From NCBI RefSeq assembly GCF_026571515.1, contig NW_026858706.1, positions 1 through 64,000 on the forward strand: 64,000 nucleotides of DNA, read 5' to 3'. The DNA comes from Ruditapes philippinarum. Its lineage: Eukaryota. The translations under genes and the position numbers were made by a program. Below, piece after piece: positions 1-64,000 of this stretch; the stretch's first letter is position 1, and every line of letters begins with the position of its first letter. The notes under the pieces are model-generated. The model was not told where the DNA came from, made no database searches, and saw nothing but the letters and a program-made list of their open reading frames with translations.

Positions 1-343
1 TTTAAAAATGTTATACTCACCAAGAGGATTTAGTATTTATAGGCTTACTTTTTTTAATAATTGGTCAAAATGAATTATAACATTTTAAAACTGTTTAAAA
101 CATAATTCGAAATAATGTATCAATACTATAAATACAAAAAGACACAAGTAAAATATTTTAACAAAATACTCCAACTTATGAAAAATATATACTAACCCCT
201 AGATAATTTCAAGCTTTTTTCAACTTTGTGTGTATATGTATGTTGTTACTCTATTACATACGAATATCTCAAATTGAATTTGTTAAATTATCTCATTGTA
301 TATATGTATAATTATGTATAATATCTGTGAATAAAAAACATGT

Positions 344-1100
344 TTGAGACGGAGCGAAAGTAATTTCCCTGCTCATATACTTGATTTTTTAGCTTTGAAA
401 TGGGCTGTCTGTGATAAGTTTCACGACTATCTTTATGGCAACCAATTTCTTGTTTCTACAGATAACAATCTTAAACTTATGTCCTGTCCTCAGTTAAGTT
501 GGACGCGACAGGTCATAGTTGGATTGCTGCTTTGTCTGCCTATGATTTTGATACCGTATATAAGTCAGGCAAACAGAATCAAGATTGTGATGGGTTATCT
601 CGCCGACCACAACTCTCAGCGATGCTGTCAAGGCAGTGTGCTTTGCTGATTCTGTCTCTCTTCTTCTGCTGAATGTTGCTCAGGAGAAGAGGGCCCTCTT
701 ATGGCTATTATAAATCTTTTTCTTCTAGTCAAATCAGTGGATTGGGCGTTTGATCAGGCTAAAGACACATATATATCTTCTATTATTTCCATCCAACGTT
801 CTGATTCTCGTCCGGGGGGGGGAGATGTCAAAAGACGTCAAATGTCTTCTTCGTGACTTCTCTCTTCTTTCTATCAAGGATGGTATTCTTTATCGTACCG
901 CCTCTCTGGATAGAGAAGAATTAAAACAACTTGTTATTCCTTACTCTCATAGGAATATTGCTTTACTGGTGTTCATGACAATGTAGGCCATACCCCCCTG
1001 GCTTGTAACGCCACCAATAACTCTTCTACAGGGTTTTCTCCTCATTCTCTGAAGTTCGGATGATATCCCCGTCTTTCTTTTGATGCCTATCTTGGTTTTT
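344..1100 (+). mobile_element. Decayed Ty3/Gypsy LTR retrotransposon pol fragment (RNase H and integrase pieces)
   Basis: Translation RRSESNFPAHILDFLALKWAVCDKFHDYLYGNQFLVSTDNN matches the Gypsy RT-RNaseH motif (E..Y..H.LEFLALKWAV..KF.DYLYG..F.V.TDNNPL). Downstream frames give DGILYR...QLVIP, HDNVGH (integrase Zn finger region) and STGFSP. Frameshifts and stops are present; no LTRs were seen. Confidence 0.85.
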
Positions 1101-3228
1101 TTCCTTGACATACCATTTCCTGACCAACCTGTATATAAAGTACAGCTTGATTCTCGAAAAAGGTCCTGTTTGAACCCTTCATATGAACATGCTTCATTGA
1201 TATCCCTGAGGAAGATGCAGATTTGTCTGTTGAAATTAAGCCTAAACCAAAACCTAGACGTGTTTCTATACAGAAAGAGTATGATGCTGATTCTAGCTTT
1301 TCTGAATCATCATCTGGTGTACACATCATACCACAGAAGAGAGTTTCTGCACAATACTCGCGTTGATTATGGACATTCTCGTGATACTCCTTCTATATCT
1401 ATTCCTTCTTCATACGTTCCCAGGATTCACACGAATAGGTTTTGCGACAATTAGTTGTTAAAAAAGAAATATAATATTTTTTAAAAGCACATCATGCCTT
1501 AGAAATCAATATGTTCCATCCTTTGTAAATGAAAAACGTGTGTAGAAAATGTTTCAATAATGAATTAAGAACATGGTAGATCTTTAAAAACTGAAGAAAA
1601 TAGTCCTGAAATTGCAATAGCGTGACATAAAGGTCGCCAAATGTAAACAAATAAATATTTTGACATCCATACAAAATACTAATACACGATAATTTTACAC
1701 CAATTGCCAATAGCAAAAGAAGCAAAGGATAGTTCTTCTTTATGGCAGATGTCTATTTTTTGGAAACAGTAAAAAGATGTTGAAATAAAATGTAAATAAA
1801 TTTTTTTTGGAGGAATAACAATGATGGTATATCTGAGGCATAATAGACCTTAAAGCAACAAGTGTTATTGAAACTAAACGATCTAAAAGTAATTTACTGT
1901 TAACACATATGGAAAACGGGTAACTTCCTGGATTGACAGTAAGGGACAGCAGGACAATGCTTATATAAATGACAATTATCATGCGCATTTCAATTACGAG
2001 TAGATAAATAATTCTTATCATCAATTTGTACAATCATTTACAACTGTATACATATTTGACCTTAACCACGGTATGGGACCGCACACCGGATATAATCGAA
2101 TCATGAGTCAAAACAAAATGGACAAAAAATACCCAGAGGTAAAAAAATATTCGAGTTCTCTGTTCATATGACACTAGTTTGAACTGGGTCGGATCTTATA
2201 TTTCCGTAAATACATGCAAGAAATGAAACACGTACCATTATCAAAAAAATCAAAATTTGAGGTTCTTTTTTCTATGAAATTGTTCCTTTAGAACAAAAAA
2301 TCTTGTTTCTTTATTGACATCGTCCAAAAATAAAAATTCTGAATCGACAGTTTTCTTAAACTATTTAACATGTACTCACATACAATTTTGTAGTAAGACA
2401 AACAGTAGATTTCTACAGTGATGAATTTAAATGCCACTCCTAGTGTACTGGGTGTAGTTGGTTATCAAATGTTATGAATATACTTTACTGGATAAATTAA
2501 TAATAATAATAGTAATAATAAAACTCAAGATATAAATCATCATTTGATACATTTTGACTTAATAATATTACTAATAAATGTTGACCTAATATACAACTAT
2601 TGTTATGTATTCAAATTAAAGTCACAGATCTGACACAGTGTAAAATAACTTGATAAAATGTAATTAGTATATTTCTGATAATATCTAAGTAAAATTGTTA
2701 ATATTTGATCCGATAATGATTTATATTGGGGAATCACATGGTGCAAACGTTGGAAGTTCATTGGCTCAATCTTATAAAGTGCGAAATATATATATTTTGG
2801 GTAGAAAAAAATCATCAATTATTATTATTGTCATTATTATGCAATTTGCATAGTCATTACGAAACTAAAATTTAAAACTGATTTTCGGTTTGTGTCTAAG
2901 AGTTTTTTTCTTTACCTTACAGAAACCACTATTTTTCACATCAATATAAACTCAACTACAATGCACAGTCACACGTGTTTTTAAAAACCGATAGGGGAAG
3001 CTGCAAAATGTATTTTTGTTAAAAGGTAGTCTCTCTTTACATCTTAATATATTATTCATGACAGCACATGAGCAATGACATTTGTGTCCATTGTGTAAGC
3101 ACAATGCCAATAACACGTGTTTTACTTTATCACATACCTGTACCACTTTTGTGACAGGGCTCGTATAATACAATTTTAATAAATCCATTATTGAACGCAT
3201 ATTCATTTCCACTATTTAAACACGATTT

Positions 3229-4638
3229 AATTTTTATGCCCCCGCCATGTAATGGCCGGGGCATATAGTGTTACCCTGTTCTGTCATTCCGTCCTTCCGT
3301 CATTCTGTCATTCCGTCATCATCAGTTTCCGTTCATTATCTTAAGAACGGTTGCACACATTCAACTCAAATTTGACATATGGATATGCCATGAGAAAATA
3401 CAGGTCAAGTTTGAATTTGGTCATGGTTCGATGATTATGCCCCTTTTACTTTGAAAATAATATGAAATTTCAGTTTCCGTTCATTATCTCCCCCAACAGT
3501 ACAACACATTTAACTCAACCTTGGCATATGGATATGTCATGAGAAAATACCAGGTCAAAGTTCGAATTTGGTCATGGTTCGATGATTTTTTGGCAGAGTT
3601 ATGCCCCTTTTACTTTTTGAAAATAATATGAAATTTTTCAGTTTTCCGTTCATTATCTCCTCAACGATACAACACATTAACTCAAACTTGACATATGGAT
3701 ATGCCATTGAGAAAATACAGGTCAGTTTGAATTTGGTCATGGTTTGATGATTTTTGGCAGAGTTATGCCCCTTTTACTTTTGAAAACAATATGAAATTTT
3801 CAGTTCCGTTCATTGTACTCCCCAAAGGTACAACACATTCAACTTCAAACTTGACATTTGGAATCCGTCAAAGGTGCAATGCGCAGGTCCAAGTTCAAAT
3901 TTGGTCTATGGCTTCAATGATTTTTTGCAGAGTGTATTCCCTTTCACTTTGAAGTATATATGAAATTTTCAGTTTCTGTTTATTATCTCCCCAATGGTAC
4001 AACACATTCAACTCAAATTTTGACATATGGATATGTTTTTTGGAATGCCCAGGCCCAAGTTCGGAATTTGGTCATGGTTCAATGATTTTTGGCAGAGTAA
4101 TGACCCTTTCAACTTTGAAAATAAATTTTAATTTACAGTTTCTGTTCATTATCTACCCAACAGTGTTACATATTTCAACTTAAATTTGACATATGGATAT
4201 GTCAAAGGAATGGGCAGGTCAAGTTTGAATTTGGTCATGGTTTGATGATTTTTTGGCAGAGTTATGTCCCTTTCACTTTGAAAATATATAGATACATCTT
4301 TAGGAATAAGCAGTTTATGTTTGAATTTGGTCGTCGTTTCAATGATTTTAGACAAACTTATCTTTTCCTGAATGTTGGAAAATTTTTTGAAACTTTTCAG
4401 TTCCAGCATCACTCATACTTTAGCCATTATTTTTTTGGCTACAAATATGCAATATGCTATTTTTAAAAGGTTAAGACTGAATAATTTCAGTGCCTTGAAC
4501 ATTGTATGAAAATGGTTTGTGTTAACATTGAAAAGTTTTAAGGGCTTTGAACTTAAAATGAAAAAAAATAATTAATGCACCATCTGAAATTTTGGCTGCA
4601 TGCGGGGGCATCCGTGGAATGATGACACATTTCTAGTT
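3229..4638 (+). mobile_element. Helentron/HINE-type non-autonomous element with an internal ~140-bp tandem array
   Basis: T-run, then subterminal IR ATGCCCCCGC (3236) and its nearby inverse GGGGGCAT. This is followed by a TCCG/TCAT microsatellite, about 7 tandem copies of a ~140-bp unit (ttcagtttccgttcattatc...caggtcaagtttgaatttggtcatggttc), the 3' subterminal IR GCGGGGGCAT (~4602), a short stem-loop and a CTAGTT end. Confidence 0.8.
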
Positions 4639-5509
4639 AAAACATAACTGCATCAAGGTTAGTATAAATAGTTCATGTTTCCCACTTTTCAAAGGAAAAA
4701 AACAAACTCAAAAGTAATCTCAAAAGTATTGGAGTACTATGTTTGACAAATTAATACTTGCATAAATTATATGCCGGTAAACATTATACACTTATATTGG
4801 CAGCAAAAATAATTTTTTAAGTGTTCATTAACTGTTGTTTTTTTAATAATGTTGCGTTTTTTCATTTCTGACATGTATTAAAGGAAATATAAAATCAAAC
4901 CGGGTTCAAATAGGTGTCATATGAGAAACCGAATATTCTTACCTCTGGTAATTTCCTCCGAACTTATTTTTTTCTCTCAAAACACGATTATATCCGTTGC
5001 AAGTCACATACCGTGTTAAGTAGCACTAATCAAATTTAATGTTCACTGTTTTACCTTGTTAATTTTAAACTGTAAATATAACATGTACTTAAATGTTTAC
5101 ATACCGAGCGCAGTTTATAGTCACAATATCACGATAACAATGAAATTGTTACAATTTCAATCGCCGAATATGGCTTCAAATATCATTTCCACAGTCTTAT
5201 ATGATTTTTAGCCAATAAAACTTAGACACCTCACAACAAAAAAGTAAGTACACATGTCATTTTCTGTTTCACATTTTTTACTTGGAAGAGAGGGATGGCT
5301 TTTCAAGGAAGCATGATAAAAATAAATGATATATGACGCTTCGACTTTGTCTTCATTGCTTTATGTTCTACGGATAATGGTTTTACCTGATTAAGTTGTT
5401 TTATTATTAACAGTTTTGTACGCCCCCGTCTATACTGGTCTTGTGCCCTCTTCCTTTCTTGTTCAGAAAATTATTGTGAAGTGAACACGGAATGTAATTC
5501 AAACAATGT

Positions 5510-5945
5510 AAATTACCAAAAAGAGGCCCAAATATATATAATTCGCTCTTACTACGTTAGGCACGCAGGAAAAACATTGTGATAAATACTGCAATATATT
5601 AAAGCGGCATTCAGGTTTTATTTTCTGTTGGAAAAAACTATTCTGTGTTGTTTCAAACTAACTTTTTCAGTAATTCTACCTTTGAAAAGTGCATCATATC
5701 ACTGTTATGCCTTCTTTAAAACAGCGTACCGAGTGCTAGACCGGTGTTGTATGAATCGTCTGCTTTATGAGATCGAGCCGGTAGATTAGAGGTATCGAAG
5801 GGTTTCCTTATTGATTGTGTCGTCTGTAAATTTCCTTATCCACCTTTTATCATTTGACAATTATGTGAAACGATTTATCAAAAATATCATATTTAATCTT
5901 GAGGAAGCTTAATCGCGCATAACATGAAAATTATTACTTGAATTT
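5510..5945. mobile_element. Nested remnants of two TTAA-type MITE families
   Basis: 5598-5900 is a diverged copy of the element at 33033-33410. It interrupts sequence (5510-5597, ~5925-5945) that resembles the element at 35980-36326. Confidence 0.6.
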
Positions 5946-7289
5946 TTTATTTTATTTTTTTTTATTTTTCTCTGGAACAAGGTTTGAACATAACGTATGT
6001 CCAAGGTTGTGATAAAATTTTGTACATTTTTCTCAATTATATATTTTTTTAAATATTTTAGTGTAATTAAAAACAATTTTACCAGAAAAGAAGTAATTTG
6101 CTGATTTTGATATCATTCAAAATATTTAAACTAAAATAAAGAATGAATGTAACACTATTTTCTGTCGTGTACAGGATGAGGGGTGTATCTTGCTTTATTT
6201 TGCGTTTAAGCCAAATAATTCTGAAAAGCGGCAATCCCTCAGGAGCATTAACAAAAACATTTTTACATGAATTTTGGAGTCTTTTGGTTGCATTTCTGTT
6301 CATGACAGATAATGTAAAAGTGAGACATCACTCAAATCTTCAGCACTAATGTCCTTGAATCAATGATCAAGAAGTACCTGAAAAATATAACAACACTTAA
6401 GTTCAGTTAGAGGTTTGGACGAAAGGGCCGCTTAGAGAAATCTTGACTTAAAAGGGGGTTTTACAGGAATATAATATTATAAAAATCAAAGGATTATCTT
6501 TTTAACTAAAGTCATAAAAAACTGAAGTACTATAAGTAATGCAAAATGTATAGCGTGTTAGGTGTGCACTACTTTGAATACTTCTGATGTTATAAACTAT
6601 TGGGGAAAATATCTACTTACTTACTACGTTGTCACTATTGTATTCAATGTGGAGTTTTCCTTGTTTTAATCTGTTAATGAATTGTGGTGTGTGTTTTTTT
6701 CATCATGACAACGTACGAGATATAATCAAGGAAAATATTTTTAAAATGATGATAAAAAAGATAACTAAAATGTTTGGGCTTTACCATGAATTGCAGTTTT
6801 TACATGCAGTTTGGGTCACTGACGCTTTTAAACTAACCTCTTTTGGGCTGCACATATACAAGTATTGTCAATAATAAAGAATTGTTGCATATAACTTGTT
6901 TTCTTTACTTAACTCTTAATTTTCATTCGATTTAGTTAAACAAAAATCATAAACACATAACATTATAATATTATTAGTAAGTTCAGACATCCATAACATA
7001 CATTTCTAGTCGTGATGAAACGTTCCATTGTCTACAGCGAAGTGTCCAATTAAATTTCTTAAGTAATAATATAAGTAACGTTTTTTTTGTGTGAAATGTT
7101 GTATAGATATTCAAGTAAATTATGTTACTGTACATATAATAAAGAAATGTTGATTTCAATAAAAACATACTACATTGAAATGAAGTTTTTACGAGTCTCG
7201 TTAGAAGGGCTTAGATACCTGCATGTAAACGCTTAAAACTGTAACTAATTTAGGTACATATGTAAGTGTTAAACATCTCATTATATCCT

Positions 7290-10200
7290 TGGGAACGTGC
7301 TAAACTTAAGGTATGCACACTAAATATGAATATTAAGATATGCAAACTAAGCGTGCAATTTAAAGAAATATTTACTAAGCGTGCAATAACATGATATAGA
7401 TATTTAACGTCCAATGGTTAAACATACACACTAAGCGTGAATCGTTAAATAACTATGAAAAAACGTGTAGTGTTAAGGTATGCATACAAAGTGTGCACTG
7501 TTTAGATATACGTACTTACGTGCAGTGTTAAGGTATGTATACTTAGCGAGCAACGTTTAAGTATGCAAACTAAGCGTGTAATGATAAGGAATGCATACTA
7601 AGCGAGCAATGTGAAGGTATGCATGCTAGGCGGGTAATGATTAGTATACATTCTGAGCGTGCAACGTTAAGGTATAGTTACTAAGCGTGTAATGTAAAGG
7701 TAGGCATACTAAGAGTACAAAGTTAAGGCTTTCACACTAAATGAGCAATGTTAATTTTTGCATTCTAGGCGTGCAATGTTAAGGTATGCATGCTGAGCGT
7801 GTAATGTCAAAGTCAGCATGCTAATCAAGTAATGTTTAGGTTTGCGTACTAAGCATGTTATGCTTAGGTAAAACATACTAAGTTACAGTGTTAATGTATG
7901 CATTTTAAGCGTGCAATTTCATGGTATGTATTCTTAGCGAGCAATGTTAAAGTATTTACACAAAGCGAGCAGTGTAAATGTAGCATAGTTAACGAGCAAT
8001 GTTAAGGTAATAACACTTCGCTAGCAATGTTTATGTATGCATACTAAGCGGACATTGTTAAGGTATGAATACTAAGCGGACAATGCTAAGGTATGCATAC
8101 TAAGTGAGCAATGTGTAGGTAATCATACTTCGCCAGCAATGGTAAGTTATGCATACTTAGCGGGTAATGTTAAGGGATGCATACTGACTAACTAAGTGAG
8201 CAAAGTTCAGGTTTTCATAATAATTAAGCATCATTAGATGCATACAAGCGAGCAATGTTAAGGAATTCATACTCAGCGAGCAATGTTAAGGTATTCATAC
8301 TCAGCGAGCAATGTTAAGGTATTCATACTCAGCGAGCAATGTTAAGATATTCATACTAAGCGTGCAATGTTAAGGTATTCATACTACGCAAGCAATGTTA
8401 AGGTATTCATACTTCGCGAAAAAATGTTAAGGTATTCATACTCAGCGAGCAATGTTAAGGTATTCATACTCAGCGAGCAATGTTAAGGTATTCATACTCA
8501 GCGAGCAATGTTAAGATATTCATACTAAGCGTACAATGTTAAGGTATTCATACTCAGCGAGCAATGTTAAGATATTCATACTAAGCGTGCCAATGTTAAA
8601 GTATGCATTCTACGCGAGCAATGTTAAGGAATTCATACTAAGCGAGCAAATGTTAAGGTATTCATACTAAACGAGCAATGTTAAGGTATTCATACTATGC
8701 GAGCAATGTTAAGATATTCATACTCAGCGAGCAATGTTAAGGAATTCATACTAAGCGAGCAATGTTAAGGTATCCATAATACGCGAGCAATGTTAAGGTA
8801 TGCATACTCAGCGAGCAATGTTAAGGTATTCATACTCAGCGAGCAATGTTAAGGTATTCATACTCAGCGAGCAATGTTAAGATATTCATACTAAGCGTGC
8901 AATGTTAAGCTATTCATACTACGCGAGCAATGTTAAGGTATTCATACTACGCGAGCAATGTTAAGGTATTCATACTACGCGAGCAATGTTAAGGTATGCA
9001 TACTCAGCGAGCAATGTTAAGGTTCATACTACGCGAGCAATGTTAAAGTATTCATACTCAGCGAGCAATCTTAAGGAATTCATACTCAGCGAGCAATGTT
9101 AAGATATTCATACCACGCGAGCAATGTTAAGGTATTTATACTCAGCGAGCAATGTTAAGGAATTCATACTCAGCGAGCAATGTTAAGAATTCATACTCAG
9201 CGAGCAATGTTAAGCTATTCATACTAAGCGTGCAATGTTAAGGTATTCATACTACGCGAGCAATGTAAAGGTATTCATACTACGCGAGCAATGTTAAGGT
9301 ATTCATATTACGCGAGCAATGTTAAGGTATTCATACTATGCGAGCAATGTTATGTTATTAATACTACGCGAGCAATGTTAAGGTATTCATACTACGCGAG
9401 CAATAATAAGGTATTTAATACAACGCGAGCAATGTTAAGGTATTCATACTACGCGAGCAATGTTAAGGTATTCATACTACGCGAGCAATGTTAAGGTATG
9501 CATACTAGGCGAGCAATGTTAAGGAATTCATACAAGCGAGCAATGTTAAGGTATTCATACTAAGCGAGCAATGTTAAGGAATTCATACTAGGCGAGCAAT
9601 GTTAAGGAATTCATGCTAAGCGAGCAATGTTAAGGTATAAATACTTCACAAGCAATGATAATTTACGCATGCTAAGCGGACAATGCTCAAGGACGCATAC
9701 TTAGCGAGAAAAGTTAAGGTATGCATACTAATCGGGCAATTTTAAACAATGCATACGATACTACTAAGCAGGCACTGTCAAGGTATGCATACTAAGGACA
9801 CTATGTTAACTATGCATACTAAGCGAGCCATGATAAGGTATTCATACTAAGCGAGCAATGTAAGGGTATGCTTACCAAGCGGGCAGTGTTAAAGAATGCA
9901 ATCTAAGCGTACAATGTTAAGGTATGCAAATTAAGCGAGCAATGTTAAGGTTTTTATACTAAGTGAACAATGTTTAGGTTTTAATAATTCACAAGCAATG
10001 ATAAGGTACGTATACTAAGCAGGCAATGCTGAGGGATACATATTTAGCTAGCCCTGTTAAGGTATTCATACTAAGGGAGCAATGTTCATGTAATCATACT
10101 CAGCCACCATTGTTAAGGTCTGCATACGAGCCTATTAAGCAAGCACTGTCAAGGTATGCATATTAAGCGAGCAATATTAAGGTATGCATGATAACCAGAC

Positions 10201-10350
10201 AATGTAAAGATACACACACAAAGCGAGCAATGTTAAGGTATGCATACAAAGCGGGAAATGTTAAGGTCTGTATACTAAGCGGGAAATGATGAGGTGTGTA
10301 TACTAAGTGGGAAATGTAAAGGTATGTATACTAAACGGGAAATGGTAGTG
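7290..10350. repeat. 28-bp minisatellite (consensus CAGCGAGCAATGTTAAGGTATTCATACT), roughly 100-110 copies
   Basis: Period of 28 read directly (tcagcgag at 8273 and 8301). The core at about 8250-9640 is homogeneous and both flanks are progressively degenerate. Confidence 0.95.
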
Positions 10351-11254
10351 TATACATTATTAGCCTAAAATGTTACTATAGTGTATACAAGCTGAACATA
10401 CAATATTTGGATTATACGTTTGTACAAATGTTAGGAATGAGTTTCTTAATATTCATTATCACACATAATTTTGCAAAATATTCATCTGCTAGAAGATAAA
10501 ATGATTATTAATATAATGAATGGAAAAATTAACAACAGATGATATAAGACTAAACAATAGTAAACATAATTTGCGGAGTATACGATAATGTAACTGTGTA
10601 TTACGATTCAATATTTAATGTGATTTATGACCATTACAGAAGATTCAAAATTTTGGATCCATGCTTTTATCATTTTGTCTATTTCGGTCATTGAAGTTAT
10701 ATCCTTATATCAGGTTCTTTCCATAAAAACAGTTTTTGACCTAAATTACCATAAGTTGTTTGTACAGTTATGGCCTTATATGGTTATAATTTATCGAGCT
10801 TTACGCCGAAAAGAAGACTTCCTAATGTAACACAGCCCATTTTGTTATATATTGCTGTTTTGTCCTTTTTTTGACCACATTAATTGCATATAATATCATA
10901 CTGTATATTGCGTGATGTAAACGATTCAGTAGTCACCAGAAGGAAGATAAATACTGCAAAAACTGCAACATGCTTTCTTGCATTACATTAACTGTTTGTT
11001 TTATATACTTGCAAGTAACTACGTTCATTTGAACATGATGCTATTGCATAATGAAGGTTATGGATCATAATCGTAATGAAAGATGATGGTTAGGCAAAAT
11101 GATGATAATGCAATAGGATGCTAATACAAGATGGCGGTTGACAAAATGATGATTATGCAACTTGATGGTAATGCAACATGAAGGTAAATCTATTTTGACT
11201 GCATTATTGTAACATAATGCACGGTCCAAGTTCAAAAGCGTAGGAATATTATCA

Positions 11255-11465
11255 GGGAAGCCGAGAGGCCTGAGTGATTAATTACCAAAGCATGTGAACG
11301 ATACTAAGGATTGTTGGGCGCATGGGTTGAAACCTCGCCAGGGGCAAGCCGTTGCTTCCTTAAGCAAAGAAACTGTACACCCATTGTTTAATACTGGAAC
11401 GGATTGCGGACTGTTCCAATCAGGTTGTAGCTTCCAATATATTCAATTAAATAAATCCGTACAAA
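11255..11465 (+). mobile_element. Degenerate tRNA-derived SINE
   Basis: A/B-box-like GGCCTGAGTG and GGGTTGAAACC, followed by a core-like ccttaagcaaagaaactgtacacccattg...tactgg and an A-rich tail. Confidence 0.5.
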
Positions 11466-12429
11466 CTTAACATTTAAGTGCTCGTCATGTTTCACGATTT
11501 ATAAATATCCATATTATATAGCCATAAGATATGTTCATTTCTACAGGTGTATAAAGAAATGATTTACTTTATCTGTTCTTCAATTTAAGAAAATACGAAA
11601 ATTTTGCTTCGTATTCAGTTATAAGGTATCACCATGTTTCAAGGTTAATACGTCCATATAATATCATATAACCAGTTGATTACGTCTTCAGGCGGAAAGG
11701 TAAATAACGTGAAAGATGATACTTAACATGTGTACCTATCCTTTAAAATAAAAAATGTACTTAAGATGATTTTCCTTTAAATTTAGAACGGAATGTGGAC
11801 GTAATATCGTTTGAATTAATAATAAGAAAAGGGATATAACAATAACATATACATTTAAAGGAAAAGACCAGGCTACGTATTTCAAATATTCTTTAAAGTT
11901 CTTACACGAAAATTGTTTTAGCTTTAAACGACCTTGAACTATATTTGTTACTTAAAATGTATTATAGAAAGTTGATCACATACAAAACATTTTGACGTTT
12001 TGTAGTTAAGATGGTCCGTAAAAGAGGTCTGTAATACCATAAATAATTATTTTGATAGTATTTAGCATTATACATGACCAAAAACCATGATAGAATCATA
12101 AATGCATGGTAATGGCAAATATATAACATGATCCGATTTTAAATATCTGTATATAGCAAATAATAAATAATTCTAGAACAAAATGATATTTTCATCATAA
12201 AACTTTTTATATTAAATCATTTAAGAAATATTTTATAAGAATATACCAATGATATATTTCTATCGTTTTATACATATAGAAAATGTGTCAATAGTAGACC
12301 GTACTTGTGCTGGGATGATATATTGGTCTAAACGGTACTTGGGAAAGTCCATAATAAAGTTGCATTATCCGAGATTGAGAGTGTAGGCAACTATTAAATA
12401 TTTTAATTCTAATAAGATGTGTACCGTCC

Positions 12430-12505
12430 TGTCGTAGTGGCTCAGTTGGTAAATCAACGTCACTGCAACTACACATAGGTTCGAACCCTACGCTCAGCCA
12501 TGTTA
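12430..12505 (+). repeat. tRNA-derived SINE head or tRNA pseudogene
   Basis: TGGCTCAGTTGGTA (A box) and GGTTCGAACCC (B box) at tRNA-like spacing; no intact cloverleaf. Confidence 0.5.
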
Positions 12506-12645
12506 CAATGATGATATTATGTTTCCCCTTTTTTACTTTGTCTGTCTTTTGATTGATCATTTGAATATATTTTTTTTCTTTTAAATTTCCACTTCTTTTT
12601 CTTTCTTTTTTATTTCCTTTTTCTTCCCCTCTTTGTAATGAAAAC

Positions 12646-13406
12646 CATAGGAACTCGGGAACGTGACCGCAAATTGCGCATGCGGCGCATATTTCCAGTC
12701 ATGTAACGGTTTTTAACAGCTAAATATCTTTAAGTATTATCCGAGTGTTTGGCCTCAAAGAATAAATTATCAACTGAACACAATCTGTTACAAAATGGTC
12801 AAATTTTACGGTATGGAGTGACATCCTCCATTTGCCGCAACGTTAGTCATGAGTTTTTCACTTTTGGCTACGCTTGATCACTATTTATTTCAAGAATTTT
12901 GTTCCCGTTATAGTTGTCAATTATCAGGTATCGTCCGGATATAACTAACACGGTTAATTGATATGTATGGGCAACATTATAACGGGCGTATTCGTGTTTT
13001 GATTTGTTAACATGAAGAAAACACTTCGGTGATATAGTCAAACTAAAACATGATCCATAGATAAATATTTAAGGTGCGAGGACTACTCATCTGATATTCA
13101 TTACTAGGAAATGTCAAAGTTTTCCAGGTAATGGGTTACTTGAAGAGAATACTAGAAAAAATTAAACAAAATATCAAGCTTACCAATGGGTAACTTACGC
13201 CAGACGTTGCGGTAAATGGCGGATGTCACTCCTTTTCTTTTCTTTTCTATCAGATTTTTTTAAACTAGCAGATTTTATTTATAAATCAAGATTTTATTAC
13301 TTAAGACCACTCACTCGGATTATATGAAAAGATATTCAAAGGTTGCAGCCGGTACAGATTCAGATTTATGCGTTGCAATATGCAGTTCTGTTTCCGAGTT
13401 CCTATG
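12646..13406. mobile_element. 761-bp MITE with 8-bp TSD (P/hAT-like)
   Basis: TIR CATAGGAACTCGG...CCGAGTTCCTATG. Exact TSD ATGAAAAC at 12638-12645 and 13407-13414. Internal inverted repeat at ~12815-12843 and ~13204-13232. Confidence 0.9.
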
Positions 13407-14094
13407 ATGAAAACTACTGCATGTCAAGTGATTAATTTAAAAAAATTGGATTTAACTTTTTAAAAATCAAGCTATTTTAAACACACTACGATTACGCAAT
13501 ATTAATAATTTTACTATAAGGATCAATATATAACACGCTTTACTTCATTTTATTTTTTACATTTCAGATAATACCTTTTCCTGATGTTTCACACTTTCTC
13601 TAACTTTACACAAGTGCATAACAACCCATGTACAAAAATATCCTATGTCATGCGTTTGTAAGTATTTGAAACAAAAACCAGTCAAATGAATAAGAAAAAG
13701 ATACCTAAAACACCCAATGCATTAAAACAACACATAAGGCTTCAATCTGCCGTACATATTTTTCGCATTGAAATCAATCTTTGTTATGTGAACAAAGGCT
13801 CAAGTTACCATCCTAAATGTTAAGGGTTTAAAATCAGTAGCAGTTACAAACCAACCTTTGGGTCATTTACCTCTGTGCCAAAAATATACATGTAAGTCAC
13901 ACAGCAGAGTAAATCAAAATCTACATTACATTTGGGGTTGTCCTTTTTACCAAATTTTATTTCATTTAAAATATTTCTCTGATGTTTTTAGAAGTGAAGA
14001 AATGTTATGTGAAATATAAGTCTTTTTAAACAAAACAATCACACACCCATAAACAGTATAGAAGACACTGAGACAAAGTGTGACTAAGCGTAAT

Positions 14095-14570
14095 TTAGCG
14101 ATGACAATGATGACAGAGGCGATGATAAAAATAATTTTTGTGATAATAAAAATTTTATGATGGATGTAAGAATTATAGTTAAACTGATGATTGATGATAA
14201 AAATGATGAAAGATATGATGATTTTTGTCTAGATTATGATGTAGGTTATGATAATTTGATGATGCTGATGATAATGATGAAACAGGTGATAATATAGATG
14301 ATTTTGATAATTATGATGTAGGGGAAGATGGTTTTTCACCTTAATGATGATATTGACAATGACAACGACGATTATAATTATGATGATAATTTTGATGAAA
14401 ATAATTATTTTGTGATTACTATGATTTTGATGTTAATGATGATCGAGGTGTTAGAAACTATGACTTTGATGATGATGAGATAGAGGTTATGATAATAATA
14501 AAAATAGCTTTGTGTTCATGCTGATAATTTTGGTGCTGATGATGATGATGATGTTGATGATAATAATTTT
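14095..14570. repeat. Degenerate (GAT)n low-complexity tract
   Basis: Dense GAT/GAC/AAT triplets with no long ORF. Confidence 0.75.
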
Positions 14571-14994
14571 AGAAGAAACATCTTAAATACATTTAGTATC
14601 ACGTGGCTTGAACTCGTAACCGTCCGCAGTCGAAGAAGACGCTCTACTAAAAGCATTTTCGAGGAGATATAATGTATATGGAATATACATTATAATCAAC
14701 ATTATGTTTCAGTATAATCATGATAATGCTTCAGTAAGATAGATATCATGGTATCTCATTACATTTAACCAAGCGGTTGCTATTTTGTTACACAGTGTCT
14801 TAATATATAAAGAATTTGGTGCATATAAATTCAGTAACTAACTTAAGGTGTAAATACTTATGTATATTTATCGTTTTTCTCAATCATGCTTACTTAATGT
14901 CTGGATCGTTTATTTTGGTAGGACTTTTGCTTACAATCCATCAACATTTTTTGGCAAGGATCTAATCCGACTTTTATATTATCATCAACGATAA

Positions 14995-17290
14995 ATTGTT
15001 TGCAGGATTTTGGAATGTGAACGGGTGGAATATGATAAACAAGATCAACAAGGAAAGGCGGCATTCAAGGACCTGATTAAGAATTTAAAAACTTTCAGTA
15101 AAGAAATAAATGTATGAATTATCTTGATTTAGACATTTTAGGCATAACATCAGTACATCTTAAAAATGATGACAAATTAATTCTTGATAATTATAATTGG
15201 TTTGCCAACAATAAACAAAATTTACATGTGAATGCTTGGCGGGGGTCTGTGAAAAAAATGATCTTTTTCAGTTTATTTTTTATATATCTATTGAAAATGT
15301 TCAAGAAGAGGGTACTTTGTGGTTATGTTTAAAATATAAAATGAAATGAATGGTTTATTTATGTGTGTATGTTATTTACCTCCAAAGAACTCATGAAGAC
15401 AGACTGGTGCGTCTGTATTTTATGATAAACTTCAATTTTGTATATTTGACTATCAACATACAGGTACTATACCTCAATTTTGTATATTTGACTATCAACA
15501 TACAGGTACTATCTGTATATGTGGAAATTTAAACAACCGATGTGGTGAAGAATATGACTTTATTGAAGGTGTTGACTGTTTACCTAGTCGAAATATAGTT
15601 GACTATACATGCAATGAATATGGTGATGTTTTAATTGATTTTTTAATAAGTGCAAACATTTGTATTTCATAGGGTAGAAATTGTGTTGAAAATGACTTTA
15701 TTTGCATTAAACATGGTTGTTCAGTGGTCACTATTGTCTAATTAGCAATGATGATTTGTATTTGTATTCTGATTTAAAGTTGTACGTTCTTCAGATTCTT
15801 CAGTAAATTGTACAAATTTTGCACAACAAATTGGAGGTCCTGACCATTCTGTTTTGCAGTGGAATATTCTTTATAATTTTTAATGTAAAGATTCAAAGAA
15901 AAATCAAAGGAAACATGATATGACTTTTGAATTTAAAAATATTCCATATAACTAGGGAGGTGCAAATAACTAGAAGAAAATACTGGTTCCAACGGCAGTG
16001 AGGACGTCTTAACTATGTAGAATGTGAACAAAACCAATTGGGAAAATGGTATATCTAAAACAAAAACGCATGAAATACTTGAAAGATATTTTTAAAGATC
16101 TTTTAAATGTTCCTCTGCTGATGGATCAAGTGTTAATCATCAAAGAGATGTACAGATAGATTAAACAGTTTTATGCCACAGCTAGACAATAATGTTTCAG
16201 TAAATGAAGTATAAAAGGCCAAAGATAAAGCTGATTTTCGTAAAGCCTGTGGCTTTGATAATTGACCATATGAAGCCTTTAAAAATGATACCACAGTTTC
16301 CTTTTTCAAGTATATTTCGAAATTGTCCAAATTCTTAAACAATTGGATAAATGCATAATTAATCCAATCCCAAAATCTTATACAACAGATCCATTGAATT
16401 CGTTAATTAACAGGGGTATAACTGTAGCACCTACAATGTGTAAGTTATTCTGCTCAGTTATCAATGATAGGTTGTCAACTTGGTAAGAGGATAATTTCTA
16501 GCTAGTAGATGATCAAAATGGCTTCCGTAAAAAAAGCGTAGCCCTGAGATCATCTATCTTGAATCACATCTATTATAGAAACCAGGTTAAAGAAGAAACT
16601 CAGCACCTTTTTAGTCTTTAAATATGCTTACGACACAGCTGACCGTTCAATATGATGGGAACATTTGTTTAAGATGGGAGTGAATTGTAAAACAATGATC
16701 GATATCAAATCTCTATATTCAATGTGTAAGTTCATGTATAAGATTGATTGAATGGTTACATTCCAAACTGGTTTGATATTAACTTGTCATTACGGCATTT
16801 TAAACCTGTATTCCTAACTGCTTTATTAATAATATTGCTGTGAGCATAAACTCCTTTGTTAAAGGAATAGAACATGAAAAGGGTAAACTTTAATCAAACT
16901 TATTTTATTTTGTTGGCAACAATGAACAAGTTTACAGACCATGTTAGATACTGTGTTTACACGGTGTATTACAAATCATATGACAATCAATATAAAGAAA
17001 AATAATACTGTACACTTTCGAAGCAAATCGACACCAAGTATATCGTTTCCATTAAGCGCTGCACTGATATTTTAACTGTCAAGGGTAAATATGTGTATAT
17101 CTCGGGTTGGCCCTTAACAAGCTTCTTAACTATAATTTTACAGCTTGTGTTGGCTCTTAGACTTATAATTGCAAAATATAAGCAACTAGAAGTTATGCCT
17201 TTCAATCACGGATTTATATTACATGTAATATAAATCCGTGCTTTCAATGTATATGGTAATAGTGCGGCTATTTGTGGTAAAGGAACGTAA
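14995..17290 (+). mobile_element. Highly decayed non-LTR retrotransposon (LINE; APE endonuclease and RT remnants)
   Basis: GFWNVNGW and LDILGI..HL (APE N-terminus), PDHSVL, YRGIT-like, DQNGFRK, and AYDT.DR..W..L..MG-like RT segments occur in colinear order with many stops and frameshifts. Confidence 0.8.
17207..17240. mobile_element. 34-bp perfect palindrome inserted with an 8-bp TSD
   Basis: CACGGATTTATATTACATGTAATATAAATCCGTG is flanked by CTTTCAAT at 17199-17206 and 17241-17248. Confidence 0.85.
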
Positions 17291-18107
17291 ACAAGAAATA
17301 GTTACTGTAATTTAACGTTTTGCGGTAATTTTATGTATATTTTCTTATTTTTTTCTTCTTATCTGTTGAAATAATTTTATCAAGAAAAGGATTTTTATGT
17401 TAAGAATATTTGTAACTAAAAAATGTACTATACTGTAACGGTCTAAAGTAAGGGAACATTACAAACATGTTCACAATAAAGCAATTTTATAGAATTCTTT
17501 CAGAACAAGATTAGCAATAGTTTCTTATTTTGGTTGTAAAATGTATAGGTATAATGTATGAGAAGGGAGGTAACTCTGTAAATTATATTGGAAATCCTTG
17601 CCAAGTTGCCTCGCTTCCACTATGTTGGTTTTACAGTCTCTTGTAATTCGGAATAGAATGGCCGTACACAAACAACTTTTTATTTTGTAAAATTAAGTTA
17701 TTGAATCCTTTTATATGTCGATGAGACTTTTATAAATAGTATACCAGGAGTTATTATAAATTCTAACTAAAGTGTGTTGAAAACTGTCCGATACGCGCCC
17801 CATTTTGTATATAGTTTCCTTGTTAAGATTTTTGCCAACATTATATATGTATGTATAATGTTATTTTGTTGATATTTCTAGATTTCAGTCTGAAATCAGA
17901 TATCACTTTGATGACCACCATCCTTGAAAATATAAACACAATTAATGGTTTAAAAAATATTTCAAATGGACAAATGGAATAGTTGTTATTGTTTGATGAT
18001 GTTGTTTTGTATGCTTTAGAATTAACAATAAATACGGAATATTATGTTGTAGTAGCTTTCCGAGGCCTTGTACGAGCAGCGTAGTAAAATTGATATCTTG
18101 CGAGACT

Positions 18108-21100
18108 TTTATTACATACCTATAAATTTTTAAAACAAAAAGAATTCAATTTTATAACTTTTATCATTTATTTCACAATCAGAAACATATAGATATGGAG
18201 AAATAACATTTATGAACGGCGGATGAATATATCAGTTTTTCAAAAGAGGCCACGCCTCCAACACAGTTTTCTAGGAAATAGACAAATGGCCGAACCATGT
18301 CGTGTCACAATACGCCGTCACAATATCAACAAACGTTAAAAAGATAACAGTTTTTAAAAGCTAGAAATGCAACTTTTGATTTGGATTGTTCCGCTTAGTG
18401 TACATGAATTATTCACTGTCACTGTCAGATTCAATTACCGGACAAATCCTTCTTCGGCGTTTGGGACTTGGTGAAATGTCATTAGTTTTCACGGTTTTGT
18501 TAATAATTGTTATTGGACAATTCATTAGTCTTGCATTCTGAAGAATTTGACCAGTATGGGTTGAAACTAATTCAATTCCCGACATTGTACGGATATTTGA
18601 TGAAACAGTTGCGTTAAATGGTGATTGTACAGGTGCTAGAATTTGACGAGGCGGACCAGTGGAATTGGTGAGTGATTGTTTACTTTGAGTTTGACACATC
18701 TGAATTGCATTTTTAAGCTTGGGAGGATTTGGGTTATGGGACAATATATCAGACATGTGTTCTTGCATTTCACATGATGCCCTGGCATAATTGTTCACAC
18801 TTTGAACATTTCTATGGGCACTTAACTGTTGTATTGTAGTTGGTGCAATTCCACTATGTAATAGATCAGTGCAAGTAGTTTTCCTTGCACTGTGATTTGT
18901 TTTTTTTTGCCTTGCAAACCACACTCAATAGCCATGGTTTTCATTAACGTATTGAGCGTGTGCTCACCAAGAGGCTGAGATTTATACCATTTATCTGAAC
19001 CCGGAAGTCGTTTATAGTTAATACCTAAATAAAATGGCGACTCGGGCTGACACATTTCTGTTGGCCTGTGTTGTGCAAATATTTTGTAAGCATATACAGG
19101 GCAAGTTTCTAGAGTATCATGTGCAAATTGCTTTGGACTAAAATGTCGTACTTCAGTTGTTTTTTCAGCAGTACGTGTTTTTGTTAACCTTTCATTATAT
19201 TCAATGTTTTCCCTGCCATGATCATTTGTTTTAAGTTTAATATCCCCCCACCTAAGTTGCCTATTTTCATTTCCACCCCGAAGCCCAAACAGAACAGTAT
19301 TATTGAACCATATTAAATTCAAAAGTTTTTTTGGAGAGTCAGTCCCTGCCAATCCCTTTTCCCGCAACTTTTGTCTCTCGTTAACTGTCAGGGGCTCTGC
19401 AGCATTTGGACGATTACCCTTTCCCTTGCCTTTGAGCTATTTTCGTTTTGAAGCTAAAACTTGTCGCGATGTTGAAAAAATTCCTTGTCAGTTATGAATG
19501 CTGTGAGGATATTTATTTTCCCTGAGGCACCTAAAAGTAAATAAAAAAATATGTGTTCCAAAATTGGAATGAATTTATTTAATTGATTTGAAGTTTTGCA
19601 CAATTAAAAAGTCAATTAAATTGTAATCTTTTTTGGATTTATGCTACATGTAGATCTATATAAATGCAAAAAAGGGTAGAATGCCTAGAATGGACTCAAA
19701 ATTAGTAATTATTAATACCGAATTCGAATTTCATTTTTGAATATAAGAAAAAATTGTTTAGTATTCAATCATTATCTAAAAATAGTACAATACATAATGA
19801 TAAGGTGAATTGAAAGTTTGAAAAAATTTTCTTGACATAAAATTTGAAGAAATGACAAATTATGCAAAATGTTATGTCATAATATTGATTTATTATATCT
19901 TACATATGCTTTTTAAATTAAACAGTGAAATAATCAAAATACAATTCAACAAATTTCAAAGTAGCCAAATGCAAATGTAAAAATAGTATCTTAATGGAAT
20001 TGAAATTTTGCCAGAAATACATTCCTTTGTAAAACAAGTAAATGCCTTTTTAATAGAGATCTAGTAGTAAAATATTCATGATTAAACTGGAAGCACATAT
20101 TTAAGATAAATGTACATTTTTCATGATTTTTTTTAAATGTAGTGTGAAGTGTACAAAGAAAGCAAATTGCACATTGCATCTGCATTTATTATATACTTAT
20201 AAATGAAATAATGAAAAATATAGATGAAATAAAATGCGTATTTTCATTTTCCGCATTTTCACTGTAAAAATTTATTTTTCACCACAGTAAAACATATTTT
20301 TCGTATTTTCACTGGTGTCTTGCCGGACTAACTTCTTTTAAATTCTGCCAGTACACAAAATTTCAGGGAAAGTCTTTCAAATTTTAACGTCAAAAAGAGA
20401 AAAATGTATATATAATAAACAGAAAGTTCAAGTTTTTTCTATAAATACATGATTTATTTTCATCTTGTGGCATGAAAATTACCATATTTCACTTGTGGCT
20501 AATGCACTCATGAAATATTTATTTTCATACCACTCGATGAAAATCAATCAAAATAAAAAACTTGAATATCCTCTATGAATTATCAAAAAGAGGTCAAAAT
20601 ATACAAAAATGTCTCTAAAATTACTGGTAAAGTCAAATCAGTGTAAGCGCACATAAAATGTAAATTATTACTTGAATTCACTTTTGTATTGTTTGAATCT
20701 TTTTAAATTTTCAAGTTTGTTTTTCTTAAAATATTTTGACTCATAACAGCTTTAATTAACATAGATTATAAGATAACACATATATTTTTTTTTGCGACAG
20801 GATGAATGGAAGCTGTGTCATTTGAAGACCAATTATTTTAGCACTACACTCTGCAGATTGACTCATGAGTCACATAAGAATAAATGGTCACCAGTGGTAG
20901 AAGCATGAATGGAAAAAAAAATACAGAACGGTTTGAATCGCTGTTTAAAAGTTTTTGATGTAAAACAAGTCTACTGTATTACCTGTCAATGCCTCTGTGG
21001 TATGAGGTGAGTGTATCGGGCTCATATTCTGACCCATCGACTTTACGAATTGACAGCAAGAATGAACCAATGAAATTGTCAAGTTCAGCTGGTATTATAT

Positions 21101-22057
21101 TCCAGATTTGCCTCAAATCATTTCTTGGTGGCTCAGCCAGCCAACGTTTAAACTGACGGAGACTTGTTTTAGTTTTTTTGCAAAGTTTTTGTTTTTCATT
21201 CCTATAACAAAGTTTTCTTTTTCTGCATCAGTTATGTTGAGGAAGGTTGGATTGTTAGTTTTTGATTTGCCACAGTTTAGCTAACCAACAAGATTTTCTG
21301 GATCACTGTGTGTGGTAAACAATTCAAAGTTTCAGTGATGATTGGATTAACTTTATTTATATTACCAGTGTTCATGCTGAACTGGATCAGAATGATGATG
21401 TAGATCTATGAGGGAGTTGGCTATGTCAACACTCAGTTCACTGGCATGGTCAGTTTGGGAAACCTCCTCCTCAAAATCAAAGCCAAACAATTCATCAGAT
21501 TGTTCAACAACATCAAAATACCCATTCTGAGTTAGGGTTAATAGGTCCAAGTCATCATCAAACAAATCGTCGGACATTTTTAACAGATAGAGCTCCGTTA
21601 CGTTTTACCATTGACAGTAACGCCCACTACATGTATATAGTACAGTTGCAGACGGTCTATAAAATCACGAACACTTTTTTAACGCGAACGTTATTTGTGT
21701 ATATAAAACAGGTTTTGAAATTTGGACAAAATTATAGGTTTTTCACATTTGAAATGTTGAAAAAAGTGAATAAAACTCGGTAAAAAATGATTGTTTATAT
21801 ATTTTGACAGCGGAATTTCGTTACTAAATATAGCAATGGATTCCCCGCAAAGTGCTCTTTGCAGTATTGGTTCCCGTTTCAATAAACCACGTAACGCAAA
21901 TAAAAGGCGGGGACCAAACCAAAAAATAGTCCGGCACTTCCATATATGGAACCGTATTTGTCACTAACATAATACGGAAATTTCTATCCGTCGAAGCGTA
22001 TTTGCGCTTCAAGATTTGGGTGTATTTTAGGGAGAAAATTTATAGGTATATAATAAA
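18108..22057 (-). mobile_element. Crypton-type DNA transposon encoding an intron-containing DUF3504-like tyrosine recombinase (decayed)
   Basis: Exon A ~21577-20983 (acidic N-terminus ... IRKVDGSEYEPDTLTSYHRGIDR), GT-AG intron 20982-19531, exon B 19530-18409. Exon B has FGLRG, TCPV, PFYL, WYKSQPLG, TNHSARKT, AHRNVQSVNNY (YR catalytic R, HxxR, H, Y). There are stops and frameshifts. Inverted 23-bp termini lie at 18108-18130 and 22035-22057. Confidence 0.85.
20184..20577. mobile_element. Non-autonomous element nested in the Crypton intron; end resembles the Crypton terminus
   Basis: Begins TTTATTATATACTTATAAAT, compared with the Crypton end TTTATTACATACCTATAAAT. An inverted homologous copy lies at ~55030-55272. 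Confidence 0.7.
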
Positions 22058-22754
22058 TGTTTATATTAACTTAAATGTGATTGACATTGAAACAATCAGA
22101 TAAAACAAATTTGCATTAAAACTTATTTCATAAGTTTATTTTTACTCATATACTTGCAAATATGCAAATGTTTTCATACAAATGAAACCTCTTAGACATC
22201 CCTTGCTTTACTGTCCAGCTAAATGTTTTCGTTTCGTACTTAAGCCGGATGTTGTTAAAGGTATTACTACGAGTATATTGGTGCTATTTTTTCAGTCTAA
22301 TAAGTTTCGATCAATACTTTCGATATAGACAGTTATCAAATAAAAATTTGCATTAACGATCAAAAAGTAGTCTCGTGTTCTCACTTATCTTCAATATTTT
22401 GATTATTATCATTGGACAGTGTATTAAATTGTTATCTTTTTATAAGTAGCACAAGTGTATGTAAACAAATATTCTACTCAATAATCAAATCTTACTTCAG
22501 TCCGTAGTCCTGGCCTTTTTACTGACACGAAATATTTGTATTTGTTAAATATGTTTACGTGTTATCAAAATACATTTGTGTAGTTCCAAAGATTAAGGAC
22601 AGTGTTATTAATATTCAACTAATTTGTTGGCATAGTATTGTATTATATTTGTTTAACTGTTGTAAGTCTGTATATATGTGTGATAATGTGTACGTATGCT
22701 TGTTCTGCTTTTCACACAATAGAGGAATACGAAATTTATAAATATATCATCACT

Positions 22755-23265
22755 AATGACAAGGTGACAAGGAGGCGACACATCACTACCCTTTGACGAA
22801 ACAATGTCAACCGAGGCTTTAAATCACTACCGTTGTCAAGATAATGCCAACGTGACGCAACATTACTACCTTTGACAAGATAATATCAACCTAGGCGTTA
22901 CATCACTACCTATGGACAAGAAAATGTCAACCAATGCGTAACATCACTACCCTTGGAGAAGACAATGTCAAGCTAGGGGTTATATCACTAAACTTGACAA
23001 GATAAAGTTGACCGAGGAGTTACATCACTACCCTTGGAGAAGACAATGTCACGCGAGGCGTTATATCACTAACCGTGACAAGATAATGGCAAGAGAGGCG
23101 TGTCATCACCACCCTTGAACGAGCCAATGTCAACTGAGACGTAACAACTCTTCCCTGGACAATATAAGGTCAACCGAGGCCTTATATTACTTCCCTTGAC
23201 AAGACAATGCCCACCGAGGCGTTATATGACTTGTCTTGGGTGAACATTACCTATTCCCTCAATGG
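22755..23265 (+). repeat. 40-bp minisatellite array (CACTACCCTTGACAAGACAATGTCAACCGAGGCGTTACAT), ~12 copies plus tail
   Basis: Direct periodicity of 40-41 nt. Confidence 0.9.
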
Positions 23266-23589
23266 TATTTGATATTTGAATACTGCCATGTGAGATTATC
23301 CATCTGAAATCACGTAAAATATGATAAACAAGATCATCAAGGAAAGGCGGCGTTCAATGAAAGTAACCCCCACATGACCCAGTAACAAGAACCAGTGGCA
23401 AGGAGCCCAGGCACCCCCCCCCCAAAAAAAAGCAAAAAAATATAGTTAATAAACACCATGAGGTATAATAAAAAATCATAGTTCATACGTACAACACCAA
23501 TTCATTTTAAATAATTTTATACAAATATATGTTTACGGAATTTAATCATAATAAAGCATATTTTTTATTTAAAAAAACAACCTAATAAG

Positions 23590-25830
23590 TATATACAAAA
23601 TACCATATCATCATGTTAATGTTTCGATTAATTTCCATGTTGGAGCAAGTATGATAATTAAAGACATTATTTTGACACTTACATGTAGTTAAACATTTTT
23701 GATTGAGAAAAATATTGTCCATGACAAATGGAATCGTAAATCAATTCGAACTTACGAATCAACTTATTGACAAAGCAAAAGAAGAAAATGGTATTGTTGT
23801 ACCTGTTGGCCATCCGAAAAGTGAGAATCCTTTGCTGTGAGAGGTTGTTGATATTTGATTTCAACGTTACACAACTGAGATCGTAAATTATTCTGAAAAT
23901 GCTAAAGAAACATTCTTTCAACCAATCGCGGGCGATCAATTCACAAGTTATCATTGTTAAACCATATTGTTCTGCACCATAGCAAGAACGTCGCCGTATC
24001 TGTAGAGAGAAAGGATGGATTGTTTGACTGCATATTGAATTGCTTATTTACTCTTCAACATTTACTATTATCTCGTTATTGTCCCCAATTCTTTGACCTT
24101 TCTGCATTTTGGTTTACATAAGGATCTGACTTCCACCAATGGGTTGTCACCTTCTCCTTGGCTTTCAAACAACCAATAATTCAGAAAACGATGCAATTTT
24201 TTTATTTTAACCCCTGAAAAGGGAACAAGACACTTCAACCCCAGTACACTTCACCCTCAATTTTTTAATACACTTCACCCCTCGTTTCCTCGTATTTCAA
24301 CAACAAATCTACACGTTATTTATTAATTTCCTTTACTTTTGGCATTCTTGATAAAATATATAATCCAAAGCAATCTTGAATATATCAAAATATTTGAAGA
24401 CCTAAGGAAGTGTAAATGGGATTAAAGTATTATCATGCACTTGATACAAGGTTTGACACCCTCCAAAGCATTTATGTAGAATAAGCTATTTAATCAGTCA
24501 AACATTATCTTAAATTTTAATGATTATATTTTTTTCAAAAGCAAAAGACTAAAAATGATCGGATTCATTTGCTTCATGTTTGAATAATTTTCTCTTTTTT
24601 TACCTTCATTGGTGTAAAAGGAAACTTGGGGTGAGGTTTCTTAATCAAGTTTCATAAATAGAGAAGTGAATTTTTGAGGGGTGAAGTTTGTGCAAAAATG
24701 GCTAAGAACGAAGAAACTACGCAACTCTCCATAAAGCTCCATATAGAGCGTTAAACGTTTGTAGCCCTTGAAGTATTGTTTGTAAGCATTAATCAGAATC
24801 ACGTCACACTTTATATTTGTTTATACCATGATTACTACATTCCATGTTTTATATGATGCATTATGAAATCATTACATTGGTGACTTATAGGCCCATTGGG
24901 CAGGGTGCTATAATTGTACACATATACGATTGTTATTTGTATTTGACTATGCACATGTCACAATAATAAACAATTTACTTACTTACTTATTTACATATAC
25001 GGTGGAGATCCGGTCTAAATGTAAGAAATAGGTGGACTTGAACTTTAGTCAGATTAACACTTCAGTTAATTTGTTTGTTGGAAAATTGACCCCGTTGCTA
25101 TGCAGAAGTCTATGTAGCATTTGATATAAACTCATGAATGGCCATCTTCTGAGTTTGCTTCAGATTCAAATCGATTATATAGGATAAAGAATGCTAAATG
25201 ATAACATGGCCACAAGCTGCTTCCATTCACGCAAATCTTTTAAACAAGAGTAATTGCAGACATTGTCTTTGATAGAAGCAATTATCAAATTAAACATTCC
25301 AGACACCCGTTTGTATGCATGATTAGGGAGGTTTGCGGCAGAAATTCATACTCGTCTTGTGTTGAATTTAAGAGAAAACATTTTTGGTGTTACCCGATCG
25401 GACTACGAGGGTCAGTTTTTTGTTGTTGTTGTTGTTGTTTTTGCTGTTGTTGTTGTTGTTGTTGTTGTTTTTCAGACGGCTCACTAGTTTTTGAAAATAA
25501 CAACTTATTTTATGAACAATTTGAAATTTAACTCGACTCGCAAATAATAGTTCACTATCTTGATTATTTAACATACTCTTGTTTGTCATAAAGTTAACGC
25601 AATAGGTATTGCTTGTACAGAAGGCATTTGTTAAGAAGTTCCCTACGTCCACATATTTGATGAATGTATTAAGGGGGTAAGCGGGCCTCTTTTAAAGGGG
25701 CTGTCTCCATACAGGCTTGAGATATTATTTTATACCTGAAATTAGTTAAAGACTTTTTATGTTTAATGAAGCGTAAATATCTACTTTGGCCTCTTTAGAC
25801 AAAAAAGATGATTCTCAAAAAGATTCTAAT
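23590..25830 (+). pseudogene. Decayed tandem paralogue of the cGLR/Mab-21 gene
   Basis: Colinear DNA matches to the intact locus: ~23594-23637 to 29211-29252 (upstream), 23716-24103 to 30256-30680, 25062-25590 to 30680-30930 plus 31350-31580, and ~25620-25827 to ~31960-32150. It carries stops, frameshifts, deletions and a ~960-bp insertion. Confidence 0.92.
25419..25470. repeat. (GTT)n microsatellite within the pseudogene
   Basis: Seen directly; absent at the homologous site of the intact gene (31441-31462). Confidence 0.9.
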
Positions 25831-26424
25831 GGCCGCCACGAATTTTAGTGCTGGTTTTTAACATTAAACTATGGAACGCGTTTCATTCTTACAGCCTGAC
25901 CCGGTAAAAAAATCACGTGACATTTTAATCGTTATAAAGGTATTGAAACATACATGTATGGATCTATAACAAATACCGTTAAATCTTTAAAATTATCGTT
26001 ACCAGGTCGGCGTTAAAACCAAATAGGCTTTAAAGATTAGCTTTAACATTTACCTAATCAGATATGACATTACGATTCATTCGATGACTGGGTTCATGGC
26101 AACAAACTGTGTGCAACATTTTTAATGATAGCAGGAAAACGGAATATTTCTAGTTTGGATGGGTATTTTAATACAATTTATACATTTGATTTGACTTACA
26201 TTTTTAATTTTTTAGTAATGTGTAGATTTTTTATTTTATCATGTTTAACGTTTAATTGCGGTTACTTGTGGGCGGATGGGTTACGGCCAAGGGACTGTCT
26301 TTTCCTTGTTGCTATTATGTACTCGTATCCTAGACTGGGCTTTTATAGAACAGAATTTAAAACATTTATATTGAGTCCCAAATGTAAAAACAGTTTCATT
26401 ATACATGCACAAAAATATTATCCT

Positions 26425-26940
26425 CATTGAGGGTGAAAGAACAAAATGTTTACCCGAGACAAGTGATATAACGCCTCAGTTGACATAGAGATCTTGTCAG
26501 GGTAGTGATGTTACGTCTCTGTTGACATTGTTCTTTGTCAAGGATAATGATGTTTCACCTCGGTTTACATTGTTCTTGGCAAGGGTAGTGATGTTACGCC
26601 TAGGTTAACATTGTCTTGTCAATGGAAGTGATGTAACGCCTCGGTTGACATTATCTTGTCAAGGGAAGTGATGTCACGCCTCGGTTAACATTGTCTTGTC
26701 AAGGATAGTGATGTAACGCCTTGATTGACATTATCTTGTCAAGGGTAGTAATGTTACGCTTCGATTGACATTGTCTTGTCAAGGATAGTGATGTAACGCC
26801 TTGGTTAACATATTATCTTGTCAAGGGTAGTAATGTTACGCTTCGATTGACATTGTCATGACAAGGGTAGTGATGTAACGCCTCGGTTGTCATTATCTTG
26901 TCAAGAGTAGTAATGTAACGTCTCGGTTGACATTTTCTTG
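26425..26940 (-). repeat. Same 40-bp minisatellite in inverted orientation, ~12 copies plus tail
   Basis: Unit TCGGTTGACATTATCTTGTCAAGGGTAGTGATGTAACGCC (period 40, e.g. 26641 and 26681) is the reverse complement of the 22755-23265 unit. The non-repeated tail (ccctcaatg) is also shared. Confidence 0.9.
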
Positions 26941-28243
26941 TTCCAACACTTCCAGTGTGATGCGATGTTTATTATACTGTACCGAGTAACAAATCAATGT
27001 TTAAGATAGTATCTCCGACATAATGCGCGTGAGGACCTATGAGTAAAAGTTAAATCTGTTTAGGTACTCGAAATATATCAAAGACAATTCCTGTCTATTA
27101 CAATGCTTAAATGATATGTTAAGTACAATTTACATACAAATGTCCTGAAACATATCTTAGGAGTTCACATAAAAGCATATAATGGTGCTGTTTTAGCTGA
27201 ATTGATATATTAAATGCATTATTAAACATATCTCTAGGTAGTGAACTTTTTTTAAAATGCTTATGCTGAATATGAAAGGTTGCACAATTGTAAAAAAGTG
27301 ACTTTCTTTGTGTATTCTTTATACTGAAAAATCATTGAAGTCAATATCGGATATAGTGATAGAATATGATTCTATTTTACAAAAGCAACTATTTAGTATT
27401 TTCAAAATTCATTTTATGAATAAATTAAAAAGTGCTGTGAAAAATAATGGCAACTACGTGCTTATGTACTGTTTAAAACAAAGTTCTTTTGAGAACATTT
27501 TTTATCATTCATCAAGGATAAAGATATTAGAACTTGTTGATATTTCTCACAAAAGTGAAGTGTATAACTCAAATAAAGGTGAAAACAAATGATCGAACTT
27601 CTTCATTTTGTAACTGCTGGTTTGCTTTTACTATTCAACGCAAGATTTTATATTATATAACTTATGAACTTTGCAAAACTGTCTGAGATAATCAAATTTA
27701 GTTCATGAGCAATTTATAAAATCAGAATAATAGAGAGAAAATGTACATAAATGTGACTCAAAGAATTCAGTATTCCTATTTTTGAGAGACATTAGTATTG
27801 TACGGTGAAGTCATTAATTTAAATTATTACCACCTGATGTATAGGTTGGTTATTTTTCTCTACAGTAGAATAAGCTACACTACAGATATAATCTTGTCTT
27901 TTTGTAAAGACATTTAAAGAGTGTTATTAAAAATATAATAAGATACAACAATACAATTATTGTGTATTCAAGTACCATTAAATGTTATGATGTTTAAAAG
28001 TTAAGCATGGGTAGCAAAATTTTGTTAATCTGTTATCTTGATATTTTCCAGTTCTTTTTGTTATTGCCTATAGGAATGAAGAATTCAATAGCTTATCTTA
28101 TTATTATCATGATTTATATGTCATTTAACATGACCTTTGATCGAAAATACAAGTTATTCTATTCTATTTTATCATCGAACCGAAATGTGATGTTGCCATG
28201 AGACATTACGAATTGTTACCCTCTGACGTACACCTGTGCTATA

Positions 28244-29144
28244 TGTCACGGTTCAGAATAGTTCACTATATAGGGGAGAAGATGTGTAAGCGGCCGGATA
28301 GCTCAGTCGGTAGAGCCGCGGTACGGTATTCCGAGGGTCCCGGGTTCGAGTCCCGGTCAGGCTGCACATTTTTCTCACCCTGTGACATATGGGGCCCAAC
28401 GTGGGGCCGTGACTGCCTCTAGCTCAGAGTTCAATTGGCATTGCTCTGTAGCTTAGTTAAATTCGAGGACGAATTTCAATATTTTCGTGAAGTATGTCAC
28501 GGCTCAGAACTGTTCACTACTAGTATATAGGGGAGAAAATGTGTAAGCGGCCGGATAGCTCTGTCGGTAGAGCCGCGATACGGTATTCCGAGGGTCCCGG
28601 GTTCGAGTCCCGGTCAGGCTGCACATTTTTCTCACCCTGTGACATTTGGCGCCCAACGTGGGGCCGTGACTGCCTCTAGCTCAGAGTTCAATTAGCATTG
28701 CTCTGTAGCTTTGTGAAATTCGAGGACGAATTTCAATATTGTTGTGAAGTATGATACGGCTCAGAACTGTTCACTACTAGTATATAGGGGAGAAAATGTG
28801 TAAACGGCAGGATAACTCAGTCGGTAGAGCCGCGGAACGGTATTCCGAAGGTCTCGGGTTCGAGTCCCGGTCAGGCTGCACATTTTTCTCACCCTGTGAC
28901 ATTTGGCGCCCAACGGGGGACCGTGACTGAATACAACTCAGAGTTTAATTCACATTGGTCTGTAACTCTGTAAAATTCGAGGACGAATTTCAATATAACA
29001 GGGGAGTATGTCACGGTTCAGAACAGTTCACTATATAGATGTGTAAGCGGCCGGATAGCTCAGTCGGTAGAGCCGCGGTACGGTATTCCGAGGGTCCCGA
29101 GTTCGATTCCCGGTCAGGCTGCACATTTTGCTCACCCTGTGACA
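28244..29144 (+). mobile_element. Tandem TRIM (non-autonomous LTR retroelement) with tRNA-derived LTRs: 4 LTRs and 3 internal domains
   Basis: LTRs TGTCAC...GTGACA at 28244-28387, 28495-28644, 28752-28901 and 29009-29144. Three internal segments of 107 bp each. PBS TGGCGCCCAACGTGGGGC (28647-28664) starts 2 nt after the LTR. PPT ACAGGGGAGTA precedes the last LTR. TSD TATA at 28240-28243 and 29145-29148. Confidence 0.93.
28292..28364 (+). ncRNA. tRNA-derived Pol III cassette inside LTR1, repeated in all four LTRs; not a canonical tRNA
   Basis: GGCCGGA TAGCTCAGTCGGTAGAGC ... GGGTC CCGGG TTCGAGT CCCGG TCAGGCT. D arm, T arm and A/B boxes are intact and a T5 run follows. The anticodon stem has two mispairs and a non-consensus loop (ACGGTAT). 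Confidence 0.75.
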
Positions 29145-29692
29145 TATATTAATGCAATTTATTCATAATAAGGCACCCTTTCTCTACTTAAATTAACCTA
29201 ATACGTCGAAACAAAATACCATATCATCACGAGAATGTCGAGATTATTTTCCTCACAATTTTGTCTCATTTGTATTTACTGTATATATGTTCCTCCATTA
29301 CTCATCTATTACCCTAATCACGACTGTGTTGTCTGTTTAATGCGAATGTGTGTATAACTAAATGTTCTCAAATAGCATTGTTTTAATAAAATTTTCGGGG
29401 ATTTAAAATCTAGTTCGTTGTAAAAAAAAAACTATAAACAAAAAAATAAAAAAGAAAAAAACGCCTTTTTCAGGTTTCGGAACACTCTACCACTACGTCA
29501 TTATGCTTAACGCAATAAAATGAGTGATTGATTAGGTGGTAAAAGATTGTACACTTTTATATATAAGAATTATCGACACCCTATTTGTCAATATTGATGT
29601 AAACAGATAATGAAAGGAATAGCGAATTCGAGCTGTATAATGTAAAAGTCATGTAAAAATAAGATGACTGCATTTTTTTTTAATTTCAGAAA

Positions 29693-32284
29693 ATGGCACT
29701 TCCAATTTTTGCTCAGTCGATCTCTATTTGTTTGTCAAATATACTTGGGAGTGTTGGTGTTAATGAGACGACGGTGACAAAACGAAGAGAGATGTATAAT
29801 CAAGCTGAAGTGATCAAGGAGATTGGTTTTAATCTGATGGCAAAATGTTGTGGTCATCTTGGGTTTGAGAATTCTAAGACATGTCATTTTGGGAGTAAAA
29901 TGGAAGGTTCGACAACCCTTGGTATGAAATCTGACATCGACCTCGTTTATTTTAGCCCTGTTACGTATGAAATAGTACAGTCGAATTGTGAGAAAAAATC
30001 AAGTGTTTTTACTTTAATGATGGACAATTCAGCACCAACCGGCCATTGTAAACTTGATGTGATATCTGGACCATCTTATGAAGGTCTTTATTACTACCTT
30101 CATAAGCACAATCAATTTATTCCAAACTCACATATTGATAAATATTGTCGAAGTTTGACTGATATGTACGGGTTATCGCCATTGACAAAGAAATGCCCTT
30201 CATCAAGTTACAACAATATTGATAATATCAAAGGGATCTTAGTACCACCTTATCTGTCCATGACAAATGGAATCATAAATCGATTTCGAACTTACCAATG
30301 GCCTACCAAACAACTTATTGTCAAAGTTAAAGAAGAAAATGGTCTTGTTGTACCCATTGGCCATCCGAAAAGTGAGAATGCTAATGTCGAATGGAGAGTA
30401 TCGTATTCCTTTGCTGAAAGGTTGTTGATATTTGATTTCAATATTACACAACTGAGATCTTTAGTTATTCTTAAAATGCTTAAGAAAACATTCTTTCAAC
30501 CAATCGCTGGCGATCAATTTACAAGTTATCATTGTAAAACCATATTGTTCTACACCATAGCAAGAACGTCGCCGTATCTATGGAGAGAGGATCGACTATT
30601 TGATTGCATATTGAATTGCTTATCTACTCTTCAACATTTTCTTTTTTCTCGTTATTGTCCACATTTCTTTGACCCTTCTGTGAATTTGTTTATTGGAAAG
30701 TTGACTCCGTTGCTATGCAGAAGTCTAGGTAACATTTTATATAAACTCATGAATGACCATCTTCTGAGTTTGCTTCAGATTCAAATCGATGATATAGGAC
30801 AAAGAATGCTCAATGTTTCCATAACCACAAGCTGCTTCAGATCACGTAAATCTATTGAAAAAAGAATGATTGCAGAAATTGTTTTTGATAGAAACAATTA
30901 TCTAATTGAACATTCCAGACACCCGTATGTATTGATGTTTCAAAAATCATTGAAGAAACAGATATATACGGGTTTTCGGCTGATCAATCAGTTGTTGCAT
31001 ATTATTGGCAATAGTAATAAAAAAGAGCAGTTTGTAGCTAGGTTGATGTTGCCGCATTTCATAGCAAAGCATTCCTCACTTCTTGCAGCGTATCGAATAA
31101 AGAAGAAACAACCATTATCAGATGAACTCATAGATCTGTTCAAAATAGGTTTTCAGACAGATGCCACATCAACAAGGTTGAAATTAGCATCCGTCCTGTG
31201 CTGCAATAACGAGTATGAAAAGTCTTTAAAGGTGTTAAATGAAATATGTAAAATATATGACACAAGCCCAATGCTTATACCGACATGTTTTACCTACATA
31301 TTACCATATACATCATTTTGGGAGGAGCGTTACAAAATTTTATCAGAGTTGCTTAGTGACGTATGCTGCAGAAATTCATACTCGTCCTGTGTTGAATTTA
31401 TGAGGAAAGACATTTGGTGTTGCCCGATTGGACTACGGAGGTCTGTTTTTACTTTCTTTACAGATGGCTCGCCCGATTTTGAAAATAACATGTTATTTCA
31501 TGATAAATTTGGAATTGAACTCGACTCGCCAATAATGTTTCATTATCTTAAATATTTAACATACTCTGGCTTGTCATGTAAGAAACACAAAATGTATGCT
31601 TTAAAACAGTTGATGCAAACCGTTGTTGGAAATTCAAAAACATTGAGCAAATATTTCTTTGAAATCGCTAACAGAAAGGATTTGGGAATAGTAAATATGT
31701 TTTGGAGGTGTATGCGTAAGGACTATGAGTTTAATGTCGAGTGTGACAATGCCCTTCCAAAGCTTCTAAACAATTTAAGAGATGACCCTTGGGGAGGCAT
31801 ACGACAATGTCTTATGTACGCATTTGGACAAATGTCACCTATACAACATCCAGAAATAGCTCTGATTCTTATTGGGTATTCTCTTGAACTAGAAAACAAA
31901 ATTGATTTTGCAAGTGCGTTCTACTGGATGTCATTTATCTTAGATCCTAACTGTGTTGCAAATCAGCATTTGTTAAGAGTTCGCCCCAGAAGAGATATTG
32001 ATGAATATCTTAAGGGTTATTGCATCGGAATATACTCACCACAGCTTGAGATGGATTTGATACCTGAAATTGTTGAAGCCTTTGTTAATATAATGAAGGC
32101 TAATATCTACTTGGGCCTCTTACAAGAAGATGATTTTCAAGAAAGTTCCTACGATGCACGAATTTATGTTTGCCTTCTTAACGCACATGTTAGAAAGTTT
32201 GATCAGAACAAAAGGAAACCACTTGAAGTGTTTCCCAGAGATCGTCAAATCGTACAGGCGAAACGGAGTAGACTCTTTTTATAA
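29693..32284 (+). CDS. cGAS-like receptor (Mab-21 nucleotidyltransferase) with C-terminal TPR-like region, 863 aa, single coding exon
   Basis: FGSKMEGSTTLGMKSDIDL (hGS...DhD catalytic motif) with a candidate third Asp in NNIDNIKG. Mab-21 motifs: VPIGHPKS...EWRVSYSFAERLL, TSYHCKTILF, CPHFFDPSVNLF. TPR-like helices RLKLASVL..NEYEKSL and ALILIGYSLELENKIDFASAFYWMSFILDP. A polypyrimidine-TTTCAG acceptor sits 3 nt before the ATG, implying an upstream UTR exon. Confidence 0.93.
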   Translation: MALPIFAQSISICLSNILGSVGVNETTVTKRREMYNQAEVIKEIGFNLMAKCCGHLGFENSKTCHFGSKMEGSTTLGMKSDIDLVYFSPVTYEIVQSNCEKKSSVFTLMMDNSAPTGHCKLDVISGPSYEGLYYYLHKHNQFIPNSHIDKYCRSLTDMYGLSPLTKKCPSSSYNNIDNIKGILVPPYLSMTNGIINRFRTYQWPTKQLIVKVKEENGLVVPIGHPKSENANVEWRVSYSFAERLLIFDFNITQLRSLVILKMLKKTFFQPIAGDQFTSYHCKTILFYTIARTSPYLWREDRLFDCILNCLSTLQHFLFSRYCPHFFDPSVNLFIGKLTPLLCRSLGNILYKLMNDHLLSLLQIQIDDIGQRMLNVSITTSCFRSRKSIEKRMIAEIVFDRNNYLIEHSRHPYVLMFQKSLKKQIYTGFRLINQLLHIIGNSNKKEQFVARLMLPHFIAKHSSLLAAYRIKKKQPLSDELIDLFKIGFQTDATSTRLKLASVLCCNNEYEKSLKVLNEICKIYDTSPMLIPTCFTYILPYTSFWEERYKILSELLSDVCCRNSYSSCVEFMRKDIWCCPIGLRRSVFTFFTDGSPDFENNMLFHDKFGIELDSPIMFHYLKYLTYSGLSCKKHKMYALKQLMQTVVGNSKTLSKYFFEIANRKDLGIVNMFWRCMRKDYEFNVECDNALPKLLNNLRDDPWGGIRQCLMYAFGQMSPIQHPEIALILIGYSLELENKIDFASAFYWMSFILDPNCVANQHLLRVRPRRDIDEYLKGYCIGIYSPQLEMDLIPEIVEAFVNIMKANIYLGLLQEDDFQESSYDARIYVCLLNAHVRKFDQNKRKPLEVFPRDRQIVQAKRSRLFL

Positions 32285-32884
32285 AGCACTATAAAGACTT
32301 TGCTTACAAATTGTACACATGTGCGCTTCATAGTAAAATAAAACGTTTTACAAGTTTTCTGCTATAACAGATAAATATTATTCTAAAGGACATTTTAGTT
32401 CGTAACAAAAAGATGGGAAGGAATGGATCCCGACATGACTAGGTATTTGAACTCGCGACTGCCCGATTATAAGGTTAAGTAACAACTCTTAGGGCATTTG
32501 AGCCTAAATAATCGCTTTCCTGACGAAATTATTGTACATATAAGTTGTCCTCAACCGTAACATAAAAAGATACTGATACACTACATGTACACATTATTTA
32601 AAGATGTAAAATTATATTTACCCAACATCATCTTCAAGAAAGGGCATTACAATAGAGTAAGGAAAAAGGGAATCCAAAACGACAAAATTGAAAATGTTGC
32701 AGACTTGGTTGAATTGAACCTGTTCGTGGACAATACAAACCATAACAGTAACAGCCTAGATTGATTGGATATGGTATATATAATGATACTTTTAAAAGCA
32801 AGAAGACTTTGACTTTATTCATATTTTAATCAGTTACGAACTACTGTAATTTTGATCGTTTATTCACTATACGTGAGTACCTGT

Positions 32885-32902
32885 GTGGGTGCGTGCGTGC
32901 GC

Positions 32903-32956
<54 letters not shown>

Positions 32957-32975
32957 GTGCGTGCGTGTGCGTGTC
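32885..32975. repeat. (GT)n/(GCGT)n microsatellite
   Basis: Seen directly. Confidence 0.95.
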
Positions 32976-33032
32976 TTCATACTTACAGTATATTTTAACT
33001 TTTTACTGGCTTATACTATAATGTTATGTTAA

Positions 33033-33410
33033 AGCGGCCATCAGCTTTTATTGTCTGTTGGAATTAAACAATTCCATATTGTTTCAAACTAAGAATTTCA
33101 GAAATCTTATCTTGTAAAAGTTACATCATTTCACTATTAAGACTTCCTCAGCGTCCCTAGAGATATTGATAACGCGTTAGTGACGCTCGTTTCTAAAAAT
33201 AGAAGATTGGAAACGAATCTTCCGCTTTACTAACTTAAATATAGAGAGCAGACCGGTAGATTAGATATATCAAGGAATTTCCATTACTGTTTATGTATTT
33301 TAACGTTGGCAAATTTCAATTTCCACATTATTTCTTTAAAATCTGACAATTATATGAAACAATTTATCTAAAGATAACATATTTAACCTTTGGAAAAGTT
33401 GAAGGCCACT
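33033..33410. mobile_element. MITE with TTAA TSD (Kolobok-like)
   Basis: TTAA|AGCGGCCATCAGCTTTT ... AAAAGTTGAAGGCCACT|TTAA. A second, diverged copy lies at ~5598-5900. Confidence 0.75.
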
Positions 33411-34329
33411 TTAATGCAACGTTAAAAACTGTTTAGTAATGTTTATATGATTTTCATGTTTTTACCTTTTCAAAGTAAAGTGATTCCTCTTACTTAATTG
33501 TTATTTATTGTTTAACTTATGTTTTTAAAATAGGCATTTTTACAAATGTCGATTTAGTTTAATTGGAAAAAAGTTTTAGTAATAAGACAAACGAAATCCA
33601 TAAATAACGCCCAAACCGCAAAATTGAACATGTATAAGACTTGATTTGAAGGTGTCTGCTCATGGGCTATAGTGGTAAATACCAATTTCGCTCACGTCCC
33701 CTAGAACCGGTTTAAGAATTTCAATATGTAAATAACTTCGTCGACGTCGCCAGTTTGAGCCAGGACTTAGTCTTTTGAAAACATTTTTGTAAAGCATGTG
33801 AGGGCTTCTGATTTTCCCAGCATTTTTCTACTACTAACAGGCGTTTAACTGTAATTCAAACTAACAGTTAAAAATTGACTTCACTTTTTTACAAAATTTA
33901 ACGACGGATCAGATAATCAATAACGCAGAACTCTATTGTTGAAGTTTTGTGCAGGGATTGAAAAGAACGAGGTTTATTGTCAACGTTAGTTAAATCGCCC
34001 ATGAGGATCAAAATTACACCAGCTACCTTATTTCAGGTTGAAGAAATTTAAAGCCATTTAGTTGTACTTCAACTAAGTATCCTTGTTAATGTCAGTACAA
34101 TGTTCTAAGTTACATCAGGAAATATTAAGATACCATGCGCAGTTATTCGGTTGTGACATACTAACAAAAATGGCCATACATGTTTAACAGTTGAACACTG
34201 CTTAAGTGGGAGCTAGGGGGCGTTGACGGTATCTTGCAATTATTTATCCCTACTGTCCATGAATAGGCTCAATCAAACCGGGCTTGCAACATTCTAAGGC
34301 TTGTCGTTTTGTCTATTTGGATTATGTTC

Positions 34330-35310
34330 CTCTCAAAACAATATCGGGTATAATGTTATGCACCTGGTCGTCCTTTTGTCCGTCTGTTATCCGGTCTCTA
34401 TCATTTGAACCGATGGAAGGAAATTAAAACTACATGTACTTGGCAGAAAATTTAATCATAATGTGCGGAGCGCAGGTTTTGGCATTTCTCAGGTCAAGAT
34501 CACACTTATACTTTTTTTCATGTGTCCGCTCTGTATCTTTTGAACCGATAGAAAAAAAATTTTAGCATCAATTTGAGGACTTAAAATAACTGGTATTTAT
34601 CATACTCCTTGGGTCAATATTGACCCTGTCCCCGTGGTCATTTAATTGCTATAGTTTTGTTTAGGAAAACACATTTAAGTTTTATAATTGGTGAAACTAA
34701 AAAAATCAAAGTGTAAAATCAAAATGTTTAGAAAATTGACATGTAGCATTGCCTTGTTGGTCTTTATAAATCTGGTATTAATCTTGCCACTTGGGTCAAT
34801 AATGGCCCGCCCCTTGGATCACTTAGTTGAATAAGTCTTGTATGGGAAAGTATATTCCAGTCTTATTTTGTGAAAATAAAGAGCTAAGATATTAAGCCAG
34901 TAGCATTACCTTGTTAACCATTGCTCTTGGGTCAATATTGGCCTGCGCCCGGGTCACTTAATTAAAATAACTTCTATAGGAAAACACATTTAAGTCTTAA
35001 TATGTGAAACTACAACAAACAAAGTCCAGAGCTTAGATATTTAGCATGTCGCATCAATTTGTAGATTTCTACTAAAGTTATAATAATTATAAAACTCAAG
35101 TGAAAATTAGCACTGACCTTGGAGACACTTGCCTTATGTAGACTAAGGTATAGGATAACCCATCTTATCTTTTTGTGAATAAAAACTATGCCTCTATATG
35201 TGGCATATAGGCTTGCCAAGTAGACCTCTATAACAGTTTTATGAATTATGCACTTTGGGTAAAAATGCCTCCACCTAGGTGATCATATAGTATCCTAAGG
35301 ATAATTTAGA
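34330..35310 (+). mobile_element. Degenerate Helentron-type non-autonomous element with ~160-bp internal repeats
   Basis: Recurrent cttgggtcaatattg..cc...ggtcactta...ggaaaacacatttaagtc...tgtgaaact units, similar to those at 62099-62980. Confidence 0.55.
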
Positions 35311-35979
35311 TAAAACATTTTTCAGACAAGTTTCTTGATTGTGTTTCTACTGTTTTACGACAGTTTAAGATAATGATTTTCAACAGATGGATCTCTATGG
35401 TCCAAGTACGACGTGTCCCTCGAGACTTCTCCAGAGGAAGCATCTTTTCAAACTTATTTTTTGTCAAATGACAATTAATGGTCATTTTACGAACTAGTAT
35501 AATCATCTGTTAAATTCATTAGAATATCTATAGCTAGCCATGGTTTAAGGACATAATTCTTTTACATTGTATTTAGAACCACTATAATTATGTTCCATAT
35601 GGTAAGCTGTACCAATTGATAAATTAATAAATTCCGGTTTTAAGAAATGCAGATAATCTAGGTAAAACATGTTGTGCGCGTTAAGTCAGAACTTGTTTTC
35701 TAATCCTTCTCAACATTTTTATTTAACCCTAAATTCATGTGTAGCCGGGGATAAATGAAGACAATCTAATTCATTCCTTTATTATCGGAGACATATAAAA
35801 CCGAGCCTACAAACAAAATATAATGGACAAATGATTGATTGTCATAACAATAGCATAACAAGAAAAATACATATCTTTATCAAATTTATCAATGGAAAAG
35901 AATAGGATATTACAGACAGATAATTTCTTACCAGGATCAGAATACAAGATCTTTCAATAAACGATGTTCTCAAGTTTAA

Positions 35980-36326
35980 AGCAGCACTCCTCCAGATTCA
36001 TCCTAATTTTCATGAAAATTTTGAAAATGTATTAAAGGTAAAATATTGTGAAATGAACAAAGAAATTACTTGACACATTACAATCGGCACTTAAAATCCA
36101 CGTAAAGTACCAAAAAGAGGTCAAAATATGCATAAATAGCCCCTACTGCGTTAGTAACGCAGTAGAAATATGGTGATAAATACTACAAAATACAGTCATT
36201 TATTGCACTTAACATATAAATTATCACTTGAATCTTTAATTTGTTTACTTTTCTCAAAGTTTTAGTATGGTTTTTCCAAGTTTAACTTTCTTGAAATATT
36301 TTGGGTCCATCTGGAGGCATGCAGCT
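35980..36326. mobile_element. MITE with TTAA TSD (Kolobok-like)
   Basis: TTAA|AGCAGCACTCCTCCAGAT ... ATCTGGAGGCATGCAGCT|TTAA. Partial copies lie at ~5510-5597 and ~20585-20755. Confidence 0.75.
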
Positions 36327-36370
36327 TTAATATAAAGTAACTAATTGTATCACACAACTATACTGTAAAG

Positions 36371-36709
36371 TATGTTGGCTGATTTTGTACGCTTTTGTGC
36401 GTCTCGTTGGCGCTAGCGACAACACGACAAAGCGCCAAACGGCGCGTTGTCGCGTTGTCGTCCTGTCTCTAGCGTGGCACGCAAAAGGGCGCGTTGTAGT
36501 GCGGTGTGTTGTCGCGATGTCACATTGTCGCTCGGTTCAAATTGAAGGATTGGCTTATAAGCCAAGCGATTGGGCGACATTGCGACAACGCGCCGCACGA
36601 CAACGCGCTAGAGACAGGACGACAAGACGACAGTGCGCCGTTTGGCGCTTTGTCGTGTTGTCGCTACCGCCAACTAGACGCACAAAAGCGTACCAAATCA
36701 GCCACCAAA
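36371..36709. mobile_element. Foldback MITE with TATGGTGGCTGATTT-type TIR and 6-bp TSD
   Basis: Long GC-rich inverted arms; flanks GTAAAG and GCAAAG. Confidence 0.85.
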
Positions 36710-37198
36710 GCAAAGCAAGTTATATCGGTAACTAAGTGGAACTGGCGAAGGGAAATATCTTACTAAAGCAAGATGTTTCGCGGGGATTTTAGGGTCAAGC
36801 ACGTGCAATATAAGTAAACACATTCATACAACATTTCAACTTACAGTGACCTCTCTTATGAAATAATATAAGTACAAATGTACAGTGAAAACACAACAGT
36901 TCGGATTCAACATTACACGTAGGATACAACTTACCAGTGATGAATAGAAAACGATACACAGGTTACACATGTTTATAGTCTGATACCAGTAAATATTTAA
37001 CACTTCTCTTAGTAATCTGTACTGATCAGGGGAAGTAACCGTTCCTGATACACTACACTTCACTTCTTGCAGCGGTTACTTCTCCTGATCAGTAATGAAG
37101 AACGTGTTTGTTACGTTGCACATACTTGTAAAATTCAAAAAGGTTTACCCATTCACTCAGTAATAGACAGAAAAGAATGAAAAACAACAGGTTAACAC

Positions 37199-37481
37199 TA
37201 TTGTGGCTTATTTGTGCCATTCGTGTTTTTGCCCCGCGCCCCCGCCATTCTAACTTGTTAATTCTCGACTTTTCGCTTGGCGGGGTCGCAGGACGAAAGC
37301 ACGCTAATTAGCCGGGGCGCGGGGCGACATTTTATTTATTAAACTTTGCCCCGCGCCCCCGCTAATTAGCCTAATAAGCGTGTTTTCGCTTCGTGACCCT
37401 CCATTTTAACTTGTTAATTCTCAAGTTTACGCTTTGCGGGGTCGTGGGGCAAAAACATGAATGACACAAATCAGCCACATA
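37199..37481. mobile_element. MITE with TATGGTGGCTGATTT-type TIR and 6-bp TSD
   Basis: TATTGTGGCTTATTTGTGCCATTCGTG ... CATGAATGACACAAATCAGCCACATA; flanks TAACAC and TAAAAC. A truncated copy lies at 58565-58665. Confidence 0.8.
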
Positions 37482-37589
37482 TAAAACAGCCATGGCGTTT
37501 CGTTATTGTGATTAATATACGTTGGCATGTCATTGCTATTTGATGAAGTTGAAAATTATTTAACTTTCAAAAAAAATTATCAAATATAT

Positions 37590-38730
37590 AAATATAAATG
37601 CATGACCTTGACCTTGAACCCAGTGATCTTAAATTCCATTCAATCTTAAAGGGCCAGTTGAGGTTTGTTTCTTTTAAATATGAAAAATTGGTAGAAATAA
37701 ATTCAAAGGCTGTATAAGAAAAAGGGTAACAAAAAAACTATTGTTAGAATATGTGACCTTGAACGTGTGACTACTCCCAACACTGGACCATCCAGTATGA
37801 AAAATGTCATCAATAGATAATGACTGTTAGAACAATAAATAAAAGCTTTTTTGACAAAAAGAACAAATCTATTTTAGCACTGGTGACCTTGACCAAACTG
37901 ACCCTAACTCAATCCAAAGGAAGAAGACCACGCAAGTTATAATCCTACCAAATATGAAAAACACCAGTCAATAAATAAAAGCTGTAATTTAAGCGAATGT
38001 TTAGAAATCTATTATTGGCACCAATGACCTTGACTCATTGACCCCTAACTCAATCTAAAGGAAGAATACCATATAAGTTATCATCCTACCAAACATGAAA
38101 AACATCAGTCAAAAAAGGGCTGTATATTTAACAAATGTTTGAAACCAATAATTGGCACTAACCACAAACTCAATCCAAAGGAAGAAGACCATGCAAATTA
38201 TCTTCCTGCCAAATATTAAAGACATCTGAAAATAAAGGCTGTATGGGAATAAGTGTAAAAAATCTAGTTTAAGCACTCGTAACCTTGACCTCACTCATCT
38301 CAGACTCCTTCCAGAGGTAGAAATCTTGTCAATTAATGTTCCAACCAACCATACATAAAAGACATTTGTCAAAAGAAAAAAATGTTGCACATGGCATTGG
38401 TGACCTTTATATTTACCCAAATGACCCCTGACTACAGCTAATGGATATGAACAACCTAGGAATGTCAGTATTAAACATTAAAAGACATCAACTTAAATTT
38501 ATGGTTGTATGAACAAAAATGTTTAATTTTATTTTTTACACCAGTTACCTTCACCTTGACCCCAGAGACCCTTACTCCACAAAAAGTTAGAGAATCATGA
38601 AAAGTATCTACCTGCCAAATATGGAAGATATCTTTAAATAAATGAGAAACTTGAGAAAAGTTCAACTTGCCGTTTTTGGTTGACCTCGTAAGGACAATCA
38701 GACGGACGGTTCAATTACTCTATGCTCGGG
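37590..38730 (-). mobile_element. Degenerate Helentron-type non-autonomous element with internal tandem repeats
   Basis: Repeated TGACCTTGAC...ACCC units (~130 bp) and a GACG microsatellite remnant at ~38700. Confidence 0.6.
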
Positions 38731-38843
38731 TGCATGTAAAATGTATACTCTAATACGATATACAACAAATGTATGAAACGTTGATAAAAAACACGGCTTT
38801 TGTAAATCCTTATGTTAATTTTTATTCTAAGAGGGGTAGATGG

Positions 38844-39134
38844 TATGGTGGCTGATTTCGTACATTGCGCGTTGCCTTGTCGCGCTGTCGTCTTGTCGTC
38901 CTGTCTCTATAGAAGCACGCGAAAAAAGGCGTGTTGTCGTGCGGCGCGATGTCGCCATGTGGCTTGGCTTATAAGGCAATCCTTGGATTTGAACCGAGCG
39001 ACAATGTGACATCGCAACAACACGCCGCACGACAACACGCCGTTTGGCGTACATCGTTAGCGACATGACGACAAGACGAAAGTCCGACAACGCGCCATTT
39101 GGCGCTTTGTCCTGTTGTCGCTAGCGCCACCATA
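38844..39134. mobile_element. Internally deleted relative of the 36371 MITE, with 6-bp TSD
   Basis: TATGGTGGCTGATTT ... GCCACCATA; flanks AGATGG and AAATGG. The interior is the reverse complement of ~36400-36600. Confidence 0.85.
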
Positions 39135-39401
39135 AAATGGGTTTTAACTAGTGTGATGTCTTTAAAACATTAATAACAGAAGAATACTTTTTTACTAGCA
39201 GGCGCAGAAAAAGCATAGATATACACTATTCTGTTTGCAATGTTATATTATAGTTCACTTCCATACAGCTGCCGTTATCAGTTTTGCCGATGGATTGATA
39301 ATTCTTAATTTAGCTTCAGGTCCACTTGTATAAATTGAATAAATATTCATCATTTAAAAATCTGATATGAATACAGAGGTATTAGTGTTTCAAGTGTATG
39401 A

Positions 39402-39404
<3 letters not shown>

Positions 39405-39440
<36 letters not shown>
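39405..39440. repeat. (TA)n microsatellite
   Basis: Seen directly. Confidence 0.95.
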
Positions 39441-39445
<5 letters not shown>

Positions 39446-40182
39446 AGTTCGATTCCTTGTGTGGATCTCATGTATAAATATATTATACGTTACTGTCTGA
39501 AGATATGTAGAAACATTTGAAAGCGCTAACAGAAATAAACGTATAAAAAATTAAAGAACTTTGTACTGTGCATTTCCCAAAACATACTTTATCTATATAG
39601 GCTTATTTTGGCAATATTGTTTTGATCACTTATCATTGTTTAAGAATGGCCAGTCTATAGCTGATCAGTTTTAAACGGGGGTCATTTTTCACGCGTGGGA
39701 GGGTCATTATTTGTTAACAAAAAGGGTTGAAAATTGATCAAAATGCGTTGAAACTTTAATATCACACCGGTACACTTTGACAGCAAGCTGCACACAAAAA
39801 AAAATCATACTAACAAGTTATACAAGTAACAAAAAGTGTATGAACGTCTTGAATGAAACGGTATCAGTGGATAAAAATATTGTTGTTTTTCAGAAGACCG
39901 TTAATCTTTGTGAAATTTAAAAGAAATTATTTCAGCGTAAAAACATGGTCAGTACTTGTATTGAATGATATTGATGATGATGTCATAAAATATAAGGTAC
40001 AGTGATCACCTGAACAAACGCTATTATCATTTCATAAGACATCTAAACTATGATGATTAATAGTTTTATGCACAGTACTGAGTACATTATATATGATATA
40101 AAGATCATTTTAAACCCAATACGTGAAATAGATTATCATAATCATTGTAAACAAACCAAACAAACACAATACCCTTCAAAAC

Positions 40183-40425
40183 ATATGAGCCGCGTTACGA
40201 CAAAACCAACATAATGGGTTTGCGACCAGCATGGATCCAGACCAGCTTGCGCATCCGCGCAGTCTGATCAGGATCCATGCTGTTCGCTATCAGTTTCTCT
40301 ACTTATAATAGGGTTTGTGAACGAACAGCATGGATCCTGATCAGACTGCGCGGATGCGCAGGCTGGTCTGGATCCATGCTGGTCGCAAACGCACTATGTT
40401 GGTTTTGTCGTGACACGGCTCATAT
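40183..40425. mobile_element. Foldback MITE with ~105-bp near-perfect inverted arms
   Basis: ATATGAGCCG...GGATCCATGCTGTTCG, then a ~35-nt loop, then CGAACAGCATGGATCC...CGGCTCATAT. It lies ~410 bp upstream of the PPT2 ATG. Confidence 0.9.
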
Positions 40426-40835
40426 CTGAGGTGGCAACTGGTCTGATGACATGGTCCATATTAGTATTACCGATGTCTATTGCTTCTTTTTTGCTGTTGC
40501 TGGTGTTTAACTTCTAAATATTTTGGCACTTGTTGTTGTATTTTTTTTAATGACAATTCTTTTTAATGCAGCAACAGTCGAAGATATATAACAGCAATAA
40601 ATCAATAAATAACAATCATTGTTAATACTAATGTTGATAAAGTTTATCAAAATGACCTACAACTTAACACACTGCAGTACTAACGATGTTATTGAAACTT
40701 TAGATAAATAAGATTAAAACTTTAGATTACTTACTATATAGCCATTGTTAGATTACCTTGTTATAGATATATAGATCTATATATTGCAAGTATCATTCAC
40801 AATATTTTTACAATATTGTACAAAAAACAGACAAA

Positions 40836-43800
40836 ATGCGTTGGCTTCTTAAACCTCTGTTTTCACTTTTTGTGATATTGCACGTGGTATTTGCTTACAA
40901 ACCGATTATTTTTATGCACGGGATATTGAGCGAACCCCAGGAAGCAAACACTTTATTCCAATGGATAAAAATGGTATGATTATGTATTATTTTGTTCACT
41001 AATTTATTCTTATTTCACGTTCCGAAAAAATGTTTTATCGCGATCTTATTACTAAAGATACGTTGACAAGTCGTATGCAATTATATTTAAAACAAAAACA
41101 AATATATATGTTACATTTTTGATATGTTGAGTACATTGAAAAAACACAGGACTTTATTATACATATATATTTTTGTTACGGGGTAGGGTGTCCTCTTTGT
41201 TAGTTTGACAGGAAGGTTTTTGCCGCCCTGTCATTTTCACCGGGGGAGGGCTTTTGTCCGTTATTAATATTGATGTCTACAATTTAAAACATTTTTTTAT
41301 ATNNNNNNNNNNNNNNNNNNNNNNNNNNNNNNNNNNNNNNNNNNNNNNNNNNNNNNNNNNNNNNNNNNNNNNNNNNNNNNNNNNNNNNNNNNNNNNNNNN
41401 NNNNNNNNNNNNNNNNNNNNNNNNNNNNNNNNNNNNNNNNNNNNNNNNNNNNNNNNNNNACTCACTCACTCACTAAATAAATCACAGACGACCATATTTC
41501 TATGAACACTGCTTATTGAATTGAATATAAACTGAACTCATTTAAGATAAATTGTAATTTGATCACTTTTATAAAAGGACAGTTCATGTATATGTTACAA
41601 CAATTCTTTGTTTATCCCTTGAAAATGACCAGTCCAAAATTTAATTATACCGCCCATGCGACTATCATAGACTAGTATCTGACATAGTGTCGTATGTGAC
41701 CACTCAATTTCATTTATTTTAATAAATGTTTGCTTATCAAAGGACCATCCAGGAACGGAGACGTTTGCTATAGATATGTACAACAAACTGGACAGTCTTG
41801 TCAATATGATGGAGCAAGTTGACCAGGTCGGGAAAGTTATGATGAAATTCATGCAACAACATCCCGAAGGCGTAAATATTATCTGTTTCTCACAAGGTAA
41901 TAAAATTAGAATGTATATGTCTGAATCGATCAATCATGGTATATCTCTTTGCAATATTTGTCTTTTGTTTGTTTGCCTATCATAGCAAGTCTACCGTTTT
42001 TCAAGTCTACCTTCCTTAAGACTATCTCTTACAAGTCTATTGTTTGCAAGTCTAATTTCTGCAAGTGTATTTCCTGCAAGTCTATCGTCTGCAATTCAAT
42101 CGTCTGCTAGTATATCGTCTGCTAGTATATCGTCTTAAAGTATATCGTCTTAAAGTCTATCGTCTTCAAGTATATCGTCTTAAAGTATATCGCCTTAAAG
42201 CCTATCGTCTTAAAGTATATCGTCTTCAAGTCTATCGTCTTAAAGTATATCGTCTTGAAGTATATCGTCTTAAAGTATATCGTCTTCAAGTATATCGTCT
42301 TCAAGTATATCGTCTTAAAGTATATCGTCTTCAAGTCTATCGTCTTCAAGTATATCGTCTTCAAGACTATCGTCTTCAAGTCTACCGTCTTCAAGTATAT
42401 CGTCTTCAAGGTTATCGTCTGCTAGTATATCGTCTTCAAGTATATCGTCTTCAAGTATATCGTCTTCAAGTCTATCGTCTTCAAGTATATCGTTTTCAAG
42501 TCTATCGTCTGCTAGTATATCGTCTTCAAGTATATCGTCTTCAAGTATATCGTCTTCAAGTCTATCGTCTTCAAGTATATCGTCTTCAAGAATATTGTCT
42601 TCAAGTATATCTCTTCAAGTATATCGTCTTCAAGTCTATCTCTTCAAGTATATCGTCTTCAAGTATATCGTCTTCAAGTATATCGTCTTCAAGTATATCG
42701 TCTTCAAGTCTATCGTCTTCAAGTATATCGTCTTCAAGAATATTGTCTTCAAGTATATCTCTTCAAGTATATCGTCTTCAAGTCTATCTCTTCAAGTATA
42801 TTGTCTTCAAGTATATCGTCTTCAAGTATAACGTCTTCAAGTATATCGTCTTCAATGTTATCGTCTGCTAGTATATCGTCTTCAAGTCTATCGTCTTCAA
42901 GTATATCGTCTTTAAAACTATCGTCTTCAAGTATATCGTCTTCAAGTATATCGTCTTCAAGTCTATCGTTTTCAAGTATATCGTCTTCAAGCATAACGTC
43001 TTCAAGTATATCGTCTTCAAGGCTATCGTCTGCTAGTATATCGTCTTCAAGTCTATCGTCTTCAAGTATATCGTCTTCAAGTCTATCTCTTCAAGTATAT
43101 CGTCTTCAAGTATATCGTTTTCAAGTCTATCGTATTCAAGTATATCGTTTTCAAGTATATCGTTTTCAAGTCTATCGTCTTCAAGTCTATCGTTTTCAAG
43201 TATATCGTCTTCAAGTCTATCGTCTTCAAGTATATCGTCTTCAAGTCTATCGTATTCAAGTATATCGTCTTCAAGTATATCAACTTCAAGTCTATCGTCT
43301 TCAAGTATATCGACTTCAAGTCTATCGTCCGCAAGTCTATCGTTTGACTGTGCAAAATTTTAATTTTGACTTTCTCAAGTTAATCTTTCATACAAGGGCA
43401 CAATTCATAAACTTCATCTTGAGTTATCGAAATATGAAATTGATCTTTAATGTTCAATTTTCGAATTAAGGAATTTTTTACCTTTACTCTTTAAAAAATA
43501 TTTTCCTTACTTTATTCAAACTTTTAAAATAACCTGCTTTGGTACTGCACCATGTGACGTTATAATCATACTTATTTCATTGCAAACGTTAAAGGAATTA
43601 TCAGGGAAGTATAACTAGCTTTATATCCTGCTCCTTCATTTAAAGTGGTATCTGGTAGATCTAAATAGATATATCTGTCTTTTATTGACAGGTGGTCTTG
43701 TTTGTCGAGGCGTGTTAGAGCAAAATCAACATAATGTGGACACATTTATTTCATTAAGCTCTCCGCAAGCCGGACAATTTGGAGGTAATTGTACGCGTAT

Positions 43801-46800
43801 TTGAGTGCACTTTATCAATCAACTTTAAATCACTTGTCACTTTAGTAGTTTTCACACAATGGTAGATAATATTTGTAATATTTTGAAATATACGATGTAG
43901 GAATGACCTGGTCGTTTGTCACGTGATTTGATATCCTTGGTTCTAAATCCTTATATCCAGAAATATCATTAACGTGTCAGCACTTTACATGTCGCACCTT
44001 GATAAGCCCAAAGGGGGACCATTTTCGATTCCAATATCTCAATAAACCTGTACAATCTTAAAGTGTTGCTCAAGTGTGGTGGCCTGTTGCGGCCATTTCA
44101 AACCCGCGAGAAATTTTAACATTTCATCATAAAATGTTGTAGGCAAGTCAAAAATCCAGAGATTTTCTGCTGAAATCGTACAAAATGTTGAGGTGAACGT
44201 ATAAACCTCGAAATTTTATAACAGATGATGGAAACTGCAAGGAACATTTTGACTTCAGCGGCCCGTAGCGTCCACGGTTTGACTGTACACTTTATCCCTA
44301 GTATGTCTATATAAAAAAGTCGAGGAACAGAAAGAAATCCGCGACATATTTTCAAGTGTTGTAAAAACTCTACTAAGAGTCGAGTGGGAAAATTTAAGGC
44401 CGCGGATTTTGTTCTTAAACAACGAATTTCCATAAAAGGTCGCGGGGAAAAATCCACGACTTTTTAGCCGCGACTTTTGTGTAAATGCATTTCCACGCAT
44501 AAAAAGTCGAGGCATAATGCTCAAACTCGACTTTTTACAAGGTAAGCATCAAAACAAAATATACCGGATTATAATGGCTGCAATCGGCTTCCTAAACCAA
44601 AGTAGGCATATGTTTGCGTAGCTTAGTCTACTATATAGACAAAAACAAAAAATGGGTTTCTAAAATCCGCGACATTTTATAAATTTCGACATAAAATATC
44701 GCGGATTTAAAAGTTGCCCGCAACATTTTATAAACCGATGGTAAAATTTCTAGCAGCATTAGAATGGACGCTTTCGGCCACCATACTCAAGGTATATCAT
44801 ACACAAAATAAAATGTATTAACATTACTTTTTTTACATTAATAATAATATAAACTTTAAAACCGTTAATTATATGGTTGGATTATAAAAAACGCTTTCCT
44901 ACATTGCCAGTTAAAGTTTTGATTTCTATTTTCAGATACCGATTACATAAAATATATTTTCCCGCACGTTCTTCGCGACAATGTGTACAAGTAAGTATGG
45001 ATAAAAAACAAACAATTTTATAATTTCTGAAACAGCAGATAAAAAATTCATGCTTTCTAAACATGTTTGTTGGAATAAACAACATAAACAAAATTTAATG
45101 ATTCTCTTTTAATGTCTAAGAAATGTATGCAAGCATCAAATTAATCATTTCATGCGTCTACAAGATTTGACTGTACAGAGTTTCAGGATTTATTTTCATA
45201 AGTTCTATTTGATCAATCAAGTCAGAAATATATTTGCATGTACATAGTCATGTGTTTGAACCACATGCTGTGTTTTGTTTAATGTGGATAAAATTCGAAA
45301 AGACAAAAAGATGACAATGTCGTATTTTGTCGACGTATTTCGTGTGTTGTTCTACGCCTTTCCGCCTTGTTGCAGGGCTTTGCATATAGTAGTAATGAAA
45401 TGACCGTTTCTTACAGGATAGCGTACTCTAAAGACGGTCAAAATATATCAGTGGGAAATTATTGGAATGGTATTATACTCGTTTACACATCATATAGATT
45501 TGTAAATACAAGATGTTTATATAATTAGTAAATGTATATCTAAATGGTAGCCATTACAAAGTTAAATAAAGATGTAAAATATTAGGTAATTTAGATACCG
45601 GAAATGATAATATATGAAAAGGTAAAAAGGAAATCTTAAACCTTCATTTACAATACCAATTATTACTCTCACTTATCAACAGCTTGCGGTAGTTGTTTTG
45701 TATCGTACAAGTAACTTACAATTTAATTACGTCTCAAGGTGCTTGGCGACATTGTTCGCCAGCAATACATTTTCAAAATGTTAAATTAGAATTAATATTT
45801 AGAGAAAAAATAAAACATTTCTTTAAGGATTTAACGTCAATGCGTGTTGCTATGGTTTCAGATCCACATCACCAGGACTTATATAAGGAAAATTCCGAAT
45901 TTCTGGCAGTGTTAAACAACGACACTTTTAACATAAACAGCAAAGGTCGGTTCAAATAAATATACTGATTATTCATAATATTCATCATAGTTTGCATAGT
46001 TTTCAAAACAGAATGTCTTTGGCCATTTAAGTAACCGAGATCTAATATACATTGTTAACGAACTTATAGTTATTCTTTGTGCATAAGTATAAGACATTTA
46101 TAAGAACTGTGGCCATCCAAATAATTTCAATGCTTTGATTGCAATTAAAGCCGAATTCAAAGAAACTGTATTAATCATATTGTGAGAAATTCTTCAGCGC
46201 TCATGAGCTCTAAACATGAACGTAGAAATATTATATTTTATATATTATATATGATCTATGTATATCTTTCAAATTAACCAATATCTTCCAAATTACTTTA
46301 CCAATTGTGAACAATGACCATATGGTGTCCGCCTACTCTAATTTTGCTCCGTATACTTTATAGTAAATCATTCTCACCTGAATACTGCATACATGAAACA
46401 AAATACCGGTTTGCAATAACTTAAAACGTGAACGTTATCCGATTCATTTGAGCACAAATTTATAAATATTAACCCTTGATCTTTTCTTATAACTTTTAAT
46501 TTGTATAATCACTATAAAGTTATTTAGCAATAATTCATTGTCTACCTTCTGGTACGTAATGTCTATCGAGACATTCCTCCCAGAAATAAAGACCTGCAAA
46601 ATGCACATTAAAAACTTTAAAAGTCACTAGAAATGACACCACATGTACTGATTTACAAACATTTAACCCGAGAAATTGGGCAATTCCAAAGAACAACTTC
46701 TTAGACCACGACCACTCGCGACTCGATACATAACGGGACGACACCATATATAATATAAACAACAAAAATATGAAAGTATAATATATTATTGGTAAATAAT

Positions 46801-46903
46801 TATTTATTGACAATTCAGAGTACAAAGAAAACTTTCTGCGCCTGAAGAGATTGGTAATGATTGGTGGTAAGGATGATGGTGTTATTACACCGTGGCAATC
46901 AAG
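40836..46903 (+). CDS. PPT2: Lysosomal thioesterase PPT2-like, 3'-incomplete. Exons 40836-40973, 41743-41896, 43692-43784, 44936-44990, 45417-45469, 45862-45945, 46819-46903
   Basis: All introns are GT-AG and phases are consistent (0,1,1,2,1,1). The protein has a signal peptide, [24 protein letters not shown] (nucleophile Ser), [28 protein letters not shown], and [24 protein letters not shown] (catalytic Asp). The exon(s) with the catalytic His were not found. Confidence 0.93.
41303..41459. other. Assembly gap (N run)
   Basis: Seen directly. Confidence 1.
41985..43345. repeat. 15-bp minisatellite (TCAAGTATATCGTCT) in PPT2 intron 2, ~90 copies
   Basis: Direct periodicity with occasional 13-bp variants; explains the VYRLQ and SSSSI pseudo-ORFs. 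Confidence 0.95.
44075..44785. mobile_element. 711-bp non-autonomous DNA transposon with T(A/G)TGGTGGCC TIR and exact 6-bp TSD, in PPT2 intron 3
   Basis: CTCAAG|TGTGGTGGCC ... GGCCACCATA|CTCAAG (TSD at 44069-44074 and 44786-44791). Confidence 0.85.
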
Positions 46904-49087
46904 GTAAGGATGATGGTGTTATTATACCGTGGCAATCAAGGTAAAGATGATGGTGTAATAACACCGTGGCAATCAAGGTAAGGGTGATGGTATTATAACA
47001 TCGTGGCAATCAAGGTAAGGATGATGGTGTTATTACACCGTGGCAATCAAGGTAAGGATGATGATGGTATTATTACACCGTGGCAATCAAGGTAAGGGTG
47101 ATGGTGTTATTTACACCGTGGCAATCAAGGTAAGGGTGATGGTGTTATAACATCGTGGCAATCAAGGTAAGGGTGATGGTGTTATTACACCGTGGCAATC
47201 AAGGTAAAGATGATAGTGTAATTACACCGTGGCAATCAAGGTAAGGATGATGATATTATTACATCGAGGCAATCAAGGTAAGGATGATGGTGTTATTACA
47301 CCGTGGCAATCAAGGTAAGGATGATGGTGATATTACATCGTGGCAATCAAGGTAAGGGTGATGGTGTTATTACACCGTGGCAATCAAGGTAAGGGCGATG
47401 GTGTTATAACACCGTTTCAATCAAGGTAAGGATGATGGTGTTATTAACCGTGGCAATCAAGGTAAGAGTGATGGTGTTATTACACCTTGGCAATCAAGGT
47501 AAGGGTGATGGTGTTATAACACCGTGGCAATCAAAGTAAGGGTGATGGTGTTATTACACCGTGGCAATCAAGGTAAGAGTTATGGTGTTAATACACCGTG
47601 GCAATCAAGGTAAGGATGATGGTGTTATTACACCTTGGCAATCAAGGTTAGGATGATGGTGTTATTACACCTTGGCAATCAAGGTAAGGATGATGGTGTT
47701 ATTACACCGTGGCAATCAAGGTTAAGATGATGGTGTTATTACACCGTGGCAATCAAGGTAAGGATGATGGTGTTATTACACCGTGGCAATCAAGGTAAGG
47801 ATGATGGTGTTATTACACCGTGGCAATCAAGGTAAGAATGATGGTGTTATAACACCGTGGCAATCAAGGTAAGGATGATGGTGTTATTACACCGTGGCAA
47901 TCAAGGTAAATCTAGAATGATGGTGTTATTACACCGTGGCAATCAAGGTAAATCTAGGATGATGGTGTTATTACATCGTGGAAATCAAGGTAAATCTAGG
48001 ATTATGGTGTTATTGCACCGTGGCAATCAAGGTAAATCTAGGATGATGGTGTTATTACACCGTGGCAATCAAGGTTAATCTAGGATGATTGTGTTATTAC
48101 ACCGTGGCAATCAAGGTAAATCTAAGATGGTGGTGTTATTACACCGTGGCAATCAAGGTAAATCTAGGATGGTGGTGTTATTACATCGTGGCAATCAAGG
48201 TAAGGATGATGGTGTTATTACACCGTGGTAATCAAGGTAAGGATGATGGTGTTATGACACCGTGGTAATCAATGTAAATCTAGGATGATGGTGTTATTAA
48301 ATCGTGGTAATCAAGGTAAGGATGATGGTGTTATTACACCGTGGCAATCAAGGTTAAGATGATGGTGTTATTACACCGTGGCAATCAAGGTAAGGATGAT
48401 GGTGTTATTACACCGTGGCAATCAAGGTAAGGATGATGGTGTTATTACACCGTGGCAATCAAGGTAAGGATGATGGTGTTTTTACACCGTGGCAATCAAG
48501 GTAAGAATGATGGTGTTATAACACCGTGGCAATCAAGGTAAGGAACATGTTGTAATTACACCGTGGCAATCAAGGTAAAGATGATGGTGTTATTACACCG
48601 TGGCAATCAAGGTAAATCTAGGATGATGGTGTTATTACATCGTGGCAATCAAGGTAAATCTAGGATTAATGGTGTTATTGCACCGTGGCAATCAAGGTAA
48701 ATCTAGGATGATGTTGTTATTACACCGTGGCAATCAAAAGGTTAATCTAGGATGATTGTGTTATTACACCGTGGCAATCAAGGTAAATCTAAGATGGTGG
48801 TGTTATTACACCGTGGCAATCAAGTAAATCTAGGATGGTGGTGTAATTACATCGTGGCAATCAAGGTAAGGATGATGGTGTTATTACACCGTGGTAATCA
48901 AGGTAAGGGTGATGGTGTTATGACACCGTGGTAATCAATGTAAATCTAGGATGATGGTGTTATTAAATCGTGGTAATCAAGGTAAGGATGATGGTGTTAT
49001 TATTACACCGTGGCAATCAAGGTTAAGATGATGGTGTTATTACACCGGGGTTGGCAATTCAAGGGGTAAGGATGATGGTGTTATTAC
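46867..49087 (+). repeat. 37/42-bp minisatellite copied from the PPT2 exon 7 end and splice donor, ~55-60 copies
   Basis: Unit GTAAG GATGATGGTGTTATTACACCGTGGCAATCAAG. The first copy is the coding sequence for [11 protein letters not shown]. The 42-bp variant starts GTAAATCTAG. Confidence 0.95.
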
Positions 49088-52000
49088 GACGAGAAAACTA
49101 AACATTGTAAAAAAAAAAAGCCCAACAGGTATAGTTTAACACCCGTTCCAAAAATTCACACATCCTTAAGAAAAAAAATGCACATTTTTGAAAAAAAAAA
49201 TATAATATACTTGCATTTTTTAAATTGGAATTTTTAAACACATATTTATAATGTGAATATTTTATGATTTATGCAAAACCTTTTACACAATTTTTACAAG
49301 TTTATCGTCGGGAATTTTCTTAAAAATTAAAAAAAAAGGGGTTTTAAAAACTCCCTTTTCAACCCCAGTTAGTTATATTTTAAGACTTTTTATTTTCTTT
49401 TGAGTTTTGCTTTATTTGTACCCCTGGCAATATTTATCAATGATTTTTATATCTTTAAATTTAAAAAAATCTTTTTTGGGCTTTAAATATAACATTTTTG
49501 GGGAAAGAAAAAGAAAAAAACATCCCCCGAAAAATTTTATTATATTTTTTTTTCTTTTTTTTTTGTATAAAATGTTTTCCAAATATTTTACGGGGAGTTT
49601 ATTTTAACTAAAATTTTCCCTTAAAAATTTTTAAAATTTATTCATTTTCATTAATTAAAAAATGAGTTCGGCCCCCTTTGGGGTGTCTACTGAAAAATCA
49701 TGAAATAAAATTTATAATTTTTAGTCTATAAAGGGAAAAAAGTTTGGGCTAAAAATCTGGTTTAAAAAGGTGGACTGTTTATAAAGGGGAATCGCCGGTT
49801 TTTCAGGGGCCCTACCCACTTTGGGAATTTTTACATAAAAAGTGTTTTTAAAAATCAAAAATTTTTTCCCTTCCTCCATAATTTTAAAAACGGACCTCTG
49901 ATTCCTGGTGATAAATTTAACAGAACAGAAGATGGGGATTTATTAAAATCACAAAAAAAATTTTATCATAAAAATTAAAATGTATATTATTGTCATATAA
50001 TTTAAAAAAATTTTAAATATATTGTTAATAAAACAAGTAAAAAAAAAAACCCCCTTTCAATTAAAAAGGGTGAAACAAGATTATTTTTTTAAATTTTGGT
50101 TTTTCACATTCCCCTGCCGTTTTTGCACTCCTTTAAAAATGAGATTGCAAAGGAAACCGTGTATATATTTTGAAGTGAGGGCATTAGCGTTTTTCAAAAA
50201 TAGCGTTAAGACGTAAAAAAAGTTTGCTTACTTTTTATAGGCGCATCAAAAAAAAATTTTTCTTTTTCCCCTTCAAACGCCTTTATTTTTGTATAAGATA
50301 AATTGAATTTGGTGTAAACTTCATAAAATGAATTAAATTAATCTTTTCCCCTTTTTACGCTCCCAAAAAGGGGTCGGGATAAAAAAATCATAATGGGTTT
50401 AACTCGTTTCCCAAAAAATGGGGGGAAAAAATTTAAAACCCACCCCATTTAAAAATTCCTCTAAAGAGATATGATTAAATTTTTTTAAAAACTTATTTAG
50501 GAATCGTGTCTAGTTTTCAGTTACTTAATGGTTTTTTTTTAATGGCAAAAAAAAATGGAAAAAATTTAAAAAATGTATTAAAATACTTTTTAGACTTAAA
50601 CGTTTAGTGTAGTACTGAAAAATTTTCAAAAACATTTTTTTTTAATTGCAAAGTTTCAATTCTGATTCCGGGGTGGATTGTAAGGAAAAATGTGCGCGTT
50701 TAAAGGGACCAAAGCCAAATTTAAAGTTACGGGAAAGTAGAGGATATTAAATAAGCGTTTTTTTAATATTGATTTTTTGGGCGTTTATGATATTTTTTAT
50801 TAAAATTTTAAAACAAAAAAGTTTTTAATGATTAAGTAAAAAATTTTACTATATAATATTCTTTTTTCAAACCAAAAATAAAGAGCATTTTAAGTAAAAA
50901 AACCATTTTCATTAAAAAAATTTTTCGCATACAGTGCCGGTTTTGCTCTTTTTAAAAGGCCCTGAAAATATTTTTACGTTTTTACGTTTATTTTGGGAAA
51001 GCAAACCCCTACGTTCATTTTTTACTTTAAAAACAATTTTTATTTTGGGGGTTTTTGTGATTAAAATAAATTGTGGGTATTAAATTTTTTTAATTTCAGG
51101 ATTTATTTTTTATTTAGTGTTATTAAAAAAAAAATAAAAAAAAATCTGGGGGTTTTTTTTAAACCCTTTGGGGGTTTTTCTTCAAAATAGGGGCAGGCCC
51201 ATAAATTTACAAAAATCCTGGTCCCGATCTTTAAAAAGGCCCCAGACTCTTTTTTAAAATTATAACATTTTTCCCCTTCAAAGTAAAAAAGAAAATCTTA
51301 GAAGTTTTAATAACCCCTTAAAAAACAATTGTTTAAATTTCAATTCCGATTTCTTCTCAAAAAAAAATATCGTACAAGGAAAACTTAAAATTTTGGGTTA
51401 AATTTCCCCGTCACAGAAACAGGGGGTTAACAGCCCCCTAAAAGAAACCAACCCCACTCTTTTGAAATTTTTTTTATCCATTTAAAAGGGCAGAGTTTCT
51501 GAAACCCATTTTGGGGGCATTTTTTTGTATACGTTTTAAAAAAGGGATTCCCGCCGTAAGAAGACAAGAAACTCGAAATTAGTGGGAAATTTAATTTATT
51601 TGGATAGAGTTAAAAGATTCATCATTTTAAAATTTTCTTTTTGGGGGCCCTTTTTTCGCCCCCCAAAATTTTTCCCCGCATATGTTTTCTCCAAAATTGA
51701 AAAAATCAATTGGGCCTTGCCCTTTTAACTAGCATTTAAAAATATAAAATTTACCTATCCAACTTTGATATCTTTTAAAAACAGCTCATTTAAAAAACTA
51801 CTTGAATTAAAAAAAAAAATTTCAACATGGGCACAAATAAAAAAACCAAAGCATTTCACAAAATCTTTCCCCCTTCCCCCTCTTTCCCTTTTTTTCCCTT
51901 TTCTTCCCCTTATTTCCCTTTTTTTTTCTTTTTTTCCCCTTTCCCCCCCCCTTCCCTTTTCTCCCTCCCTCCCTTTTTCCCCTCCTTTTTTTGTTTGCCC

Positions 52001-52403
52001 TTTAAATAATCTCCTTGGCCGACTAGCCAAAATTTTAAATTCCCCCTCTTCCCTTCAAAACTTTCTTCCCTTTTTCTTAAAACCCCCAATTTCAAATTCT
52101 TTTTCCCTTTTTGCCTTTTTCTTTACCTCCCCCTTTCCCCTCATTTATTTTTCCCCACTCGGACCTTTTTTTCCTAAAAATTAAAAACCCCTTTATTCCT
52201 TCCCTTTTTCTTTCCTTTTTTACCTTTTAAAAATTTCACAAACCCTTGCCCCTCCCCCCTCCCCTTTTTTTTGGGGGGCCCTTTTTTTCGGTGTTTTCGG
52301 GGGGGGGCCCTTTTTTTGGGCCCCTTTGGGTCTTCTTTAATAAAACCCTTTTCTCCTTTACCGGTTCTTCCCCCTTCCTTTCCTTCTTTTCCCCCTTCCC
52401 CCC

Positions 52404-52447
<44 letters not shown>

Positions 52448-54830
52448 CGCCCGGTGGTTTTTTGTGGGTGGGTTTTTTCTCTTTTCCGGTTTTTGTTTTT
52501 TTTTTCCTTTGGGGGGGGCCGGGGTTCCCTTCCTAATTTGGGGCTTTCCCAAAATTTTTCTTCTACCTTCCCTTCCCCTTGGTACCTCTTTTTCCCTTTT
52601 TTCACATCTCCTTTTTAAACCCCTTCACAAAAAACTTCCCTATTTTCCGGGGCTTTTAACCGCCCCCTTTGGCTTTTTTTTCCTTTTCCCCCCTCTTTTC
52701 CCTTTTTCCCTTTAGTTCTTTTCCCCTTTTTTTTCATTCCCTTTCTCCTTTTGTCCAAAAAAACCCGTAAAAAAACTCTTTTTGGGGGTTTTTCCCAAAA
52801 TTTCCCCTCACCTTTTGGGGTTTTTCTTTCTTTTTCCCCCGGGTTTTTAACCCTTTTCAACCCCCCAAATTTTCCCCAAAAAAACCTTTGTTTCCTTTTT
52901 CTTTTGGGCCCCCCCGGGCGGGGGGAAGGTTTTTGGGAGTGGGTCCCCTTTTTCCTCTTTTCTTCTCCTTAAAAAAAATCTTTCCCGTTCTCTCCTTTTC
53001 ACAAAACCCTTTTTTTCTCCCGCCACTCCTCTTTTTCCGTTCCCCCTTTCCCTCCCTTTTTAAACCCCCCCCTTTTATTCATTGTTTCCGGAAAAAATTT
53101 TTCCCAACCCTTTTCCCTAAATTTTTTTTCCCCCCGTTATTCCCCCCTTTCCTTCCTTTTCTTTTCCCCAAAAAAAAATTTCAATTTGGGGCCCTGGGGC
53201 CCGGGGTTTTTTTTCCCAACCCCTTCGGAAAATTTCCTTTTCCTTGTTCCCTTCTTCCCCCTTTTGTGCCCCCTGTTTGGGGTGGTAAAAAAACCCCAAA
53301 AATTTTTGAAAAACAACTAAGATTAAATTGGGCCCGTATTTTCTTAACCAAAAAATGGCAAAAGTTTTTTAAAATTTTTCTTTTAAAATTTATTTTTTAA
53401 ACCCAATCCCGGGAAAATTTTGATTTTTTAATTGCCCCTTTAAAAAATATCCGGGGGGGGGCCAAAAATTAAAAAAGGGAATTTCCCCCAAAAAAAACAA
53501 TGATACCTTAAGCAGGTTTAAAAAATTTTCTTGGAAAAAAATTATTAAAAATTTTATTTTAAAAAAAACCCCCAAATTTCCCAAAACCCAAAAAAATTTT
53601 CTATAAAGCAAAACCCCCAAACCCTCCTTGGATTCCCCTAATGGGAATTTTGAAAATTTAAAATACGGGAAAAAGAAAAAGGGCAAACAACCCCAAAAAA
53701 TCAAATTAAAGGGGAAAAACCCCGGAAAACAAAATTACCCCCAAAATTTTTAAAAAAAACAAAAAACCCAATTCCCTAATTAAAATGGAAAAAAACCCGA
53801 TTATACAAAACAATTTAGAAAAATAAAAAGGGAAAAAATAAAAAAACCCCCCGGGGGGTTAATGCAAGGGAAAAATTTTTCAAACCCTTTTTTTGAAAAA
53901 CCCAAGGTTTAAAATAAAAATTTTTTAAAATTTTGAAAAGATAAAAAGGCAACCCCTATAAAATTTTACCAATGGGGAAAAGGGAAATTTTTAATTAACA
54001 AATTTTCCAATTCCAATTTTCCCAAAATTGAAAAGTAAAAAAATAATTTTTTACCAAAATTTAAAAAGGAAATAAAATATTAATTTAAAACTTTTAAAGC
54101 CCCAATAAAATTTAAATTTTATTTTTGGGTTTTCTTTTCTTTTTTCAAAACCCCTTTCCCAAATTAAACATTTTAAAAAAACCCGATTTTTTTTTTAAAA
54201 TTTTTTTTAAAAAATACTTAAAAAAATTTTTTAGAAAAAATTTTTTAAAATCTCTTTTTATTTTTCAGTTTAACAAATTTTAAATCCCCCCCCAAATTAA
54301 AGGCTTTAATTTGTGAGTTTTACAAAAAGTGCCCTAATTGTTTTTTAATTGGGAAAAACCTTTTATTAACTTCTTTTGCACGAAAAGCAATTTTAGGGAA
54401 AAAATTATCCCCTAAAAAACCCTATATTCAATTTCTTTGTTGTAATAAAAACAAAAAATTTTATTTTAAAATCCTGGGTTTTTTTTTCCCCCAAAAGAAA
54501 AAACAACAATAAAAATTTTTTCTTATATAAAAAACATTTTTGGCAAAGCCCTTAAAATGGAAAAAATTAATTTTTCCCAAAATTTTTAAAACCTTGCGTG
54601 CTGGCAAAAAAAGGGTATTTCCCGGCTTTAGGCCGGAATAAATGGGGGCCCCCTTTTAAAATTTTTAGGTGAAAATTAAAGTTTATAGGAAAACAAAAAG
54701 GTGTTTTTTTTCCCAAAAAGGTTCCTCTTTTTTTAACCCGGGGTTTTTATTTCAAAAAAAAAAGGGAAAATTCCCCAAAGGGGGCCCCCTTTAGGGCCCC
54801 CTTTTTTTTAATCCTATTTAAAAAGGAGCA
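49050..54830. other. Low-quality, homopolymer-inflated sequence (probable unpolished single-read segment)
   Basis: Abrupt switch to runs of all four bases. The last minisatellite unit already shows inflated runs (ccggggttggcaattcaaggggtaag). The F/P/K/G-rich ORFs here reflect homopolymer codons. Confidence 0.85.
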
Positions 54831-55029
54831 AGTTTATAGTGAAAATGTTATGTATATTTCACTCAAAAATGCATATAATTGTTACCATTTTTACATACTG
54901 TTTGAGATAGTGATTACGGAAAGAGTTTCTAAAAAAGCTTTCAAGCTTACTACTCAATCCGTACTATTTATTATTTGTCAATTATCATGTAAATGTAATA
55001 CTTATAAATAAAATATTGTTTAAACTAAA

Positions 55030-55272
55030 AATAAATATTTAATGTGTCGCGGCATCCACGAGAGAAATATGATAATGTTCATACCACAACTAGAAAGACC
55101 TCTCGTACTGGCAATATTTAAAGGAAAGTAGTCCGACTAGACACCAGTGAAAATGCGGAAAATATGCTTCATTGCAGTGAAAAATAAATTTTTATAGTGA
55201 AAATGCGAAAAATGAAAATACGCATTTTATTTCATCAATATTTCTCAGTATTTCATTTATAAGTATATAAGA
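55030..55272. mobile_element. Inverted copy of the non-autonomous element at 20184-20577
   Basis: gtccgactagacaccagtgaaaatgcg...catttataagtatataagaaa is the reverse complement of 20184-20340. Confidence 0.75.
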
Positions 55273-55900
55273 AAATACACCCGATTCACTATTTCAAAGA
55301 AGAAAAAGAATGAAAGCTAACTATAATTGATCCCACTGTTACGCCTTTATTTTTATCAGTCCGTCATGTAAACTTTACTACTGTAAGTAACATTGTCTTT
55401 TGTTAGCGCTAGTAGCACTAACAGAAACATACTGTAGTATGAAAAGGCATCTTTTGTTAGTGCTAGTAGCAGCCTAATATAAGTCTAATAAAAATGTGCT
55501 AGTAGCAGCTAACAAAACAGGATCGGGTGGAAAATATTATATTCGCATAATATAATTTTATTCAACTCGTTCAATAAATTCAGTATTAAATTAATAAACT
55601 TACACTCATTCAATAGCCCCTATGTATATAATGAGCTTAACGTCAAAACGACGTAACGTTTCATAATTAGACTCTATGATAGTTATAACTACATTCACTG
55701 TCGAAAGCGTGTGAGAAGTGATCATTATATAATTCTGATTTATTTATAGAACGCGTTATCCTATCTTCATGTATATTCTACACCCTGTTTTGGCAATCAA
55801 CGTGCTAAACAATGCCCTTTTCTTTCTTTTAAAACATTTGCTATCTTTGGTAACGGCTCTTATTTATCTTTGGGTTGAAAAAAGATATACGCTTAGTCAT

Positions 55901-55910
55901 GGGAAATCCC
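55901..55910. promoter_or_regulatory. NF-kB-type site GGGAAATCCC
   Basis: Exact match to the GGGRNWYYCC consensus, ~280 bp upstream of the putative first-exon donor of the protease gene. Confidence 0.45.
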
Positions 55911-56124
55911 CTTAAACTTCCGTGTGTTTCTGTAGCTGTCAATTTTGTTTTACTTTAAACCTTAAATTTAATTGGCATAAACTTTATAGACTGAGATGAA
56001 TTCGGTGTAACCTTAAACTTTTAAAATAAATTAAGGTATTCACTAGAATACAATTTAACTATGGAGAAAAATCATTTTAGACTAGAGATTTGAATTTCGC
56101 TTTATTAAACGTTTGTTTATTGAC

Positions 56125-56151
56125 CTACTTTCGTTTTAAAAGCGAAAGTAG
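56125..56151. promoter_or_regulatory. Palindromic pair of IRF-E/ISRE-like sites
   Basis: CTACTTTCGTTTTAAAAGCGAAAGTAG reads AAAACGAAAGT on - and AAAGCGAAAGT on +. It is followed by a consensus donor AAG|GTGAGT at 56184/56185. Confidence 0.5.
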
Positions 56152-56601
56152 AAAAAGAAAATTCAACTAGCAGTGCTTCTAAAGGTGAGTTAAAGCAAAG
56201 TTGTATGAAGCATATTAACTTATACACATGTATGTTAGCATTTTGAACTTGTCACTGACTTTCTACTATCAACTTTCTATTTTTACGATGAGATATAGTA
56301 TGATAACAGTAAGTAACAAGTGTTCTGAAATTTTATGTCTCGTCTTCTCTAGAGATTCTTGGCGACACTTATTTTTTCTGAAATCTTAAATTCATCTTTT
56401 GGTCAACTATTATGTTATTTTATATATATATATCATAGCTCGATTATAAAACAAATAATAGTAACTTATGTTTGTCATTTTAGTCATCTTCTTAATATAG
56501 CTAGTCGACTCTTTTTGTGTCATGGGAAGAAATTTATCTGTTCATGGCTCGAGTAGGACTCGAACCCAAGATCCTTTGGTACTAAAACTCCCCAACAGAA
56601 A

Positions 56602-56745
56602 NNNNNNNNNNNNNNNNNNNNNNNNNNNNNNNNNNNNNNNNNNNNNNNNNNNNNNNNNNNNNNNNNNNNNNNNNNNNNNNNNNNNNNNNNNNNNNNNNNN
56701 NNNNNNNNNNNNNNNNNNNNNNNNNNNNNNNNNNNNNNNNNNNNN
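56602..56745. other. Assembly gap (N run)
   Basis: Seen directly. Confidence 1.
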
Positions 56746-57377
56746 TACATATACCACAGGATCTTGACATTTCTATCAATAATTGAAAAATACAATGTAT
56801 AATTGTAGACTCGATAATCACCCGATACACAATAAAAGTCATACTTTTTACAACCGCTGATAAATGCTATTTAAATCAAAGCATTACTTAATAATAAATT
56901 GTAAATGTATATTTTTCAGTTAATGATAGAATTTCAAGCTCCTGTGCATATACATATTAATAAACGCACAGACGTTTGAATTGTATAAACAACACCCTTT
57001 CCGCCGAGAATATTAAAAACTGAAACCAATATTTTATACAAGCACTTGTTTTATTTGTTTGCTTATATTAATATGGCACGGTCCAATCGCATTTCTACTC
57101 GACCCTTTCCGTCAAACTTCGGATACGGACCTCGAACAGAATAGCATGAATTCACGGAACGGATACGGCATTTCGGTTTTACCTACGCTACTAAACTAAA
57201 CATGTCAAAAAGCAAATAGTAATTTAATGCTAGTAGTTGTTGACTAAGTTTATTCCAAATGTTTAATGTTTTCGAACTGTGTATATATATGTTGGTCGTT
57301 TATATTAACTTTTTTCTAAAATTGTATTCATTTCGTATTTTTAACGCCTCAGTGACAGTTTATAATACAAAGAAGCT

Positions 57378-60300
57378 ATGGGAACTTCGTGTAGCAAACT
57401 TTGCAAGAAGACGAAAAAGAAAACGCAGTATAAGAAAGACGAACACAATGAAAAGAACGGAAGGGATCATAATAAACGAACCGAGGAAAAACATCGGCCT
57501 GAACGAGGAAAAGGAAGCAAGGAATGTGTGCAACCTACCCAAACAGAAAATACTGAGACTGTTAGAAACTTTGCCATCAATAATGGAATAAAGCTCGAAC
57601 TTGATAAAGGGGATGAAGAAAACATGAAGCAAAACAACTATATCCCGCCAAATATCGGCAACAACAAGGAAAGGGTAGGTAAAATACAACAGTTTAATAT
57701 TATATACATAGGTGCTTATTCAACCATTTTTTAAATTCGCAAGAAAATAAAAAAAACGCTTCAGTTTTAAGCCGAAAAAGATTTTATAAAAGCAGTCAAA
57801 ATACATTAAAAATTACCAGATGATTACTTTTAAGATAAAAAGTGCTTCTCCATACTCTTACCACAGGTATTCTTGCACATCAGACTGTCGTTTCCGTTAG
57901 TTTTACCCATGCCGGAAATTTCATCTGGCATGGGGGTTCCAGATGAGTCGCGTGCTGTACAATCGCACGATAAAGATGACGTCATTTTACCGTTTTGAAT
58001 AATTTTGTAATTCATACGCTGCTGTAAGAAAGTAGTTACGGTTGTAATGATATAAATTTTCATTGAAAATAAAGATAAAGAATTTGAAATATAATGAAAT
58101 ATGGTAGAATATGCAAGAAAAAATATCTGACATATGTTTGCGGTTCGGATCGGGATATCCGTCCCTCGGTCACCCGCCCATGGGCGGGTCACCTCGGGAC
58201 GGATATTCCGATCCGAACCGCAAAATTTGACAGATATTATTAGTAAAAATGAGATAACTCTCGGTTTTTATTGATCATGCTTCATATTTAAATGTACATT
58301 CACATCATAGGCAAATGAGACCGGGGAAAAGGCGAAAGAGAAAAGAAATGAACGAAAGGGAGAAGGTAAGAGGAGAAATGTGAAGAAAAAGAGCAGAAGG
58401 AAGAAGAAGAAGAAACATAAATACTGGTCAGACAGTAGTGACAGCAGTTCGTCAAGTTCGTCCAGCTCATCAAGCTCCTCGGATGATGGTTATTAATTAA
58501 TTAATTTATTTTTATGACTATTATTATTACATTAGATTATTATACGTCACATGTTTTCTATCTGTTTATTAAACTTCGCCCCGCGCCTCCGCCAGTTTAA
58601 CTTTCGACTTTTCGCTTGGAGGGGTCGCGGGGCGAAAACACGAATGACACAAATCAGCCACCATACTTATGTGACTTCAGATTGTAGCAATCCGTAATCT
58701 CACTTGGTTACAATATACGTATTGGCCCTCTGACACTCTGGCTTTGATTATTCTGCTCTGTATTGATTATCTCCCTTAGTGATTATTCTGCTCTGTATTG
58801 CTTACCTCCCTTAGACACTTAAAAAAAAAATTTTTTTCGGAATAATAAAATGAAATATCACATCTAATTGAGCGTAATTAAACAGAATACTCATCCTTTA
58901 ACAGGCTAATGAAAACATAACATTGTTTTGAATGAATCTCGCTTTATCACCGCTGGATGTGATATTTATATAATGTCTTGAGATTCGGTGTACAAAGGAT
59001 CTCTTTTAATGCAGAAAGGGCATCAGTAATTTAAGTTAGAGAATCTAAAGACGCGAGATCTTACTCATGGACCCCAGTTTTATAAGCAAATGGTCTTTCA
59101 ACAAAATCCCTCTCCATCTTTGAAAATTCATGGTTATATAAGATTATGTTCAATCATGTTTTGAAACAATAAACCTTGTTTGAAAAGATTTTTTGTTGGA
59201 CTCCTAGCCTAGCAATAAATTGTCTCTTTTAATGGACCGTTATACAAACAGGTACTCTTCTAATATAACTGATCACAACACAACTAAACAGATTTCCTTA
59301 AAGGGATTTCTTTATTTCATTTGTATATAATAAATTATATATGTGACGTAAAAGCCAAACAAACAAACAAACATATAATATATAATGCAATTTTTAAATT
59401 TATATAAGTCAGGGTCATCATAGAATTATGTATGAATATCAAAGTAAATGTATTTTATTCTATCTGTACAGATACAGGAAGAACTTCTAAGAGCAGACAA
59501 AAGAAGATTGACAAAGATGGAAATGTAACCTATATTAAAAACAAAACAACCATTGGAAGTAGCAAAATATCGTTTAAAGCCGCCAAGAACATAAATATTT
59601 ACAACAATGGGGTTATAACTCAACCTAAGACAGCAGCCACTAGTATGTCATATTTTTTGTTTTACCTTTTATGTTGTAAACAGGCCTTACCGATGTCGTG
59701 ACGTTGTGCAACTTATATTATTGACAATAACTGCCCGAATGTCCAAACCAAATTATTTAAAACAATGCGTTCAAAGCTGAAACGATAATGACTATTACGC
59801 TTCAAATCATTCATCAATACTTCTCACCACCGAAACATTATAAGCTTGAGGTTTGTATAAGATGACCGTAAACCTTTCACTGCGTGAGAAGGGATGGATG
59901 ATGTTAGAACGCTGGTTTATATGCGTAAAATCGCCTTATAAAGTCGTCGTTTTCTTTTATTTCCTCTATTTTACCTGTCAAGTTAGTTCTTAGAGGGATG
60001 TCCGGAAGGTTCATATACTTCTTCTTCTTTTTATTGTATAACAATACATACGTTGTACAAATTTTGTCAGCAAAAATATACATATCTAACGAACACATTT
60101 ATCAAAAATTACTGAATTGTGACTTACGTTTGTATTTTTACAGCATTTACATACAACATATATACATCGTCATGGACAACGTCAACGGCATCAATTTAAT
60201 GTCATGTTTTTCCACTATTCAATTTCTTCCGATTTAAACAGTCATGGAACCTGTCTGGCGTATACTTTATACATGTTATGTTCCCTTGCTATTACTTTAT

Positions 60301-63300
60301 TAATTTCATATACTACATTAAAAAAAACAACAACAAAAAAGGTGTTACTGGTTCCCATACAGTGTGTGATATGTCTGTCTTTTTCAAGGATTGTTGTAAC
60401 GCAATTATTATCTACGACATTTCGGCCATGCTACTTTTGGTAATCTGATACGTTTCTTATACAAAATACTGTCAGCACCGCTTCTTAATCGTGTTTGACA
60501 ATTAAACACAAGTTGTCCTTAACAATTTATGGTCGATTTTGTTTTTCAAGTAAAGATAATAATCATTATAAGCGTTGCTTTGAAGTAAAATAACATTACG
60601 TTGCTCCGTCCATGAATTTGACGTCATTTTTTTCGACACAAAACTAACGCAACTTCATTGCCCATAATCGTCGTAAACAAGTTATTTCTTTGCGTATGAC
60701 GTCGTAATTTTCACTAAATATCAAGCAGTAGTCACAACATTAAAACAAGAGTTTGCGTTAAAATTACAACTTTTAGCAGTAGCTATTGTCATGAATTCAA
60801 AGTGCTCCGTGATTCGTTGATCATGTTGCCATGGTGATTGGCGATTTGCGAATACAACTTTTATTATGTTTTTTAATTTAGAAATTTGTAGCAGAATGAA
60901 TACTTAAGCAAAATATTTAATCATATATATATATGACTGCTTATAATAATTTTATTGCCTTGTCTACGAACTTTCCGGACAGCCCTCGTATAACAGTAAT
61001 TTGAACTGGGTGGCCTATTGTACACGACGACCGGCAGTAATCACAAACAGACAGTCATGACATTTGTAAACGAGTTAGGATAATCTATTGCAATGATGGT
61101 GCCGGACTTTGATAACTTGACTGGTCTCATTTCGGAATCTCAGTTAGTCAAACTTTGATGTGAGGGAGGTTAACATATATAGCTAAAGAAGGAATTTCGA
61201 CGGAACTTTTAGACTTTCGCCGAATTATTAGAAAAGCGAGCCTGAGTTACTGAGAGTCAACTGTATAACTGTATATGCATGCATATATGCAAAACTTTAA
61301 TTATTTTTTAATTCAGTTGCAATTTATACATTTTCGGTGTGTTTATTCTTTTTTATCATTCCTGAATGGAAATATTTCAGAAAAGCCAGCCAGCCTATTC
61401 ACTACAGAATACACGAGCGCAACAGCTTATAAAAAAGAGGAAGAATTCAGGAATATATTAGGACAGACCGGAGGCGCTGGACAATTCATAGATCTACGGG
61501 GACACGAGAATGTCGTACCAGTTATTGAGACAAGGTCACTTTGCGAGAGTTCTAAATGGGTAGGACAGATACAATTTCCAAAGGGCCACTGTACATGCTT
61601 TAGAGTAGGCAGCAAATATATAATGACCACATTACATGCTGTTAGAGAAATCCTCAATACTTACAATGGTCAGTCAATTTTTTTATTAACTTTTTGTTTT
61701 GTTTATTCTTGCCCATGAGAGATTGTATAAATTCAAGTAAAAGGCATAGTTATTGTACGGTCGTATCAGGCTCTCAAAGGAGCATTTCTTCAGAAACTTC
61801 CAAAAAACAATAAGTTTCTTATATTGTTTAAAATATATTGTATGTTTAATTAAATTTTGCCTTGAAAGTTAAAATTCTTATAAGCGTTATTCTTCTGTAA
61901 TTGTTCATTGTTTCATAACTTATAACAAATATATCTGCCAATGTATAACAAATATATCTGCCAATGTTAATATTCGTTAACTGTTATTCTTTTCTTAACA
62001 TTTTCAGATTTCATCTCCGTGAAAAGAAAACCTTCAAGTGGTAAGAGATCAATAGTTATATCATTATTATATGATTAGAATAGTCAATGTGTGCATCATT
62101 TTATCATGCCTGAGCACGCAGTGCTCAGAGGTGAGCTTTTGTGATGGCGGGATATTTTTGGTCTTTCTTCGTTACCTGAATAGTAACATCCCTTAAACCA
62201 CTTGATGGATTTTAAACAAGCCTCATTTAGTCCTGGTCCCTTACAATAGTTATTCAAATACTTTCAGTCTGGTGCATAAATAGGCCTAAGGAGCTTCAAA
62301 ATTGAAATCTTTAAGATATATGGCATGTATCACCTAGTGGTTCTCTATAATAGTTTAAGTCAAAAGTTGCCTCACCCTGGGGGTCATTACATTTACAAAG
62401 ATCTTTATAGGTAAATGTATTTAAGTCTTCTTTTATTAAACTGAAATCCCCAGAGCTTAGACTGGCATGTAGCAGTGGACCTCTACAAAATATATAAAGA
62501 TCATGCCTCTGAGGCAAAAAAATTGATCCAGATTTGAATAGTAATAGTAGCTCCTGCCTAGAGCTTAATTGTAAGGCATGTAAAGATTCACCTTGTGATT
62601 CTTTACCAAAGATATATAAAACATATTCCTGGGGTCATATTTGACTCCTCCCCGGGGACCACTTTGGCATGTAGCATTACCTTGAGGTTCTATGCAAAAG
62701 TTCTTTAACTAATGCCCCTCTGGTCAAAATCGGTTCTTGTCCTAGGGATCTTATATAGACTTGTATATATAGACCTGTGTATGAAATACAGTTTAGTCTT
62801 CCTTTTGTAAAACTACAATGCCAAGAGCTTAATTTGTAAGGAAGCATTTTATAGAAGACATCTTAAACTTATTCGGTAAAAAATGACAAACTCGATGTGA
62901 ACTCATAACTGACTGTGACTGTTCCGTTTTCTAGCAATGTACCTGGGGTGAGCAATCCAGGGCAATCATGGCCCTCTTTTTAATTTTATTTTAAACCTCC
63001 TTGTTTGGTGTTGATATTAGCTTTGAAATTTCTTTTTTACAAATTACACGTGTACATGAATACAAGGTAAATACAGGCATGCATGTATGCATATAATATA
63101 TAAACATATACACGCACACACACGCATGCATACATACAGACATACGGAAATACTCTGTCAATGTCATTTTATACATACAGACTCAATTTCGATCATGTAA
63201 TGGAGGCTGATTGAAGTCTGGTTTTAAAGGAACATAAATGCCGTTTTACAGCAGGGTAAATGAAGCACGTGTTTCACTTAATCATACCAATTAAGTTACA

Positions 63301-64000
63301 TAACATTGACATACCAAATATATGTACGATTTACAAGTATTACAAGTATTGTTCTGAACTTGACATTAACATTGACCTGTATTTTCTTGAACCCTTTCAT
63401 TTTGTGATGTTAGCAGTTCATTACATTTTGTTATGTTTAGTGTTGCCGATTTTCAATTACAAATCATTTCGTTTACAGGTCTTGACTGCGATCTGTCTGT
63501 TTTGAGTAACTCTGATGTGAAGATAGATTTTAATTTCGAAGTTGAAAATCAAACGAGTCATGACATCCATAAATTTACCTTTAAAAGGATAAAAACAGAG
63601 GAAGAAATTCTGTTTCTAGATGAAGCAACGGATGTGATAGTATTGGAACTTGACATAAAACCGGGACAAGTCGTCCCTCCTAATTTTACCAATTTCGGAA
63701 TCCCGAAATTAGACAGATCATTTACTCTTATTACGCACTCAAAGGGCGACCCGAAGGCGTTTGATAAAGTTAATAAAATGGTTGATATAAATGATCCAAA
63801 AACCCTTAAAGATATAGAATATCTCCGTCAACACAGCAGTGAGTTTGTCACGGGAAACGATCAAGATCCTTTAATACATGGATGTGAAACGCCTCCGTTC
63901 AATACTCTCGATAATAAAGATAGATTACTGTTTCATTGTGCATCAGGGAAGGGAGCTTCAGGTAGTCCAGGTGTTCAGGTAACCTCTGACGGAAAGGTTG
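57378..64000 (+). CDS. FAM111-like trypsin-2 serine protease, runs off the window. Exons 57378-57674, 58311-58488, 59472-59642, 61381-61668, 62008-62040, 63479-64000+
   Basis: GT-AG introns with consistent phases (0,1,1,1,1), about 496 codons open. Protease motifs: VGQIQFPKGHCTCFRVGSKYIMTTLHAV (His), KIDFNFE, DEATDVIVLEL (Asp), FTLITHSKG, LLFHCASGKGASGSPG (Ser). Linkage of the three 5' exons to the protease exons is inferred from phase only. Confidence 0.85.
57830..58240. mobile_element. Non-autonomous element ending in a ~117-bp hairpin (58122-58238), in protease intron 1
   Basis: AATATCTGACATATGTTTGCGGTTCGGATCGG...CCCATGGG...CCGATCCGAACCGCAAAATTTGACAGATATT is a near-perfect palindrome. The left boundary is uncertain. 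Confidence 0.7.
58565..58665. mobile_element. Truncated copy of the 37199 MITE
   Basis: tttattaaacttcgccccgcg...cacgaatgacacaaatcagccaccata. Confidence 0.75.
62099..62980 (+). mobile_element. Helentron/HINE-type non-autonomous element in protease intron 5
   Basis: 5' hairpin CTGAGCAC..GTGCTCAG plus GGTGAGC, internal ~150-bp repeats, and a 3' GGTGAGC followed by the stem-loop AGGGCAATCATGGCCCT and a T-run. Confidence 0.75.

What the first reader, a model, noticed from the sequence alone, without database searches (positions are those of the whole stretch)
28244..29144. Tandem TRIM whose LTRs carry a tRNA-derived Pol III promoter (SINE/LTR hybrid)
Seen: what looks like four tRNA genes is LTR-int-LTR-int-LTR-int-LTR. 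The LTRs are 136-150 bp with TGTCAC/GTGACA inverted ends, the internal parts are 107 bp and non-coding, the 18-nt PBS is TGGCGCCCAACGTGGGGC, there is a PPT, and one TATA TSD encloses the whole array. Each LTR embeds a tRNA-like unit with A and B boxes. Established: this PBS is the complement of the tRNA-Lys(CUU) 3' end, and plant Cassandra TRIMs carry 5S-derived Pol III promoters in their LTRs and form tandems. Inference: a ~400-bp monomer is transcribed by Pol III and borrows Gypsy-type machinery. I recall tRNA-LTR TRIMs being reported from molluscs (name 'Ajax'; unverified here), so the class may be known even if this family is not.
Basis: partly seen in the sequence, partly recalled or inferred. 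Interest (0 to 1): 0.85.

Follow-up and report, generated by a model that had tools for sequence, protein, structure and literature searches.

The report
Tandem tRNA-bearing mini LTR retrotransposon (Helenus)
What looks like four tRNA genes is one insertion of a tiny non-coding LTR retrotransposon whose repeats carry a tRNA-like sequence, a kind described in 2024 as "Helenus", so it is a real, recently active element but not a new type.

Summary
Window 28244-29144 is LTR-int-LTR-int-LTR-int-LTR. The four LTRs are 136-150 bp and each holds a tRNA-like unit. The three internal parts are 107 bp with a tRNA-Lys primer site. One TATA target duplication flanks the whole array.

The family is dispersed in this 1.41-Gb genome. 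There are 2,217 LTR ends and 422 LTR-primer-site junctions. Most full copies are 395-bp monomers. I saw perfect 4-bp duplications in 16 of 18 monomers, 5 tandems and 3 solo LTRs. The two LTRs of young monomers are 99.0% identical when pooled.

The TRIM reading is supported. The name is wrong: Ajax is the 5S-rRNA type from nemerteans, and tRNA-bearing TRIMs are Helenus (Kojima 2024, PMC10886601). That paper already describes them in bivalves with 4-bp duplications, tRNA-Lys primers and Gypsy helpers. This family is not in that paper's sequence file but resembles its oyster families.

Details added here:
- Two primer-site variants each match a different host tRNA 3' end.
- Tandems appear to be copied as units.
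- Hybrids with Gypsy-type LTRs sit under a single duplication.

Pol III transcription is inferred only; no RNA data could be obtained. The scan found this family and its hybrids before on other DNA of this genome (s1-806773, s1-812926, s1-805756, s1-804373).

The parts
28240..28243 (+). left copy of the 4-bp target-site duplication (TATA)
   Evidence: It matches 29145-29148. Perfect 4-bp TSDs are the rule for the family.
28244..28387 (+). LTR1 (144 bp, TGTCAC...GTGACA). The tRNA-like unit is at 28292-28364 and the T5 run at 28369-28373.
   Evidence: It is 96.5% identical to the LTR of a young monomer (L003).
28388..28494 (+). internal part 1 (type a). Its primer site carries one change (TGGGGCCCAACGTGGGGC).
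28495..28644 (+). LTR2 (150 bp, with a 6-bp insertion relative to the usual 144 bp). The tRNA-like unit is at 28549-28621 and the T5 run at 28626-28630.
28645..28751 (+). internal part 2 (type a). TT spacer, 18-nt primer site at 28647-28664, hairpin at 28715-28734, 3' end GTGAAGTA.
   Evidence: The primer site is the complement of host tRNA-Lys(CUU) gene 3' ends plus CCA.
28752..28901 (+). LTR3 (150 bp, start mutated to TGATAC). The tRNA-like unit is at 28806-28878 and the T5 run at 28883-28887.
28902..29008 (+). internal part 3 (type b). Primer-site variant TGGCGCCCAACGGGGGAC at 28904-28921, the same hairpin, purine tract AGGGGAG at 29000-29006.
   Evidence: The variant is the complement of a second set of host tRNA-like genes.
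29009..29144 (+). LTR4 (136 bp, with an 8-bp deletion). The tRNA-like unit is at 29049-29121. The T run is only T4, at 29126-29129.
   Evidence: It is closest to LTR1 (97.1%).
29145..29148 (+). right copy of the target-site duplication (TATA)

Best explanation
The array is one insertion of a non-coding terminal-repeat retrotransposon in miniature of the Helenus type (a TRIM whose LTRs contain a tRNA-derived sequence). It is present as a tandem with four LTRs and three internal parts.

Shown here:
- The unit is LTR (144 bp) + TT + 18-nt primer site + two hairpins + a short purine tract + LTR.
- The ends are TG...CA and the target duplication is 4 bp.
- Hundreds of dispersed copies exist, and some have identical LTR pairs.
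- The primer site is the exact complement of host tRNA 3' ends.
- Hybrid elements join Gypsy-type LTRs to Helenus parts under one duplication.

Inferred:
- The tRNA-like unit, with its A box (TAGCTCAGTCGG) and B box (GGTTCGAGTCC), recruits RNA polymerase III.
- The T5 run 4 nt after the unit is the terminator. The repeated 'R' of the RNA would then be the tRNA-like unit itself.
- A copyable RNA of about 330 nt must read through the T5 of the first LTR and stop in the next LTR, or in a later one, which yields tandems.
- That RNA is packaged by a Gypsy-type helper, primed by tRNA-Lys(CUU) or a second tRNA, reverse-transcribed, and integrated by the helper's integrase.
- This particular tandem was probably copied as a unit, not built on the spot.
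For: Structure and TSD.

tRNA-like units: (34.5-44.5 bits).

Dispersal: 3,280 first-look candidates; 422 junctions, control 0; 2,217 LTR ends, control 0.

TSDs: perfect in 16 of 18 monomers, in tandems L002, L009, L024 and L046, and in solo LTRs L047, L054 and L048.

Recent activity: LTR pairs are 99.0% identical when pooled, and 6 of 16 pairs are identical.

Primer:
- 16 host loci read GGTTCGAGCCCCACGTTGGGCG and carry the anticodon loop CTCTTAA.
- About 55 clustered loci read GGTTCGAGTCCCCCGTTGGGCG and match the second primer-site variant.
- In the first 100 exact junctions the variants occur 40 and 53 times, with 7 hybrids.
- Both variants occur on identical backbones.

Helper:
- L040 has RVT_1, RNase H, Integrase_H2C2 and rve.
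- It has the same 18-nt primer site, LTR ends TGTCGC...GCGACA, and the same hairpin-plus-purine-tract layout before the 3' LTR.
- Hybrids lie under single TSDs at L036 (TAAC), L010 (ATAC) and L004 (TTCT).

Copied as a unit:
- In L024 the outer LTRs are identical and the middle LTR differs at 8 sites.
- L046 shows the same trend: 8 differences between the outer LTRs, against 18 and 14 to the middle one.
- The window shows it too: 4 mismatches between LTR1 and LTR4, against 6-13 for the other LTR pairs.

The class, its 4-bp TSD, the tRNA-Lys primer and the Gypsy helper in bivalves are published: PMC10886601.
Against: - No RNA evidence.
- The T5 lies inside every LTR, so it should also stop Pol III in the first LTR. 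Read-through is assumed, not shown.
- The lack of other T4+ runs in the unit is not significant (P = 0.46 in shuffles).
- The most recently active monomers (type a) lack a clear purine tract (GTGAAGTA), which is unusual for plus-strand priming.
- The window's LTRs differ by 3-10%, so this copy is old. Its history (copied as a unit, or later recombination or conversion) cannot be settled from one locus.
- In tandems L002, L004 and L009 the outer and middle LTRs are equally alike, so those copies are uninformative.
- The only Gypsy copy examined in full (L040) is broken into several reading frames.
Confidence: 0.85

Rival explanations
1. It is the same TRIM, but its copyable RNA is made by RNA polymerase II or by read-through from host genes. 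On this reading the tRNA-like unit is a relic of an old SINE insertion, or serves another role such as RNA stability, packaging, or a short Pol III by-product.
For: - The T5 directly after the tRNA-like unit in every LTR should stop Pol III before the primer site.
- A TATA-like motif (TATATAG in the window, TATTTAG or TATTTCG in young copies) lies about 25 bp before the tRNA-like unit.
- PMC10886601 itself says Pol III use is unvalidated for Helenus.
Against: - The A and B boxes are kept across distant bivalve Helenus families while the rest of the LTR diverges (PMC10886601 section 3.5).
- No polyadenylation signal is evident in the LTR.
- Cassandra, the 5S analogue, is reported to produce transcripts from its Pol III promoter (as cited in PMC10886601).
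Confidence: 0.25
2. The window's tandem arose on the spot after a monomer inserted, through unequal crossing-over or gene conversion between LTRs. It was not copied as a tandem.
For: - A single TSD is kept by either route.
- LTRs in the array differ by 3-10%.
- Long satellite-like arrays of the family with a 746-bp period exist, which shows that local amplification happens.
Against: - The array contains two kinds of internal part (a, a, b). Unequal exchange within one monomer cannot produce that.
- The a-b heterodimer recurs at independent loci with different TSDs (L002, L024, L046; L004 with an extra 5' stub), and L009 carries it in the reverse order, b-a.
- In L024 the outer LTRs are identical while the middle one differs at 8 sites.
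- In the window the two outer LTRs are the closest pair (97.1%), and the two inner LTRs share a 6-bp insertion.
Confidence: 0.25
3. It is a cluster of four genuine tRNA genes.
For: All four units pass the Rfam tRNA gathering score. ARAGORN names them Pro(CGG) in the window and Thr(GGU) in young copies.
Against: - Scores are low at 34-44 bits.
- The acceptor and anticodon stems contain mismatches.
- Position 33 is A or C instead of U (reading).
- The predicted isotype changes between copies.
- Every unit sits inside an LTR with TG...CA ends next to a primer site, and the family has thousands of LTR copies with TSDs.
Confidence: 0.01
4. It is a tRNA-derived SINE, or a SINE-derived satellite, copied by a LINE.
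For: It has a tRNA-like head with A and B boxes, and it forms tandem repeats.
Against: - There is no LINE-like tail and no A-rich or simple-repeat tail.
- The repeats are direct LTRs with TG...CA ends.
- An 18-nt primer site lies 2 nt after the LTR.
- TSDs are a fixed 4 bp.
- Solo LTRs with TSDs exist.
- Hybrids with Gypsy LTRs exist.

Confidence: 0.02

Closest known systems
Helenus (TRIMs with a tRNA-derived sequence in the LTR; Kojima 2024, PMC10886601), especially the oyster families Helenus-3_CGi and Helenus-4_SaGl
   Same: - A non-coding LTR-int-LTR of a few hundred bp.
- A tRNA-like unit with A and B boxes in the LTR, followed by a T run.
- LTR ends TGTCAC...CTGTGACA.
- A TTTGGCGCCCAACG... 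primer site.
- The internal hairpin AAATTCGAGGACGAATTTC.
- A GGGGAGTA-type end before the 3' LTR.
- 4-bp TSDs and a proposed Gypsy helper using tRNA-Lys.

   Different: - None of 16 family-specific words of 9-15 nt tried from this LTR, primer-site region and internal part occur in the paper's sequence file. It is therefore a different, probably uncatalogued, family.
- Here the full 18-nt match to tRNA-Lys(CUU) is kept, and a second variant matches another host tRNA.
- The active type-a monomers lack the G-rich purine tract.
[quoted passage not shown]
   Same: It is a TRIM with a presumed Pol III promoter in the LTR (the 'TRIMp3' concept).
   Different: Ajax carries a 5S fragment, makes 5-bp TSDs, uses tRNA-Leu and is known only from two nemerteans. 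The window element has a tRNA-like unit, 4-bp TSDs and a tRNA-Lys primer.
Cassandra (plant TRIM with 5S rRNA in the LTRs; Kalendar 2008 and 2020, as cited in PMC10886601 and listed as PMC7215508)
   Same: It has a Pol III-type small-RNA gene inside each LTR and forms tandem arrays.
   Different: Cassandra is 5S-derived, occurs in plants, is 565-860 bp long, and has no proposed helper.
biv-TRIM (Satovic et al. 2019, PMC6934838)
   Same: It is a bivalve TRIM that occurs as monomers, solo repeats and tandems.
   Different: biv-TRIM has 202-218-bp repeats, a 77-80-bp internal part with the motif TGATCCCAAAGGAC, and no clear primer site. None of this matches the window element.
LTR-11_DR (zebrafish Helenus)
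   Same: It is a Helenus family with thousands of copies, and tandem arrays have been observed.
   Different: It comes from a different host and has a different sequence. I made no sequence comparison here.

Membership tests
Helenus (TRIMp3, tRNA type) | Short non-coding element: two LTRs around a short internal part (published range 311-1263 bp) | tested here: met
   395-bp monomers (144 + 107 + 144 bp) at 16 or more loci. The window holds a 901-bp tandem.
Helenus (TRIMp3, tRNA type) | tRNA-derived sequence with conserved A and B boxes inside the LTR | tested here: met
   Rfam tRNA scores of 34.5-44.5 bits in all four LTRs. TAGCTCAGTCGG and GGTTCGAGTCC are read.
Helenus (TRIMp3, tRNA type) | Primer-binding site just after the 5' LTR, complementary to a tRNA | tested here: met
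   The 18-nt site lies 2 nt after the LTR. Its complement without CCA ends 16 host loci that carry a CTCTTAA anticodon loop (Lys-CUU). The second variant matches about 55 other clustered loci.
Helenus (TRIMp3, tRNA type) | Polypurine tract before the 3' LTR | tested here: inconclusive
   Type-b internal parts end in AGGGGAGTA. The more recently active type-a parts end in GGTGAAGTA, which is only weakly purine-rich.
Helenus (TRIMp3, tRNA type) | 4-bp target-site duplications (animal Helenus) | tested here: met
   Perfect in 16 of 18 monomers, 5 tandems, 3 solo LTRs and 3 hybrids.
Helenus (TRIMp3, tRNA type) | Sequence relatedness to published bivalve Helenus families | tested here: inconclusive
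   Shared motifs with Helenus-3_CGi and Helenus-4_SaGl were read by eye. No exact family-specific words were found. I ran no alignment, because the published sequences could not be passed to the tools by reference.
Helenus (TRIMp3, tRNA type) | Transcription from the LTR's Pol III promoter | not testable with these tools
This is also unvalidated in the literature.
Ajax | 5S rRNA-derived promoter fragment in the LTR, with 5-bp TSDs | tested here: not met
   No 5S match in 27500-30000 at E <= 1. TSDs are 4 bp.
tRNA-derived SINE | Single tRNA-like head, LINE-related or A-rich tail, no LTRs, variable TSDs | tested here: not met
   Direct LTRs, a primer site and fixed 4-bp TSDs.
Genuine tRNA gene cluster | Canonical cloverleaf with U33, a stable isotype, and no mobile-element ends | tested here: not met
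   Mismatched stems, A or C at position 33, and an isotype call that flips between Pro and Thr among copies. The units are embedded in LTRs.
biv-TRIM | 202-218-bp terminal repeats, 77-80-bp internal part with TGATCCCAAAGGAC | tested here: not met
   The lengths and the motif are absent.

The most novel reading that the evidence does not exclude
This Helenus family may be a currently or very recently active parasite of one Gypsy lineage, with two properties not yet described for TRIMs.

1. It switches freely between two host tRNAs as primer. It leaves two primer-site versions, plus hybrids of the two, on otherwise identical copies.
2. Its tandem forms, including an a-b heterodimer with two different internal parts, are themselves replicating units. 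They would be made when the polymerase reads through the terminator that sits in every LTR.

Hybrid helper-parasite insertions under one target duplication would then be direct records of co-packaging.
Probability: 0.45. Interest if true: 0.45.

Novelty: new member of a known kind. Interest (0 to 1): 0.3.

Why it matters
For annotation, these units pass tRNA detectors, and the genome holds about 2,200 such LTRs. They would therefore inflate tRNA gene counts, as PMC10886601 showed for rust fungi.

For biology, the family is young: some copies have identical LTR pairs. It has a traceable helper and natural hybrids. That makes it a good system to test three open points:
- whether a TRIM really uses Pol III;
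- how a terminator inside the LTR is bypassed;
- how a non-coding parasite stays matched to its helper.

It does not open a new class.

Tried and rejected
**Readings rejected**
- Genuine tRNA cluster, LINE-driven SINE or satellite, and biv-TRIM. See the rival explanations and membership test.
- Self-priming by the LTR's own tRNA-like 3' end. By my own reading of the letters, not a tool result, only 8 of 15 positions agree with the primer site. PMC10886601 also found none.

**Analyses that gave no usable result**
- Selection against Pol III terminators inside the unit: not significant (P = 0.46).
- MFE folding of the tRNA-like unit gives no cloverleaf and an unremarkable z-score. This is uninformative.
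- A TATA box as a general feature: TATATAG occurs in the window copy only. Young copies have TATTTAG or TATTTCG.
- Host identity: a family-specific word from the Mytilus Helenus-1_MyGa LTR has no match with up to 3 mismatches. The host is probably not Mytilus, but it remains unnamed.
- Isotype of the second primer tRNA: a UUU-loop pattern found nothing, one locus has a CUU loop, and a fixed-offset pattern printed only 4 loci. It is undetermined.

I therefore could not inspect the LTRs and primer sites of the Gypsy copies with long open frames found.

- I built no consensus of the element or of the Gypsy copies and repaired no frame, as required. Copies were only compared.

Full report
**1. The observation**

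TRF finds a 257-bp period with 3.5 copies at 89% matches over 28267-29145. The repeat finder finds four copies of the LTR core.

My boundaries:
- LTR1 28244-28387 (144 bp), INT1 28388-28494.
- LTR2 28495-28644 (150 bp), INT2 28645-28751.
- LTR3 28752-28901 (150 bp), INT3 28902-29008.
- LTR4 29009-29144 (136 bp).

The LTRs begin TGTCAC (LTR3 begins TGATAC) and end CTGTGACA. TATA lies directly outside both ends, at 28240-28243 and 29145-29148.

Each LTR holds a 73-nt unit that Rfam scores as tRNA at 34.5-44.5 bits, against a gathering score of 29. ARAGORN calls three of them tRNA-Pro(CGG).

- The exact 18-nt primer site occurs only in INT2. INT1 has one change and INT3 carries TGGCGCCCAACGGGGGAC.
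- Only INT3 has a clear purine tract (AGGGGAG). INT1 and INT2 end in GTGAAGTA.

This is the only copy in the window.

**2. It is a dispersed mobile family**

A search of the window's own 1.41-Gb genome with one LTR plus internal part gave 3,280 first-look candidates. All 40 scored places were copies. Pattern counts:
- 422 LTR-end/primer-site junctions with up to 2 mismatches.
- 2,217 LTR 3' ends with up to 2 mismatches.
- Reversed-pattern controls were 0 in both searches.

In the 30 loci fetched, the usual form is a 395-bp monomer of 144 + 107 + 144 bp. The four bases on either side are identical in 16 of 18 monomers. One has 3 of 4 matching and one has a damaged end.

A sample of LTRs without a perfect partner gave several forms:
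- Solo LTRs with TSDs: L047 TATA, L054 TATT, L048 TGAT.
- Older monomers with the type-b internal part.
- Long arrays with a 746-bp higher-order period (C1205, C839, C210).

TSDs are AT-rich (TATA, TTTA, ATTA and similar). The window's TATA is therefore typical.

The two LTRs of type-a monomers are 99.0% identical when pooled, and 6 of 16 pairs are identical. The family was therefore active recently. The window's own LTRs differ by 3-10%, so this copy is older.

**3. The tRNA-like unit**

It has a good A box (TAGCTCAGTCGG) and a perfect B box (GGTTCGAGTCC). It also has:
- a G-A mismatch in the acceptor stem;
- a mismatch in the anticodon stem;
- A or C where U33 should be (and my reading).

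ARAGORN's isotype changes from Pro(CGG) in the window to Thr(GGU) in young copies, and in some copies it makes no call. These are not working tRNA genes.

Four bases after the unit comes a T5 run. In 15 of 16 young monomers, the T5 in each LTR is the only run of four or more T in the whole element, apart from one extra run in L030. By shuffling, however, the absence of other runs is not significant (P = 0.46).

**4. The primer**

The complement of the primer site without CCA, preceded by a B box, occurs exactly at 16 host loci. These are mostly clustered, and 15 of them carry the anticodon loop CTCTTAA, which is tRNA-Lys(CUU).

The second variant (…AACGGGGGAC) is the exact complement of GTCCCCCGTTGGGCG. 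That sequence ends about 55 other clustered tRNA-like loci. I could not name their isotype.

Among the first 100 exact junctions listed, 40 carry variant 1, 53 carry variant 2, 6 carry the hybrid GT…AC and 1 carries GG…GC. Twelve equal-length young monomers show the same backbone haplotype with either variant.

In retroviral replication the plus-strand copy of the primer site is templated by the primer tRNA. That is established knowledge. From it I infer that one lineage has been primed by both tRNAs, and that the hybrids are resolved heteroduplexes.

**5. The helper**

Outside this family the exact 18-nt site is rare; about a dozen places were found.

One of them, L040, is a roughly 9-kb element:
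- It has 587-bp LTRs with ends TGTCGC…GCGACA and the same primer site.
- A purine tract GAGGGGAGGA precedes the 3' LTR.
- Its open frames carry RVT_1, RNase H, Integrase_H2C2 and rve in the Ty3/Gypsy order.
- This copy is split into several frames.

A protein search shows a large related clade (3,071 first-look candidates), many with open frames over 1,300 aa. I could not fetch their ends.

Just before the purine tract, the Helenus internal part, L040 and a related non-coding element in L036 all have a hairpin. It has the same loop-closing GGAC core but different stem letters: AAATTCG-AGGA-CGAATTT against AAATGTCG-GGA-CGACATTT. Similar hairpins can be read in many published bivalve Helenus internal parts. 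The paper does not mention them.

Three hybrids lie under single perfect TSDs:
- L036: LTR'-int'-LTR'-primer site-INTb-Helenus LTR, with TSD TAAC.
- L010: Gypsy-like LTR-primer site-INT-LTR-INT-LTR, with TSD ATAC.
- L004: a 13-nt stub of the Gypsy-type LTR start fused to a Helenus tandem, with TSD TTCT.

In L036 and L010 the join is exactly at the shared primer site. This fits a strand transfer between two co-packaged RNAs. Earlier follow-ups of this scan reported the same kind of hybrid elsewhere in this genome. I found mine before reading those notes.

**6. The tandem**

There are two kinds of internal part. They differ mainly in the last 12 bases and in a few bases after the primer site. 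The window is a-a-b. The a-b heterodimer recurs with different TSDs at L002, L024 and L046. L004 has it with an extra 5' stub, and L009 has the reverse order, b-a.

If a tandem is copied through RNA, reverse transcription rebuilds the two outer LTRs as identical copies. Inner LTRs are inherited like internal sequence. The data:
- L024 shows exactly this pattern: 0 differences between the outer LTRs and 8 to the middle one.
- L046 shows the same trend: 8 against 18 and 14.
- In the window, LTR1 and LTR4 are the closest pair (4 mismatches, 97.1%), and LTR2 and LTR3 alone share a 6-bp insertion.
- L002, L004 and L009 are uninformative.

I therefore favour copying as a unit, by read-through of the terminator in the inner LTR. 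I put local recombination at about 0.25.

**7. Comparison with what is known**

Kojima 2024 (PMC10886601) defined Helenus as TRIMs with a tRNA-derived sequence in the LTR. The paper reports:
- 51 families in five orders of pteriomorph bivalves;
- 4-bp TSDs in animals;
- tRNA-Lys among the bivalve primers;
- Gypsy elements such as Gypsy-125_CGi as likely helpers;
- tandem arrays in zebrafish;
- that Pol III use is not validated.

None of 16 family-specific words from this element occur in the paper's FASTA file. The oyster families Helenus-3_CGi and Helenus-4_SaGl share several features with it:
- the TGTCAC…CTGTGACA ends;
- the TTTGGCGCCCAACG start of the internal part;
- the AAATTCGAGGACGAATTTC hairpin;
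- the …GGGGAGTA end.

It is not biv-TRIM.

**8. Verdict**

This is a real, well-formed, recently active family. It is a new member of a published kind, and the scan had already seen it on other DNA of this genome.

The added observations are modest, and all need RNA or bench data:
- two primer-site variants;
- copying of tandems as units;
- a hairpin shared with the helper;
- a weak purine tract in the active monomers.

Interest is 0.3.

Noticed in passing
window 29693-32284 (+): An 863-aa single open frame starts about 550 bp downstream of the array and has a Mab-21_C domain (PF20266, E = 7.5e-15). It may be a cGAS/Mab21-like gene, in which case the TRIM array sits in what would be its upstream region.
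   Followed up: partly
L058 (G000:C1205:141000-146000), L059 (C839:8500-11500), L051 (C210:46250-48050): Long arrays with a 746-bp higher-order period. Each period is LTR-INTb-LTR plus an INTb split by an insertion of about 240 bp. The TRIM has seeded a satellite-like repeat.
   Followed up: partly
L003, L005-L007, L013-L030 (type-a monomers): The most recently active monomers end their internal part in GGTGAAGTA instead of the G-rich purine tract of type b and of published Helenus families. Even so, their ends and TSDs are precise. How plus-strand priming works there is unexplained.
   Followed up: partly
L008 (C12402), L011/L012 (C12878), L033 (C9717): Head-to-head (inverted) joins between Helenus copies. 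In L033 an inverted Helenus LTR abuts the primer site of a Gypsy-type LTR. These may be reverse-transcription hairpin products or rearrangements.
   Followed up: no
G000:C14685:24809-29993 and other clusters listed: Tandem arrays, about 650 bp apart, of tRNA-like genes ending in GGTTCGAGTCCCCCGTTGGGCG. This is the exact complement of the second Helenus primer-site variant. Their isotype was not determined.
   Followed up: partly
L036 1303-3584 (G000:C12446): A roughly 2.3-kb non-coding LTR element. It has 606-bp LTRs that are 99.2% identical and a 1.07-kb internal part with no ORF of 100 aa or more. It shares its primer site, TGTCAC start, hairpin and purine tract with the Gypsy in L040, so it is a second non-autonomous dependant of the same helper group.
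   Followed up: partly
window 27701-27783 (+): A weak U6 snRNA match (16.3 bits against a gathering score of 44, E = 0.93). It is most likely noise.
   Followed up: no

Follow-up and report, generated by a model that had tools for sequence, protein, structure and literature searches.

The window, by which we mean the whole stretch of 64,000 nucleotides that was analysed, carries on its forward strand a gene that is, to judge from its sequence, PPT2, the lysosomal palmitoyl-protein thioesterase 2, and that is closer to PPT2 than to PPT1. An earlier inspection of the letters, made without database searches (the sequence-only reading), had given it the same name. Homology searches were run exon by exon. 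Against solved structures, exon 7 matches human PPT2 (1pja) with an E value of 4.8e-8, compared with 1.5 for PPT1 (3gro), while exon 2 had no match in that search. Three exons in the window match the Pfam family PF02089 (Palm_thioest) over its cut-off, and tblastn with an amphioxus PPT2, P0037, named as such by NCBI, mapped nine coding exons at 41-86% identity. A second copy of the gene lies on contig C15854, which is probably the other haplotype of the locus and is called the allele from here on. The triad motifs, CFSQG|G across exons 2 and 3, GGKDDG in exon 7 and, on the allele, GVQHTHWH in exon 9, have aligned counterparts in P0037. The presumed catalytic residues are the Ser in GxSxG, the Asp in GG(P)DDG and a His near the C-terminus. 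Across the genome, the Pfam search gave only two PPT2 loci, the one in the window (contig C7193) and the one on C15854, together with one PPT1-like locus, which is separate and lies on contig C2538. The exons of the window copy are as follows.

40836..40928, forward strand: PPT2 exon 1, with start codon, signal peptide and YKPIIFMHG; 3' end approximate (ORF list; tblastn with amphioxus PPT2 P0037)
41692..41878, forward strand: PPT2 exon 2, ending in the nucleophile motif ICFSQG; limits approximate (Pfam PF02089 positions 22-87; tblastn)
43691..43783, forward strand: PPT2 exon 3 (Pfam match; tblastn, 75% identity to P0037)
44929..44991, forward strand: PPT2 exon 4 (tblastn)
45412..45468, forward strand: PPT2 exon 5 (tblastn)
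45858..45926, forward strand: PPT2 exon 6 (tblastn; exon 6-7 splice in an X15 RNA contig, on the allele)
46819..46903, forward strand: PPT2 exon 7, 85 nt, catalytic-Asp motif GGKDDG (sequence; human PPT2 residues 211-236 are the best solved-structure match; same start at the RNA joint of the allele)
49088..49128, forward strand: PPT2 exon 8, 3' part (GACGAG...CAACAG|gt), fused to the last array unit (comparison with the allele)
49725..49881, forward strand: PPT2 exon 9, garbled, the catalytic-His exon; intact on the allele as ...GVQHTHWHS...stop (alignment to the allele; tblastn of the allele)

Between exons 7 and 8 lies a minisatellite. TRF reports a single array at 46866-49087 of the window, with a period of 37, 57.6 copies, 88% matches and a score of 2946, and gives the consensus unit as GGTAAGGATGATGGTGTTATTACACCGTGGCAATCAA. 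Read directly from the sequence, the acceptor AG of exon 7 is at 46817-18 and its donor GT at 46904-05, so that unit 1 of the array (46866-46902), which shows no difference from the consensus, is wholly exonic. The features of the array and of its surroundings are these.

46864..46872, forward strand: exonic cryptic donor GTG|GTAAGG (Gly-Lys codons), which is also the left GGTAA microhomology (sequence)
46866..49087, forward strand: minisatellite of 37-nt units, 57.6 of them in the assembly, the first one exonic (TRF; unit table)
46901..46909, forward strand: first (authentic) donor AAG|GTAAGG; in-frame TAA at 46905-46907 on readthrough (sequence; frame check)
47720..48351, forward strand: higher-order block A, units 24-39 (pairwise alignment)
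47905..48198, forward strand: seven 42-nt variant units in a run (GGTAAATCTAGG...), with the GTAAAT form of the donor (unit table)
48352..49020, forward strand: higher-order block B, units 40-56 (pairwise alignment)
49040..54825, no strand: corrupted, homopolymer-inflated stretch, a degraded copy of real sequence (base-repeat frequency; alignment to the allele)

In the unit-by-unit table the 37-nt units are in the majority, and the 42-nt variants form two runs. A search of 5.8 billion proteins gave no relative for the open reading frame of these variants, which leaves them without independent support, though a blank of this kind is a weak test. Donor-like sites were counted at a threshold of at least 7 of 9 consensus positions. 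By this measure there are 53 in the window, 29 of which are exactly AAGGTAAGG, as at the first donor AAG|GTAAGG, and 17 on the allele. Reading through the first donor gives TCA AGG TAA (46899-46907), that is, Arg and then a stop. By a codon count on the exons of the allele, use of the first donor keeps the frame open to the natural stop, and use of any downstream donor ends it at codon 28 of exon 7, before the His exon. An immediate stop ahead of that exon was what the sequence-only reading had predicted from the letters, and the frame check bears it out; the cryptic exonic donor GTG|GTAAGG that it had pointed to was found as well, at 46864-46872. Of the span it had assigned to the repeated exon end, 46819-49087, the exonic first unit and the reiterated donors stand. 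The end at 49087 is an abnormal junction into the middle of exon 8, and the artefact that follows it had gone unnoticed.

The 37-nt unit is confined to this gene. In the assembly of 1.41 Gb (15,874 contigs) it occurs at the PPT2 loci on C7193 and C15854 only, and since it is absent elsewhere except on one collinear contig, it is neither a dispersed satellite nor a chance match; an origin from a dispersed satellite is thereby ruled out. Derivation of the exon from the repeat can likewise be rejected, as the exon sequence is conserved across metazoa. A 28-nt array at 7464-10334 of the window was considered as a further case; it contains AAG|GTATGC but has no exon at its edge. The fold of the unit has a z of -2.95, and what pairs, within and between units, is a 5-bp coding palindrome, GGUGU/ACACC. 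Masking of the donors by RNA structure was set aside, since the modelled fold would leave them open and would pair only the coding palindrome. Nor is there a significant sign that exonic unit 1 has been homogenised with the array: between the exons of the window and of the allele, with the exon 5 row disregarded, 0 of 38 nt differ in this unit compared with 9 of 269 nt in other exon parts, where about 1.3 differences would be expected (P ~0.28).

The allele gives a clean view of the same region. On C15854, exon 7 is followed by 17.6 array units of clean sequence with 97-98% unit identity, the last of which runs into AAG|GTAAATCTTTTAAGG..., so that the terminal donor is AAG|GTAAAT. Past the array there are about 215 nt of unique intron 7 with a good acceptor, and exon 8 (S-HFGFYDEKLNIVEIKNQQ) and exon 9 are both intact. 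For more than 20 kb, flanking genes included, C15854 follows the same order as the window at 80-96% identity, and this collinearity makes it most likely the other haplotype. By sequence, then, the array appears to be unstable, with a several-fold difference in unit number between the assembled haplotypes: about 18 units compared with at least about 40 and at most 57, a difference that we infer to be allelic and of which the larger count is uncertain.

The uncertainty of the larger count comes from the array itself. Block B is a 98% copy of block A, with one extra unit and five indels of 1-3 nt, and stems either from a higher-order duplication in the very recent past or from an overlap that was assembled twice. 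With one block a near-copy of the other, a count of about 57 units is not secure. About 40 units are credible for the window, and 57 is an uncertain upper figure. The sequence-only reading had counted some 55-60 repeats of the exon end and its donor. The array that it described is real, seen by TRF (57.6 copies), on a second contig and in an RNA unitig, but the number is not to be relied upon.

The sequence past the array is damaged. Between about 49040 and 54825, a base is followed by an identical one with a probability of 0.49-0.64, compared with about 0.30 elsewhere. When aligned to the allele, this stretch shows 67% identity, and homopolymer extension accounts for 220 of the 257 extra bases. 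It is an assembly or read artefact. The last array unit abuts the middle of exon 8 (..GTTATTAC|GACGAG..), and in comparison with the allele the window lacks the remainder of intron 7 together with its acceptor, as well as the first 16 nt of exon 8. Because the stretch from about 49040 to 54825 is corrupted, neither the apparent loss of the exon 8 start nor the unreadable state of the His exon is likely to be biological. With some 5.8 kb past the array corrupted, gene models for this copy of PPT2 will be wrong, and C15854 is preferable. For users of the assembly, the corruption near the array is the more important practical point.

Three other readings of the assembled sequence have to be weighed here. 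That assembly or read error produced the array in its entirety, so that the animal has none, is scarcely conceivable. It does adjoin the corrupted stretch, and its last third resembles a duplicated overlap, but a separately assembled contig has it after the same exon, in clean sequence and with 98% unit identity, and a 61-nt array unitig matches without mismatch in an RNA run from a different study (X15). The junction between array and exon 8 could instead be real, created by a deletion that joined the array to a stretch of exon 8 resembling it (TGG..ATT.TAC) and removed the acceptor and the start of the exon, in which case the haplotype with the long array would be a PPT2 null. Minisatellites promote such rearrangements, there is short imperfect homology between unit and exon 8 at the junction, and the roughly 230 nt that are lost, unique intron and exon 8 start together, are untypical of a small read error. 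The junction, however, sits about 45 nt inside the zone of homopolymer inflation that begins at 49040, the next 5.7 kb, exon 9 included, are plainly corrupted, and on this haplotype exons 1-7 are intact and differ from the allele in synonymous or conservative ways only. We therefore regard the junction as probably an artefact and a real deletion as distinctly improbable. It is also unlikely, though it deserves some weight, that C7193 and C15854 carry paralogous PPT2 genes born of a recent segmental duplication, so that the difference in copy number would be one between loci. Intron identity between the two is just 80-90% and exon divergence about 3%, with a single amino-acid difference, which is in exon 6. 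Against this reading stand the high heterozygosity of marine molluscs, the collinearity that extends into the flanking genes, the way in which C15854 (61 kb) ends inside the gene, as haplotigs often do, and the Pfam tally, which has no further PPT2 locus.

The gene is expressed. The locus is present in runs from one organism, from a 'mollusc metagenome' and from a 'marine sediment metagenome'. Raw RNA reads, counted on the allele, reach a depth of 1-5 on the gene in two runs and zero in a third, with no exon 7-8 joint at the reporting threshold. RNA contigs from X15 show normal splices, with GT..AG ends, between exons 6 and 7 and between exons 8 and 9. In a further X15 contig exon 8 is joined to ...TGATGGTGTTATTACACCGTGGCAATCAAG; it extends only 28 nt upstream of the junction, and these are the same in every unit. 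The gene is thus transcribed and is spliced from a CAATCAAG|GT donor, of a copy that is not distinguishable in 28 nt. By the precedents discussed below, the most upstream donor would give the normal mRNA and the downstream copies would be silent pseudo-donors, and the rare use of such a copy would yield a transcript with a premature stop. In X15 the summed depth on the array unitig is 160, compared with 23-50 on exon contigs and 0 on the unique intron. A pre-mRNA share of about 5%, multiplied by tens of identical units, explains this depth, though some use of downstream donors may lie behind it too.

A regulatory role for the array, which the sequence-only reading had raised as a possible copy-number-dependent NMD rheostat, has to be weighed as well. 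Use of downstream donors might rise with copy number, so that long alleles produce stop-containing transcripts subject to NMD and the array acts as a rheostat of PPT2 dosage, or long alleles might either leak to downstream donors or undergo array-mediated deletion, as the window would then illustrate, with copy number setting dosage through premature-stop transcripts. Several observations are in keeping with this: every downstream donor leads to the same stop in exon 7, 16-29 of the donors have the first donor's exact sequence, the two alleles differ several-fold in unit number, and X15 holds array-bearing RNA k-mers with no coverage of the unique intron. There is also a precedent in that human IFI6 and CBS use their first two pseudo-sites (PMC1557585). 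On the other hand, the X15 signal is accounted for by residual pre-mRNA, as above, and no junction between a downstream donor and exon 8 was seen at a read depth of 1-5. F7, LMNB2 and PDGF use the first donor only, and identical pseudo-sites do not compete with it (PMC1557585); splicing is undisturbed by the 'mirages' of amphioxus (PMC3087553). There is no sign of selection for the array, and relatives do without one. We consider dosage control by copy number, in either form, very unlikely. Most likely the array is something that a genome rich in minisatellites throws up as a by-product, neutral or of slight cost, and not a regulatory device.

How the array arose can be proposed from its two ends. 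A 37-nt segment would have been tandemly duplicated, by slippage or unequal exchange, and then expanded. The segment would have been bounded by two GGTAA motifs, one in the Gly-Lys codons of exon 7 and the other at the original donor, AAG|GTAAAT, and the palindromic core of the unit (GGTGT..ACACC) may have aided slippage. Duplication and expansion of this kind would have intron 7 open with copies of the last 37 nt of the exon, each with a good donor, as it does. GGTAAG is contributed by the Gly-Lys codons and GGTAAA stands at the terminal junction, and the spacing of 37 nt equals the unit length. In the window, the 42-nt units carry GTAAATCT, the same as the GTAAAT end of the allele's array. 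The terminal AAG|GTAAAT is likely to be the original start of the intron and its donor, and a slip between the two motifs fits the data, for it would give exactly the unit that is seen; the step itself is inferred from sequence. Since the probable original donor survives where the array ends, the sequence itself still shows the proposed birth of the array from GGTAA microhomology. The sequence-only reading had suggested the GGTAAG microhomology as a seed for slippage, and the end of the allele's array agrees with that.

The Lys codon appears to have come before the repeat. Human PPT2 (1pja) has GGPDDG where the gene in the window has GGKDDG, and the sequence-only reading had named GGPDDG as the usual form; Pro indeed occupies the position in 118 of 127 motif matches among representative proteins and in 111 of 113 among the listed full-length PPT2s. 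Lys is shared by four fragments (P0004, P0007, P0017 and P0018), which after QS-R continue into unique sequence (Y...) with no repeat, and one of which reaches an exon-8-like HFSFFGED after 19 codons. A search for loci related to P0004 returned 28 metagenome loci, P0004's own contig not being among them; all 28 are Pro-bearing and none has the repeat. Lys is derived, and by parsimony its codon is probably older than the array and the source of the microhomology. It had been left open whether Lys triggered the repeat or resulted from it; because four Lys-bearing fragments continue without the repeat, Lys was probably first, and the second option is the less likely one.

Comparison of orthologues, proposed earlier for the P/K codon and for the position of the intron, shows Pro as the rule, Lys as derived and the placing of the intron as old. 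Many contigs of metazoa and metagenomic eukaryotes share a phase-2 intron at this point, in several cases one that starts with GTAAAT, and no repeat was found there in those contigs. The shared position means that the intron is old and that only its length grew. The idea that the locus is a model of intron growth from exon sequence thus holds for the growth in length but not for the intron as such.

Taken together, we read the locus as a junction-spanning intronic minisatellite (a 'mirage', or VNTR of the F7-IVS7 type) in a mollusc PPT2, with a proposed origin from GGTAA microhomology, unstable length, downstream donors that would be silent and an end in the window that is probably an artefact, and we give this reading a probability of about 0.8. 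The array agrees with the known class in having a tandem unit in the range of about 10-100 bp, the exon-intron boundary in the first unit, and a difference in length, 17.6 units compared with about 40-57. What is particular to PPT2 is a fully coding first unit that includes the codons of the catalytic-Asp motif, the high copy number, the several-fold gap between haplotypes and an ancestral donor that is still visible. It is a clean and large invertebrate case of a splice-junction minisatellite. Outside mammals, the array could be used to test the upstream-donor 'scanning' rule derived from human F7. It also illustrates a route by which variant codons could enter an active site, namely unequal exchange of an exon with the copies of it in the intron.

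The phenomenon is already known in kind, from human F7, IFI6 and CBS and from the amphioxus mirages. Intron 7 of human F7 (IVS7) holds a 37-bp VNTR whose first monomer spans the junction of exon 7 and intron 7 (Borensztajn et al. 2006, PMC1557585), and only the most upstream donor is used, although the pseudo-sites are functional (PMC1557585). The sequence-only reading had seen in the PPT2 array a natural test of proximal donor selection; that test has already been done on F7 IVS7 (PMC1557585). Like the PPT2 array, the F7 repeat is polymorphic and follows its authentic donor with identical pseudo-donors; that both units measure 37 bp is a coincidence. In F7, however, the exon accounts for only 4 bp of the unit and the repeats number 5-9, whereas in PPT2 all 37 nt of unit 1 are coding, there are about 18-57 repeats and the host is a mollusc. 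PMC1557585 lists further junction minisatellites in IFI6 (6-16), CBS, LMNB2 and PDGF. In intron 2 of IFI6 it counts 25 pseudo-sites and in CBS IVS13 15-20 repeats, with constitutive use of the first two pseudo-sites; for LMNB2 and PDGF it gives use of the first donor only. IFI6 and CBS resemble PPT2 in that a junction-spanning minisatellite reiterates the donor; in PPT2, by contrast, downstream use would mean a premature stop, and none was detected at a read depth of 1-5. The mirages of the amphioxus globins BflGb6 and BflGb9 vary between haplotypes, leave splicing undisturbed and have been proposed as a model of intron evolution (PMC3087553); Adh3 is likewise among the mirage genes (PMC3087553 and work cited there). 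They share with the PPT2 array the tandem duplication of an exon-intron boundary, a marine invertebrate host, length variation between haplotypes and repeated splice signals, AG/GT in the mirages. Their units, in contrast, are few (3-6 in BflGb6) and in some cases 150-160 bp long, whereas the unit in PPT2 is short and present in far more copies.

The 3' end of the 37-nt array, whose first unit is the end of PPT2 exon 7, adjoins about 5.8 kb of corrupted, homopolymer-inflated sequence (window 49040-54825). This stretch represents the real locus in degraded form, leaving PPT2 exons 8-9 garbled and the next clean sequence farther away than it really is. Runs of N are also present in the window:

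41303-41459, run of N, 157 bases, inside PPT2 intron 1
56602-56745, run of N, 144 bases

PPT2 carries a second minisatellite in intron 2, where a 15-nt unit is repeated 85 times (window 42077-43343); the allelic contig has just 5.9 copies (L026, its PPT2-bearing stretch, 8804-8891). Elsewhere in the window, a 28-nt unit present in 102 copies (7464-10334) contains a donor-like AAG|GTATGC. This array decays gradually at its edges, neither of which has a visible exon. Two 40-nt tandem arrays (window 22772-23231 and 26462-26941), separated by about 3.2 kb, are reverse complements of each other and may represent a mobile element's inverted terminal arrays.

RNA depth at L026 3108-3419, in the PPT2 3' flank on contig C15854, far exceeds that on PPT2 itself. 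There, 94% of the reads continue into unlike sequence, and many have joints between opposite strands at 3131-3136. The interval is a dispersed, transcribed inverted-repeat element.

A PPT1-like paralogue lies on the minus strand of another contig of the same assembly (G000:C2538:125232-130328; loci L001, L004, L005 and L009), and its sequence includes ..KNLVLVKFLQDTMVEPRESE... The 37-nt array is absent from this paralogue. Of the proteins P0001 and P0002, one is a 377-aa fish PPT2-A-like model in which the exon 7-9 region is present a second time at the start, probably through an error in the gene model. The other, 663 aa long, consists of two PPT2-like domains in tandem, which probably reflects a tandem duplication.
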